Positions 1-64,000 of a stretch of 64,000 nucleotides of DNA are shown here, piece after piece. Positions within the stretch are counted from its first letter, which is position 1, and every line of letters begins with the position of its first letter. Location of the stretch: assembly GCA_951406725.2 (NCBI GenBank), contig OX597819.1, positions 80,786,001 to 80,850,000 of the forward strand. The letters are read 5' to 3'. This stretch comes from Octopus vulgaris. Lineage: Eukaryota. The notes beneath the pieces are model-generated. The model ran no database searches. It saw only the letters and a program-made list of their open reading frames with translations, and was not told where the DNA came from. The translations under genes were made by a program, and so were the position numbers.

Positions 1-84
1 TTTGTCAAAAGAAACCTATAGAATAAGTACAAGACTTATATATATAGAACAATCTTACTTAGAAATGAATGTGTGCGTTTAGTC

Positions 85-346
85 ATATATAAATAAATAA
101 ATAAAACATATGCATATATACATACATATATGTACGTACCTACCTCTACATGTATATATACATGCATATATGGGTACAGGACACCAAAAAAAACGTCGAA
201 CACAATGAGAAACGAAAACATAAACACATGTTTTCGTTTCTCATTGTGTTTGACGTTTTTTTGGTGTCCTGTACCCATATATGCATGTATATATACATGT
301 AGAGGTAGGTACGTACATATATGTATGTATATATGCATATGTTTTA

Positions 347-363
<17 letters not shown>
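85..363. repeat. near-perfect fold-back palindrome (about 137-bp arms, 6-nt loop) inserted at a TA tract inside a SINE
   Basis: 85-221 is the reverse complement of 228-363 apart from a 1-nt homopolymer indel and one CpG transition. Confidence 0.9.
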
Positions 364-409
<46 letters not shown>

Positions 410-1450
410 TAGTGGGGTCAATTTGTTTTGACTAAAATTCTACCATTTGCCTATGTGGTACCCTAGCATGGCTGCAGTCCAATGACTGGAACAAGTAAAA
501 GACAAAAGACGTAAATGAAATATCATTATTTAATGACCCTTTTTCTCATGCTGGCATGGGCTGGACAGATCAACAGGTGTTGCCAAGCCAAACAGCTACC
601 CCACACTTTAATGCCTGCTTTGGCATGTTTTATATGGCTGGATGCACTACCTGATGCCAACCAATTTATAGAATTTATTGGGTGCTTTTTATGTGGCACC
701 AGCATCGGTGAGGTCACCAAGAAACTTGCAAGACAAGACCCTTCACATGAAGGGAGTGTTGTATTGAGGTAGGAGGCTTTGTACCAGGTAAGAGGTTAAA
801 ATATGATAGCAGGAAAGAAGCTGGTGTCTTGTTGTAGAAGAGATACATAGCTACCCCAGTTGGGAAAGAGGGAAGATGGTGATGAAACTGTGTGATAGCA
901 AGAAACATTAATGTATTGTTTAGTCAATAAGCTTTTAAAATGTATACTTTGATATCTGAAAAAGCAGATAGCTGAAATGATAAGATTAATGAGCTTATTT
1001 TTGATTTTGTGATGTGTCTATAGACAGTTTCTTAATAAAATAGCTCAGTCCCAGTAAGATAAAGGATGAAGATCCTCTCTGAGTCATATAAACTCATAGA
1101 GCTTGTTTTCTGGTTTCCATGGTGCATGTATTTTACTCCCTGGATGGGACACCAGTTTGTTCCAAGAAATACTCATTTTTGCCAACTGTGTGAACTGGAG
1201 CAATGTAAAATGTAGTGTTTTGCTCTGGAACACAATGCATCACCTGGTCCAGGAATCAAAACCACAATCTTCGGAACATGAGTACAACCACTTAGTGAAG
1301 CACCTCCTTGCTCAATCCCATTAAATTTTGAAATATAAAATAAGCAATATAACATTTCGTTGTCAAAATAGAACATCTTTTTAACTCATTAAGTCCATGG
1401 AAATGAATAGCAATGGAAATAGCTTTGTCAAAATTAGAATATCTGATGTT

Positions 1451-1797
1451 GGTGCTAAGAGCACCATTCGAGCATGATCGTTGCCAGAGCAGCTAACTGG
1501 CTTCCATGCCGGTGGCATGTAAAAGCACCATTCGAGCGTGATCGTTACCAGCGTCGCCTTACTGACACTTGTGCCGGTGGCATGTGTAAAAACATTCGAG
1601 CGAGGTCGTTGCCAGTACTGCCGGTGTCACGTAAAAGCACCCACTACACTCTCAGAGTGGTTGGCGTTAAGGACATCCAGCTGTAGAATCTCTGCCAGAT
1701 CAAGATTGGAGCCTGGTGCAGCCATCTGGTTCGCCAGCCCTCAGTCAAATCGTCCAACCCATGCTAGCATGGAAAGCAGACGTTAAACGATGATGAT
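1451..1797 (+). mobile_element. RTE LINE 3' UTR fragment with (GAT)n tail
   Basis: Same sequence as the 3' UTR of the RTE at 44956-46097; ends ccatgctagcatggaaagcagacgttaaacgatgatgat. Confidence 0.8.
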
Positions 1798-3804
1798 GGG
1801 GATTAGGGAGTTTGAAGGGTTATGATACACACACTCCATTTTGTATAAGAACATGTTGGAATCTCCAGTTGAAGATGATGTATAAGTGTTCAGTTTTTAC
1901 TAAACAACTTGCACGATGATTTATTTATAGTGATCAAATGTATGTTGTACATTAGCTCATTCCTTCCATCAAATCAACATTACCTGTACAGGTGCACAAG
2001 TGTGCCACATGTCATATGTGGAAATAATCATAGAGCAATGTGAAATGAAGTGTTTTGCTCAAGAACACAATGTACTACCCAATCCAGAAATCAAACTCAT
2101 GATCTAGCAATCATATGTAAAACACCCTAACCACTAAGCCACTGCTTTTACATTTAAAAACATAGAGGGTATGTATTATTTGAAACACTTTACATTACCA
2201 TTGACTAAGTTCAACAGCTTTAAGCTAAGGAATGTAAAAATTGGGATGGGCGTCTGAAAGAATTTCACAATGTACATCTGATACTTCAAATTCTGTTACA
2301 ACTCATTACTAATCTTATGCATCAGTATTTGATCCAGTGATTGTTTTTCCATGTTTAGCTCTATTTGAAATTACTTCACTACAGCTGTAACTGTACAAAT
2401 TTTAGTAGAAGATGACTATGGTTTGTAAAAAGCACTTTTTGAAAACTGGTAAGGGTTGGCAACAGAAAGAGTATCCAACTATAAAAAAAATCTATCTTAA
2501 TAAACTATGGAACCCATGTAAACATGGAAAAGTGGACAGTAAAATGATGATGATGATGATATTAAGCTGTAGTGAAAGCTTCACAACCCACTGAATACTA
2601 CTGAAGAATTCCAGCAAGGACCACCTTTTTCCAAGGATAAGCTTAAGTCAGCAATGCAAATTAAAAGATTAATAATATTCCCTCTGTTTATAATAGGGAA
2701 TTGTTTCTGCCCATTATCTCACTGACGGATGGCCTTAGGACACCAAATGTTCCAGACAAGATGACAGAAGACCAAGATAACTGGTGCTTTGCTGTACTCA
2801 AGAAGACCCATACTCCTCAGTAGAAGTTGTGAGGTCCCCCCCCACAACACACACAAATCGCCTGGTGAACCCAATTGGCATGCAAGAGTCCTGTGCTGGT
2901 GTCCCATAAAAGCATTCATGTAGTGTCACATAAAACCACCCATCACACTTTGTAAAGTGTTTGGCATTAGGAAGGGCATCCAATCATAGAAACCATGCCA
3001 AATCATACGGGAGCCTGGTGCAGCTCTCCAGCTTTGCTAGCTCTGGTCAAACCATTCAACTCATACCAGCATGAACAACATACGTTAAATGATGATAATG
3101 ATTGTATGTATGTATGTATGTATGTATGTATATAAATACTAATAATAATAAATAGTAACAACAAAAGAATGAGACCACGATATTAGAGAAATTGAGGATT
3201 ATTTATATATGTTATAATTGAGAACAAACAGTTAAAGGTTGTCATTATAGTACTCAGAATTTCAAATGTCGGAACGAAGAGCTATGATACATTCTCGTCA
3301 GGTATTAATGGCAACAAACACAATGAAAAAAAAAACCATTGAATGAAAAGGGAAATAATTCTAATAGGTGACAAAAAAAAATACATGCAACTTTATTCTC
3401 AAAACGCATAGACATAAAACCTCCTGCATTTACATCTACATACACACTCACACAACCTTTTACTATTTGTTCTACTGCCAGATCTGACTGGGCCTGATGA
3501 AGCCTTCCAGCTTCACAGACCCCAGTTGAACCGTCCAATCCATGCTAGCATGGAAAACGGATGCTAAATGATGATGATGATGATGATGGGCCTCTCAGTT
3601 TCCATCAATGAAATCCACTTACAAAGCTTTGACCTGGAGCTGTATGAGAAGACACTTGCCCAAGATGCCACACTGTGGAACTGAACCCAAGACCATTTGG
3701 TTAGGAAGCAAATTCTTAACCACACAGCCACACCTTCTCCTACATATATGTTTGATAAAAGAAATAATAGTCTAAAATGCAATTCTTTTCTACATACTTT
3801 TCAG

Positions 3805-3899
3805 ACAGACTTCTCAATATTTATGGAAGTTGTTACACTGCTGGAAACAAGCCAACGATGGGCTGGGGTACTTGGAGGATGTGTACTGTTTAAGAACAA
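3805..3899 (+). CDS. HPS4: HPS4 coding exon (first in window), start of second longin domain
   Basis: ttttcag|...|gtaaat. Translates TDFSIFMEVVTLLETSQRWAGVLGGCVLFKN(K), matching the recalled HPS4 motif [22 protein letters not shown]. Ends in phase 2. Confidence 0.9.
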
Positions 3900-4515
3900 G
3901 TAAATATTTCAGTTACTATTCAGTTTTTTGTATTACACATACATATGAGTTGTGTAAATTTATGTAAATTTTATGTTGACAATGTTAAGAATAGCTTCAA
4001 TGTTTGAACAAAGACTTAGTGTAGTAGTTGTTATATTGTGCTCATAAGCTGTATTAAATAGCCAACCTTTGGACAAAAGTAAAGTGTGATAACAGCAAAA
4101 AGAGTTGAGTGAGGTTGCTGTAGAAAGTGGAAAATCCAAAGACTCCAAAGTGTCTTTCTTCAAGGAAAAGATGCAGAGGGGCTTTGCTTGGAATATATTT
4201 TCTGCTCTGCATGGCAAGTTCACATTACACTTCTTGTTAATTTTACTAAAATGCATAATTTTGTGGGGATAATGCAGAATCATACCTCTCCTCGAAGAAT
4301 GCACTTTTTAAAAAAAATGTTTTCAGATTATTGCGTTTTAGATGTTGGAGATTATGTATAAGGAAAAAAAAATCTTTTTTTAATTCCCCCCGATTTTTTT
4401 TACAGTGGGCTCCTGTGTCTTCAATGACAGAGATTCCGAATATGCAAAAAACCATGTTTTCAAAATTCTAAATTCAATAAGCATATATAACGGACGCTAA
4501 ATGATGATGATGATG

Positions 4516-4552
<37 letters not shown>

Positions 4553-4559
4553 CGTGTAT

Positions 4560-4916
4560 ATTCCGAATGTGGCCGATGCCACCGCCGCCCCGGCTGGCTT
4601 CTGTGCCAGTGGCACATAAAAAGCACCATCCGAACGTTGCCAGCGCCGCCCTGGCTGGCTTCCATGCCGCTGGCACATTAAAAGCTCCAACCGATCGTGG
4701 GCGATGCCGGACTTCCCCTGGCACCTGTGCAGGTGGCATGTAAAAAGCACCCACTACACTCGCGGAGTGGTTGGCGTTAGGAAGGGCATCCAGCCGTAGA
4801 AACTCTGCCAGATCAGACTGGAGCCTGGAGCAGCCCCTGGCTTCCCAGACCCCAATCGAACCGTCCAACCCGTGCTAGCGCGGAAAACGGACGTTAAACG
4901 ATGATGATGATGATGA
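4560..4916 (+). mobile_element. RTE LINE 3' UTR fragment
   Basis: gtgcc-nnn-ggcac-gtaaaaagcacc subrepeats and (GAT)n tail. Confidence 0.8.
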
Positions 4917-5340
4917 TAGATATGAATAAATGGATAAGGATAAATAGAGAGACAAATAAATATATGGATGAAAAAATTCAAAATTTAAAATTGGAGGAGA
5001 GGGTGAAATTTGAGCTCCTTATTAAACATACTGATGTTTGTTTTATGTAAAATGGTATACATTTAATTTACATTTAATTATTTGGCACATAAAAAGCACC
5101 ATCTGAATGTGGTCATTGCCATACCCCTCACCCTGACTGGCTGTATTTCTTCTGCCGTTACGTTCTGAGTTCAAATTCTGCTAAGGTCGATTTTGCCTTT
5201 CATCCTTTTGGGGTCGATAAAGTAGGAGTTATGCACTGGGGTCGATATAATCGATTTAATGCCTTTGTCTGTCCATGTTTGTCCCCTTTTATGTTCAGCC
5301 CCTTGTGAGCAATAAAGAAATAGGAAACTGAAAGAAGTCT

Positions 5341-5418
<78 letters not shown>

Positions 5419-5756
5419 TTATTATGTATGTGTGTCTGTGTTTGTCCTTCTCACCATTTTTCGACAACTGATGCTGGTGTATTTATGACCCTATAACACT
5501 GGGTTTTGGCAAAAGAGACCAATAGAATAAGTCCTGGGGTTGAATTCTTTGACTAAAACCCTTGATGGTGCTGCTCCAGCATGGCCATAGTCAAATGACT
5601 GAAACAAGTAAAAGAATAAAAATATTTTTAAAATATTCACAAATCTATTAATGTGCCTAACTTCTGTGCAGATGTTAAATCATAAAATTATATAATTACT
5701 AAGAAAAATATATTTACATACTCAAAATTCTGTCAAATGAAAACTATCTTTTACAG

Positions 5757-5826
5757 AGTGGTGTACTCACAACTTCCTCTCCAACTAACCAGAACACTTG
5801 CTGCGATTCATGCAGATCTACACAAT
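5757..5826 (+). CDS. HPS4: HPS4 coding exon
   Basis: ttttacag|...|gtaagt. Phase-2 start gives (K)VVYSQLPLQLTRTLAAIHADLHN, cf. HPS4 LIVSTQLPPSLTAKV. Confidence 0.9.
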
Positions 5827-6254
5827 GTAAGTTCACAGGCTTTTCTAACATTGACTTTTTCTTTCTAGGTGCAGGCATGGCTTTGTGGTTAAGAAGCTAT
5901 CTTTACATTCATAGGGTTTCAGGTTCAGTCCCACTGCTTGCCACCTTTGGCAAGTGTCTTGTACTATAGCCCTGAGCTGACCAATGCTTTGTGAGTAGAT
6001 TTGGTAAGCAAAAACCCATGTCTATATATATGTATATAGATAGATAGATAGATAGATAGTTAGAAAAAAAAAGATTAAAAAATCCAGGTAGATATCAATA
6101 AAGCACTCAGTTTTAAAAGAATTTGGTTAACAATATCCAACAATCAGACACTAGTAAATGTAAGTAGAATACACATCCAAGGTAAATCCTCATGTATGAC
6201 AAGCAGATCTAAACATCATTTTGAAGAATTTCAAGAAATTCAGAGTATTTGATA

Positions 6255-6562
6255 ACAAAAAAATGTGTATAGATAAAATCACATCTTTAATTGTAGAATT
6301 CCCGTTCCAAAGCTGATTCTTTTTTTATATTGTATTAACATATTTAGACATAGAAGATATAATTAAAATTAGTATTTCCAAAAATATGTGTTAACACATT
6401 TCCAAGGTGATCCAAAATTTGTGTTAACATATATTTTTCGAAATATTAATTTCAAGAGTATTTTCTATATTCATATATGTTAATGCAATAGAAACAATTG
6501 TTGGCTTTATAAGGTGAATTTCTGCAATTAAGGTATGATTTTCTTTCTGTATTTTTTTGTTT
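6255..6562. repeat. degenerate fold-back palindrome, about 145-bp arms
   Basis: aaaaatatgtgttaacacattt mirrors aaatttgtgttaacatatattttt around 6408; outer arms still complementary. Confidence 0.65.
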
Positions 6563-7479
6563 TATATATATACGTAATTATGTGTCTTTGTGCTTGTGTC
6601 TGCCTTCCCAATCCACCATTTGAAAACCAGTGTTAGTTTGTTTTAGATCCCTTTAACCTAGTGGTTCGGCAAAAGAGACTGATAGAATATGTACCAAGCT
6701 TAAAAAAATAAGAACTGGGGTCAGTCTGTTCAACTATAAAAGGTGTTGCCCCAACATGGCCACAGTCCAATGATTGAATAAGTTGACCAATGTTTCAGAA
6801 GTGAAATTTAGTAGAGACTGTTCTGAATTTCATTGCATGTGTTTGTGTGTATGTAATATTATATATCATAAGCATCATTGTTTTAACAACCTCTTTTTCT
6901 ATGCTTGCATGGGTCAGATGAAATTTGACATGGCAGAATTTTTTAATGGCCAGATGCTCTCCCTACTCCCAACCTTTGTTGTTTTCAAGTAAGATAATAT
7001 TTTCCCCGAGTTCTTCAAACAAAAACCAGCTCAAATTTCATGTAGATTATTGTTATCCACTCTGCTTCAAGTTAAATGATCAATTGATTTCATTAATATA
7101 ATGCAATAACATTTTCCCTTGATGGTCCACTGTAGTTCAGCAGTCAATTGCATTTGCAACATCCAATGCAGAAGTTCCAAACAATCACACTGGTGAAACA
7201 TACAAAGAGAAACAAATGCTATAAACTTGGGTGCGTGTCATAATTTCACACATATATATACATATGGCAATCTCTATCCTACTTAATGTTGTATAATGAC
7301 AGCACTGTATTGTGATTTTAGCATGTGCTTGTGCCACATCATCAGTAAGGCATCTACTGACTGCAAGCTGGCCAAAGGTGCCATGCATTGTAATTGAACC
7401 CAGAACCATGTAGTTTGGAAGTAAACTTATTACAACACAGTCACACTGGTATTTGCAGCTATATGTGTGTGTGTGTGAC

Positions 7480-7784
7480 GGGCCTCCATGCCGGTGGCAT
7501 GTAAAAAGCACCATCCGATCGTGGCCATTGCCAGCCTTACCTGGTCCCATGCCAGTGGCACGTAAAAAGCACCATGCAATTGTGGCCGTTTGCCAGCCTC
7601 GTCTGACACGTAAAAAGCACTCACTACACTCACGGAGTGGTTGGCGTTAGGAAGGGCATCTAGCTGTAGAAACATTGCCAGATCAGACTGGGCCTGGTGC
7701 AGCCTTCTGGCTTCCCAGACCCCAGTTGAACCGTCCAACCCATGCTAGCATGGAAAGCGGACGCTAAATGATGATGATGATGAT
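7480..7784 (+). mobile_element. RTE LINE 3' UTR fragment
   Basis: Same subrepeats and (GAT)n tail as the other copies. Confidence 0.8.
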
Positions 7785-8414
7785 ATATATATTTCTTCAA
7801 ACATCCAAAATGACGAGACCCCTCTGTCACGAGAACTGGTTTCTGTACAATGTCCCTTGAAAAGCTAATTTAAATAGCAAAAACCAGTTGGATTTCATGC
7901 CATCCATATAATATGTATATATTTGTAAAAAGATATTAAACTGTATGAAACAAAGGCATTACTCTTCCACATTTTATATTTTTTTCCACATGTTTTCAAC
8001 TATATATGTGTGTGTGTTACTGAAAGATACACACATTAGTAAGAAATTGGGCATCAAACAAAAGTAGTTTATAATCTTTGTTTTGTCCAAGTTGTGCAGA
8101 CACTCCCTTATTCTCATCATTAGATATGAATTCAGCTTTTGATTGGCTTGTTGGCTTTATATCCAACAATGCTGCTGTTGTTTACTGTTGTGTAATAGAA
8201 TATAAATTGAAATAAATATTTATTTAGAAAATGTAATTTGAATATTTTCTTTGTAAATTTTTATGATTATTCTGAAATATTGTTTTAAAAATTCTCTGAA
8301 TTTCCTCCTGTGGCATATATAGATTTTATATCAATAAATATTAATAAAAATGTTACTTTTTTTTTTGTTTAAACTATTTATTTTCTTTATAAATATATTT
8401 TCTATTTATTTCAG

Positions 8415-8439
8415 CTTGAGAGTGAATCAGTTGATATAG
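8415..8439 (+). CDS. HPS4: HPS4 25-nt micro-exon
   Basis: tatttcag|CTTGAGAGTGAATCAGTTGATATAG|gttcgt = LESESVDI(G). Bridges the phase-0 end of exon 5757-5826 to the phase-1 start of exon 10797. Confidence 0.75.
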
Positions 8440-8792
8440 GTTCGTTTATTGCTTTTACTTACTGCAAACACTTTTCTTGTTCAAATGTAGTTCTGAGTTC
8501 AAATTTTACTGTAGATATCACTTCAAGAGGGACTAATACACCACATGTATGTATATGTCTTGATTTAATGCGTTAAATGGAATTTCTCGTATGGTTATGA
8601 GATTTTCTCAAAACTAGTTGTTTAAAAATCGCAGAGTTATTCCCCTTAAATTTTCTCCGTAATTGAATTTTTACAGATGAACTAATCATACATTATTTTG
8701 TAGCTTCAAGATGTCAACGATTTGATTGCTTATTTTTAGAAATGATATTGTAGAGTCAGTGTAGGAGGCTGGATCTGGCCAGTTTGAACATA

Positions 8793-9586
8793 TGAGGTAG
8801 TATCAAACAGTTCCTGGACTAGTTCTGTAGTACATCAACAAATGGCAGCATGCTGTAGTCTGCAATTTTGTCATGGACAGGAACAAAGAGCCAACGCGAA
8901 ACTTTGCTTTAAACTTAGGAAGTCTGCTACAGAGACACTGAGCATGCTTCGGTAAGCTTATAGTGATAAGGTAATGGATTGTATGCAATGTTTCAAGTGA
9001 CATGGGTGCTTCAAAAGCAGAAGAATGTACTTGGAAAACAATGAGTGATCTGGAAGACCTGCCTTGAGTGTCACCCCCAGAAATGTGGTATTGTGCATCG
9101 AGAATTCATCCCCCAGGGCTATACCATCAGTTGAGAGTCCTACTGTGACCTTTGGAAGCATTTGAGGGAAGGCATTTGGCGAAAGCAATTTGATCTCTGG
9201 AGTATGAAGAAGCAAATTCTTCACAATGACACTGCAGCCTGTCACTGAGGTCTCCTCACTCGTGAGTTTCTCACCAAAAACAACATGGCACTGCTTCTTC
9301 ACCTACCATATTCCCCAGATTTAACACCTGTGGATTTGCATCTCTTTCCCCAAGATGAAAATGCAGCTCAAAGGTCACCGTTTTAACACCGTTAAATCAC
9401 AGAAGGACCTTGACTCACTTACAGAAAATGACTTCTAGGTCAGATTTCGAAAGTGGCAAGAACACTGGCACTGGTGAATTGCTGCACAAGATGACTATTT
9501 TGAAGGAGATTATTTTAAAACTTAGGTAAATAAGTTATTTTTTTATTAAATGTAACTAGTCCAGGAACTTTTTTTATACCACTTCA
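8793..9586 (+). mobile_element. internally deleted mariner transposon nested in a TTAA-type MITE
   Basis: TA|TGAGGTAGTATCAAACAGTTCCTGGACTAGTT...AACTAGTCCAGGAACTTTTTTTATACCACTTCA|TA. Decayed transposase fragments (EQRANAKLCFKLRKSATETL; LPYSPDLTPVDLHLFP). Host MITE ends gctaaaggg|ttaa at 9634. Confidence 0.85.
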
Positions 9587-10796
9587 TAAAACAGAATATT
9601 TGGGTTGGATATGGTCAGTTTAAATGCTAAAGGGTTAAAGCTTTTTATAATATATCGCTAAAAGAAACCATTATTTTAATAAATTGTATGTTTTCTTTAG
9701 TTAGCAGGATTCATGTCGACAATGTTAATCATATAACTTGTCCAAATCCGCTATTCTTTACAAAATGTTCTGTCACAAAGTTACCATTAAAACATTATTA
9801 ACTGAATTTATTATTCCTAGACCAGCTTGAAATAGAATTAGATAAGTGGCTCTCAAATTGGTAACCCTTTTCTTAAAATGGCATCTTAGGGTTTTATAGA
9901 AAAAAATAAAGAAATAAAAAAACAGCTGACTATTTTAATCAAACACAAGCTCATATTTTGTGCAGTAGTTTATCTATCTTTTCTTATACTGTCCCATCCA
10001 ATTTATCTCTACTTTTAGATATTTCCATGAATTAATGCCTATTATGTCACATTTTCATGGAAGTTACTAATGAAGGTTTGAACTTATACAATGAAATTAT
10101 AATGTACTTTGTTGCATCATCAGTCATGTTTTAACTTTCTAATAACACAATGTCTGAGTCACATTTTAACCTTGACAAAGATTGTCTTTGGTTTCAATTG
10201 TTTTGCTTCTAAGAAAAAGCAGGTCTCCTTTCAACGCCCAACTCTGCCCTAGCATTCCCTAGTGTTCCTTTGTGATACACAGTGTCTCCAAGGAGAAACT
10301 GCCGTCCTAGTTAAGAACCACATGTAATGGAATGAAAGATGCATGGGCACACGAGACACACCCTCATTTCAGCAGTGCATATTCAGAAAAAAGAAATCTT
10401 TTAATGCATTAAAGCATTTGATATTTAAAGCAACTTAGGGTGGCAAGCTGACAGAATTAATAGCACACTGGCAAAGTGCATAGCTGCATTTTCATCCATT
10501 TTCACATTCTCGGTTCAGATTCTACTGAGGTTGACTTTGCCTTTCATCCTTTCAGGGTCGATAAAATAAGTACCATTTAAACACTGTGGTTGATGTAATT
10601 GACTTACCCCTCCCTTATAATTGCTGGTCTTGTGCCAAAATTTAAAGTTATTATTTAAAGCAGCTTGGCATATAGGACCCAGGGTGATTTTTGTGACCTT
10701 TTTCGGAAAAAAAAAAGTACATCTTAAATACCATCAAATATAGCTGATTCTTTTCCATTTGTTCATTAAAGAATTTTAATATGGCTCTTTCAACAG

Positions 10797-11201
10797 GTTC
10801 TGTTCCAGAAGGTGGGAGCTTGACAAAGCTATATGTATCTTCTGATATCTATACAAAACTTTATGAAACAACACTACTTCCTAATTCTCAACAATGCAAT
10901 GATTCTAGAAGATTTTCTGTCACAACTGCTGCATCAATTGCTAATATAGCAGAGATTAGTTCAGCATCCAAACCACTGATTAAATCAGCTTTGAGGCCCT
11001 CAAAGAGTTTAGAAGTAAAAACATCAGAAAGTGAGACTGACGATGACCTTTTGGTGAGAGATGACAGTGTGGAATCTGATGACAAAGAATCTGCTGCGAA
11101 GGCCCTTGCTGAGCAGACAAAAGCCCGGGCTGCCTATTTCACTCTCATTTCAGATTCTACCCTTGATTCTGATACTATACATTCAAGGACTTCTCTGAAA
11201 G
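10797..11201 (+). CDS. HPS4: HPS4 coding exon (end of longin 2 plus Ser/acidic linker)
   Basis: tttcaacag|...G|gtattt, inside ORF 10781-11311. GSVPEGGSLTKLYVSSDIYTKL aligns to HPS4 [20 protein letters not shown]. Confidence 0.85.
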
Positions 11202-11562
11202 GTATTTGCAAACATTCATTCTCCTTTTTTTTTTATTGCAAAATAAATCAAAAAACATTTCTTTTTTTACAAAGATTGGTCTTATGCTTGGTCATTCATC
11301 CATTCACTTAATATTCATTTTCCATGCTAGCATGGGTTGGGCAGTCTTGTATTGAAGTATTATTTTACAACTGGATGCCCTTCCTCTCACAAACCCTTAC
11401 CTGTTTTTTCAGGTAATGGATTTTTTATTCCACTTATTTTTAAACATGCAGAATTACAGATGTATTTGATAAAGGACAGGCAATGTGAAGTTATTTTGTT
11501 TTACTCAAATTGTTTCATATGAAGATGCAGAATGTAAACATTCACACACATGCACGCGCGCA

Positions 11563-11563
<1 letters not shown>

Positions 11564-11642
<79 letters not shown>

Positions 11643-11655
11643 CTCTCTCTCTCTC
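11564..11655. repeat. (CA)n(CT)n microsatellite
   Basis: Direct reading. Confidence 0.95.
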
Positions 11656-12918
11656 TTTTCCTCTTTTCTGTTTGTTTCTCTTCCTGCAAGAAATCAACTG
11701 TGAGCTTTCATACTAATTGCTCTCGCAAGGGACATTAATTAATTGACCCAGAACTATAGTAGAAGTCACTTGCCCAACATGTTATGCAGTGAGCTAGAGC
11801 TCAAAAAACAAACTCCATACATGCAGACATGGCCTTTCCTAATATAAAATAATTCATGATTACTTCCAGCTTCGTAATTAAACTGTGATGTAATTAAGCT
11901 ATTATGATCGTATAAAATTACTGCACCACCAGCTTTATTGGTCATATGTTGCTGCAGTAGAATGTTTTTCCTCTGTTATTGTCTGTTACCATATTTCCAA
12001 CATACAAGTTGATTCCATTTATAGTGTAAACATTCAAACATTGTTACCATCATTCTAAATCCTGTTGCATTTCACATGGAATTTTTTGGTCCTTCAAAGT
12101 CATCTTTGTCAGCCTGCCATTTTTGATTGTAGATTTTGGTTTGAAAAATTCAACTTCCATTCTAGAAAATCTGGGTAATATTTTAAGGTTTTTTCTTTTC
12201 TTCAGCTACTACGATAATAATAAAAATGCCAGTTGTATTTGTTGATTTAGGAAGTTGAAATTTGGTAATGGACATTAACCATTAATTCTGACCATGATAT
12301 TTTTAATTATCAACTAGCCATTTAACAGTGAAATACTGTTGTTAAGATGTAAAGGCTTATATGAATTACAGGATGTTACATGTAATTAAGTCAGAGCTGA
12401 TATATGATCAAAGATTTTCTAGTTATGACCATCCCAATTATTTTCTTAGGTTTTGAATATTAAGAGTGCATTATTCAAAGTGTCTCTCCCTTTTCAAATT
12501 GTTAAGAGGATTTAGTTACAGTTTCTAACAGGATGAATACCTGCATAGAAACTCTTTCATTGGTTTGGATAAATACAAATAATATTTTGTATTAGATTTC
12601 ACCATCTATAAGTCTTTTTTGTTAAGAGAGTATTGAATAAAATACATTGCAGTATTTATTCCAGCTCTCTGCACCATGTGTTCAAATCTTATTGAGGTCA
12701 CTTTGGCCTTTCATCATTCCCAGGTTGGTATTTAAAGTTTCAATTCTTCATCTCTCACTTATTTTAAAAATATCTCTGGAATAAATTGGCTGATTCAGAT
12801 GTGGAGAAAGAAGGGTACTGCTTGCTTTAAAAAGCCCAAGGCAGACAATATATCATGATGGCACCACTATGACATCATCAGGTGTTAAAAGATCCTCAAA
12901 CGAAAGGATTTTTTTCTT

Positions 12919-14747
12919 GTAAATGTTATTTGTTAAATTTCATTAGGGAGAGAATTAGTGTAGATGAGATGCAGTTTGGATTTGTGCCAGGCAGGAGCAC
13001 AACTGATGCTATATTTCTGGTTAGGCAATTTCAGGAGAAATATCTTGCCAAAAATGATCCCTGTACCTGGCTTTTGTTGACATGGAGAAAGCCTTTAACA
13101 GAGTCCCCCACTCCCTTATCTGGTGGTCAATATGGAAGCTAGGGATAAATGAGTGGTTGGTGAGAGTTGAACAAGCTGTGTACAGGGATGCTGTCAGTAA
13201 GGTGAAGGCTAGCAATGTGTATAGCAATGAATCTAGGGTACAGGTAGGTGTTCACCAAGGATCAGTCCTCTTGTTCATCATAATCCTCCAGGCAATAACA
13301 GAGATGGGCTGCTCCTGGGAACCCCTCTATGCTGACAACCTTCTTAAAGCTGAATCCCTACCAGAAATAAAGAAGAAATTTCAGACATAGAAGCAAGGTC
13401 TAGAATCAAAGGGCCTTAGAGTCGATCTAGCAAAAACCAAGACCTTAATAAGTAAGAGAGCAGACAAATCACAAATCCCTTCTGGTAGATGGCCCTGCTC
13501 AATCTGTAGAAAAGGTATTGGTAGAAACTCTATAAGATGTACCCAGTATAAGCTATGGACATGTAAGAGGTACAGCAATATCAGAGGAAGGTTAACAGGG
13601 AAAACAGTTTTTGTGTGTGGAAAGTGCACAGGTACAATAAACACTAAAAATATACAGAAAATAGACTCCATCACATGCCAGTGGGGAAAACTGGAAGTAG
13701 ACAATAGCTTCTGTTACTTGGGTGACCAAGTCAGTTGCAGGGGTGGATGCTCTGAGAGCATAGCTGTTCGAATAAGAAGAGGCTAGGCAAAATTCAGAGA
13801 GCTCCTACTTCTGCTGGTAACAAAAGGTCTTTCTCTCACAGTGAAAGGCAGATTGTATAATGCCTGCGTGTGAACAGCCATACTACACGACTGTGAAGTA
13901 TGGGCTGTAACAGCTGAGGACATTTGTAGGCTTACAAGAAATGAAGGTAGTATGCTTCACTGGATGTGTAATGTCAATGTGCATGCACGGCAGAATGTAA
14001 GCATCCTGAGATAAAAGTTGGGCATAGGATGCATCAGATGTGGTGTGCAAGAGAGATGACTGCACTGCTTTGGTCATGTGATCCATATGGGAAAAGACAG
14101 CTGTATGAAGAAGTGCCACACTCTCTAATAGTGGCAGGAACCTGTGGAAAAGGTAGACCCAGGAAAACACAGGATGAAGTGGTTAAGCATAATCTTTGAA
14201 TATTGGGTCTCACAGAGCCAATGGCAAGTGACTGAGACCTTTTGCAATATATTGTGCTGAGAAGAACTGTCAAGCCAAGTGAGATTGTTGTCATGGCCAA
14301 TGCCACTGTCGTATAACTAGCATATGAAAAGCACCCTTCAAACGTTGGGCAACATGCTGTGCTTGAGAAGAACCATCAAGCCAAGTGAAATCATAATCAT
14401 AGCTGAAGCCAGTTCTGTCTGACTGGCACCAATGCCAGTGACATGTAAAAAGTACTGTTTAACTGTTAGGCCTCATGGAGGCAGTGACAGGTGACTGAAA
14501 CCTTAGGCAATATACTGTTCTCGTAAAGACCTGTCAAGCCAAGTGAGTTTGTAGCCATGGACAATGCACAGTGTCATGTCAGTGGCACATAAAAATCCCC
14601 CACTACACTCTTGGAGTGGTTGGCATTAGGAAGGGCATCCAACTGTAGAAACCATGCCAAATCAGAGTGGAACCTGGTGCAGCTCTTCAGCTCACCGTCT
14701 AACCCCTACCAGCATGGAAAGCAGATGTTAAATGATGATGATGATGA
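12919..14747 (+). mobile_element. 5'-truncated, decayed RTE-clade LINE (RT, Cys-finger insertion, C-terminus, 3' UTR)
   Basis: MQFGFVPGRSTTDAIFLVRQ, DMEKAFNRVP, GVHQGSVL, LYADNL, FCYLGD; stops and frameshifts; (GAT)n tail. Confidence 0.9.
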
Positions 14748-15289
14748 TCTCTGTAGAATCGTTTTTCATTTTCTCTATCTTTCCACTTCATGCCAGCTGG
14801 TACAGAAGGCTTCTACTCTCTCACCCTGCTCTCTCTCTCTCACCTCCCTTTCTCTCTCTCACTCCCTGTCTCTCTCTCACCCCCTCTCTCTTTCATAGCC
14901 TTCTTTCTCTCTCTCTCACCCCTTCTATATCTCACCCCCATTCCTTCTCCTTCCAGTTTAGGAATGATTGCCTTTCCTAGATGCCATAGATTTTTCTAAG
15001 TGTTTGAAGTTTCTTTAATCTGAAGTTTTTTCTGGGATCAGATAACACAACCAATACCCAGTCCTCTCTTAATTAATAGGAGTGCTGTATACAGATTTGA
15101 AACTTGGGTTTCCTTCTCTTATCAAGTTTTATGACACCTCCATCTAACCAATGTAGTCTGTAACTCCTCACAAAACAGGATGCTGAAAACTAGCCTTAAC
15201 ATCACATGAGTCATTTGCACATGTGTCACATCAATCATGGCCTAAGTTGTTGGCTACTCTGCTCTGTCCTGAAGGTACACCCATATTAA

Positions 15290-15509
15290 CCTTTTAGCAT
15301 TTAAACCGGCCATATCTGGCCAAAATATTCTACATGTTTTATGTTCAAATTGGCCAAATCCAGTTTCTAACAGCTCTCATACGATGTCATACTAAAAGCA
15401 AACAATCACTTCATTGAAATCTCAAAGTGACAAGACAATGCATGATTAATTCAAAAGAATGTGAAGAAATAAATATTATATTTAACAGAATAATCTGAAT
15501 GCTAAAGGG
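15290..15509. mobile_element. piggyBac-like MITE
   Basis: TTAA|CCTTTTAGCATT...AATGCTAAAGGG|TTAA (TTAA TSD plus short TIR). Confidence 0.75.
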
Positions 15510-15728
15510 TTAAGGTTATACGGATGTGTGACTACAGAGTTCACTCCAGCCTAGGGATGCACTGAGTACCTTAAACTAGAAGACTTTGGCAGAGCTTTTT
15601 CATTTTACTAAAGTTTTTTTAATAATTTTTGTTTTGTTTTCTTTTGTAATTCTATGACTGATTAGTTTTACATAATTACTTATCAGTTTATTATTCTATG
15701 CACTGCACTTTAAAGTTGAGCTATTTAT

Positions 15729-15993
15729 AATTGCAGCGTGGAAGGTGTTTGTAAGCCATTTAAGAAACACAAAAGCCGTTCGATTCACTTCCACATTTAA
15801 GTTTAATTTGTCAAAATATTTTCGTCGCTTTAAGACCGCGACCTGTTCACTGACAAAAATCCATGCCATTGAACAGGTCGTGGTCTTAAAGCGACGAAAA
15901 TATTTTGACAAATTAAACTTAAATGTTGAAGTGAATGGAACGGCTTTTGTGTGTTTCTTAAATGGCTTACAAACACCTTCCACACTGCAATTG
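15729..15993. mobile_element. fold-back element (inferred inverted Penelope-type pLTR pair) with a hammerhead motif in each arm
   Basis: About 122-bp arms that are near-perfect reverse complements around a spacer of about 20 nt. Confidence 0.8.
15807..15857 (-). ncRNA. minimal type I hammerhead ribozyme motif, G3-C8 variant
   Basis: UUUGUCA-GUGAACA-G-GUCGC(ggucuuaaa)GCGAC-GAAA-AUAU-UU-UGACAAA: 7-bp stem I, 5-bp stem II, palindromic stem III. Confidence 0.7.
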
Positions 15994-16077
15994 TTTTCGT
16001 TTCAGCACATGATCTCAGATCAAATCACTTGCTATGCAAGTACATCTCCGTATTTATAATTGTTATCTATTTATCAG

Positions 16078-16390
16078 ATCTACAACATTTGCGTACAGCT
16101 AGTATTAGTCTGGACGTTGGAGAAACATGGCCTGTTATTAATGTACGTGTGAACAGCAAATATGAAGAGGATGATGCTGCGCTGGAAGAAGAAAAGCCTG
16201 ATTTGCAGAGAAAAAATTCAAAACCTCAGAGTCCAAAAGATAACACAGATGAAAAACTACTAATTCAATTCAAAAATCGACCAGCTAGTATCAGCCAAGC
16301 AGAAGAAATTACTGCAAGTAAAATAAAGTCTTCAAATAAGAAAGTATACACTTCTGATTCTTCTGCTGAGGAGACAAGAGATACATCAAA
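16078..16390 (+). CDS. HPS4: HPS4 coding exon (disordered linker); donor position uncertain
   Basis: tttatcag| phase-1 start DLQHLRTASISLDVGETWPVINV...EETRDTS. Donor AA|gtagag is phase-compatible with acceptor 17429; alternative donors after 16317 or 16395. Confidence 0.75.
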
Positions 16391-16818
16391 GTAGAGTATG
16401 CCTTTCTGTTTTATTTATTTTCATTTATCATTATTTGTTCATTGCTATTTAATGTTTGGTTTTTCCAAGTTAGCATGGGTTGGGGTGGATAGTAACATAT
16501 TCCAGGTAGATTTTACTGCTGAAAGGTTTTTCTCATACCTGTCTGAATGATCTTCTATAGAACCTAGCTGATCAAAGAGTCTGCAGAAGTTCGCCATTAC
16601 CTTCTGCCAGAGCCACGTGGAACTTAGGTGTTTCGCTCATAAACACAAACATCACCCGGTCTGAGATTCGAACCTGCGATACCTCGACTGCGAGTCTGCT
16701 GCTCTAACCACTAGGCCATGTGCCTCCACATATGTATATATGTGTATGTAAAACAATTTTCGTTCGTAATGAGATAAAAAAACCAAGGCTGTGTAGATTT
16801 TAGATCATTTATAGATAG

Positions 16819-16866
16819 GTCTTACAGCTGTTTCCAGGATATTTATTATATCCCTTCATTGGAGAC
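16819..16866 (-). ncRNA. degenerate hammerhead motif (pLTR fragment)
   Basis: GUCU-CCAAUGA-AGGGAUAU(aauaa)AUAUCCUG-GAAA-CAGCUG-UA-AGAC; core mutated from CUGAUGA. Confidence 0.5.
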
Positions 16867-17096
16867 AGTGTGAGAGAATGATTAAGTAATAGTTGATTTA
16901 GATAAGATACAAAGAGAGTGAGGTGGAGGAAAGAAACTAGATGTGAGATATGTAGGGATATTGTATTTATAGATCCAAATTTTTTAGGCAGAATGGTTTA
17001 TGTATAAGATTCCAATACCTTATGAGTAAAATCCAATAGTATATAAAATTGGTCATTCTAAGTATAGAGTTTATACACAGTGTTATTGAATCAAGG

Positions 17097-17146
<50 letters not shown>

Positions 17147-17199
17147 CATATGTGCGTGTGTATATATATATATATTTACACATACATATGTATATATGC

Positions 17200-17232
<33 letters not shown>

Positions 17233-17428
17233 TATACATACATATGTATATATGTGTGTGTGTGTATGCATGTGTATATATATATATGTATATTTATTCT
17301 TATGTTTATATATATGTATGTATATGTGGGACTATTTTTGTCTGTGTATATGTATGCATTAGAAAGAATAGTTGTTTAATGATAATATATTTTTTTCTTT
17401 TCGTGTGAATGGTTTCTTTTCCATGTAG

Positions 17429-17681
17429 TGCCCTAGCTGCAGACGGTTGTTCATTAAATGATGAAAATGCCATGTATGGCTCCATGTTGTCCCTTTTGTC
17501 AAAGCAAAGTGGAAAGAACAGTATCAAACCAGCATTCGTTCCAAAGCCAAGTCTGCCTGAATGTTCTACTTGTATCGGAGATGAATGTGACTTGATTCTC
17601 TATGTGCAGAATAACTCTGAGAGCTCTTCTATGTTATTGATGGAGCCTTCTGTTTGTAACATGGAGATGATACAGACATTG
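17429..17681 (+). CDS. HPS4: HPS4 coding exon (start of third longin domain)
   Basis: ttttccatgtag|...TTG|gtaagt. ECDLILYVQNNSESSSMLLMEP, cf. HPS4 [21 protein letters not shown]. Alternative acceptors at 17437 and 17443. Confidence 0.85.
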
Positions 17682-18027
17682 GTAAGTATTGTTGTTTTTA
17701 TGTACGAATAACTAAGGTGTGTTTATGATAAATTTTTAGATGTGTCATTGTGACATTTATAAAATAACTGCATATGTGGTTGTTTTCTATCAGCTGTGTC
17801 AGTATTTATGCATGCAGGATGTAAATAGACTGAATGATACTGAAATGTGAGTGTACATGTTACATCTTGTCTAATTACTGAGACCCATACATAAACTATT
17901 TTTAAGAAAGCAAAACATCAACATATGATCATTGATCATGGTAGTAGGAATCAATAACTGCAAAGAATAAACACGAATAACTAATAGAAATGTAAAAATG
18001 GGCTGTGACAGAAAATATTATCCCCAT

Positions 18028-18490
18028 TGTTTAATGTCCGCTTTCCATGCTAGCATGGGTTGGATGATTTTGACTGAGGGCTGGTGAACCAGAAGGCTGC
18101 ACCAGGCTCTAATCTTGATCTGGCAGAGTTTCTACAGCTGGATACCCTTCATAATGCCAACCACTCCGAGAGTGTAGTGGGTGCTTTTTACATGCTACCC
18201 GCACGAGGGCCAGTCAGGCGGTACTGGCAACGACCTCGCTCGAATGATTTTACACATGTCACCGGCACAGGTGCCAGTAAGGTGATGCTGGTAACAATCA
18301 CACTCGAATAGTGCCTTTTACATGCCACCGGCATGGAAGCCAGTTAGCCGCTCTGGCAACGATCACGCTCAGATGGTGCTCTTGGCACCCTACTAGCACG
18401 GGCACAAGTGCCAGTAAGGCAACGCTGGTAACAATCACACTCAAATGGTGCCTTTTATGTGCCACTGGCACGGAAGCCAGTTAGCCACTT
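18028..18490 (-). mobile_element. RTE LINE 3' UTR fragment with several internal subrepeats
   Basis: Reverse complement of the 1451-1797 family. Confidence 0.8.
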
Positions 18491-19088
18491 GTATAATAAA
18501 TTGATGAGGAGTGTGCAGGAGATATATATATTACTGTTAGCTTCTAGAACAGTGATACTAAAGTTTAGATAGTTTGAATTGCCAAGTTGATAGGATACTG
18601 GGGAGTCAACTGTGACATTTATGTTTCTCTCCTGTGAGTGGCATAGCACTGTGACCTTCACTTATTGACTTGACTTTCTCCCTTGTTCTTGACTCTGGGC
18701 TGTCATTTTTGCATCTTTCCAGTTCAAGCCCTGCTTCAGTATCCCCACCTCCATCTAGTTTTGGGGTGTCCTCTCTTGCTATGTGGGTTCCAGGTCAGAG
18801 CCTGAAATATATTTTCCAAAGGGTACGGAATCCCTCTCCTAGGTCTTGTTGTTCTATAACTTCACTGTTTTCTAGATAGGAGTGTTGACTCTAATGAACA
18901 CCATTTTCTACCCCTGAGAAAATGTCCCAATTTTGTCTGGCCTCTATTCTTTGACCTGTCCAGCATGCGAGGCTTTAGCAGGAGCTTGCACTCTAGTGGC
19001 GTAGCTCTTAGGTTCATTGAAACACACAAGGATGACACTATCACAAGGACTGGACTATGTGTTAGGTCTAAGGTGTGATAATACAGTA

Positions 19089-19338
19089 CTAGGTGTGATC
19101 ATAAAGTATCGTGTCTGGTACTATAAAAAGAAAACTACAATATTAATTCAGCATTCAATCTCTTTTGAAGTAGTCTTCTTCTGAAGAGACACACTTTTCC
19201 CAGCATCATTTCCATTGATGGAAGCATTCCTGGAACTCCAGTTTCTGGGATAGGAAGCAGCTGCCTCATTGCATTCTTTTGGATTTCTTCAATGTCTTGA
19301 AATCTTGTTCTTTTCAAGTGGTATTTGATTTTTGGAAA
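19089..19338 (-). mobile_element. mariner transposase C-terminal relic
   Basis: LKRTRFQDIEEIQKNAMRQLLPIPE...CFHQWK*CWEKCVSSEEDYF. Confidence 0.7.
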
Positions 19339-19398
19339 GATTCTTGGTCATAATAATCAAGCCATGTCTTTTTCCATGAACACACACACACACACTCG

Positions 19399-19434
<36 letters not shown>

Positions 19435-19504
19435 TATGTATTATTATTATATATATATAAAATCCTTTGTATCATTTGACAGAGTAAGTTATAAATAGTT
19501 TCAC

Positions 19505-19547
<43 letters not shown>

Positions 19548-19815
19548 TATATAATTAGGCTTCAGTAAAATAATTTACTTTACCACACACCAAACTTTTA
19601 GAAATAGCAGCCAAAAAATCTTAGCTATTTCTTATACTATAAGAAAAATCTCCCAGACAATGCATACTCAAAAATAATTCACACAGTTATAGAGGGAAAA
19701 ATAACGAAAGATCACATGTACATAAGATCTTATGTACGTGTGATCTTTTGGCTGCTATTTCTAAAAGTTTGGTGTGTGGTAAAGTAAATTATTTTACTGA
19801 ACCCTAATTATATAA
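19548..19815. repeat. asymmetric fold-back element
   Basis: About 70-bp inverted repeats (19548-19617 vs 19746-19815) plus a 42-bp internal palindrome at 19707-19748. Confidence 0.75.
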
Positions 19816-20290
19816 CATAATGTTTTAAATATACCGTAAATGGTCTTTTTACATACTGAACACTACTTGGTAAAATTAATTAATAATTAATTAATTTTAC
19901 CCTTTTATTATTGATTATATATATATATATATGTATACACATGTATGTATGTTCCTTATGCATTCCAAAAATGAGTTGCTGATTTTGATGTTTGGGGTAT
20001 CAAAAGATTCAGTAAGATTTCAGCTACCAACTAAACTATATTTTCATTCACATATTTGCATTACAAAAATTGGACATTATCATTTTTCGTTTAGTCACCT
20101 ATTGTAAATGACATCTTTTACCACCACCACCACAATAACAATGATGCCACATTTTCTTATATGATTGTGTTTACGTGTTCATTATGTAGGCTAGGCCATC
20201 ATCAATGTTCATTAATTTCCATAATTTTTTAAATTTTATTTACTTTTGTTTTAAAGTGAAAGTGAAAGATGTATGTATATGTATATATGT

Positions 20291-20380
20291 ATGTTGTCAT
20301 GTATACGTATGTTGTCATGTATACCTATGTTGTCATGTATACATATGTTGTCATGTATACATACGTTGTCATGTATACAT
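20291..20380. repeat. 18-bp minisatellite, 5 copies
   Basis: Unit atgttgtcatgtatacNt. Confidence 0.85.
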
Positions 20381-22366
20381 ACATATGCATACATCTTTTT
20401 TGTAGGTGCATGTGTGTGTGTGATTGAGTGAGTGAATGTGTGTGTCCTCATGTATGTATAAGTGGCACTCACTCTCTTTCAAACATACACACACATCTAT
20501 TTCATATACATGTTCATACATCTTTCACTTTCTCCTATCTTTCACTTTAAATCAAAAATAAATAAATAAAAATAATTTACAGAAATTAACAAACAAAACA
20601 GCTGAACCGGATGACAGTTTGTTGACAACTTTGAGAGTTATGACAAAGCATAGCCGCTTCTACTTAATAAACCATGTTTTTCACTCAACAACTCTTTTTT
20701 TACAACTAAAATAACCTCAGCAACTATGTGGGTCACACAATTTTGAGGTCATTATCGCACAATATTTCAATTTGATTTTAATGTTTCACTCACGAATGAT
20801 GTTTCATGCATGCGTAGAATTCTAGTCAGACAAACATTTATAAACATGTACACATAAATATTGTATTAAAATAACCCATAATTTAATTGCATTAAAAGAC
20901 ATCTGTTTCTCTATATGTTATGAGAAAATATAGTCTCTCTCTCTCTCTCTCACACAAAAAAGATGTTGGCATATGTTTAAAGTTAGGGTTACACCAAAAA
21001 CAGGTGCTGCCTATTTATGCATATGTATATGAAAGATAATGTGTGTATGTGTGTGTGAGAAAGAAAGAAAGAAAGAAAGAGTGAGTGCCACTTACACATA
21101 CATGCAAAAAAATTCTTACATCATAGCACACACCTTCACTCACTCTCTTCTTCTCTCTCTCTCTCTCTTCTTCTCTCTCTCTCTCTCCTGTCCATTTCAT
21201 ATACACGTACATCTTTCAATTTCTCTTCTCTTTTACTCTCTCCTATCACTTCAAAGCAAATGTTGCCTTTTCATTTTATCCTCTCTTTCAATTTCTGCTC
21301 TCTTCAAAGCATAAAGAAATTTCAAAGAATTTACGGAAATTAAAATGAACAATCGTATAATCCCATAAATGTTGAGCTGATGACTTTGGTTCTTCAAATG
21401 AAAGAATGCCATAAAATAACTTCCTTTGACACACACATGCACACAAACACATACACACACTCTAACTAAAACCTCTGTATGAATTATGTTATTTCTTGCA
21501 GTGTGCACATGCAAATTTAAAGCTCAAGTCCAATTAAAATTATCTTTTTCTACTATGTAATTTGTGTTTGCGATGAATGTATTTAAAAACCTGACCTTCG
21601 ATATAAGCTTAAAAGAAAGTTTTCCCAGAAATCCTGTCCTTTACCTCTTCTTTCTAGCATGTTCAAGGTGACATTTCCACTTCCCCACTATATTTTTTCC
21701 TTAAATTTCTTCCGATTCCTATGTTTGTGATACAGGACACCCACAAAACACATTCACAATATTTTAATTTTCTCCCTCTCCACACCAAATTCATTTTTTT
21801 ACTTTTTCCAAATATTTTTTTCTTCATGGAGAAAACACAGAGAGTACGAATCTTTAAGAATTTTCCTCATCACCTCACCACTTTCAAAAAGCTACACACT
21901 TCCAATGTTTCACTTTCAGCTTTTTTGAAAGCGGGGGAAGTTTCTTCAAAAATAATGTTGTTTACCTGTGGTTTCTAGCATGTCGTGTTTTCTGTTGGTA
22001 GTCTAGTATTTTTTTAAGCCTGCTATTTCAGTAGAATTCTACGCATGTGGGAAACATCAGACTAAAGTGAATGCAAGTAGGTGATCGGTGAGCAAGGTGG
22101 TGGAAGGGGTATTGAGCGTTTCTTTAAGAAAAATTCAACTATAAAAAGTATATCTATTTCCCAGATCCGTAATCTCTGTATTCCATTATTCCATTAACTA
22201 TATATCAGTGGTGCCAATTCTGCCCATAAGAAAGGAGCAAATAATACAATGTGCCTGTAGGTCATGACACCTGGGCAATGCCAGGATGCATCATTTATAT
22301 ATATATAAAATGTGTGTGTGTGTATGTATGAATATATGCATATATTTGTACATACGTGTATGTATA

Positions 22367-22415
<49 letters not shown>

Positions 22416-23748
22416 TAGCTGAAGGTGACCCGCTCTACGCGCGGGTAAGAGTGTGGGTGTTACTTTCTGTTGCTTCCTTTCAGCACGTAAAAAGCACCAT
22501 CCGAACGTGGCCGATTGCAGCACCGCCTTGACTTGCTTCTGTGCTGGTGGCACGTAAAAAGCACCAACCGATCGTTGCCACTGCGAGCTCCCCTGGCACC
22601 AGTGCCGTCGGCACGAAAAAAGCACTCACTACACTCACAGTGTGGTTGGCGTTAGAAAGGTCATCCACCTGTAGAAACACTGCCAGATCAGACTGGAGCC
22701 TGGTGCAGCCTCCTGGCTTCCGAGACCCGGTCACACTGCCCAACCCGTATTTGTTTCTCTCCGTATTTGTTTCTCTCTCCTTTCTCTCTCACTTTCCCAC
22801 TCTCTTACTTTTCTTTTCTCTCTGACTCTCCCTCGCTTTCTCTTACTCTCTATCTTTATCTATCTCTCTCCCATTTATAAACAACAGAAGATCTTGAGTA
22901 AGTTGAGAAATAAAATATTTAGAAAGATCAATCAGAAATATGAGGCAGTGGCAATGGAAAGGTCTGCTTCAAGGCAGACAGCAAAACGCTAACATTGAAA
23001 AGGGACAGACGAACTTGCGAGCTGAATAAAAATAATAAAATATTGGAAACCAAAGTTTGAAGGGATAGAATCTGAGGATAGTAGAGTCACCATGGCTGGC
23101 ATTTGTTAACGACGGACAGCAACGTAGTGACAGTTTAACGGCTGGCGTAAAATTTTGAACTTGATGTAAAAGAAAATTCGTAAACACCAATTTTTGAAGT
23201 GATTCTTTCTCACGACAGTAGACTCACCATGGCAAGCATTCAAAACTTCTTTATCATGGACAGCAACACATTGACGATTAAAAGGCTGGCGCAAATTTTT
23301 TAGCTTGATGCAACAGAGAATTCCTAAACACCCGCTCTTTGAAATTTTAATCCCCTTCCAGCCCCATTTAGACCCCTTTTCACATTTTGGTTAATATAAC
23401 CCGATTTAATTCGGGTGTACTGGGGCCACATTTTATAAGATGAGGAATTTTGTCCTAGAGGTGACGCCTTTCATTTGAGGAACAAAATAGTTGTGATGCA
23501 AACTTGTCAGCACCTTTAATATAGGTGTGCATATTTTCAGGTGAATCGACCGACTACGTAATGCACACATATATATATGTGTATATATATATATGTGTGT
23601 GTGTGCACGCATTATATATACAAATGTATACAAATGAGATATATATCTGTATAAATTAAATTAGAGATAAAACCACTAATAGGCAAATCAAACAGTGAAA
23701 AACCAAAAACAAAAACATAAAAAAAGAAAATATAACATAGAAAATATA

Positions 23749-24660
23749 TCTATATATATAAAACTGTAGTTGTGTGAGTGTCTGTCACCCTCGATTTAGA
23801 TTCCTAACTACTCCCAAATTTTGCGGTGCAGTTTAACCAAATTCGGGTATCTTATAGTCGTGATTCATATCGAGCCCGTCTGGGTATTAGCGCGCGTCTA
23901 CGATGAGTGTACGATTTTAAAAATAATTTAACATCATTTTTTATTCCATTTTAATGCATATTTTTTCGTGTGTCGATGGCGGCGGAGTTGGCGTCCACGC
24001 TCACGCCTGCACCTGTGTTGCTTCTCCCCCTTCTTCCCTCCCTCGTGAAGCTGTGGGGAAGGGAGTGTAAGGAAATCAACGTCGTAATGCGTTGTGAAGG
24101 AGACCAGCGTTCTTTTAGAACAACGACTTCATGGCTTGAAGTCGCCAAAACAGAAATCGCTAAAAAAGCTGAAACAGATCCACAAAATGGCAAAAACCGC
24201 CACAGGGCAGGTTTCCTGTGCAAACAATTTGCACAACCGAATGTTTTAGTTGTTGCACAAATCTTTATATATAAAAGTAAGGTTGTGTGTCTGTCTGCTA
24301 CGATTTAGATTCCTAACTACTCCCACATTTTGCGGTGCAGTGTAACCAAAACCGGGTATCTTATAGTCGTGATTCATATCGATCCCTTCTGGGTATTAAC
24401 GCGCGTCTACGATGAGTCTACGATTCTTAAAAAAATTTACCATCATTTTTTATTCCATTTTAATGCATTTTTCGCTATTATATAAGGGAAGTAACTCTCT
24501 AAAAATGTCTACGATGAGTCAACGATTAAAAAAAAAATTACCATCATTTTTTTATTCCATTTTAATGCATTTTTTGCTATTTTTTTTGCTATAACTCACT
24601 AAAAATGCTTATATAGTTATTTCCCTTACAAACCCGAGCAACGCCGGGCGATACTGCTAG
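23749..24660 (+). mobile_element. nested composite Helitron (two 5' ends, one 3' end)
   Basis: A|TCTATATATATAAAACTG at 23749; second TCTTTATATATAAAAG at 24262; hairpin CCCGagcaacgcCGGG then CTAG|T at 24660. Confidence 0.8.
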
Positions 24661-24850
24661 TAAAATATAAAATTGAAAACTTTAAATTATTTAAATTGAA
24701 AATAAAAATTATGAAATTATATTTATAATTTGTTTAAAAATATATATAACTATGAAAAAGTATGAAAAAGTTTAACATACATAAATACAGATATATACAC
24801 TTTGTATATTTACATTATATATACATATTTATATATAGAACACACACACA

Positions 24851-24961
24851 TCATCATCATCATTGTTCGACCGTGGTCGAGACAATGGAATTTACCATGT
24901 TGCGCCAGACTTCACGGTCCATCATAGCATTACGGAGGTCCTGTTGCTGGATGCCTGTATC
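24851..24961 (-). mobile_element. short 3' end of a second RTE-like LINE, present only in Helitron copy 1
   Basis: Minus strand DTGIQQQDLRNAMMDREVWRNMVNSIVSTTVEQ* followed by a (TGA)n tail. Confidence 0.7.
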
Positions 24962-25610
24962 CACACACACATACATTATATATACATATTTATATATAGA
25001 ACACACACACACACACACACATACATTATATATACATATTTATATATAGAACACACACACACACATACATTATATATACATATTTATATATAGAACACAC
25101 ACACACACATACATTATATATACATATTTATATATAGAACACACACACACATACATTATATATACATATATATATAGAACACACACACACACACACATAT
25201 AAATGAACGCAAGAATATCTGATTCATAATATTTGTTCTCATGCTCGTGTGTTGATTGTTGGTGACAGACATATACTTCAAAGAACGCCGCCGAAGTGAT
25301 AGGAAGGTAGGAAACAGAGTCAGTGAAAAAGAAAGGAAATAGCGATAGTGACAGATACTTTAAATAACCGTAGTGGCATTCTGAAAGTTATAAATGAAGA
25401 GGAGTGACAGAGTACTGGAGGAAATAGGGTGAGGTAGGAAGATGGCCCCTAGAAACCACAGCTTTTAAGATAGGGATTTCTAAGGTAGCCCACGCGCATC
25501 GTCACCTCATTCTACATGTCCGTGTAAATTTTGGAGCGAATCGGACGGGATGTAGTGGCATTGAAAGCGAACCAAGCGGTAAAAAGGCATTTCAGTTTTA
25601 TATATAGAGA

Positions 25611-28600
25611 CTAGCTGAAGGTGACCCGCTCTACGCGCGGGTAAGAGTGTGGGTGTTACTTTCTGTTGCTTCCTTTCAGCACGTAAAAAGCACCATCCGA
25701 ACGTGGCCGATTGCAGCACCGCCTTGACTTGCTTCTGTGCTGGTGGCACGTAAAAAGCACCAACCGATCGTTGCCACTGCGAGCTCCCCTGGCACCAGTG
25801 CCGTCGGCACGAAAAAAGCACTCACTACACTCACAGTGTGGTTGGCGTTAGAAAGGTCATCCACCTGTAGAAACACTGCCAGATCAGATGGAGCCTGGTG
25901 CAGCCTCCTGGCTTCCGAGACCCGGTCACACTGCCCAACCCGTGCTAGCACGGAAAACGGACGTTAAACGATGATGATGATGATGATTCTCCGTATTTGT
26001 TTCTCTCTCAGTTTCCCACTCTCTTACTTTTCTTTTCTCTCTGACTCTCCCTCACTTTCTCTTACTCTCTATCTTTATCTATCTCTCTCCCATTTATAAA
26101 CAACAGAAGATCTTGAGTAAGTTGAGAAATAAAATATTTAGAAAGATCAATCAGAAATATGAGGCAGTGGCAATGGAAAGGTCTGCTTCAAGGCAGACAG
26201 CAAAACGCTAACATTGAAAAGGGACAGACGAACTTGCGAGCTGAATAAAAATAATAAAATATTGGAAACCAAAGTTTGAAGGGATAGAATCTGAGGATAG
26301 TAGAGTCACCATGGCTGGCATTTGTTAACGACGGACAGCAACGTAGTGACAGTTTAACGGCTGGCGTAAAATTTTCAACTTGATGTAAAAGAAAATTCGT
26401 AAACACCAATTTTTGAAGTGATTCTTTCTCACGACAGTAGACTCACCATGGCAAGCATTCAAAACTTCTTTATCATGGACGGCAACACATTGACGATTAA
26501 AAGGCTGGCGCAAATTTTTTAGCTTGATGCAACAGAGAATTCCTAAACACCCGCTCTTTGAAATTTTAATCCCCTTCCAGCCCCATTTAGACCCCTTTTC
26601 ACATTTTGGTTAATATAACCCGATTTAATTCGGGTGTACTGGGGCCACATTTTATAAGATGAGGAATTTTGTCCTAGAGGTGACGCCTTTCATTTGAGGA
26701 ACAAAATAGTTGTGATGCAAACTTGTCAGCACCTTTAACATAGGTGTGCATATTTTCAGGTGAATCGACAGACTACGTAATGCACACATTATATATATAT
26801 ATATGTGTGTATATATATATATGTGTGTGTGTGTGTGTGCACGCATTATATATACAAATGTATACAAATGAGATATATATCTGTATAAATTAAATTAGAG
26901 ATAAAACCACTAATAGGCAAATCAAACAGTGAAAAACCAAAAACAAAAACATAAAAAAGAAAATATAACATAGAAAATATATCTATATATATAAAACTGA
27001 AGTTGTGTGAGTGTCTGTCCCCTTCGATTTAGATTCCTAACTACTCCCAAATTTTGCGGTGCAGTTTAACCAAATTCGGGTATCTTATAGTCGTGATTCA
27101 TATCGAGCCCGTCTGGGTATTAGCTCGCGTCTACGATGAGTGTACGATTTTAAAAATAATTTAACATCATTTTTTATTCCATTTTAATGCATATTTTTTC
27201 GTGTGTCGATGGCGGCGGAGTTGGCGTCCACGCTCACGCCTGCACCTGTGTTGCTTCTCCCCCTTCTTCCCTCCCTCGTGAAGCTGTGGGGAAGGGAGTG
27301 TAAGGAAATCAACGTCGTAATGCGTTGTGACGGAGACCAGCGTTCTTTTAGAACAACGACTTCATGGCTTGAAGTCGCCAAAACAGAAATCGCTAAAAAA
27401 GCTGAAACAGATCCACAAAAACGGCAAAAACCGCCACACAGGGCAGGTTTCCTGTGCAAACAATTTGCACAACCGAATGTTTTAGTTGTTGCACAAATCT
27501 TTATATATAAAAGTAAGGTTGTGTGTCTGTCTGCTACGATTTAGATTCCTAACTACTCCCACATTTTGCGGTGCAGTGTAACCAAAACCGGGTATCTTAT
27601 AGTCGTGATTCATATCGATCCCTTCTGGGTATTAACGCGCGTCTACGATGAGTCTACGATTCTTAAAAAAATTTACCATCATTTTTTATTCCATTTTAAT
27701 GCATTTTTCGCTATTATATAAGGGAAGTAACTCTCTAAAAATGTCTACGATGAGTCAACGATTAAAAAAAAAATTACCATCATTTTTTTATTCCATTTTA
27801 ATGCATTTTTTCGCTATTATATAAGGGAAGTAACTCTCAAAAAATGTCTACGATGAGTCAACGATTTAAAAAAGAAATTACTATAATTTTTTATTCCATC
27901 TTTAATGCATTTTTTGCTATTTTTTTTTGCTATAACTCACTAAAAATGCTTATATAGTTATTTCCCTTACAAACCCGAGCAACGCCGGGCGATACTGGTA
28001 GTAAAATATAAAATTGAAAACTTTAAATTATTTAAATTGAAAATAAAAATTATGAAATTATATTTATAATTTGTTTAAAAATATATATAACTATGAAAAA
28101 GTATGAAAAAGTTTAATATACATAAATACAGATATATACACTTTGTATATATACATTATATATACATATTTATATATAGAACACACACACACACACACAT
28201 ACATTATATATACATATTTATATATAGAACACACACACACACATACATTATATATACATATTTATATATAGAACACACACACACATACATTATATATACA
28301 TATTTATATATAGAACACACACACACATACATTATATATACATATATATATAGAACACACACACACACACATATAAATGAACGCAAGAATATCTGATTCA
28401 TAATATTTGTTCTCATGCTCGTGTGTTGATTGTTGGTGACAGACATATACTTCAAAGAACGTCGCCGAAGTGATAGGAAGGTAGGAAACAGAGTCAGTGA
28501 AAAAGAAAGGAAATAGCGATAGTGACATATACTTTAAATAACCGTAGTGGCATTCTGAAAGTTATAAATGAAGAGGAGTGACAGAGTACTGGAGGAAATA

Positions 28601-28784
28601 GGGTGAGGTAGGAAGATGGCCCCTAGAAACCACAGCTTTTAAGATAGGGATTTCTAAGGTAGCCCACGCGCATCGTCACCTCATTCTACATGTCCGTGTA
28701 AATTTTGGAGCGAATCGGACGGGATGTAGTGGCATTGAAAGCGAACCAAGCGGTAAAAACGCATTTCAGTTTTATATATAGAGA
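25611..28784 (-). mobile_element. non-autonomous Helitron, copy 2 of a tandem dimer
   Basis: Near-identical to 22415-25610; its 3' CTAG abuts the 5' TC of copy 1; 5' TC at 28784 preceded by A. Confidence 0.85.
26982..28001 (+). mobile_element. nested composite Helitron in copy 2
   Basis: Paralogue of 23749-24660 with one extra ~100-bp internal repeat and terminal CTAG mutated to GTAG. Confidence 0.8.
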
Positions 28785-28931
28785 TTATATATAGAGATAT
28801 GTATGTATGTACATGTTATATGTATATTTCTATATATATATGTGTGTATATTTATGCATGTATATATGTATATATGTATACATGTATATGTGTATATATG
28901 TATATATTTATGTGTGTATATATGTATATAT

Positions 28932-29338
28932 CATCATCATCGTTTAACATCCGCTTTCTATGCTAGCATGGGTTGGACAATTTGATTGAGGGCTGGCAAA
29001 CCAGATGGCTGCATCAGTCTCCAATCTTGATCTGGCAGAGTTTCTACAGCTGCATGCCCTTCCTAAGGCCAACCACTCTGAGAGTGTAGTGTGTCTTTTT
29101 ATGTGCCACTGGCACGGGGGCCAGTTAGGCGGTACTGGCAATGACCTCGCTCGAATCTTTTTACAGATGACACCAGCACAGGTGCCAGTAAGGCGATGCT
29201 GGTAATGATCACGCTCGAATGGTGTCTTTCACATGCCACCGGCATGGAAGCCAGTTAGCCGCTCTGACAATGATCACGCTTGGATGGTGCTCTTAGCACC
29301 CTACTAGCATAGGTCTCAAGTGCCAGTAAGACGACGCT
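28932..29338 (-). mobile_element. RTE LINE 3' UTR fragment
   Basis: (CAT)n start and the same subrepeats. Confidence 0.8.
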
Positions 29339-29759
29339 ATATATATGTGTATATATTTATATATGTGTGTATGTATATATGTATGTACATGTATGTATGT
29401 ATGCATATATGCATGTATGTATATATGTGTATATTTGTGTATATTTGTGTGTATATATATGTATATGTATATATATGTGTGTGTATGTATATATATATGT
29501 TTGTGTGTAAGTATATATATGTTTGTGCATATGTATACATATGTGTATATATATATATGTTTTATATATATATATATATGTATATATGGCAAATGAAAGG
29601 CAGAAGATGGAATATACAAGAATTTATTATTAATTATGTACTTTGCCAATAAGCTACCAGGTATAAACTATTCATTTTATTATCCATTAACCAAAACCAA
29701 TTTCCAATTTCCGGGGGTTCTATACCCTTGCATACCAAGGTAATGGATAAGATAACACT

Positions 29760-31830
29760 GGATGCTTTGCTGAAGGACATACACCCAGTAGAAGGAATAT
29801 ATACATGATCTTTTGGAGGAAAACGAGCCAATTTGTATGTAGAATGAGGTGGAAAGCTTTCTTTTTTGACAAGGAGTTTAAACCAAATGACAAATCTGAA
29901 AATGGTGACCTACTAAGAAAAGTATTATCCAGAAAGAACCCACCAACTAACCAACACCTAACCAGATTTGAAGAAGAATTATATAGTATGGTGAAGAACA
30001 TGAAGTTCAGGAAGTACCCTAGAAGGTGTAATATACATAAAAAAAAAGAGAAATTTACTTGTCGGCTTCAAGAAAGATCCGGGGATATTTGTACCGGCAG
30101 ACAAAACAAGTAACATTTACATTGTTGATATTGAACTATATAAGTCTATGTTTAGGAAATATAGACATGTAACAATATATTAAAAAGAATTAAGAATATA
30201 AGGCTACAAATCATCAGATATCTAGTCATAGATGATAGAACCGAACCCTGCATCCCTTGAAAACCCTGGATTATGCTTAAAGACCATAAACCTAACTTTC
30301 TTATTGACCCCTCAGTTAGATTGATTTGTCCTTCTAAATCTGATCTAGGCATTATTAGTAAAAATATCATTGATAGGGTCCTTTAGTCTAAAATTAGATT
30401 AGCTCTCTGGTCCGATAACCAAGAGGTGGTTAGATGGTTCAAGCATCTAGAAATTAGTAAGAATAGTAAATTCTTGCAACTAGATATAGAGAGCTATTAT
30501 GCCACTATTAAACAGATCATTCTTAATCTAGCCCTGATTTTTAGCATGAATAATTCTGATTTGTCCTGACGCAAAATAGATATACTTTCTGTGCGAGCCA
30601 CTCTGGTAGATTTTGATGGTAGATTATGGAGTAGATTATATAGGGAGAATGCCTTTGATACAGCAATGGGCTTGTATGATTCTGCTCAAGCCAGTGACCT
30701 AGTCGGAAAATATATCCTTTCATTAATCCAGCCTTCCTTTCCAGAAGTAAAGGGGTCTGTATAGAGATGACACCTTATTTTTTTCTGGACAGAAGTAGCA
30801 AAGTACAGCTAGAAAGGCATAGGAAAAATTTCTTTAGACTTTTCAATAATTTAGGACTAAACATTACTATTGGTAAAGACTATCGTAAAGTGAATTTTCT
30901 TGACACTACCTTTGGTTTTGATACTGGATTATTTGAACCATTCCATAAGCCAAATGATCATATTAAGTACATAAACGTATCATCCAACCATCCACCCTCG
31001 ATTATACAGGGACTAGTTAAGAACATATCTACAAGAATCTCTAGATTATCTGTTTATAAGAAAATTTTCAAATCACATGCGACTTATTATAATGCTGCTC
31101 TAGCTAGGGCTGGGTACCATGAAAAATGTTAATATATACAAGAAGCTGGCATGTACAACACTGGTAATTCCTTTAACTGTAATACACATTGTATACCACC
31201 ACAACATCACGGTTTGAGAACCCACTCAGATAAAGAACACAGGCCAGAAAGAGTTGGTCATCTCAATGAGCTGCCAATGAAAACTCATAGACATAATAAC
31301 ATGCTTCTTCCAATCCTGTTCAACACACTCGAACAAATAAGCCTAACAACAGATTCACCTTACTGGCACCTGTGCTGGTGGCATGTGTAAAAGGATTTGA
31401 GTGAGGTCATTGCCAGTACTGCCTGACTGGCCCCCATGCCGGTGGCACATAAAAAGCACCCACTACACTCTTGGAGTGGTTGGCGTTAGGAAGGGCATCC
31501 AACTGTAGAAACTCTGCCAATCAAGATTGGAGCCTGGTGCAACCATGTGGTTCACCAGCCCTCAGTCAAAATCATCCAACCCATGCTAGCATGGAAAGCG
31601 GATGTTGAATGATGAATGATGATGTACAGATATAGGAATCAGGGTGTCCTCGATCGGTTTGCATGTTTCAATCAAGGTCACTGGAAAATTTTTTGCTGCT
31701 TTGGACAAGTGTTTTCTTAAATTTAATCGGTATCATGCGATTTTTTAATTGACACACCATAAAGGTATCATACACCAACTTTACTAATTTAGAGCAGCTT
31801 ATGCATCGCATAAACAATAGCAAAATGTGT
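29760..31830 (+). mobile_element. decayed Penelope-like retroelement, probably Naiad-type, interrupted by an RTE tail at 31355-31623
   Basis: RMRWKAFFF, FVPADKTSNIY, LKDHKPNFLIDPSVRLICPSKSDLGIISK, QLDIESYY, FDTAMGLYDSAQASDLVG, LYRDD, VNFLDTTF, YINVSSNHPPSII, TIKVSY; many stops and frameshifts. Clade assignment is from recalled motifs. Confidence 0.8.
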
Positions 31831-32323
31831 GAAAGGTTCAATAATCCACCTACTGGATCTAGCGAACATTTGCATCTAAATACCAACCAAGGAGATGTAA
31901 ACCACCATGATAAACACCAATTATGATCAAGTTGTAGTAGTAGAAATACTTATGATATAGCTAACTTGGTAACAACACCGGTAAATGGAGTTGGGACTGC
32001 CATACATACAAATAAATATGATAAATGCTCATGCAGAGAAAAATCAAAATGTCCTTTGATGAATCTCTGTATGAGTACAACATTTCTTTTTATCTTGTAT
32101 CTTATTTTAAACCTAAATCTTTTCTTTCATATTCTAATTCGCTAATTTTGGCTGAAATATCCAGCTTTTTCAAGTTCTCTTTTGTAACGGAGAACTTTCA
32201 CTCACCCATATAAATAATTCTGCAACACACTTTGCTTTCAGTTTCATAATTTGAACATTTTCATATAAATACATAATCATGTATAATACCATTAGTAATA
32301 TTAATACTAACTGGCTGACATTT

Positions 32324-33570
32324 TGCCCCTGACCCACTTCCCATAGCAGTAGAGCAACGAAACTTGGCACAGTTATTAGTCATTTTCTACATAGGAACCA
32401 CCCAGAGTTACGCATTTCTCCCATCGTTTGATGCGGCTCTGGGGACCGTTTTTGTAGAAGAACCCAGCTTGGTCCTCCAACCTCAACGTGACTTCAGAAA
32501 TCAAGGCTGCATCATCTGGGAAACGCTTTCCTTTCAAAAACAACTTCATGATTGGGAAGAGGTGAAAATCAGAGGGTGCAAGGTCAGGAAAGTAGGGGGA
32601 TGGGGAGGAGTTCATAGCCATACGCCTGTGCTTCTGATCTGGCGACAAGCGAGTTGTGGACCGGAGCGTTGTCCTGCAAGAGGAGGATGCCTTTGCTGAT
32701 CTTGCCCCGCCTCTTGATTTTGATAACTTCTCTTAATTTCCTCAAAAGTGAAGCATAATAGGCTCCTGCAATTGTGGTACCCTTTGCCAGGAAATCTGTC
32801 ATCACTACTCCGTCCTGGTCCGAGAAGACTGTGAGCATGACCTTGCCTTCTTTGGAGGGGGTGAGTCACGGTGCTTCCACTGCATTGACTGGGCTTTGGT
32901 CTCTGGATCATCGTGATGGACCCAGGTTTCATCCTGTGTAATCAGTCTTTTGAAAAATTTTGACTCATCTTCTTGGCACATCTCCAAATTCACCCTCGAG
33001 CACTCGACGCGTTCTTGCTTCTGGAAAGGCGTGAGCAAACTGGGAATCCATCTGTCAGACACCTTTTGCATATTCAAATGGTCATGAATGATAGTTTCCA
33101 CAGACCCGGTACTAATCTTGACCTCATGGGCTATTTGGCGAATAATTATGCGTCGATCTTCCAAAATGGCAGCCTCAACTTGACGGACAGATGCCTCATC
33201 AATGGCAGAAGGGGGCGACCAGATCTGGGAGCTGTTTCCACAGAGTTCCGACCATGTTTGAATTCACGATGCCAGCGTTTTACAAGGTCATATGATGGGG
33301 CATCATCACCATAAGTTACTTTCATTTCATCAAAAGTCTCCCGTGGTGTGCGTCCTTTCAAATACAAAAACCGGATCACTGCTCGACACTCAACAGGCTC
33401 CATTTCACACTTGACTCGGTTCAAACACCTGTAAATCAGAAACCACTATTAATTCAGAGCTGTAATTTGCCACTTACTCTATAGAGATATAAATAATTGC
33501 ACATGCAAAATTTCAGCTAGATCAAACAACTGCAAGTGGGTCAGAGGCATTACTTATTGAACGTCCCTCG
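32324..33570 (-). mobile_element. near full-length mariner (DD34D) with frameshifted transposase
   Basis: ORF pieces 33424-33146, 33164-32805, 32838-32584, 32648-32376: ECRAVIRFLYLKG, ITQDETWVH, LLLQDNAPVH, PYFPDLAPSDFHLF. Right TIR TA|CGAGGGACGTTCAATAAGTAATGCCTCTGACCCACTT; left TIR lacks its outer ~20 bp. Confidence 0.92.
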
Positions 33571-34036
33571 TATGGTGACTGAAGATATTGTGCTAACAGA
33601 ATTGTTAGTGCACCAAACAAAATACTTAGTGGCATTTTGTTTGTCTTTGCGTTCTGAGTTTAAATTCCAAAGAAGGTGACTTTGCCATTCATCCCTTTGG
33701 GATTGTTAAATATCAGTTAGTCACTGGGGTTGATGTAATTGATTAGCTCTCTCATATTTTCAGGTCTTGTGCCAATAATAGAAAGGGTTATTATATAGTG
33801 GCAAAATCATCAGTGCATTGGCAAAAAGATGTCATATGATATTTGTTACAATTCTTTACATTCTGAGTTCAAATTTTGCTGTGGTTGACTTAGCCTTTCC
33901 TCTTAGTTGACTAAATAAAATAAAGTACCAGTTAAATACTGGGGTCAAACTATCAATTAACCACCTAGCTTAAATTTCAAACTTTGTTCCAGTACAAAAA
34001 ACAATTATCATATTATTTTTTTCTATTTTATTTCAG

Positions 34037-34114
34037 TGGAAGATTATCCTTCCAAAGCTTGGAAACTTGGATTACCATTTTAAGAAAATGGATCAACACC
34101 CTAAAGCAGAATCT
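34037..34114 (+). CDS. HPS4: HPS4 coding exon
   Basis: tatttcag|...|gtaagc, 78 nt, phase 0/0. WKIILPKLGNLDYHFKKMDQHPKAES, cf. YHSSLASLNGLEVHLKE. Confidence 0.85.
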
Positions 34115-34982
34115 GTAAGCACTAAACCTTTTTTCTATTATTATATATTTTCACAAGCTAATAAAAGTTCCATTATTTATACAGTGTTATTGTTACTTGT
34201 CAGGGTTTACTCCCTTTGCCATTGCTTCTTTGTAGTCACTCACAAACAGTGAGAGTTTAGGCTTGGAGTTGTCCTGTTCCTAATTTGGCTGCCTTCCAAG
34301 GCTACTGAATGCTGACCACCCACCCAGTTATTCCACTGGTGTCGCTGTGGACCTTACTGTCAATACCTCCTCTCTCTGTCTGTCTGTCTCTGTCTCTGTC
34401 TCTTTCTCTCCCTTCCCATCTTCCTCTTCTAGTATTGGCTTTGCTGTTCTGCAAGAGGTTCATAGGAGACTTCTCACATTGTCCTTTGCTTCCAAGAAAT
34501 GGGAAAAAGTTGAGCAAGAAGGCTAGCAATCTCTTTTATCTCATATGCTGTAAAAATTTCCTCAAGAAACAGGGAACCTGGAGGAGAGAGAGAGAGAGAG
34601 AGAGATCCAGTATTTAGCTGTTACTTTGTGTTGATCAAGGAAAAATGGGTAGATCCCAGTGAAATTTGAACTCAAAATGTCACAATATCTTCATTATTTT
34701 AATGCCTGCTTTTTCATGCTTGCATAGATCAGATGGAATTCATTGAGGCAAATTTTCTATGGCCTGAAACCATCCCTGCCTATTGCCCACCCATATATAT
34801 GTTTCTGAGCCAGGTAATTATTGGAAGATAAGAAATGGTCAACCCCCACCTGTATGATAGTGATATTCATTTATAATTATTATAGAATGTCAAAACAATA
34901 CACAAACACAAGCTTGCACGCTTGCTTGCTCACTCCCTCCCTCCCTCATTCACTCAATCACTCACTCACTCATCCACCTACC

Positions 34983-35341
34983 ATTGTTGAAATTAAGAGT
35001 GACTCACACAAGATCTTCAATTTGCTTATGGAAAACGACTACCTGGCCAGATTCCAAAAGTGGCAGGAACACTAGGACAGGTGTATTACTGCGCAGGATG
35101 ACTATTTCAAAGGAGATGATGTTAAAACTTCAGTACTCTTTTACACTTTTACTTGTTTCAGTCATTTGACTGTGCCTATGCTGGAGCACTGCCTTTAGTC
35201 AAGCAAATCGACCCCAGGACTTGTTCTTTGTAAGCCTAGTAATTATTCTATCGGTATCTTTTGCCGAACCTCTAAGTTATGGGATGTAAACACACCAGCA
35301 TTGGTTGTCAAGCGATGTTGGGGGGACAAACACATATATAC

Positions 35342-35386
<45 letters not shown>

Positions 35387-35613
35387 CGCACACACATATA
35401 TACGATAGGCTTCTTTCAGTTTCCATCTACCAAATCCACTCACAAGGCTTTGCTCGGCCCGAGGCTATAGTAGAAGACACTTGCCCAAGGTGAAATGCAG
35501 GGGGACTGAACCTGGAACCATGTGGTTCATAAGCAAGCTACTTACCACACAACCACTCCTAAGTTATTTTTTATGAAACCTAACTAGTTCAGGAACTTCT
35601 TGATGCCACCACA
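34983..35613 (+). mobile_element. mariner 3' fragment (same family as 8793-9586) split by a minus-strand SINE at about 35136-35560
   Basis: RFQKWQEH*DRCITAQDDYFKGD; TIR aactagttcaggaacttcttgatgccaccaca|ta resumes after the SINE. Confidence 0.7.
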
Positions 35614-35718
35614 TATTATTGTTCCTCACTGGACGGGACACTGGTCAGTCGCAGGGTTACTCATTTTTGCCAGCTGAGTGAACTGGAGCAATGTGAAATG
35701 AAGTGTTTTGCTCTAGAA

Positions 35719-36023
35719 CAGTAGTTCCCAAAGTGGACGGTATTGTTCTCCTGGGGGCAGTGGAATTATCCAGGGGGCATTCAAGAAAAGTGGGATGATA
35801 ACAGGGTGGCCAAAATGGGGTGATAGATGTAAAAAAAATATTAATAAATATCTAGGCACAGGAGTGGCTGTGTGGTAAGTAGCTTGCTTACCAACCACAT
35901 GGTTCTGGGTTCATTCCCACTGTGTGGCACCTTGGGCAAGTGTCTTCTACTATAGCCTCAGGCCGACCAAAGCCTTGTGAGTGGATTTGGTAGACGGAAA
36001 CTGAAAGAAGCCCATCGTATATA

Positions 36024-36090
<67 letters not shown>

Positions 36091-36428
36091 TTGTGTGTCT
36101 GTGTTTGCCCCCCATCCCGGCCAATATTGCTTGACAACCGATGGTGGTGTGTTCGGCAAAAGAGATCAAGAAAATAAGTACTAGGCTTACAAAGAATAAG
36201 TCCTGGGGTCGATTTGCTCAACTAAAGGTGGTGCTCCAGCATGGCTGCGATCAAATGACTGAAACAAGTAAAAGAGTAAAAGCAGTTAATTAGGTTTAAG
36301 TTTTATTTGTGAAATACAGTTGTGTTGAATTTGCTGCAGAAAGTGGTCTATATTTGTGGTGGGAAGGTTGCTAGGAATGTGGCCTGGGTATCAAGGGGCT
36401 GGCAGCCTAAGAAGTTTGGGAACCACTG
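35719..36428. mobile_element. hAT (Charlie-like) MITE containing a SINE and itself inside a SINE
   Basis: 8-bp TSD CTCTAGAA on both sides; TIR CAGTAGTTCCCAAA...TTTGGGAACCACTG. Confidence 0.88.
35855..36282 (+). mobile_element. tRNA-derived SINE family A (internal TA/TG microsatellite, CR1-type tail); many other copies in window
   Basis: A-box gtggctgtgtggt, B-box-like gggttcattccc; tail ggtggtgctccagcatggc...aaatgactgaaacaagtaaaagag. Confidence 0.85.
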
Positions 36429-36618
36429 CTCTAGAACATAATATATTGCCCTCATCTAGGAACTGAAACCACAATCTTATGATCATGAGTGCTACACTGC
36501 AATCACTAAGCCATGTGCCTCCACATCCATGCTATACTAAACTATATTATAATGTACCACCATTAAATATCACTGTTCTATGTTATAATATGCCACCAAT
36601 GCTCTTTAATTTCCATAG

Positions 36619-36676
36619 CTCCGAAAACAAGTTATGAACAGCATTGTGCTCGATAATGTCCAGCAACAGCTTACAG
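36619..36676 (+). CDS. HPS4: HPS4 coding exon
   Basis: tttccatag|...G|gtaaac. LRKQVMNSIVLDNVQQQLT(G), cf. YNFTHYDRIQSLLMA. Phases 0/1 fit both neighbours. Confidence 0.8.
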
Positions 36677-37074
36677 GTAAACCTTTTCTTTATCAGCTGA
36701 ATTTTAATTGGTGATTGTATTCATACTGGTACATTTGTTATTAATTACTTTGAAGTGTTATCGGAGTGTCATAGCATATGTTGTGAAGATATATCCAGCT
36801 AATGACAGCTTGAGGAAAATTACATCAAACTGATTCTGATTATGATATTTATGTTAGTAATGATGTTGATGATGATGAGAAATATTCATGCAACTATTGA
36901 AAAAAAAAAGTCTTTAAGGTGCAGGTGTGGCTGTGTTGTAAGAAGTCTGCTTCCCAACTGCATGGTATTGGTTTCAGTCCCACTGTGTGGCACCTTGGAC
37001 AAGTGTCTTCTACTATAGCCACAGGCCGACTAAAGTCTTGTGAGTGGATTTGGTAGAGAGAAACTTAAGAAGCT

Positions 37075-37129
<55 letters not shown>

Positions 37130-37843
37130 GCATGGGCATGGCTGTATTGTAAGAAGGTTGCTTCCTTCTTACTATAAGGCAGCGAGCTAGCAGAAATGTG
37201 AGCACGCCAGGTCAAATGCTTAGCAGTATTTCGTCTACTGCTACGTCCTGAGTTCAAATTCTGCCGAGGTCGACTTTATGTTTCATCCTTTCGGGGGCGA
37301 TTAAATAAGTACCAGTTACACACTGGGGTCGATATAATCGACTTAATCCATCTATCTGTCCTTGTTTGTCCCCTCTGTGTATAGCCCCTTGTGGGCAGTA
37401 AATAAATAAGAAGGTTGCTTCCCAACCACAGGGTTCTGGGTTCAGTCCCATTGCCTGGCACCTCAGGCAAGTGTCTTCTACTATAGCCTCAGACTGACAA
37501 AGCTTTCTGAGTGGATTTTGATTGATGGAAGCTGAAATAAGCCTCTTGTAGAGATATGTGTGTGCTTTTGTGTCTATGTTTGTCCCCTACCACTGCCTGA
37601 CAACTTGTATTGGTGTGTTTATGTCCCTATAACTTAGCAGTTTGGTGATAGAGACTGATAGAATAAGCACCAGGCTTAAGAAACAAAAATATGTACTGGG
37701 TTGATTTGTTCAACTAAAATTCTTCAAGGTTCTGTCCCAGCATAGCCACAGTCTAATGACTGAAGCAGGGCTGCTAAGCTGTAAGGAAGTAAACGTACCA
37801 ACACTGGTTGTCAAGTGATGGTTGGGGGCAAACACACAAGAGA

Positions 37844-37877
<34 letters not shown>

Positions 37878-39008
37878 ATATTTTTTTTTTTTTCTTTTAC
37901 TTGTTTCAGTCATTTGACTGCAGCCATGCTGGAGCACTGCCCTTAGTCGAACAAGTTGACCCCAGGACTTATTCTTTGTAAGCCTAGTACTTATTCTATT
38001 GGTCACTTTTGTCGAACTGCTGAGTTACAGGGACATAAACACACCAACATCAGTTGTCAAGCGATGGTGGGGGGACAGACATACAGACACACGCACACAT
38101 ATCTCTACAAGAGACTTCTTTCAGTTTCCATCTACCAAATCCACTCACAAGGCTTTGCTCGGCCTGGGGCTACCATAGAAGACACTTACTCAAAGTGCCA
38201 TGCAGTGGGACTGAACCCAGAAACATGTGGTTCATAAGCAAGTTACATGCCACACAGCCATGCCTGTGCTATATATATATAATAGGCTTCTTTCTGTCTA
38301 CTAAATCCACTCACAAGACTTTGGTCAGCCTGAGGCTATAGTAGAAGACCCTTGCCCAAGATACCACACCATGGAACTGAACCTGAAACCGTGTGGTTGT
38401 GGAGCAAACTTCATACTACACAGCCAAACCTGCACCACAAAAGGTAGGTTTTTCATAAACTTGAGGGTGAAGATAATGTTAACCTTTCTTGGACTCCAGA
38501 CCATTACACTGTGTTTTTGCTATCAAAGAGCTGGAGATAGTTACAAAATACTTATTGAATAACAGACAGCAACAATTACATTCTTAATTAACGGATTGCA
38601 ACTGGAAATGCTGATTATGTCACACTTTTGTAGACAATATTACATGTGATCAGCAGCTGTTCAAAAATGTCAACAATGTATGACCTCCCATTGTGGTTTG
38701 ATGTTATTTGCAAAACATATACAATAGTATCAATAAGTAAAAAAAATTTTTTCTAATAAACATTGACAATACCTCTGTTATGAATGCATGCTATAAACAT
38801 TAGAAATATTTTTTGAACATACTCATCAAAACTTCTGCTTAGTGCAAAAATAACAGGCTAGATATAGCTGATAGGGATATAAAAGGATAATCATTGTACA
38901 CTCATAGAGATGGACTGCCCTAAATCAGTGCAAAGAATATTTATGGACAACTACTTTGAAACTTTCAGTTTCTCTACCCTGTTTATGAATTTAGATTTAT
39001 ACAAATAA

Positions 39009-39358
39009 CTAGCAGTATAGCCCAGCATTGTTCGGGCTTGTTTTCTTTACGACCCTTTAGAATTGGAATTTTTGAAAAGTAAAAACTTTGTATTATGTAG
39101 CTTGTTTATTCTCTATAAGTGAACATTTTTGTGGTTGAAATACACTGAAAAATGGTGATACAGCAGTAAAAAAATCGTAAAAAATAGGGATTTTCATAGA
39201 AAAAAGGCACCTTTTTGATGTAAATAATTTTTGGTGTTAACATGGTTCGATTTAAATTTTACCTTCTACGGTCAACTTAAGCCGCAGGAGATAGTGTTAG
39301 TTGAAGGCTACCAAACCTGCCATACACAGACAACTTCAGCTTTATATATATATATAGA
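39009..39358 (-). mobile_element. 350-bp non-autonomous Helitron
   Basis: Minus strand A|TCTATATATATATAAAGCTG...GCCCGAACAATGCTGGGC hairpin...CTAG|T; same 3' end family as the nested element at 24660. Confidence 0.8.
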
Positions 39359-39658
39359 TTAATGGTGTAGTTAGCTGTGTAAGTAAATGTTTAAGTGACA
39401 ATCTAAAAAAAAGCCTGGATTTCAAGATAAAGAAAGAGATTGACTTTCTTCTACTTTACAAGTACAATCTGGAAGTACTTCAGTAAAAATATGCAAGACT
39501 TTTCTATAAATCAACATGTAATACTTATTATTGTTTCTTTCCAAATTCCTGTTATGGAGACTTAGTTTCTTTGTTAGAAGTCATTTCTTTCTTTGTAGCA
39601 GATTTAATTACTATGCCTGTAATCTCTGTGTATGTATGTGTGTGCTTTTTCATTGAAG

Positions 39659-39767
39659 GTTATGAACGACAGAAACATCCAATGGTTGATGCTGAACTGG
39701 AAAAAATGCTGTTAGATATCCATAATACTTTTGAATCATATTCTACAGCAACAGATATAACATTAGG
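39659..39767 (+). CDS. HPS4: HPS4 coding exon
   Basis: tttcattgaag|...GG|gtaagt. GYERQKHPMVDAELEKMLLDIHNTFESYSTATDITL(G), cf. [24 protein letters not shown]. Confidence 0.88.
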
Positions 39768-40660
39768 GTAAGTCTTCATATATTGTAAGTCTTCTATGCA
39801 CTAAAAGTCTGCATCCTCTGTTTTATTAATGTTTTATATTGGGTATAAAAGACCAATTTGAAATGAGTAACAACATTCCCAGCAGACCTGATATTTCCAT
39901 GCAGCTTTTTGAACTGAGAAATGTAGAGTAAAGTGCCCTGTCAGCGATAGTAACTCACCTGTAACAGATGTGAACTTGTGATCCATATCATGGTAGTTCA
40001 ATCATTGTTTAACATCTGCCTTCCATAGTGGGATGGTTTGACAGGAGCTGGCTGGGCAGAAACCTGCACCAGACTTCTGTGACTGTTTTGGCTGGATTTT
40101 TACAACTGGATGCCCTTCCTAACACCAACCACTCAGCAGAGTGGACTTTGTGCTTTTTATGTCGCACAAGCACAGGCACAGTCAGTTTTGGCAAGGTTTT
40201 TACAGCAGGATGCCTTTCCAAATGCCAATCACTTTACAGTGGGGACTTGATACTTTTTAAGTGGCACCTGCACTGGCAGGGTCACCAAGTACCTTGCAAG
40301 ACAAAAAAAAAAATTATCTTTTGAGTGGATGGGGGTGGGGGAATTAGAGGAGGTGATCTCGTGTCAAATGAAGTTTATAGTGAGACAGAGAGACAGAAAC
40401 GGGTGTCTTGCTGTAGAAGTGGTACAAGTTTACCTGGCTGGTGAGAAAGAGAGAGAGATCAGGAATGAAGTACTTGTTGTGTTGCCCAAGTAGTTCAGTG
40501 AGTTATTGTCATAAGGTCCTTGTAAAATTAAGTTAGTTACAGCGTATGATGATGTGTTCAATATTAGTGAGAATATTGCTGGAAGTGAGTTAAAGTAATA
40601 TGCAAATTAGCTAGTTTGAAATTTTCTATAAGTGATCAGAGCAGTAACTATACTGAGAAG

Positions 40661-41154
40661 TAATGTTTATCACCTCTTAAACATGGCTGTTCTGGAGGAA
40701 CCGACATTACTGCTATTTTTAACCACAGGAGGACGCCCACTCCAGCTGATAATTCGATGCAATCTGTATCTGATATATTTTGAAAGCAGGAGAGTGAACT
40801 CCTTACCATCTTCCAGCAATGGCAGGACCACCAGACTGTACAGTTTTGACCTTTTTGTGGTCAACCTCAGTGGTAGATATTTACCCAGTAGAGATAGCAG
40901 CAGTTCTGGAGTGAACCACTGCTGTCTCTAGTGGGCAAGTATCCACCACTGAGGATGACCACAAAGAGCTTGAAACTATATAGTTTGGTGATGTTGTGGC
41001 TAGAAGATTGTTGTGGGTCCACTCCCCTGCTTGCAGTATATATCGAGTGAGATCGCATCAAATAACCAGGTGGAGGAGATGTCCTCCTGGGGTTGAAAAT
41101 AGCAGTAATGTTGGTTCCTACAGAGCAGTCATGTTTAACTGGTGATAAACATTA
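40661..41154. mobile_element. 494-bp fold-back element (inferred inverted pLTR pair) with a hammerhead relic in each arm
   Basis: taatgtttatcacc...ggtgataaacatta; arms complementary throughout with many substitutions; centre near 40908. Confidence 0.85.
40944..40990 (+). ncRNA. hammerhead ribozyme motif (C3-G8), stem II decayed
   Basis: CACCA-CUGAGGA-U-GACC(acaaaga)GCUU-GAAA-CUAUAUAG-UU-UGGUG; mirror copy at 40829-40875 (-) keeps GACC/GGUC, CUGUACAG and UC. Confidence 0.7.
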
Positions 41155-41232
41155 ATTCTGTGTTAAAGTAGTTTTGTAAGAATTTCACCCTCTTAAATAT
41201 CTTTAAATTTGATTTAACATTTTCATTTCCAG

Positions 41233-41404
41233 AAGTCATTGTGCTTGCACTTACGGACACAAAAACCCAGCAATAGAAGCATTTTTCCAGAAATCTTTTG
41301 AACAAAGTCTTGCTTTTTCTCCTCAAGCAAGTAATATGATCTTTATAATGGAAACGCTGGCTCGGAACCATTTAAGAGATGATAAAGAACTTGTATTGGT
41401 CTGA
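41233..41404 (+). CDS. HPS4: HPS4 last coding exon with stop codon
   Basis: catttccag| phase 2. (G)SHCACTYGHKNPAIEAFFQKSFEQSLAFSPQASNMIFIMETLARNHLRDDKELVLV*, TGA at 41402-41404; matches the HPS4 C-terminus [20 protein letters not shown]...AKQKLLKHGVNLL. Confidence 0.9.
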
Positions 41405-41568
41405 TTTTCATGTATTGGTGTGATTTTCAAGGCCTTGTTTTGTTTTTGTTTCAAAGCTTAATTATTTAACCTAAGATTATCTCTTTTAAATTGTTTTTCA
41501 AACTTTGCAGAAGTTTGTAGTTTTTTTATATGCAGTTTACTTAAAAATTCGAATATTTATGAATTTTC

Positions 41569-41574
41569 AATAAA
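41569..41574 (+). terminator. candidate polyadenylation signal for HPS4
   Basis: AATAAA about 165 nt after the stop codon, with T-rich sequence downstream. Confidence 0.45.
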
Positions 41575-42544
41575 ATATTTAAAAACCCTTTTTGCAAAGT
41601 TGATTTTAAAACTAATTCTCTTGTGGAAACAGCAGCCAACCATTGGATTGTGGAACCTCAACAGACAAGCATATCTTGTTTTGCTATTGTTTTTATATTA
41701 TTGGTAGCCACAATGCATAAAGGTTGGAAAGGTTTAGGAATGGAATTATTTCCCACCATCCAATCCATGCCAGCATGGAAAACAGACATTAAATGATGAT
41801 GATGATGATTCAAAATTTGAGCTATAGTGTTGTTTACATAATTCTGCTTGTATCAGTGTGTGTGTGTGTATAAAGTGCATGTGAAATTGTAAAAAGGAAA
41901 TCAGGCAGAATTAATATAAAGGAATTTAGAGTTCATTTTGAAGAAAATTTGGAAGAATCTACAAAAATAACAAAACAATATTTGTGTGTTTATATTTTCA
42001 AACAATCCAAGTATATTAATTATGATTAAGTTGTATTTTCTTCATTTCATCTTGCTTCTTTACCTCCCTCCTTCTCATCACCTCATCATTTTCTCAGCTG
42101 TCCTTTTAATCAATATTCTCATTATCATATGTGTAATTACAGAGAATAAAAGTTCCCTATTATTACATCATTTTAGACTCATCTGTGCAACATACACGTC
42201 TATAACACGTGTGTGGATAGAGAATTTATTTTATTTTTCATTATTATTATTATTACTTTTTTTTTATGATGATCATGTTTCTTCATGAGCATTGAGGCTG
42301 TAATCAGAACCTGATATACTCACAAAACACTCTTGGTTATTGTGATTTAAGCTCTCCATTGCCCCTCCTCTCCTGTTCCGTCTCTAATATCATCAATTCA
42401 ACACGTTTCTCAGCTCAGTTTCCTGCAGTTATACTGTTTCAGTTGATATCATACAGGTACTGTCACTAATTTTTCTTCTACTTTATATAAATACTTGAAA
42501 TCAACATTGGCATTTCGATGTTAATATCAAACAAATATTAAAGT

Positions 42545-44760
42545 TATGAGCTGGCAGAATTGTTAGCATGTCAGGCAAACTGCTCAGTAGTATTTCATTT
42601 ATCTTTATGTTCTGAGTTCAAATTCTGCAAAGTTGACTTTGCCTTTCAGTCTTTCAGGGGTCAATAAAATACCAGTTCAATACTGGGACCGATGTAATTG
42701 ACTTACCCCTTTCCCCAAAATTGCTGGCCTTGTACCAAAATTTGAATTTAACATTAAACAAATATAAGGCTTGCAGATTGGCAGAATCATGCTGGGCAAA
42801 AGACTTAGCAGCATTTCATTCCTCTTTATGTTCTGAGTTCAAATTCTGTAAGATTGACTTTGCTTTTCATTCTTTCAGGGTTGATAAAATATGTACCAGT
42901 TGAGTATTGGGGTTGATGTAATCAATTTTCACCCTTCCCTGAAATTGCTGGCCTTGTGCTCAAATTTGAAACTAATATTAAACAAATATAAGGCAGTGAA
43001 ATGGCAGATTCATTAACACACTGAGCAAATACTTAGCAGCATTTCATCCATCTTTTACATCAGTGGAATCGACTAGCCCTCTTCTCCAAAATTGCTGCCC
43101 TTGTGGCAAAATTTGAAACCATTATTATTATTATTATTTTATGTTTGACTTTTGCTTTATATTTGTACAAGTTGGCTCCAAGTCTCACCCAGAGACCTCA
43201 AGAGACAACAAGTTGGAAGATCATGTTGGTGTTATGCCTAGGGTGCCATATATTTGGTTTTGTACTTAGTGTTGTAAAAGTGAATGTTTAAGAAAGCATA
43301 AGAAAATTATGTTTGTTTTAAAACTTGAGATTACATAGTATTTTGCATAGGATATGAGCAGTTCCCATGAGCACTATCTTTTGAATTTCTGCCATTTTTG
43401 GGTTTCCTGGTATCTGAGCTAGGTTGCAATCAGCCGCTTTTGCTATCATTCCTAGGACACCTATGACAACAAATATTGTTTTAGTCTTCAGGTTCCGCAT
43501 TTTGCTAATTTCTATTTCAAGATCTTTATATTTGTTTAGTTTTTGGTGGGTCTTGACAGATATGTTTATGTCGATTGGGACAGTCATATCAATAAGGAGG
43601 AATGATTTTTGTTTATGAATTATTATTATTATTATTGCAGTATTTCACCTGTCACTACATTATTATTATTGCGGTATTTCACCTGTCACTATGTTCTGAG
43701 TTCAGATTCCACCAAGGTTGACTTTGCCTTTCGGGGTCGATAAATACCAGTTAAACACTGGGGTTAATGTAATCAACTACTCCCATCCCCCAAAATGTTA
43801 AGCTTTGTGCTTTAGTAGAAAGGATTATTATTTTTGAAGGCAGTGAGCTGGCTGGACAAAATGCTTAGCAGCATTTTGCTTGTTGCTACTTTCTGAGCTC
43901 AAATTCTGCTGAGGTTGACTTTGCCATTCATTCTTCAAGGGTCGATAAATTAAGTACCTGTGAAACATGGGGTCAATGTAATCAACTTGTCCCCTCCTCA
44001 AAAATTTCAAGACCTTGTGCCTTCAGTAGAAAGGATTATTACTATTATGGTATTTCACCCATTGCTACGTTCTGAGTTAAGATTCTGCTGAGGTTGACTT
44101 TGCCTTCCATACTTTTGGGGTTGATAAATTAAAAACCAGTTAAACGCTGGGGACAATGTAATTGACTAGTCCTATCCCCTCAAAATGGTTGCCCTTGTAG
44201 CAAAATTTGAAATCATTATTATTATTCTAGCACAATGGGAAAAATGCTTAGTGGCATTTCATGTGTCTTTATGTTCAGAGTACTAGGGTCGATGTAATTG
44301 ACTTACCCTCTCTCCTGGTTGCTGGCCTAATATCAAAATTTGAAAACCAGTATTAAACAAATATTCTTTTCTACTCTAGGCACAAAGCCTGAAATTTTGG
44401 GGGAGGTGGTGGGGACAGTCGATTAGATTGACTGCTGTGCGCAACTAGTACTTAATTTATTGATCCCGAAACAATGAAAAGCAAAGTCGACCTCATCAGA
44501 ATTTGAACTCAGAACTTAACGACAGATGAAATACCTATTTCTTTACTACCTACAAGGGGCTAAACACAGAAGGGACAAACGGATTGAGTCAATTATATCG
44601 ACTCCAGTGCGTAACTGGTACTTATTTAATCGACCCCGAAAGGATGAAAGGCAAAGTCGACCTCGGCGGAATTTGAACTCAGAACGTAACGGCAGAGGAA
44701 ATATTGCTAAGCATTTCGCCCGGCGTGCTAACGATTCTGCCAGCTCGCTGCCTTAATATT
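42545..44760. mobile_element. dense cluster of roughly ten tRNA-derived SINE family B copies in both orientations
   Basis: Repeated gttctgagttcaaattc...gactttgcctttcatcc...ggggtcgataaa core. Confidence 0.85.
43139..43613 (-). mobile_element. Dong/R4-clade non-LTR retrotransposon 3' end (restriction-like endonuclease) in a (TAA)n tract
   Basis: LIDMTVPIDINISVKTHQKLNKYKDLEIEISKM...VVIGVLG...IQKIVLMGTAHIL; flanked by (ATT)n on both sides, the known Dong target. Confidence 0.85.
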
Positions 44761-44955
44761 AAACAAATATTGGTTTCCTTTGACTAGGCTCAATATATAT
44801 ATATGTATATATTTTTCTTTTTGCTAATGGGGAGGAATTGATTAAGAAAACATCAATATATGATTAGTAATTAATTTATCAAATTTAATGTCTGTCATTG
44901 AAATTTAGTGGCATTATGAAGGGTTACTTATGCTTTTAAAGATTTATTTCAGTGT

Positions 44956-46097
44956 CATCATCATCATCATCATCGTTTAACGTCCGTTCTCCATGCTAGC
45001 ATGGGTTGGACGGTTCGACCAGGGATCTGGGAAGCCAGAAGGCTGCACTAGGCTCCAGTCTTATCTGGCAATGTTTCTACGGCTGGATGCCCTTCCTGAC
45101 GCCAACCACTCCGTGAGTGTAGTGGGTGCTTTTTACGTGCCACCTGCACAGGTGCCAGGCGAGGCTGGCAACGGCCACGGTCGGATTGTTGCATTTTACG
45201 TGCCACCGGCACGGAAGCCAGTCGAGGCGGCACTGGCATCGGCCACGATTCGGATTGTGCTTTTTACGTGCCACCGGCACGGAAGCCAGTCGAGGCGGCG
45301 CTGGCATCGGCCACGATTCGGATAGTGCTTTTTACGTACCACCAGTCCAGGGGTCCTGGCATCTGCCGGGTGCCAGTCATAGGATTGGTTCAATTTCGAT
45401 TCCGATTTCGATTTCGACTTCACTTGCCCCAACAGGTCTTCGCAAGCAAAGGGGGGTTGGCATGGGTGCCTGTCGTCGGATGAGGTTCGATATCGACTTC
45501 GCTTGCCTCAACAGGTCTTTGTGTGTCCAAGGGAGGAAAGGCATGCATAAGTGCGCTGGACTCACTTGTCCTGCCTAGTTTTCTCACGCACAGCATATTT
45601 CCAAAGGTCTCGGTCGCTGGTCATTTCCTCAGTGAGGCCTAAAGTTCGAAGGTCGTGCTTCACCACCTCGTCCCAGGTTTTCCTGGGTCTACCTCTTCCA
45701 TGGGTTCCCTCAACTGCTAGGGATTGGCACTTTTTCACACACCTATCTTCATCCATTCTCGCCACATGACCATACCAGCGCAATCGTCTCTCTTGCACAC
45801 CACAACTGATGCTTCTTAGGTCCAACATTTCTCTCAAGGTACTAACGCTCTGTCGAGTATGCACACTGACATTACACATCCATCGGAGCATACTGGCTTC
45901 ATTCCTTGCGAGCTTACGCATGTCCTCAGCAGTCACGGCCCATGTTTCACTGCCATGTAGCATGGCTGTTCGTACACATGCATCACATACAGTCTGCCTT
46001 TTACTCTGAGCGAGAGGCCTTTAGTCACCAGCAGAGGTAAGAGCTCCCTAAACTTTGCCCAGGCTATTCTTACTCTAGCAGTTACACTTTCAACGCA
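44956..46097 (-). mobile_element. young 5'-truncated RTE LINE (ORF C-terminus plus full 3' UTR)
   Basis: ORF 45963-45562 MLHGSETWAV...RRLRWYGHVARM...GRGRPRKTW; (GAT)n tail. Shows that the many short GAT-tailed repeats are RTE 3' UTRs. Confidence 0.92.
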
Positions 46098-47102
46098 CCC
46101 CCCCCCCCACTACTGGGTGGGTGGTAATACAAATTTTAAATATCTGCAGACATTGAATTGAAAGACAATTGAGTGTATGTATGCATACCTACCTGTCTAT
46201 CTATTTAGCTGTGTCTATGCGAATATATATATATATGTGTGCATGCATGTATATATAATCTAAAATAACGTATCATATTCCCTGTAATTTTATTTTTATC
46301 AGATCATCTTTGCTTCTTCAATTAACAAAGATCCACTCTATTTCATATATAGGCGACTGTCTTGGATTTCTTATATTGTATACTAAATTGTGTATCTATT
46401 GTAAGGGTTTAATTTCAACTGAACAAAATAATTGTAAAAGATCAAGTGCCAGAAGATAAAGGGCACACACCCATGTATAAAACGTATGATGTGCTATTGA
46501 CCACTGTAGTGTTGAATTTACTTTTGTAATATAATATAATATTGAAATAAGGTATGGCAATCAGTGGTGATAAAGAAGACAATGAAGTTATCTTATAGGT
46601 GAATTGGTCACAGCTATTTGCCATAATACTAAGATATATTGCTTATCTTTGTAAAAAGAGAAAGTCAAATGTTCTTTCTAAAACTGTCTCTCGTTACATT
46701 TAATTTCACCTTCAAGTATAGAGTTTACAGTAGAATAATATTTAAGTCCATAATCAGCTGAAGTGTAGAAGTACTTTTTGAAAATGTTTATCCTCTCTAA
46801 TGTATTCTGAATAAATCAGACGAGTATAGTCCATTCCACTCCGAATTACAATCAGGGATTCTTAAAACTCTGTAGACTAAACAAAATACGAAATAAATAC
46901 GTAGAATTATCTGTTATCTTCTACTTGTTTCAGTCATTAGACTGTGGCCATGCCGAGGCACAACTTTGGAAAATTTTAGTTGAATGAATCAATGCCTGTA
47001 CTTTTTTGAAGCCTGGCGCTTATTCTATCAGTTTCTGCTGAACCATTATGGGGTCATAAACACATCGACATAAGTTGTTAAGTGGTGGCGGTGGAGATAG
47101 AG

Positions 47103-47159
<57 letters not shown>

Positions 47160-47786
47160 ATGAGCTTCTTTCAGTTTCCATCTACCAAATCCACTCACAA
47201 GGTTTTGATTAGCCTGAAGCTATAGTAGAAGACACTTGACCAAAGTGCCACATAGTGGGACTAAAATCGGAACTGTGTGAGTGGAAAGCAAACTTCTTAC
47301 CACACAGCCATGCCTGCACCTATATCCATAAGCATCTAGTCTTGCTGTGAAGTCTTCATCACACAGTGATGACTGTGGTCATGCTAGGGCAACACCTTGA
47401 AGAGTTTTAGTAAAACAAATCAATCCCAGGACTTACGTATTTTAATATCTTGTACTTATCGGTCTCTTTTGCTGAACTGCTACATTATGGGGATATAAAC
47501 ACACCAACACCAGTTGTCAAGTAGTAGCAAGGGGGACATGCACAAGCACATTGATACACACACACGCACAAGTATATATAAATATATATGCACATACGAC
47601 GGGATTCTTTCTGTTTTCTACTAAATCCACTCATAAGGTTTTGGTCACCCGAGGCTATAGTGGAAGACATGCTGCAGGAGTGAACCAGGGACCATGTGGT
47701 TGGGAAGTAAGCTTTTACCACACAGTCACGCCCGTGCTTATATATATATATATATATATATAGTGTCTGTGTGTATGTGATGTATG

Positions 47787-47996
47787 TATGCGAGTGTTAT
47801 GAAAAGTTCCTGGCTTAGAATAAAAGAAAACACAGTAGGATCGTGGTTTTAATTAACATATTCCCCTCTCAGATTCACACACTTATTGCGGCAGTCCTTC
47901 ACTTTCCAAAGCCCTAAAAGAACTCTGAAAGTTGGGCCTCCAACCAGGCCTTTCGTGATACCCTTAAAGCCAAGAACTTTTCAACGCCCTCTCGTA
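47787..47996. mobile_element. mariner-type MITE
   Basis: cgagtgttatgaaaagttcctggctt...aagccaagaacttttcaacgccctctcg|ta. Confidence 0.6.
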
Positions 47997-48089
47997 TAAA
48001 CAAGCACACAGACATGTCTGTAACTTTGTCTTGATGTCATGTGCTGGTTGCAAATGAGCATCACCGCCATTGGAAAATGTAAGGCTATG

Positions 48090-48337
48090 GGCACGTAAAA
48101 TGCACCAATCCGATCATGGCCGATGCCAGCCTCGCTTGGCACCAGTGCAGGTGGCACGTAAAAAGCACCCACTACACTCACGGAGTGGTTGGCGTTAGGA
48201 AGGGCATCCAGCTGTAGAAACATTGCCAGATAAGACCGGAGCCTGGTGCAGCCTTCTGGCTTCCCAGATCCCCGGTCGAACCGTCCAACCCATGCTAGCA
48301 TGGAGAACGGACGTTAAACGATGATGATGATGATGAT
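48090..48337 (+). mobile_element. RTE LINE 3' UTR fragment
   Basis: Nearly identical to the reverse complement of 44956-45210. Confidence 0.85.
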
Positions 48338-49078
48338 GGGGAAATATTAACTTGTTTGGAAACTGGTGAAATTTGGAGACAAAATGTACAAGAAGGGCAT
48401 CAGCTGGCTGTTGTAACCTGCCTCAACAAATTCCATCAGACCTATGTTTAAGCATGGAAAAGTGGACATTAAATGATGATGATGATCATCATCATCGTCA
48501 TCATTTTCTGTATCGTCAACGAGAGATTCAAAGAGTTTGTGTGCCTACAGAAAACCTGTTTTATTCAGAAATAATCATTATATTTTGATTATTGATTAGT
48601 TAAATAATTATTGAAGCGCACTACAACGATATGAAGTTCAACTGCAGAACGACTTATTTATAGATTGTTATTTATAGTATAACAAATATTTTGTATCGAT
48701 GTTTTTCACGAAAGACATCAAAAGTCGCATGCCGCCTTTTATGTTGCATTTTCTCGGAAAAATGATACAGCTTCTAAGTAAATTTTTATGCACTGGAAAC
48801 TGGAGTTTGTTATCTGTACATTGGTATCATGATGATACTGTCGGCTTTACGTTCACTTTACTTTGCTTGCCTGGATCAGATAGAGCTCCTTGAATAAGAT
48901 TTTCTGTGGCGAGTTGCTAACCCTCATCTGTTTCCAAGTAAGATCATATTTTCCCACCTCATCATTGTACATGTTATCATGGAAGACCGGAAACGAGTGA
49001 CATGGTTTATATGACTGTGAAAGTCGTTTATAACTATCATATGACGTCAAGACAAGGAAACACGGATACTCATGCGCG

Positions 49079-49137
<59 letters not shown>

Positions 49138-49228
49138 GATGGGCTTGGTTCGGCTACCGTCTTCGAAACCTACTTACATCGTTTTGATTGGCCTAGGAGT
49201 TTAGCAGAAGACACTTGTCCGAGGTGTT

Positions 49229-52009
49229 TGTAGTGATATTATAACGGTGCGCGCTCGCGCACCGACCATTTGTATTTCGCGCGTGTTAGTGCCTTCACCA
49301 AGGCACAGAAAGGAAGGGCCCTCTCGCGCATGCGCGAACCACCGGTAGCACGACCCTATTGCCTACGTAGCAGTTAGCGAGGCAAGGGGGTCGTAGAACG
49401 TTTGACCGCTAGCGTCCAGCAAGCGGTGACTTGGGAACCCAGCGATTGACGGCGACGGTCACGCATATATTCTCTCCGTCAGGATTAGATTCTAGCAGTC
49501 CTTTGGCCGAAGACTTTTAACCAAAATTGTTGCAGACCAACATCGTCTCCCCTGTTAGACCCATCTTGGACCCTTTCTGTTTTCATCGGCTGGACATTGT
49601 AAATATTACAATCTATGAACTTTCAGCCTTGCGCGCCCAGAATCAAGGACATCAGATAACACACTTATTGTTATTGTTTACCAAGAAAGAGAATAAAGTA
49701 GTTATATGTATATTTCACGTCTGCGTCTTGTTGTTTCCGACTTGTAGAATTCTGGATTATTAAAGCAACGGCTAGTGAGTGATGGCTTTGTGCACCCCAA
49801 AAGTGCACGAGGATATTCACACTCACCCACATCAAGCTCGTTTCACTGGTGACCTCCCGACGTGATTCTGGTCTAAAACCAGAGATCACTTATCAACAAA
49901 AAAATCCAGTTTTTCTGCGAAGTCGGAACACGATTTAACTCTACGCATTCATCTTACGACGATTTGTTTCCGGCCACCACAAACAGTTGTAGAAGGAGCC
50001 TCTTTTCTTATTCTACAGCCATGATGACGAACGCCATCAATTCATCGATGCTTTTTCTCTGCCTTCGTCATCACCATCGTCGTCTGTCTACTTCACGTCG
50101 TCGCTATCTTCGTCGCAATCATCACTAAGAACGATGTTGTCCCAAGTCCACTACAGTCGCCTTCCACCACCAACGTCGCCTTTCAACACCGTCGACCTCC
50201 ACCAAGATGTACATAGCAACTCGTGGAAGTTTGGACCACTTGCCGTTTGTGCGTTAGCACACCAAGAATTCACAGCCCAGCAATATCTACGAGATTTCTT
50301 CTGTTCCAGTTAACCTGTCACAGCATCGAAGCCACAACCGTTACACGATATGTGTTCAACCGGCATCTGCATTTTGTGATTTCAACATTTCTGTTACAGA
50401 ACGAACTGCTATTGTACATCAGGCTATTACAGACTGGTAAATTAATTCTTGTCTGGAATAGCCCGAGAGACATTTTTTTCTATGCGCTGTATTTTTTATA
50501 TTTTGCTCGCATTCACCTTGTATGTATTTCTGTCGCACACACGTACACACACATAAATGCTCTCTCTCACATACATACGTCACACATGCTTTTCTCGCTT
50601 GTTTGTTCCATGCTAAATTTGCCTTTTGTGGACACCCCTCATTTCTATAGACCCTAGCGGTCACGTATACATAGAGAGGGTTGTTTGTCCATTATGACGC
50701 GCCAGCATGTCATACTTTTGTTCCTATACGAACGAAGCATATAATCGCTTAACCACTGGCATATTCTTGCTGTTTTTTGGTCTGGCAAGCACTGTTGCAT
50801 TTCATGCGCCTATTGCTTCGCACGTGTACTTGCCTTGTTTTTGCAACACGTTTTGCGTTAGCCTAATTCTTTTCCCGACTCATAGACGTCGGATGTTCAA
50901 ATGCGCTGCGCCGATTTATAGGCGTAATTATTTTTCCCTGTTAGACCACTGTTGGTCACGTAATTAACAGAAAACTATCTGTGTCGCGCATCACACCAGC
51001 ATGTTTGCACCTTTGCCTTTTGTGTTACTAGCGAGCTTCTGCCAATTCCATTTCCTCTCCTGCAGCAATTGATTTAACTGCTATTTTGCAGGATCAACCA
51101 CCTTTAGAGAAGTTGGATTTTAATTTCGTTTAGGTTCATTAACAGTGAGTTCTGCCTTTTCTTTCGCTCCCTTCAGCGGAAGGCTCTATACTTTGTGACG
51201 TATACACTTTCATGCATGCACTCTTGATTTTTGCTCATTGAGTATTTTTTCTCTTTTTCCTTTAGTAAATTTCTTGTGTATGTTATAAATTTTGCCATTA
51301 TATTATTGTGTGCTATTTGGTTATCTGGTGTCCACCTTGAGTTTTGCAGTCACTACAATGTTTCCTTTCGTGCGTACGCACTGGAGGGGAGCCTGTAGTG
51401 ATATTATAACGGTGCGCGCTCGCGCACCGACCATTTGTATTTCGCGCGTGTTAGTGCCTTCACCAAGGCACAGAAAGGAAGGGCCCTCTCGCGCATGCGC
51501 GAACCACCGGTAGCACGACCCTATTGCCTACGTAGCAGTTAGCGAGGCAAGGGGGTCGTAGAACGTTTGACCGCTAGCGTCCAGCAAGCGGTGACTTGGG
51601 AACCCAGCGATTGACGGCGACGGTCACGCATATATTCTCTCCGTCAGGATTAGATTCTAGCAGTCCTTTGGCCGAAGACTTTTAACCAAAATTGTTGCAG
51701 ACCAACATCGTCTCCATTGTTGGACGCCATCTTGAATCCTTTCTGTTTTTGGGCTGGAGATTGTAAATATTACAATCTATTAACTTTCAGCCTTGCGCGC
51801 CAGAATCAAGGACATCAGATAACACACGTATTGTTATTGTTTACCAAGAAAGAGAATAAAGTAGTTATATGTATATTTCACGTCTGCGTCTTGTTGTTTC
51901 TGACTTGTAGAGAATCTGGATTGTTAAAGCAACGGCTAGTGAGAGTGATTGCTTTGTGCACCCCAAAAGTCTACGAAGATATTCACACACTCACACTAAG
52001 CTCGTTACA
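49229..52009 (+). mobile_element. complete non-autonomous LTR retrotransposon (probably Gypsy-dependent)
   Basis: LTRs 49229-49845 and 51394-52009 (TG...CA); 4-bp TSD TGTT; PBS after 5' LTR; PPT GGAGGGGAGCC at 51383-51393; no gag/pol motifs internally; interrupts an old SINE. Confidence 0.93.
49847..49866 (+). promoter_or_regulatory. tRNA-Trp primer binding site
   Basis: TGGTGACCTCCCGACGTGAT vs canonical tRNA-Trp PBS TGGTGACCCCGACGTGAT (2-nt insertion). Confidence 0.85.
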
Positions 52010-52466
52010 TGTTAGATAATATTGCTGAACTCGAAACCAATGGTTGAAAAGTTCACTTTTCGACCATGCAGTTATGCCTGACCTTATAACGATAATAATA
52101 ATAACAATAATAAGAAGGGAAATTGCCTCTGTTTTAGGCACAAGGCCAGTAATTTTGAAGAGTGGGGTTTGTTTGTACTATGGACACCAGTACTAACTAG
52201 AGTGGGTCTTATTTTAATTGAAACCAACTGTAGCATCGTGTTTGACCTATTTTGCATTTAATCGATAGTAATGAAAATAACATTAGGCACAAGGCCAACA
52301 ATTTTTAAGGGAGGGTTTTAGTCAACAACTCGCACCCCCAGTACTTGGTGATAGTTTATATTATCAACCTGAAAGGATAAAAGGCAAAAGTGTCCGTCGC
52401 AGGATTTGCCCTCAGAACGTAATGAATCAGAATAATATAGAACATGATAAAAATTGTAAAATCCCA

Positions 52467-52514
52467 ATCATCTACATGTATTTCGATCCCATCTCGATCT
52501 CATCAGTGTGTGAT
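52467..52514 (-). ncRNA. hammerhead motif with intact core and damaged stem I
   Basis: AUCACACA-CUGAUGA-GAUC(gagaugg)GAUC-GAAA-UACAUGUA-GAUGAU. Confidence 0.55.
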
Positions 52515-52891
52515 ACCGAATTGAAATAATGTATTATAGAATAGATCTTCCGCCAACTCTGTATGTTACGATGAATGAACTTTAGGTTAGCTAAAATATG
52601 TTTGCGACATATTTGAACTTCTAAAGGCAAATTCACTACAGTTACTGTAAAGAAAAATCTGTCTTATGGTAAAAGGTGTAAAAGCACGATATGATGAATA
52701 TAAATATTAAATACACTGTATATCCACAGACAACGAAAGAAACAGTCGTACGTACAGCACATTCCAATTATATTTGGAGTTTTCTCAGCAACTGTACATT
52801 CCCCGTAACTATCCACGAACACCCTTCTTATAAACCCATTCATAATTAGTGGCTAAAGTAAACTGAGTAGGCCAATTATCATACTTTTAGT

Positions 52892-53138
52892 GTGGAGGCG
52901 CGTAGCTTAGTGGTTAGGGTGTTGAACTCATGATCGTAAGGTTGTGGTTTCGATTCCTGGACCGGGCGATGCGTTGTGTTCTTGAGCAAAACACTTAATT
53001 TTCACGTTGCTCCAGTCCACTCAGCTGGCAAAAATGAGTATTTCTGCGACGGACCGGTGTCCCGTCCAGGTGGGGAATTTCAAAGCCACTGAAACCGGGA
53101 AACCGGCCTTTATGAGCCTGACATGGCTCGAGAAGGAG
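52892..53138 (+). mobile_element. tRNA-derived SINE family C
   Basis: A-box tagcttagtgg, B-box-like ggtttcgattcc; 12-bp TSD CATACTTTTAGT. Confidence 0.88.
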
Positions 53139-53371
53139 CATACTTTTAGTAATCAAACTAGCTGCAAAGAATGCGTTAAATTTGTAAGTGGATCTATCCA
53201 GTATTGTTTGGCCACCAAATATCATTGGTTTTATAATAGATTTTTGGAACACTTGAGTGTTCATACCGTTTTCTGATAGTTTACTTCGAATTTCAGTATT
53301 AAGAGAACAACGAAGTCATGCTAGATCTTTTACACTGACTTCTCAAAAGTTTCATGGTACTAGAAGAATGT

Positions 53372-53595
53372 AAGGCGGTGAGCTGGCAGAAACGTTAGCA
53401 CGCAGGGCGAAATGCTTAGCGGTATTTCGTCTGCCGCTACGTTCTGAGTTCAAATTCCGCCGAGGTCGACTCTGCCTTTCATCCTTTCGGGGTCGATTAA
53501 ATAAGTACCAGTTACGCACTGGGGTCGATATAATCGACTTAATCCGTCTGTCTGTCCTCTCTGTGTTTAGCCCCTTGTGGGTAGTAAAGAAATAA
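53372..53595 (+). mobile_element. tRNA-derived SINE family B, intact copy
   Basis: B-box gagttcaaattcc; 15-bp TSD GTACTAGAAGA(A/G)TGT. Confidence 0.88.
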
Positions 53596-54071
53596 GTACT
53601 AGAAGAGTGTCCAGAGTGTTAGCAATAGAGGCAGTCTTTTAGAATTTATCAGGTGTCGTGTATTGAACTATTAATGAATAACAAATGCTGTACATTTGTT
53701 TAAATAATCAAAACCGTCAGTCACATGGCATGTATGAGTTTTATGTGAACTTGTCCGTTTTTTTTTTCACTACATATTGCAATTAAAATGAACGGGGACA
53801 CAGTTGATTCCATCCTCTCATTAGTAATTTATTGTGAATACTATTTATTACATTTAATTACTATTAAATAGTTGTTTTGTGTTGTTAAAACACCTTGTTT
53901 TGCTGTCTTGCGGCAGTATTGTTAACGTTTTCCCTTTTGTGTGAAGGGGGAAACGCCGTAATTTTTGTCTCAACCTGGAATTTGAAAAGTTAAGTTTTTC
54001 AAACTCGACAACGTCTGAAGAGGAGTTAAGAACGATAAATTCTATTGACAAGAAAATGGAATGTAAGGACT

Positions 54072-54715
54072 GGATCTTTACCTTTTGACATACAGATTTA
54101 AAAAAATATTTTTTTGTAACTAAGCACTTTCAAACTTCGGACACTGGTAGAATGTTTTACTCTTAGCATTTTTGAGAAAAACTTATATTTACGAAGTAAT
54201 TTCACGTTAAAGTAGGCCTATTTCGGTAATTTCAACCAATCAATGACGTGTATTCAGCTGAATAAAATTACTTCCGTTGTTTGTCAACAACAAATATCGG
54301 CAGTGTATTTTTCGTTTGTCACTGTTATTTATGACATTGTTTGTGCGTTTATACTGGTTTTAGCTTTAAGGTTTTAGGGTTAGGGTTTCAGGGTTAGGGT
54401 TTTAGGGTTAGAGCTTTAGGGTTAGGGTTAAGGTGTTAGGGTTAGGGTTGTCATAAATAACAGTGACAAACGAAAAATACACCACCGGAAGTTCTTGTTG
54501 ACAAACAACGGCAGTAATTTTATTCAGCTGGATACACGTCACTGATTGGTTGAAATTACCGAAATATGCCTTTAACGTGAAATTACTTCGTAAATATAAG
54601 TTTTTCTCAAAAATGATAAGAATAAAACATGTTTTATATGACACATTCTACCAGTGTCCGAAGTTTGAAAGTGTTTAGTTACAAAAAATTATTTTTTGAA
54701 TCTGTAGGTCAAAAG
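54072..54715. mobile_element. long-TIR MITE with central TTAGGG repeats
   Basis: About 260-bp inverted arms starting GGATCTTTACCTTTTGAC; degenerate (TTAGGG)n at about 54360-54450; right terminus lacks its last ~10 bp. Confidence 0.85.
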
Positions 54716-55480
54716 AGGAAATAGAACCGCTGAGTGTGTTAGATATTAAGGCAGTATGATATATACAATATAACTTTCATATTTTATGCTTTAGATTTAA
54801 AGCATTTTAGTAACGATTCAAAATTTTTAACCATCATATATTCTGGTACCGTCCACAGTGGAAATGAAATCATGCGAGAGTTATTTCATTCTAAAAAATA
54901 CATACAAATGAACATTAATAACATGGCAAATTCAAAAATGTCCAGCAACGGATAAGAAATTTGAATTCATTATTGCCAATGACAAATCTTATTAGTGTAT
55001 CATATAAAAAAAAAATCTTAACAATAACTATGGTAGTTGCAGAATGTCTCGTCGGTTGGCTAGAGTACATGAAATCATACCTTCGGTCCGAAAAAGGCGA
55101 CGTTAGAATGTTATATTGTCTGCACGACATTGAAAGATAATCGGCTAATGTGGTGAATCTAAGTGGTAGATAACTTAGCGGGAATAATGCAAGATGAAAA
55201 CGGTAGTTCCGTATTGCATCTTTGTAAACTGTAAAATAATTACATAGCACACTTTTAAATATAATAAACATTCTGGAATAAAAAAATTGAATAAATTTAA
55301 AATTATATATTGCTTGTCTGGGGACTTTTTGTGCTAGCTCACCCAACTTTAGAACCTAGGTACACTTGTGCTTCCAGCCTCGGTGAGCATCTTCCACAAA
55401 CGAGAAACGTTTGGTGGTGCTATTAAGTTAGACATGGCCTGGGCCAATACTGGCCAAAACCTTTCTAAGTTATTCTAAGT

Positions 55481-55517
<37 letters not shown>

Positions 55518-55527
55518 ATTTATATAT

Positions 55528-56087
55528 AAACTTAGATAAACTTAGATGTGTTTCGACCAATGATTGGTCCAGGCCATGTCTAACTTAATAGCACCACCTG
55601 ATAGGATTATTTGAATCCTGTTTAAGTCAAGTTTTGCTTATGGTCCATTCAAGTAGTGAGTTTTGTTGGGTGAGTTGTATCCAATTATGGGTGGCTTATC
55701 TGGTATTCTTTGAAGGAATCTATCCAGACTCCGTTTAAAGTTGATGGGATCCTGTTCCTCTTTGATCTCTTTCGGGACAATGTTAAATAGGGCAGGGCCT
55801 GTTGAGGAAAAGAAATTATGTTGTAGTGTATAAGTATGCTGTGATCTTGAATTGGGCAGGGGACGTATGGCCCGTGGTCCCAGTCTTGGATGAACCTTGA
55901 AGCTTATGTTCAGGTCGTTTGGGCAAAGTTGGCGGTATATTCTCCACATCGTACAAATGATGTACCGCTCACGGCGACGCTGGAGAGAGTAGAGTTTCAA
56001 GGCTTTAAGGCGATCCCAATATTCGAGAGCAGCCATGCCTCCAATTCGTTTAGTGAGTGCTCTCTGGGGTGATTCAATCCTCGAGAT

Positions 56088-56090
<3 letters not shown>
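55528..56090 (-). mobile_element. CR1-like LINE 3' end between (TA)n tracts
   Basis: RIESPQRALTKRIGGMAALEYWDRLKALKLYSLQRRRERY; tail ...gtcgaaacacatctaagtttatctaagttt. Confidence 0.85.
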
Positions 56091-56174
<84 letters not shown>

Positions 56175-56611
56175 CCTGTATCAATGTAAATGATAGTTCA
56201 CTGTAAAACAAGACACCGATAAGAGAAGAGTGTAGATTGTTCAGTAAGTCGATAAATCTTAATGAAAGGATATAAAAGCGATTGAATTAAGGGATAACGA
56301 AAATTGAGATAGAATTGTGGTCACTGTTTAAAAAAATTATAACAATGCTGATACTTTAAGAAGTTTAAGATTACGTATTAACACTTTTGGAGAGTTTTGA
56401 AATTTAATACACCCCAGTTTCTGTTTTACCAAAGTAATTTTATATACCTTTGTTTTGTTTTATATATTTTTGCATATTAGGAGTAGTTTACAAAAATCAA
56501 GTTGCCAAAGATTCAATTTAAAGCGTAACTACATACATGGAAATGGGAGCGTGCCTACATTTGTATGTTTGTGTTAAAGGAAGGTATATACTAGTGGTTT
56601 TCAACAAGGGT

Positions 56612-56687
56612 CCATATGGCTCTTAGGGATCCATATGGCCCTTGGGGATTCATATGACCCTTGGGAATTCATATGGCCCTTGGGGGT
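56612..56687. repeat. 19-bp tandem repeat x4 near the end of a probable hAT MITE
   Basis: ccatatggcccttggggat units after agtggttttcaac. Confidence 0.75.
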
Positions 56688-56827
56688 TCTCATAAAATTT
56701 TATTGTTAAATTTTGTGCGCAATAAATTGCTTTATGCTTCTACAATGCACAAAGTATTTAATTTTTTTTTTTATATAATTCCTAATAATATTTAATTATG
56801 AAAATACAGTAAGATGTTTCTTTTTGT

Positions 56828-57214
56828 TTTTGGAAGCACTCCGTCGGTTACGACAACGAGGGTTCCGGTTGATCCGATCAACGGAACAGCCTGCTCGTGA
56901 AATTAACGTGTAAGTGGCTGAGCACTCCACAGACACGTGTACCCTTAACGTAGTTCTCGGGGATATTCAGCGGGACACAGAGAGTGACAAGGCCGGCCCT
57001 TTGAAATACAGGTACAACAGAAACAGGAAGTAAGAGTGAGAGAAAGTTGTGGTGAAAGAGTACAGCAGGGATCACCACCATCCCCTGCCGGAGCCTCGTG
57101 GAGCTTTAGGTGTTTTCACTCAATAAACACTCACAACGCCCGGTCTGGGAATCGAAACCGCGATCCTATGACCGCGAGTCCGCTGCCCTAACCACTGGGC
57201 CATTGCGCCTCCGC
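56828..57214 (-). mobile_element. young tRNA-derived SINE family D
   Basis: Head ggaggcgcaatggcccagtggttagggc...ggtttcgattccc; 12-bp TSD GTTTCTTTTTGT; a related head lies at about 16610-16728. Confidence 0.88.
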
Positions 57215-57915
57215 GTTTCTTTTTGTATACACCAAATGACTATGGAGGTCCAGTGGAGTAAAATAGGAATCAAAGGAGTAAAGAGGTGGGGTTTAATTAT
57301 TAGGCATCCTGGTTAATGATCTGTTTTATTTTTGATACCATAATTATTTTACTAAGTTTATTTAAATGTTCTATGCATTAATGTTAAAATGAAATTAACT
57401 ATTGTTTTTCATACAGATAAAGTCTTTGAGTATTTCCCTTTATTCGTCAATTCATTCTCTCTTATTATATACAACATATACGTTTAGTTAATAATTCATT
57501 ACTACTGTGGTAAGTACCGCGAAGTCTATGACTAGATAACGAGGTCAGATAATAAAGAAATATGTCTGAGATTGTTCCCCCTACTTGCAAAAAAAAAAAA
57601 AGAAACAATGAAAATATATTTATTATTGACTAATATTAAGATTTGAAGATTTTTCATCACGGTATTATACTTTTCTTGTTAGCTTTTATATGTTCTCTAT
57701 ATTAAATATAGTATCATTAATTTAACTATCGTCGTATTCACTGTACAAGTGATTCTGGCTAGTTTTTCTTTGTGTGCGTGTTCCGCATTAAATATGTTGA
57801 CACTATTTCACTTTATTTATTTCTTGTTGTTTCCTAATTATACGCTTCTAGATTATCATTTGCATCTTGTCTGTAACTTATTTCGTGGAAAGTGACTCAT
57901 ACACTTATGATCGAG

Positions 57916-57972
<57 letters not shown>

Positions 57973-58506
57973 TATATATTAACGATTATTGAAGAAAACC
58001 AGACCTCAAAAAAGAAGAAAATGCCCATTAAATGTATAAAAATTCACATACTATTATGTCAAACAAGAAACGAGAAAATATGAAATTTTCGTTTGAAGTA
58101 AAACAAAAGTATTACTTGACAAAGTACCTTTTGTTTGTATGAAATACAATTAAATCGTATTACGTAAAACGCGTGAACGATTCTTTCTGTTATAGGCACA
58201 AAGCCTGAACATTTGAGCAAGTTGATTACATTGACTCTAGTGCTTAAATGTATGAAAGGCAAAGTCGCTAACGATTCTGTCACACGCCACCTTTGAGGAG
58301 AGGGATAGTCGATTACATCGACCCTAGTGCTCTACTGGCATTTATTTCATCGACCCAGAACGATGAAAGGCAAAGTCAATTTCAGAAGAATTTGAACCCA
58401 CAACGAAAAGCTGGAATGCCGCGAAGCACTTTTGTCCGAAGCGCTAAAGATGCTGTCACCTCACCACCGTATAATAGTTTCAAATGTCGGCAAAAGGCCA
58501 GCAATT

Positions 58507-58928
58507 GGATCTTTTCGGTTTGAACGGCAGTTTTTTTCTAGCGGTGTCATATGAAATTGTCACCCATAATTATGACCCTAGTATCGATCTATTACATTTC
58601 AATCTCTTTTAGGGTTAGGGTTAGGGTTAGGGGTGGGGGAAGGGCATCTTTTTTCTTTACAAATGTAAATAAACCCAATCTGTTTCTTAAACGAGGGACA
58701 TATTCATACGGCATAGAATGTTGTTTACCTCAATGGACGTCAGTGATTGGTTGAAATTGCAGAAATTGAAGAAAAAAAACAACAAATATCTTACAAACCA
58801 TAGAACTTTCTCAATAAAGCCAAGAGAAAAAGATGTTTTATAAACACATTCTACTAGTATACGAAGTTTAAAAATTTTTAGTTACCTAGAAATTATGTTA
58901 AAAACTGCCGTTCAAACCGAAAAGATCC
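58507..58928. mobile_element. MITE with 8-bp TSD and (TTAGGG)n, Merlin-like
   Basis: TIR GGATCTTTTCGGTTTGAACGGCAGTTTT...AAAACTGCCGTTCAAACCGAAAAGATCC; TSD CAGCAATT; inserted in a SINE B copy. Superfamily assignment tentative. Confidence 0.88.
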
Positions 58929-59165
58929 CAGCAATTTTAGGGAAAGGGAGTTTGTCGATTACATTATGGCTAATTGGTACTTATTTTGTCGACCCCCTAA
59001 AGGATGAAAGTGAAGCTGAATTCGGTGGTATTTGACTCAGAACGTAAAGCCGGACGAAATGTCACTGAACGTCTTGTCTGGTGTGCTACCGATTCCGTCA
59101 GCTCACCATAATTTCTGCCATAGTTAAATTTATAATCTGCATTGCCTAAAACAAAAAACAAAAAG

Positions 59166-59609
59166 GGTACTTTTTGGTTAACTCACCCCCATTAAAAAAT
59201 TGTCATTAAAAAACTGGGTTAGCTCCCCACTAAAAAATTGAGTTTATGTGGCAACAAGAGATTGGATTAAAAAAGTTAGATCCTTTTAATTCAATACTTC
59301 AACATATTGTTGACGTTTGGCCTCCTCAATTGGTATGGTCTGATTTGTTACTAAAATCTTATAAGATTCAGCTTTCATATTTATTAATCTTATCAGTTTT
59401 GTATGATTTGTTATAAAAATATCATCAGATTCAATAAGCTGTTTTATCTTTCTACTTTTCATGTTTATTAATTTTTTCAATTTTTCTTCTGTTTTATTGA
59501 GGATTAAATAATTTTTTAGTTGAGGGAGATGACCAAAAGTACCGATATTTCTCGTAAAACGGGGGAGATAGCCACATTTTTTAATGGGGGTGAGATAACT
59601 AAAAATTAC
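59166..59609. mobile_element. Merlin-like MITE (GGTAC terminus)
   Basis: GGTACTTTTTGGTTAACTCACCCCCATTAAAAAA...TTTTTTAATGGGGGTGAGATAACTAAAAATTAC, with a second internal right end ...GACCAAAAGTACC at about 59543. Confidence 0.65.
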
Positions 59610-60913
59610 AAAAAAAAATAAAGTTAAAATTTTTAGCTGAAATACTTATAAAATATAACAATTTTATTGAAAAATATTTAATCGGAGAAGTTGAAGATAA
59701 TCAGGGCTATCTGGTTTCGAATTTTAACACAAGACCAATAATTTCGGGGGAGAAGATAAGTCGAGTACATCGACTCCAATATTCAACTGGCATTTATCAA
59801 TACCCAAAGAATGAGAGGCAAAGTCGACCTCGGCGGTAATTGAATTTAGAACTTACCGACCTCGGCGGTAATTGAATGCCGCTGAGTATTTTGCTCGGTG
59901 TGCTAACAATTCTGCCATCTCGCCGCCTTCTTACTAATATAAATATTGAATTCAAATTTTGGTACAAGGCCAGCAGTTCCCTCTCCCCAAACAGTTGGCC
60001 TTGCTACATCGACCCCAGTGTTCAAAAGGTACTTATTTTTTATTGATCCGGTAAGGATAAAAGACAAAGTCAAACCTGACAGAATTTGAGCTTAGAACAC
60101 GAAGATAGAAAGGATGACACCAAACATTTTGCCCGGAATGCTAACGAATCGACCAGCTCACTACCTTTTTGTTAGTATAAACATTCAAAAACATAGTAGT
60201 GAGATTATGTACTATTTACTCCAGTTTAAGGCAACGAGCTGGCAGAATCGTTAGCACGGCGCACAAAACGTTTAGTGGCATTTCTTCCGGCTTTTCGTTC
60301 TGAGTTCAAATTCCGCCGAGGCCGGCTACCCATTTTCATCCCTTTCGAGGGCAATAAAATAAGTACCGGCTGAGCTCTAGGGTCGATGTAATCGACTAGT
60401 CACCTCCTCCAAAATTTCAAGCCTTGTGTCTATAGCAGAAAGGATTATTTGCCCCAGTTGTATTTACATGAGCAAATAATACTTAAAGGGACTATAATAT
60501 TTACATTCATAAATTGTTTGAATTCTTTTATCTTTTACTTGTATCATTCATTGAACTGTGACCATGCTGGGGCTCTGCTTTAGAGGGTATACTCGAACAA
60601 ACTGATCCCAGTACTTATGTTTTTTAAATCTGGTATTTTTTCTGACAATCTCTTTTGCTGAACTCCTAAGTTTTGAGGACGTAGACAAACCAACATCGAT
60701 TGTCAAACTGTGAGGTACAAACACGATCTTAAAGACACATATGGTACAGACATACATACGTATATACATACATACATACATACAAACATACATATATACA
60801 TACATACATACATACATACATACATACATACATACATACATACATACATACATACATACATACATACATACATACATACGTATATATATATGTGTGTGTG
60901 TGTTTGTATCTAG

Positions 60914-61040
60914 AGACTATAGAGTGCAGTACTACAGGTGCAGTGAGTGTAACCATGCATGGCTTTGATGCCTCGTTGTGCATTCAGTCAGCCATTTGTG
61001 ACTGTATGCACAACCGGAGTACAAATCCGTGTTTACTTTA
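60914..61040 (+). CDS. possible exon of an unidentified second gene
   Basis: tttgtatctag|...|gtaagt; one frame open throughout, with ACCATG at 60952-60957: MHGFDASLCIQSAICDCMHNRSTNPCLL. No homology recognised. Confidence 0.3.
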
Positions 61041-61144
61041 GTAAGTACGTATGTGTCCTTAAATACTGTTTGCACACAATAGCACTACCACTGACCTGAC
61101 CTTGGTGCTTTACTATTTAAGTACCTGCTTCTCTTGAAAACCGG

Positions 61145-61180
<36 letters not shown>

Positions 61181-61182
<2 letters not shown>

Positions 61183-61520
61183 GTCCCCTCCCCAATTCAA
61201 GATCACAGCATACATGTACACTGCAACATAATTTCTTTTCCTCAACAGGCCCTGCCCTATTTAACATTGTCCCGAAAGAGATCAAAGAGGAAAAGGATCC
61301 CATCAACTTTAAACGAAGTCTGGATAGATTCCCTCAAGGAATACCAGATAAGCCACCCATAATTGGATACAACTCACCCAACAAAAACTTACTACTTGAA
61401 TGGACCATAAACAAAACTTGATCTAAACAGCATTCAAATAATCCTATCAGGTGGTGCTATTAACTTAAACATGGCCTGGACCAATCATTGGTCGAAACAT
61501 ATCTAAGTTTATATAAGTTT
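61181..61520 (+). mobile_element. CR1-like LINE 3' end (same family as 55528-56090)
   Basis: RPLPNSRSQHTCTLQHNFFSSTGPALFNIVPKEIKE; same tail; begins at a (TA)n tract. Confidence 0.85.
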
Positions 61521-61532
61521 ATATATGTATAA

Positions 61533-62007
61533 ACTAAGCTAAGACTCTACTCCCTGGAGAGAAGACGGGAGAGGTATGCAGTAATATATATCTGGAAGAT
61601 CCTGGAAACAATTGTGCCAAATTTTGGCATTATAAGCTACACCAATGCTAGAACGGGACGACACTGCATAGTGCCAAATATCCCAGCAATGCCATCACGC
61701 TTCAGGACCAGCTTCTGCAACAGTCTGGGTTTCAAGGGCCCACAGCTTTTTAATATTCTCCCAAAGAGTCCGAGGAACTTGCACAAAGTAGATGTAGCGG
61801 TTTTTAAATCAAAGCTGGACATCTTCCTGTCAAGAGTCCCAGATGAACCTACCTCACGGCAAGAGGTGTAAATGAGAGTAGCTATATCAAACTCCATTCT
61901 TCACCAAGTGCCACATATTAGAGGAGGTTCTTCGTAATAACAGTGTAGCACAAAACGGCGGTGCATCAGCATGGCCGCAGCTCTGAGCTGAAACTAGAAA
62001 AAAAAAT
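61533..62007 (+). mobile_element. second CR1-like LINE family, 3' end
   Basis: LRLYSLERRRERYAVIYIWKILE...FKGPQLFNILP...FKSKLDIFLSRVPDEP; stem-loop tail then A tract. Confidence 0.85.
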
Positions 62008-62323
<316 letters not shown>

Positions 62324-64000
62324 GAAAATAGCAAAAAGTGAAAAAACTACAGAAGGCTTGTTTTAAAAGGTTAAAAAATATATATTTGAGTCAATATGTC
62401 TGAAGAATGTTATCAATTTTTTTCTTACAATGACATAGTTTAGAAGAAATGACCGGCTTCGCGTTCAGCTTCTCAAATTTCTTGCATCGTTATGTTTATG
62501 TTGAGAATTAAAACCCATGAAAAGGAACTAACAACCAAAGAGATTGACTTTCTAACAAACTTTAAATGCAAACCTAGCCTCTTCTATGGTCTACCAAAAA
62601 TTCATAAAAGCCAAATTATAAATGAAACCATTAAAAAATCACCAAAGACATACATACACACACCTAACCCGGGGAACCTAAAACTACGACCCATTGTAGC
62701 TGGCCCAACCTGTGAAACATACAGACTAAGTCTATTTATGGACATCCTCCTGAAACCCTTCCTTAAACATATCGATAGCCATATCAGAGATGACTTATAT
62801 ATGTTAAACCACCTCCCAAAAAAAAGCCAAGGAAGAAACAATCCTGGTTTCATTTGATGTAGTTAACTTGTATACCAGTATACCTCATAATTATGGACTA
62901 GAGGCAATACAGTTCTGGCTGGACCAATTTCCGGAAGAAATACCAAAAAGGATCAGTAAAGAATTCATTACTAAATCAATTGAATTCATCCTACATAATA
63001 ACCACTTCATGTTTGACAATACATTTTACCGTCAAAAATCCGGAATTGCTATGGGTACAAGGGCAGCACCAGTCATTGCGAATCTAACAATGGGCTACCT
63101 GGAAATAATCATTTACCAGGAATCTTTATCAATCTTTGGAACCCCCTCTCTCAATACATAAAAGAGAATTGGAAACGATTCCTGGACGATTGTTTTATAC
63201 TCTGGAATGAAAACACAGATAAACTCCTACAATTTAAAAACCTATTGAACAGCATAAACCCAAATATACAGTTCACAATGGAATACAACCAAAAGGAGCT
63301 CCCATTCTTGGATATACTAATTAAAAAAATTAACCTTAAAATAGAAACAGACATTTTTTACAAAGCCACAGACGCCAAACAATACCTTCTTTTTAATTCA
63401 TGCCACCCAAGACACACTAAAACAAACATCCCCTTCAACCTTGCAAGAAGGATATGCACAATAGTGTCAGAACAAAATACCAGGAACTTTAGACTGCAAG
63501 AACTCAAAAACACCCTAATTGACAGACATTACCCAGCTCAACTCATAGAGGATGGGATCAGACGTGCAACAGAAATCAACATAGAAACTTTAAGAAAAGT
63601 TCAACACAACAACACACCTTCCCCGAAAATACTACCTTACATATCCACATACAACCCCAGAAACAAAGAAGCCTTCACTATTATCACCCAGAATTTACCA
63701 ATACTTCATAAGGACCCCAAATTAAAGGAAATTCTAAACATACACCAAATCATTAAAAGCTACAAACAACCTAAATCACTTAAAAAGATTCTCACAAAGG
63801 CAAAATTGTTTTCTGAAATTACGGATGCAAAAGTAAAAAAATGTGGTAGATCGAACTGGGCAACATGTCCAAACCTGCTAGAAGGATCAGAATTCCTCTT
63901 CAAAGAGGGACAGAAATTCAAGATCAAATCTAACTTTACTTGTGCTTCTGAAAACATAATTTATGTCATAAAATGCTCGGGCTGCCACCAAGACTACGTG
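62324..64000 (+). mobile_element. 5'-truncated Penelope-like retroelement (RT plus start of GIY-YIG), runs off the window
   Basis: FYGLPKIHK, LRPIVAG, SFDVVNLYTSIPH, GIAMGTRAAP, WKRFLDDCF, LPFLDILI, NSCHPRH, FTCASENIIYVIKCSGCPQDYV; frameshifts near 62825 and 63145; inverted pLTR at about 62324-62505. Confidence 0.93.
62444..62483 (-). ncRNA. minimal hammerhead motif (U3-A8 variant) in the inverted pLTR of a Penelope element
   Basis: AAGAAAU-UUGAGAA-GC(ugaac)GC-GAAG-CCGG-UC-AUUUCUU; 7-bp stem I; GAAA changed to GAAG. Confidence 0.65.

Follow-up and report, generated by a model that had tools for sequence, protein, structure and literature searches.

Results

A head-to-tail Helitron pair in a gene intron

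The window analyzed here is a 64,000-nucleotide stretch of Octopus vulgaris DNA containing no Ns. The O. vulgaris protein P0001 aligns to it in ten exon blocks on the plus strand, and from residue 231 onward the identity per exon is 94-100%. Conversely, one exon of the window retrieved P0001 (96%) and the O. bimaculoides protein P0002 (91%). P0001 has an INTU/CCZ1/HPS4 longin domain (PF19031, E 8e-12) as well as a below-cutoff match to PF19033; Pfam does not distinguish HPS4, CCZ1, and INTU from one another. One intron of the gene (17682-34036, plus strand, 16,355 bp, GT..AG) contains a pair of Helitrons that takes up 39% of its 16.4 kb. A preliminary description of the window placed a Helitron dimer adding 6.4 kb in an HPS4 intron; the intronic location stands, and the gene we take to be HPS4-like from the length and layout of the protein.

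Both Helitron units are on the minus strand. Copy 1 (22415-25610, 3196 bp) has its 5'-TC at 25610 and its CTAG-3' at 22415, while copy 2 (25611-28784, 3174 bp) has its 5'-TC at 28784 and its CTAG-3' at 25611. Read directly, the two meet in an exact head-to-tail CTAG/TC junction at 25610-25611 (minus strand). The unit lengths and the junction had been described beforehand, and on re-reading all coordinates agreed. A hairpin with an 8-bp stem, one mismatch, and a 7-nt loop lies 11 nt from the terminus of copy 1 (22426-22448, minus strand), and the same sequence is found in copy 2 (25622-25644, minus strand). The fold of the copy 1 hairpin is modest (z -1.5; 17 of 200 shuffles were equally good). 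A scan for hairpin ends gave eight further matches in the window. The bases flanking the pair are a T at 22414 on the 3' side and, on the 5' side, an A at 28785, or at 28798 past a short repeat. They agree with the earlier placement between A and T. As also described, we see no target duplication, though the flanks are TA-rich simple sequence in which a very short one would escape notice. The pair has the features of canonical Helitrons, namely 5'-TC, CTRR-3' (as CTAG), a GC-rich hairpin about 11 nt before the end, and insertion between A and T. Helentrons or Helitron2 elements (DINE-1-like) have subterminal inverted repeats and a TT target. Membership in that class was rejected, as the ends are TC and CTAG at an A-T site and no terminal inverted pair was present among the 25 longest listed.

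The short repeat noted earlier at 28785-28797 (minus strand) is, as claimed, a further copy of the 5'-terminal 13 nt. It starts at the same nick as the unit, ends in A, and is found at the outer end only. In the window, the 13-mer occurs at positions 25598, 28772, and 28785 only. We considered whether it is part of the repeated unit and rejected this, the internal junction being without it. The shared nick, the final A, and the absence from the internal junction make the 13-nt repeat a likely short product of nick-extend-rejoin. Both breakpoints of the pair itself fall exactly on Helitron termini with no duplication of the flanks and 1 bp of microhomology at the join, which argues for a transposase origin.

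Each unit is a composite, non-autonomous element

The preliminary description treated the unit as simple, but each copy is a composite of a LINE 3' fragment and a nested Helitron that lies on the strand opposite to the outer element and has two 5' ends. In copy 2 the LINE 3'-UTR fragment is about 310 bp with a (GAT)n tail (25679-25987, plus strand) and is situated 68 bp inside the Helitron 3' end. In copy 1 (22483-22777, plus strand) the tail has been lost near 22749, with a 16-bp duplication (22745-22777) in its place; X3 contigs (see below) at 22748 carry the copy 2 form. The fragment has about ten relatives in the window at 73-86% identity. One of them directly follows an open reading frame remnant ending at 45562, so the repeat is likely a LINE 3' UTR.

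The nested Helitron-like element of copy 1 (23749-24660, plus strand) has 5'-TC ends at 23749 and 24262, a single hairpin-CTAG end at 24660, and A-T flanks. Its counterpart in copy 2 (26982-28001, plus strand) has two 5' ends (26982 and 27498) and contains three 103-bp units, and its terminal CTAG is changed to GTAG (27998). The first 5' end of the nested element is closely similar to the 5' end of the outer Helitron. At its 3' end, 53-88 contigs per row diverge at 24661/24662 into varied flanks. Other contigs rejoin the nested family 3' end to a 5' end elsewhere, from 24661 to 23753 in X1 and from 24655 to 24262 in both X1 and X3. Octopus Helitrons of the nested group, therefore, make head-to-tail joins recurrently. 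Only copy 1 carries a 112-bp retroelement 3' end (24850-24961, minus strand), made up of a 33-residue open reading frame end and a (GAT)n tail, which by resemblance we take to be of the RTE type. X3 contigs at 24850 continue without it.

Stop-to-stop frames in copy 2 reach at most 118 amino acids. A Pfam search with eight of the 32 unit frames found no family at cutoff, and two weak matches below cutoff were dismissed. With no longer frame in copy 2 and no Pfam family at cutoff, the unit is non-autonomous; no RepHel open reading frame was found in it. The 20 Rfam matches were all to miRNA models on TA/TG repeats and all below the gathering score.

Divergence of the two copies

The raw global alignment of copy 1 with copy 2 has 37 mismatches over 3016 paired sites and 11 gaps. 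Leaving out four simple-repeat or indel blocks, 18 substitutions remain over 2723 clean aligned sites (0.66%, 95% CI 0.39-1.04%). They are evenly spread (largest gap 453, p=0.60). Copy 2 has one more 103-bp unit than copy 1, and copy 1 has one more unit of a 42-50-bp array than copy 2. An origin of the extra 50-bp array unit as a long target duplication made by the retroelement insertion was rejected, since no more than about 9 bp of the flanks agree in register. The alignment is in accord with the substitutions, the RTE insertion and tail deletion in copy 1, and the extra repeat in copy 2 that had been reported. Four changes are derived in copy 1, with contigs carrying the copy 2 state: the substitution at 24776, a missing CA at 24200, the tail loss, and the retroelement insertion. 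The 24657/27998 site is derived in copy 2. The copies have decayed independently since the pair arose.

Family variation in reads and contigs

Part of the stretch is present in 20 of the 24 listed sequencing runs (8 studies). We compared positions 21000-25800, spanning the left flank, copy 1, and the junction, with two raw runs (X21 and X22) and two contig sets, X1 from organism A and X3 from organism B. X1 agrees exactly with three pieces of the flank; it may be the source sample and for that reason is not independent support. The unit is multi-copy in both organisms. Contig depth, a weighted sum rather than a copy count, was 6e4-3.7e6 in the element bins (0 in one masked bin) versus 75-94 for contigs matching the flank exactly. 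The drop in X1 depth at 25262 reflects a gap in the 80% sampling and was not used. Over 22765-23417, a copy sampled in X21 departs from copy 1 at 26 of the sites listed, about 4%. The depth, this diverged copy, and the varied flanks of the nested 3' end all fit a dispersed multi-copy family, as regards the component repeats. Raw-read depth was rejected as a measure of copy number. The X21 and X22 profiles are clumped and quite different with almost no flank coverage, suggesting the 3% sampling was apparently non-random. Within these samples, 6 of 49 reads in X21 and 4 of 80 in X22 are at least 99% alike. The X21 depth in bins 25508-25800 may come from one junction read or several 3'-end reads and was not counted.

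To place the two copies within the family, we scored 27 of the 40 listed sites, leaving aside the 13 for which half the depth could not be attained in X1 and X3 alike. Both copies share, at 20 of the 40, a letter that most of the depth lacks in X1 and in X3; five of the 20 are inside the nested element, where paralogs cross-map. From 22823 to 23417 alone there are 13 shared non-majority sites versus three copy-to-copy differences. The sharing of non-majority letters at half of the listed sites supports the two copies being sisters from one already-aged template, and not two random insertions. The template would have been about 2% from the family majority when it was copied. Among the 16 pieces listed, no read or contig spans the 25610/25611 junction or the whole stretch. 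None of the listed pieces shows an empty site, and no flank-anchored piece extends past 22220.

Discussion

Origin of the pair

The pair is very probably real. Our best explanation, at a probability of about 0.5, is a single rolling-circle event in which a RepHel transposase from elsewhere made two rounds on a donor circle and the product integrated between A and T. The enzyme, supplied in trans, would have acted on the circle of one old donor copy that was about 2% off the family majority and already carried the LINE fragment and the nested Helitron. Bypassing the terminator once on the circle would give a dimer, which would then integrate at an A-T site. On this view, the same 5' nick would also have given an aborted nick-extend-rejoin, which left the 13-nt repeat. 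Such a concatemer should have an exact end-to-end junction and units from one template, as found here (20 of 40 listed sites, 0.66%). The ends, which are canonical and have the hairpin at the Helraiser distance of 11 nt from CTAG, also speak for it. Against it, a remobilized donor should leave near-identical relatives, and few reads of at least 99% identity are present in the 3% samples. A template that was old, nested, and 2% diverged suits a long-resident copy just as well. In the preliminary description, the exact junction was taken as expected from rolling-circle concatemers. The common descent this implies is supported, but the CTAG/TC join is not diagnostic because duplication in place, or re-entry of a circle at its own 5' A-T, gives the same sequence.

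Duplication in place is a possible, if less likely, origin. A resident monomer would be nicked at its 5' A-TC and the host 3'-OH extended through the unit, after which the new CTAG end would be joined to the old strand's 5' end, which the enzyme holds, to give A-new-old-T. In variants of this, the element's own circle returns by recombination or at its own A-T. The template was indeed old, the copies sharing 13 non-majority letters over about 600 bp, and it contained nested insertions; no young subfamily is evident in the raw reads (3% samples). The 13-bp and 3.2-kb duplications begin at the same nick, and the former would be a short product of the reaction. Nine exact tandem pairs of 11-16 bp are present in the window (several of them borderline TA runs), one exactly on the terminus. 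Donor-site nicking and 3'-OH-primed resynthesis both belong to the Helraiser model as outlined in excerpts of PMC4778049 and PMC5876387. However, a limited search of parts of the Helitron literature found no account of such a product, and the absence of local hopping in 701 Helraiser retranspositions argues against a circle coming back to the site it left. A circle could also yield the same 13-nt product before integration; being compatible with either origin, the repeat does not discriminate between the models. Still more tentative is the specific course in which a resident Helitron duplicated itself in place by a nick at its 5' end, with the new strand joined to the old after 13 nt and then after 3.2 kb. 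If that is what occurred, the locus preserves the trace of a pathway that duplicates at the donor site with neither a circle nor a fresh target and from which tandem Helitron arrays can start.

In an assembly artefact, two haplotypes carrying the insertion as a single copy would have been joined in tandem. The 0.66% substitutions, the polymorphic insertion, and the array-length changes are of the kind two alleles could show; the junction is also absent from independent reads among the pieces listed. We nonetheless consider this origin improbable, as the breakpoints are exactly on the element termini with neither a flank duplication nor a gap. Moreover, 40 bp from the 5' end (25571/28745) the two copies agree in a minority letter, at a place where a join borrowed from another dimer of the family should show majority letters. 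About as improbable is a separate insertion by another member of one small, young subfamily, at the point where the host A meets the initial T of the resident copy. These two bases are a legitimate AT target, the resulting junction would be the same, and self-insertion near 5' ends is described for Fusarium in the parts of PMC5148889 consulted. But AT makes up 9.8% of the dinucleotides in the window, so the choice of this single site needs strong targeting, and the copies are 0.66% apart versus about 4% to the sampled family copy. An ordinary tandem duplication by replication slippage or repair, with no transposase involved, might be suggested by the TA-rich ends and the slippage-type duplications nearby. 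It is very unlikely given that there is only 1 bp of microhomology, that both breakpoints coincide with termini, and that exact junctions recur elsewhere for the nested family.

Age and consequences

The O. vulgaris repeat paper, in the part covering calibration, equates a distance of 0.09 with 25 My (PMC13282606). At this one rate, 0.33% per copy would date the event to about 0.9 My ago (0.5-1.4), and the 2% of the template would correspond to about 6 My before that. It is then likely that, about a million years ago, Helitron enzymes were at work in the lineage of this octopus and expanded introns by several kb per event. The pair is without a sign of function and is likely a neutral expansion of the intron. 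If relatives carry a monomer at this site, duplication in place becomes separable from integration of a concatemer, which the junction alone cannot achieve.

Comparison with known systems

The 2026 repeat annotation of O. vulgaris reports Helitrons in eight families with 178 recently active insertions, and we found no mention of tandem or head-to-tail Helitrons in the portions of its main text available to us (PMC13282606). Among the titles listed as matches for octopus and Helitron, none is on tandem Helitrons. In wheat, circles of the Helitron Xuan-Feng have been shown while, according to the sections seen, a genomic tandem of the element was not found (PMC13286980). In the Helraiser model, as summarized in excerpts of PMC4778049 and PMC5876387, the transposase cuts at the 5' TC, DNA synthesis starts from the 3'-OH, and exact circles arise that act both as template and as donor. 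Like the octopus unit, Helraiser has 5'-TC and CTAG-3' ends, a hairpin 11 nt from the end, an AT target, and a junction that joins RTS to LTS precisely (PMC4778049, in part). Unlike it, Helraiser is autonomous and its junction is on circles, whereas the octopus unit has no RepHel and its junction is chromosomal.

Tandem Helitrons and duplicated 5' ends are known from fungi, according to parts of PMC5148889. The FoHelis of Fusarium have 5'-end repeats of 31-85 nt and several 5' ends per 3' end, resembling the octopus 13-nt repeat and nested element. In the same excerpts, though, FoHelis are non-canonical and the authors invoke self-insertion, while the octopus repeat has a length of 13 nt and does not occur at the internal junction.

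Reports of head-to-tail junctions and of Helitrons in tandem also exist for the bat Myotis lucifugus (Helibat) and for plants (PMC5876387, in excerpt), and for Hydractinia (PMC11934779, in excerpt). In Drosophila pseudoobscura, Helitron-1_DPe gave 50 junction matches on one Y assembly (bioRxiv 10.1101/2021.06.02.446622, in the portion seen). The bat, plant, and Drosophila arrays have the same exact CTAG/TC joins of canonical Helitrons, read in those excerpts as rolling-circle products. In contrast to them, the octopus pair consists of two full-length composite units in a gene intron rather than a long or centromeric array, and the sisterhood of its units was tested against family variation. 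The head-to-tail arrangement of Helitrons is thus already known, and the octopus pair is a clean cephalopod example of a known by-product.

Nested and neighbouring elements

Each unit of the Helitron pair carries an opposite-strand Helitron-like insertion. In copy 2, the terminus of this nested element reads GTAG in place of CTAG (27998), showing that its 3' end decayed after the duplication. When contigs were compared with the window, joints were found leading from the nested 3' end of copy 1 (24655-24661) back to 23753 and to 24262.

Other elements share the host intron. An inverted repeat at 19547-19815, with 74-nt arms that are 97% complementary and spaced 121 nt apart, is possibly a MITE. 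On the minus strand, a broken mariner-type transposase remnant (32376-33445) retains a Pfam match to PF01359 at 32584-32865 (E 1e-13). Broken frames also lie at 29751-31132, which we take to resemble a Penelope-like element; a Pfam scan of 30698-31129 within them gave no match.

LINE sequences and other repeats

A LINE 3' UTR is abundant, found at 44957-46020 and about ten other places in the window; it contains tandem units of 61-68 bp and ends in a (GAT)n tail. A reverse transcriptase match at 13058-13387 (PF00078, E 1.5e-4) fell below the Pfam cutoff. A degenerate interstitial TTAGGG repeat is present at 54356-54449.

The LINE fragment in copy 1 has lost its tail, and at 22745-22777 the deletion is filled with a 16-bp copy of neighbouring sequence, with 4 bp of microhomology. 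By inference, this fill resembles templated end-joining repair.

Follow-up and report, generated by a model that had tools for sequence, protein, structure and literature searches.

The window, a 64,000-nucleotide stretch of the Octopus vulgaris genome (contig OX597819.1, positions 80,786,001 to 80,850,000), has eight exons of P0002, a protein of 717 aa, mapped along it; P0002 matches Intu_longin_1 (first longin domain) and PDB 8zwc_B, HPS4. The last coding exon (41233-41404, plus strand; stop codon at 41402-41404, with the contigs continuing beyond) encodes a peptide 80% identical to the C-terminus of P0002; searched by itself, this exon peptide was without match in Pfam or PDB. The label of HPS4-like gene, assigned by homology, holds on these sequence grounds. 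The preceding intron (39768-41232, GT..AG) was normally spliced in four of four contig runs, a joint that rests on assembled contigs (none of the runs is on record as RNA, and their kind, 'RNA?', was guessed). The end of this intron (41160-41232, plus strand) comprises branch-like sites at 41209-41218, which are candidates from a simple motif match, a pyrimidine tract and the AG. At 40050-40300 the same intron contains a very abundant repeat, on which contigs from many loci pile up with many differences that should not be taken for editing.

A long fold-back before the last coding exon of an HPS4-like gene

Upstream of the last exon, positions 40641-41174 were predicted to fold as a single rod (−308 kcal/mol; z −22.25; 0 of 100 shuffles equally stable), and 192 of 251 aligned columns (~78%) were identical between the two arms, with a longest run in the duplex of 16 bp for Watson-Crick pairs only and 29 bp counting G-U. 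The 494-bp fold-back proposed at 40661-41154 in the initial annotation was confirmed by both folding and arm alignment, as was its end 78 nt before the last exon (41154 to 41233). That extent is correct for the palindrome but not for the whole element, which continues for ~60 nt on the left, to ~40601.

The insertion spans ~40601-41159 and consists of the palindrome plus a tail on one side only. The left arm (40661-40906, minus strand), which is antisense to the HPS4-like transcript, is a 5′-truncated part of a ~355-nt monomer of the subfamily termed A below. Its one-sided 3′ tail of ~60 nt (40601-40660, minus strand) lies outside the palindrome and can be aligned to the 3′ ends seen in other copies, the long end at 40601 being ~226 nt past the cleavage site. 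The right arm (40906-41159, plus strand), which is sense in the pre-mRNA, is an inverted 5′-truncated copy and ends at the short 3′ end of the family. The two meet in a head-to-head (5′-to-5′) junction at 40900-40912, read against the family alignment (3-nt gap between blast segments), where they start a few bases apart in monomer coordinates and join at ~C40906. A putative target-site duplication was read by eye at 40587-40599 (left copy) and 41160-41172 (right copy; both plus strand), 11 of 13 letters being the same; the scripted target-duplication score here was 7 (a 7-mer core only) versus 4 in four shifted controls, and a 13-bp duplication flanking 40601-41159 is suggestive only.

Further fold-backs were located in the window at 85-363, 6254-6561, 19547-19815, 35138-36282, 36922-38415, 43673-44732, 54082-54715 and 55413-55598, several of them in TA or CA repeats, and a local duplication with a period of ~3.2 kb occupies 23699-28456 (300-nt blocks 93-96% identical; families D7, D8 and D19). 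The element at 15729-16060 belongs to a younger, unrelated family whose usual unit is a palindrome plus a ~60-nt tail (best 40 of 3913 candidates, 90-95% identical). Its hammerhead-like motif has a core in which G3-C8 is swapped, the sequence being GUGAACA in 27 of the 30 matches to the motif.

The repeat family and its hammerhead motif

With one arm as genome query, 49 matches were obtained in the best 40 scored of 706 candidates (2.8-Gb genome); two further queries returned 2226 and 1865 candidates, which are not copy numbers (the first query contained a TA repeat). Family loci were taken as the best-scoring matches (50 plus 27, making 77 loci), with window loci and duplicates excluded. The family is a dispersed repeat of ~355 nt, the monomer period in tandem loci being ~350-358 nt. 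By a loose rule, the 50 loci were classed as 10 tandem, 19 solo and 21 inverted, and most copies of the family are shorter than two monomers and often inverted. Non-CpG divergence among copies is ~5-16%, with near star-like relationships. No Pfam match was found in 17 stop-free stretches of element copies (14 from other loci and 3 from the window).

A hammerhead fold extends across the copies. In 49 of them, 85.9% of the cells in hammerhead helices were paired, versus 11-47% in slid controls, a comparison in which the structure is favoured because it was derived from the same sequences. The helix covariation score was equalled by 1 of 500 shuffles, yet relatedness can beat such shuffles and the changes in stem III are mostly CpG decay. 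The clearest sign of a ribozyme comes from stem II, in which one pair is exchanged between two subfamilies: A has GACC/GGUC and B has GAGC/GCUC. At the family level a type I hammerhead is predicted, with three helices, the CUGANGA, GAAA and UH boxes and an open helix I; tandem loci such as L019, among the best-scoring loci, carry two decayed motifs. When single motifs were folded, the first letters of the core could also pair to helix III on its 3′ side, giving an alternative inactive fold.

Each arm of the palindrome carries a damaged type I hammerhead, as the initial annotation had claimed, and both relics point outward from the palindrome centre. The left relic (40828-40876, minus strand) has A9 changed to U and G12 to A and retains a palindromic stem III. 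The right relic (40943-40991, plus strand) has intact core boxes and C17 changed to U, with a stem II that is weakened by one mismatch and one wobble (3′ strand GCUU). Thus an intact hammerhead is absent from either arm, the left being without A9 and G12 and the right having a damaged stem II. The canonical motif previously put together from the two arms agrees with the majority sequence of the family; the exceptions are the stem II loop, two CpG-decayed letters of stem III and possibly position 4. At the gathering threshold Rfam gave no match in the 64-kb window; the left arm has a weak HH9 match (19.9 bits, E 0.041) under the gathering score. MicroRNA matches at the hairpin centre were rejected, being far under their cut-offs and a product of the long stem. 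Of the two arms, only the right one has the hammerhead sense in the pre-mRNA. By predicted folding it adopts no hammerhead fold, either alone or within the hairpin, where its stem I has a pairing probability of 0.0 and the relic is fully paired with the left arm; locked in this long duplex, the right arm would not cut.

The subfamilies differ at core position 4. Among CpG-intact copies, subfamily A has CG in 15, TG in 6 and CA in 3 of 27, and subfamily B has TG in 13 and CG in 1 of 16 (P value=0.0003; Fisher test). Exact genome-wide patterns gave 6 CCG, 4 CTG and 1 CAG among 11, and 9 CCG, 5 CTG and 2 others among 16 in a second set. Subfamily B has the canonical core, and the window copy at 40601-41159 belongs to A, with its mostly CCGA (U4C) core. 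Since the copy belongs to A, the canonical CUGAGGA found in both of its arms may be a product of deamination, for which the odds are about even (0.45-0.52, under rough assumptions). Some subfamily A templates may themselves have had CUGA, as TG is above background in A (P value=0.026). A CCGA ancestor for the whole family was dropped, subfamily B being CUGA.

Position 4 has a precedent in a viroid, in which a natural U4C hammerhead variant is said to have lower activity in vitro yet to allow infectivity (as cited in Perreault et al. 2011, PMC3088659). The core change is identical; U4C there is a viroid variant, but in octopus it is carried by most copies of a transposon subfamily. This was the only report of U4C found in the literature covered. 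Tentatively, and at somewhat less than even odds, subfamily A may have spread with CCGA (U4C) while its sister kept CUGA, which would mean either that the U4C dimer cuts adequately or that cutting is dispensable for mobilisation; methylation of host gene bodies would then revert intronic CCGA to CUGA, so that decay would also rebuild the core.

Decay of the two arms and the question of a host function

Most CpG sites of the family are lost from the window copy, with 3 of 14 intact in the left arm and 1 of 14 in the right (24 of 28 lost), and the chance that a given CpG is lost in both arms is ~0.73. The ribozymes had been proposed to be disabled by methylation-driven decay, as seen from a CpG at the junction of stem II and GAAA that is mutated in both arms on opposite strands. 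CpG decay is indeed heavy in the decayed hammerheads, but it is not specific to the ribozyme: CpG loss is element-wide, and the double loss at this junction is therefore expected and of no special meaning. Relative to the element the two hits fall on opposite strands, yet each is a C-to-T change on the plus strand of the window (40847 and 40971). The ratio of observed to expected CpG is 0.43 over the HPS4-like gene versus 0.75-0.81 downstream; moreover, CpG retention is bimodal across the 50 loci, which are of similar non-CpG age (17 loci at or below 0.22 and 33 at or above 0.43). In octopus, gene-body methylation is reported, with transposons as such being lightly methylated (PMC9476566). The bimodal retention and the low ratio in the gene fit such gene-body methylation.

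Beyond CpG sites, the arms have decayed independently. Identity between them is 0.78, compared with a mean of 0.806 over 465 pairs of unrelated copies, all within one genome. Of the 31 other copies, 29 resemble the left arm more than the right arm does, and 18 resemble the right arm more than the left arm does. Non-CpG divergence amounts to 22 of 216 positions in the left arm and 22 of 215 in the right, with one derived change in common. On the transcribed strand, 16 changes form G-U pairs versus 14 that give A-C mismatches (P value=0.86). A contrary hint comes from 13 head-to-head pairs, in which arm identity averaged 0.815 versus 0.800 across copies (P value=0.097). The hairpin shows no sign of maintenance, and the persistence of a dsRNA that had been suggested for this locus was not borne out.

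These comparisons bear on a role for the hairpin in the host, by which the duplex would be retained next to the 3′ splice site for ADAR recruitment or for fine control of how the last HPS4 exon is spliced. In its favour, the duplex has considerable length and stability, and two fold-backs in this gene end close to acceptors, at 78 nt here and at 85 nt in the 15.7-kb element. The latter figure agrees with the ~80 nt stated earlier for that element, but it applies to its hairpin, which ends at 15992 (AG ending at 16077); the element itself continues to ~16052-16060, ~17-25 nt before that acceptor. Two fold-backs within 100-150 nt of acceptors represent a nominal 1-2% event, computed post hoc with 8 fold-backs and 8 acceptors assumed. 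Against such a role, neither excess arm identity nor a G-U bias is seen, the two strands of the hairpin fold about equally (plus −299 versus minus −292 kcal/mol), and the branch-like sites are at least 50 nt outside it. Furthermore, acceptor-like sites lie near 5 of the 28 head-to-head loci, compared with 19 of the 140 control windows (P value=0.37); for the 15.7-kb family the count is 1 of 19 loci. The positional enrichment expected of such palindromes was thus not seen in this crude scan, a home-made motif rule that flags 5 of 8 true acceptor ranges and ~13% of control windows and excludes strong enrichment only. Nor are head-to-head copies enriched among the loci with CpG decay, which are presumably genic (5 of 19 versus 12 of 31; P value=0.54).

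The four contig runs gave no A-to-G difference within the exon; one was listed at 41131, from a lone contig (depth 2.25) and together with two other types of change. As contigs drop rare variants, these counts are no evidence on editing either way. Repeats are reported to be the main ADAR targets in animals, in favour of recruitment, but editing density is also reported to drop with repeat age (10.1101/2020.01.19.911685), which argues against it in an old copy; by analogy, incidental editing of the leftover duplex is plausible. A selected function in splicing or editing is, on balance, quite improbable, and the palindrome is likely a by-product of insertion, a passenger rather than a regulatory device.

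Insertion mechanism and implications

The head-to-head layout of the locus is frequent in its family. With a gap of at most 35 nt, it was found in 28 of the 77 other loci (19 of 50 plus 9 of 27). The 3′ ends of copies cluster at 160-179 nt (25 of 88) and 210-239 nt (45 of 88) past the cleavage site, and 13 of 20 head-to-head loci resolve to one long plus one shorter 3′ end, the other 7 being unresolved. A target-duplication score of at least 9 was reached by 4 of 20 head-to-head loci versus 1 of 80 controls, two of those four being microsatellites. L064 has a perfect 14-mer duplication, and old copies are mostly low-scoring.

This layout is that of Penelope-like insertions, which carry an inverted 5′-truncated copy at their 5′ terminus and are tailed on one side only. 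As described for endonuclease-bearing Penelope-like elements (Craig et al. 2021, PMC8557442; Arkhipova et al. 2013, PMC3846280), the resemblance covers the head-to-head truncated copy, the one-sided tail and, putatively, the short target duplication in some copies. The octopus family differs from them in its tail, ~55-60 nt versus their 30-40 bp, and in being without an ORF for reverse transcriptase (RT) plus GIY-YIG between pseudo-LTRs, which is absent at the locus and within 1.5 kb of the 77 loci. A mobilising enzyme of the Penelope type is inferred from architecture alone, as no autonomous partner was found within that distance of the 77 loci. A reverse-transcriptase fragment (RVT_1, E 4e-19; L012:48-602) was observed ~900 nt from one family copy, with no apparent link to it.

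Hammerheads of Penelope-like elements (Cervera and de la Pena 2014, PMC4209133) share with the octopus motif an extra base after position 9, a G10.1-C11.1 pair and a palindromic helix III; their core variant as described is U3-A8, that of octopus subfamily A is U4C, and the octopus helices I (6 bp) and II (4 bp) are, unlike theirs, canonical-sized. In schistosomes, elements are described that carry opposite-strand hammerhead pairs 100-700 bp apart (PMC4209133). The family also resembles metazoan non-LTR retrozymes (Cervera and de la Pena 2020, PMC7229834; 10.64898/2026.07.22.740005) in its non-coding monomer of a few hundred nucleotides with a type I hammerhead and in the partial tandems and solo copies, many of them intronic; in mussel, retrozymes are reported as tandem type I hammerhead repeats of 350-390 bp (PMC7229834). 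Unlike the retrozymes described there, the octopus family is old, mostly shorter than two monomers, often inverted and mostly U4C in subfamily A, and its ribozyme is predicted only. A 2026 preprint (Li, Clavereau and Pollet; 10.64898/2026.07.22.740005) argues that animal retrozymes are non-autonomous Penelope derivatives.

The palindrome is thus very probably a single old insertion, in head-to-head form, of a ~355-nt hammerhead repeat that is dispersed and non-coding; the insertion was likely pasted by a Penelope enzyme and has likely decayed neutrally since. RNA of the family would have been reverse-transcribed in trans by a Penelope-like element, and the 5′-truncated inverted second copy would have been made during the same event, so that the arms would at first have been identical or almost identical. 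Methylation of the host gene body in the germline would then have removed most CpGs, both in and out of the ribozyme. In the pre-mRNA, the right arm alone would present the ribozyme sense, locked in the predicted duplex and non-cutting, and the duplex that remains may undergo incidental editing that serves no selected role.

Two other origins were weighed against this one. The palindrome might be a pseudo-LTR stub of an autonomous Penelope-like element rather than a member of a free-standing, non-autonomous retrozyme family. Truncated Penelope insertions are described as leaving an equal inverted stub with a tail (PMC8557442; PMC3846280), and retrozymes resemble pseudo-LTRs according to the preprint cited above (10.64898/2026.07.22.740005). 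However, upstream of the monomer the copies enter a preceding monomer and not coding sequence, the monomer is without Pfam match, and the 1.5 kb around the 77 distinct loci contained no linked long ORF, these loci being best-scoring matches such that rare full-length elements could escape; a stub is on these grounds unlikely, at roughly one chance in five. Much less probable still is that the arms are of separate origin, arising by two independent insertions or by a later local inverted duplication through DNA repair. The single derived non-CpG change that they share, and an identity no higher than that of unrelated copies, would be compatible with this, and by themselves cannot show a single event; but a near star-like family yields equally low sharing under a single event, and a late duplication would give many changes common to both arms. 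Moreover, the arms abut within a few bases and finish at the paired long and short ends of the family, in a geometry matched at those 28 of 77 other loci.

For the insertion of one head-to-head copy, the layout is already known from Penelope-type retrotransposons; the new detail lies in the two subfamilies with a CUGA and a mostly CCGA (U4C) core. The locus is otherwise ordinary, and it illustrates how long inverted repeats are introduced into introns by Penelope-type insertion with no selection for them. A regulatory function, if true, would tie such parasites to the control of splicing or editing in a heavily RNA-editing lineage, a view that the sequence evidence opposes. Copies of the same age with bimodal CpG loss may preserve a fossil record of how each insertion site was methylated in the germline, and the CUGA/CCGA sister pair offers a natural means to ask whether the spread of retrozymes needs cleavage.
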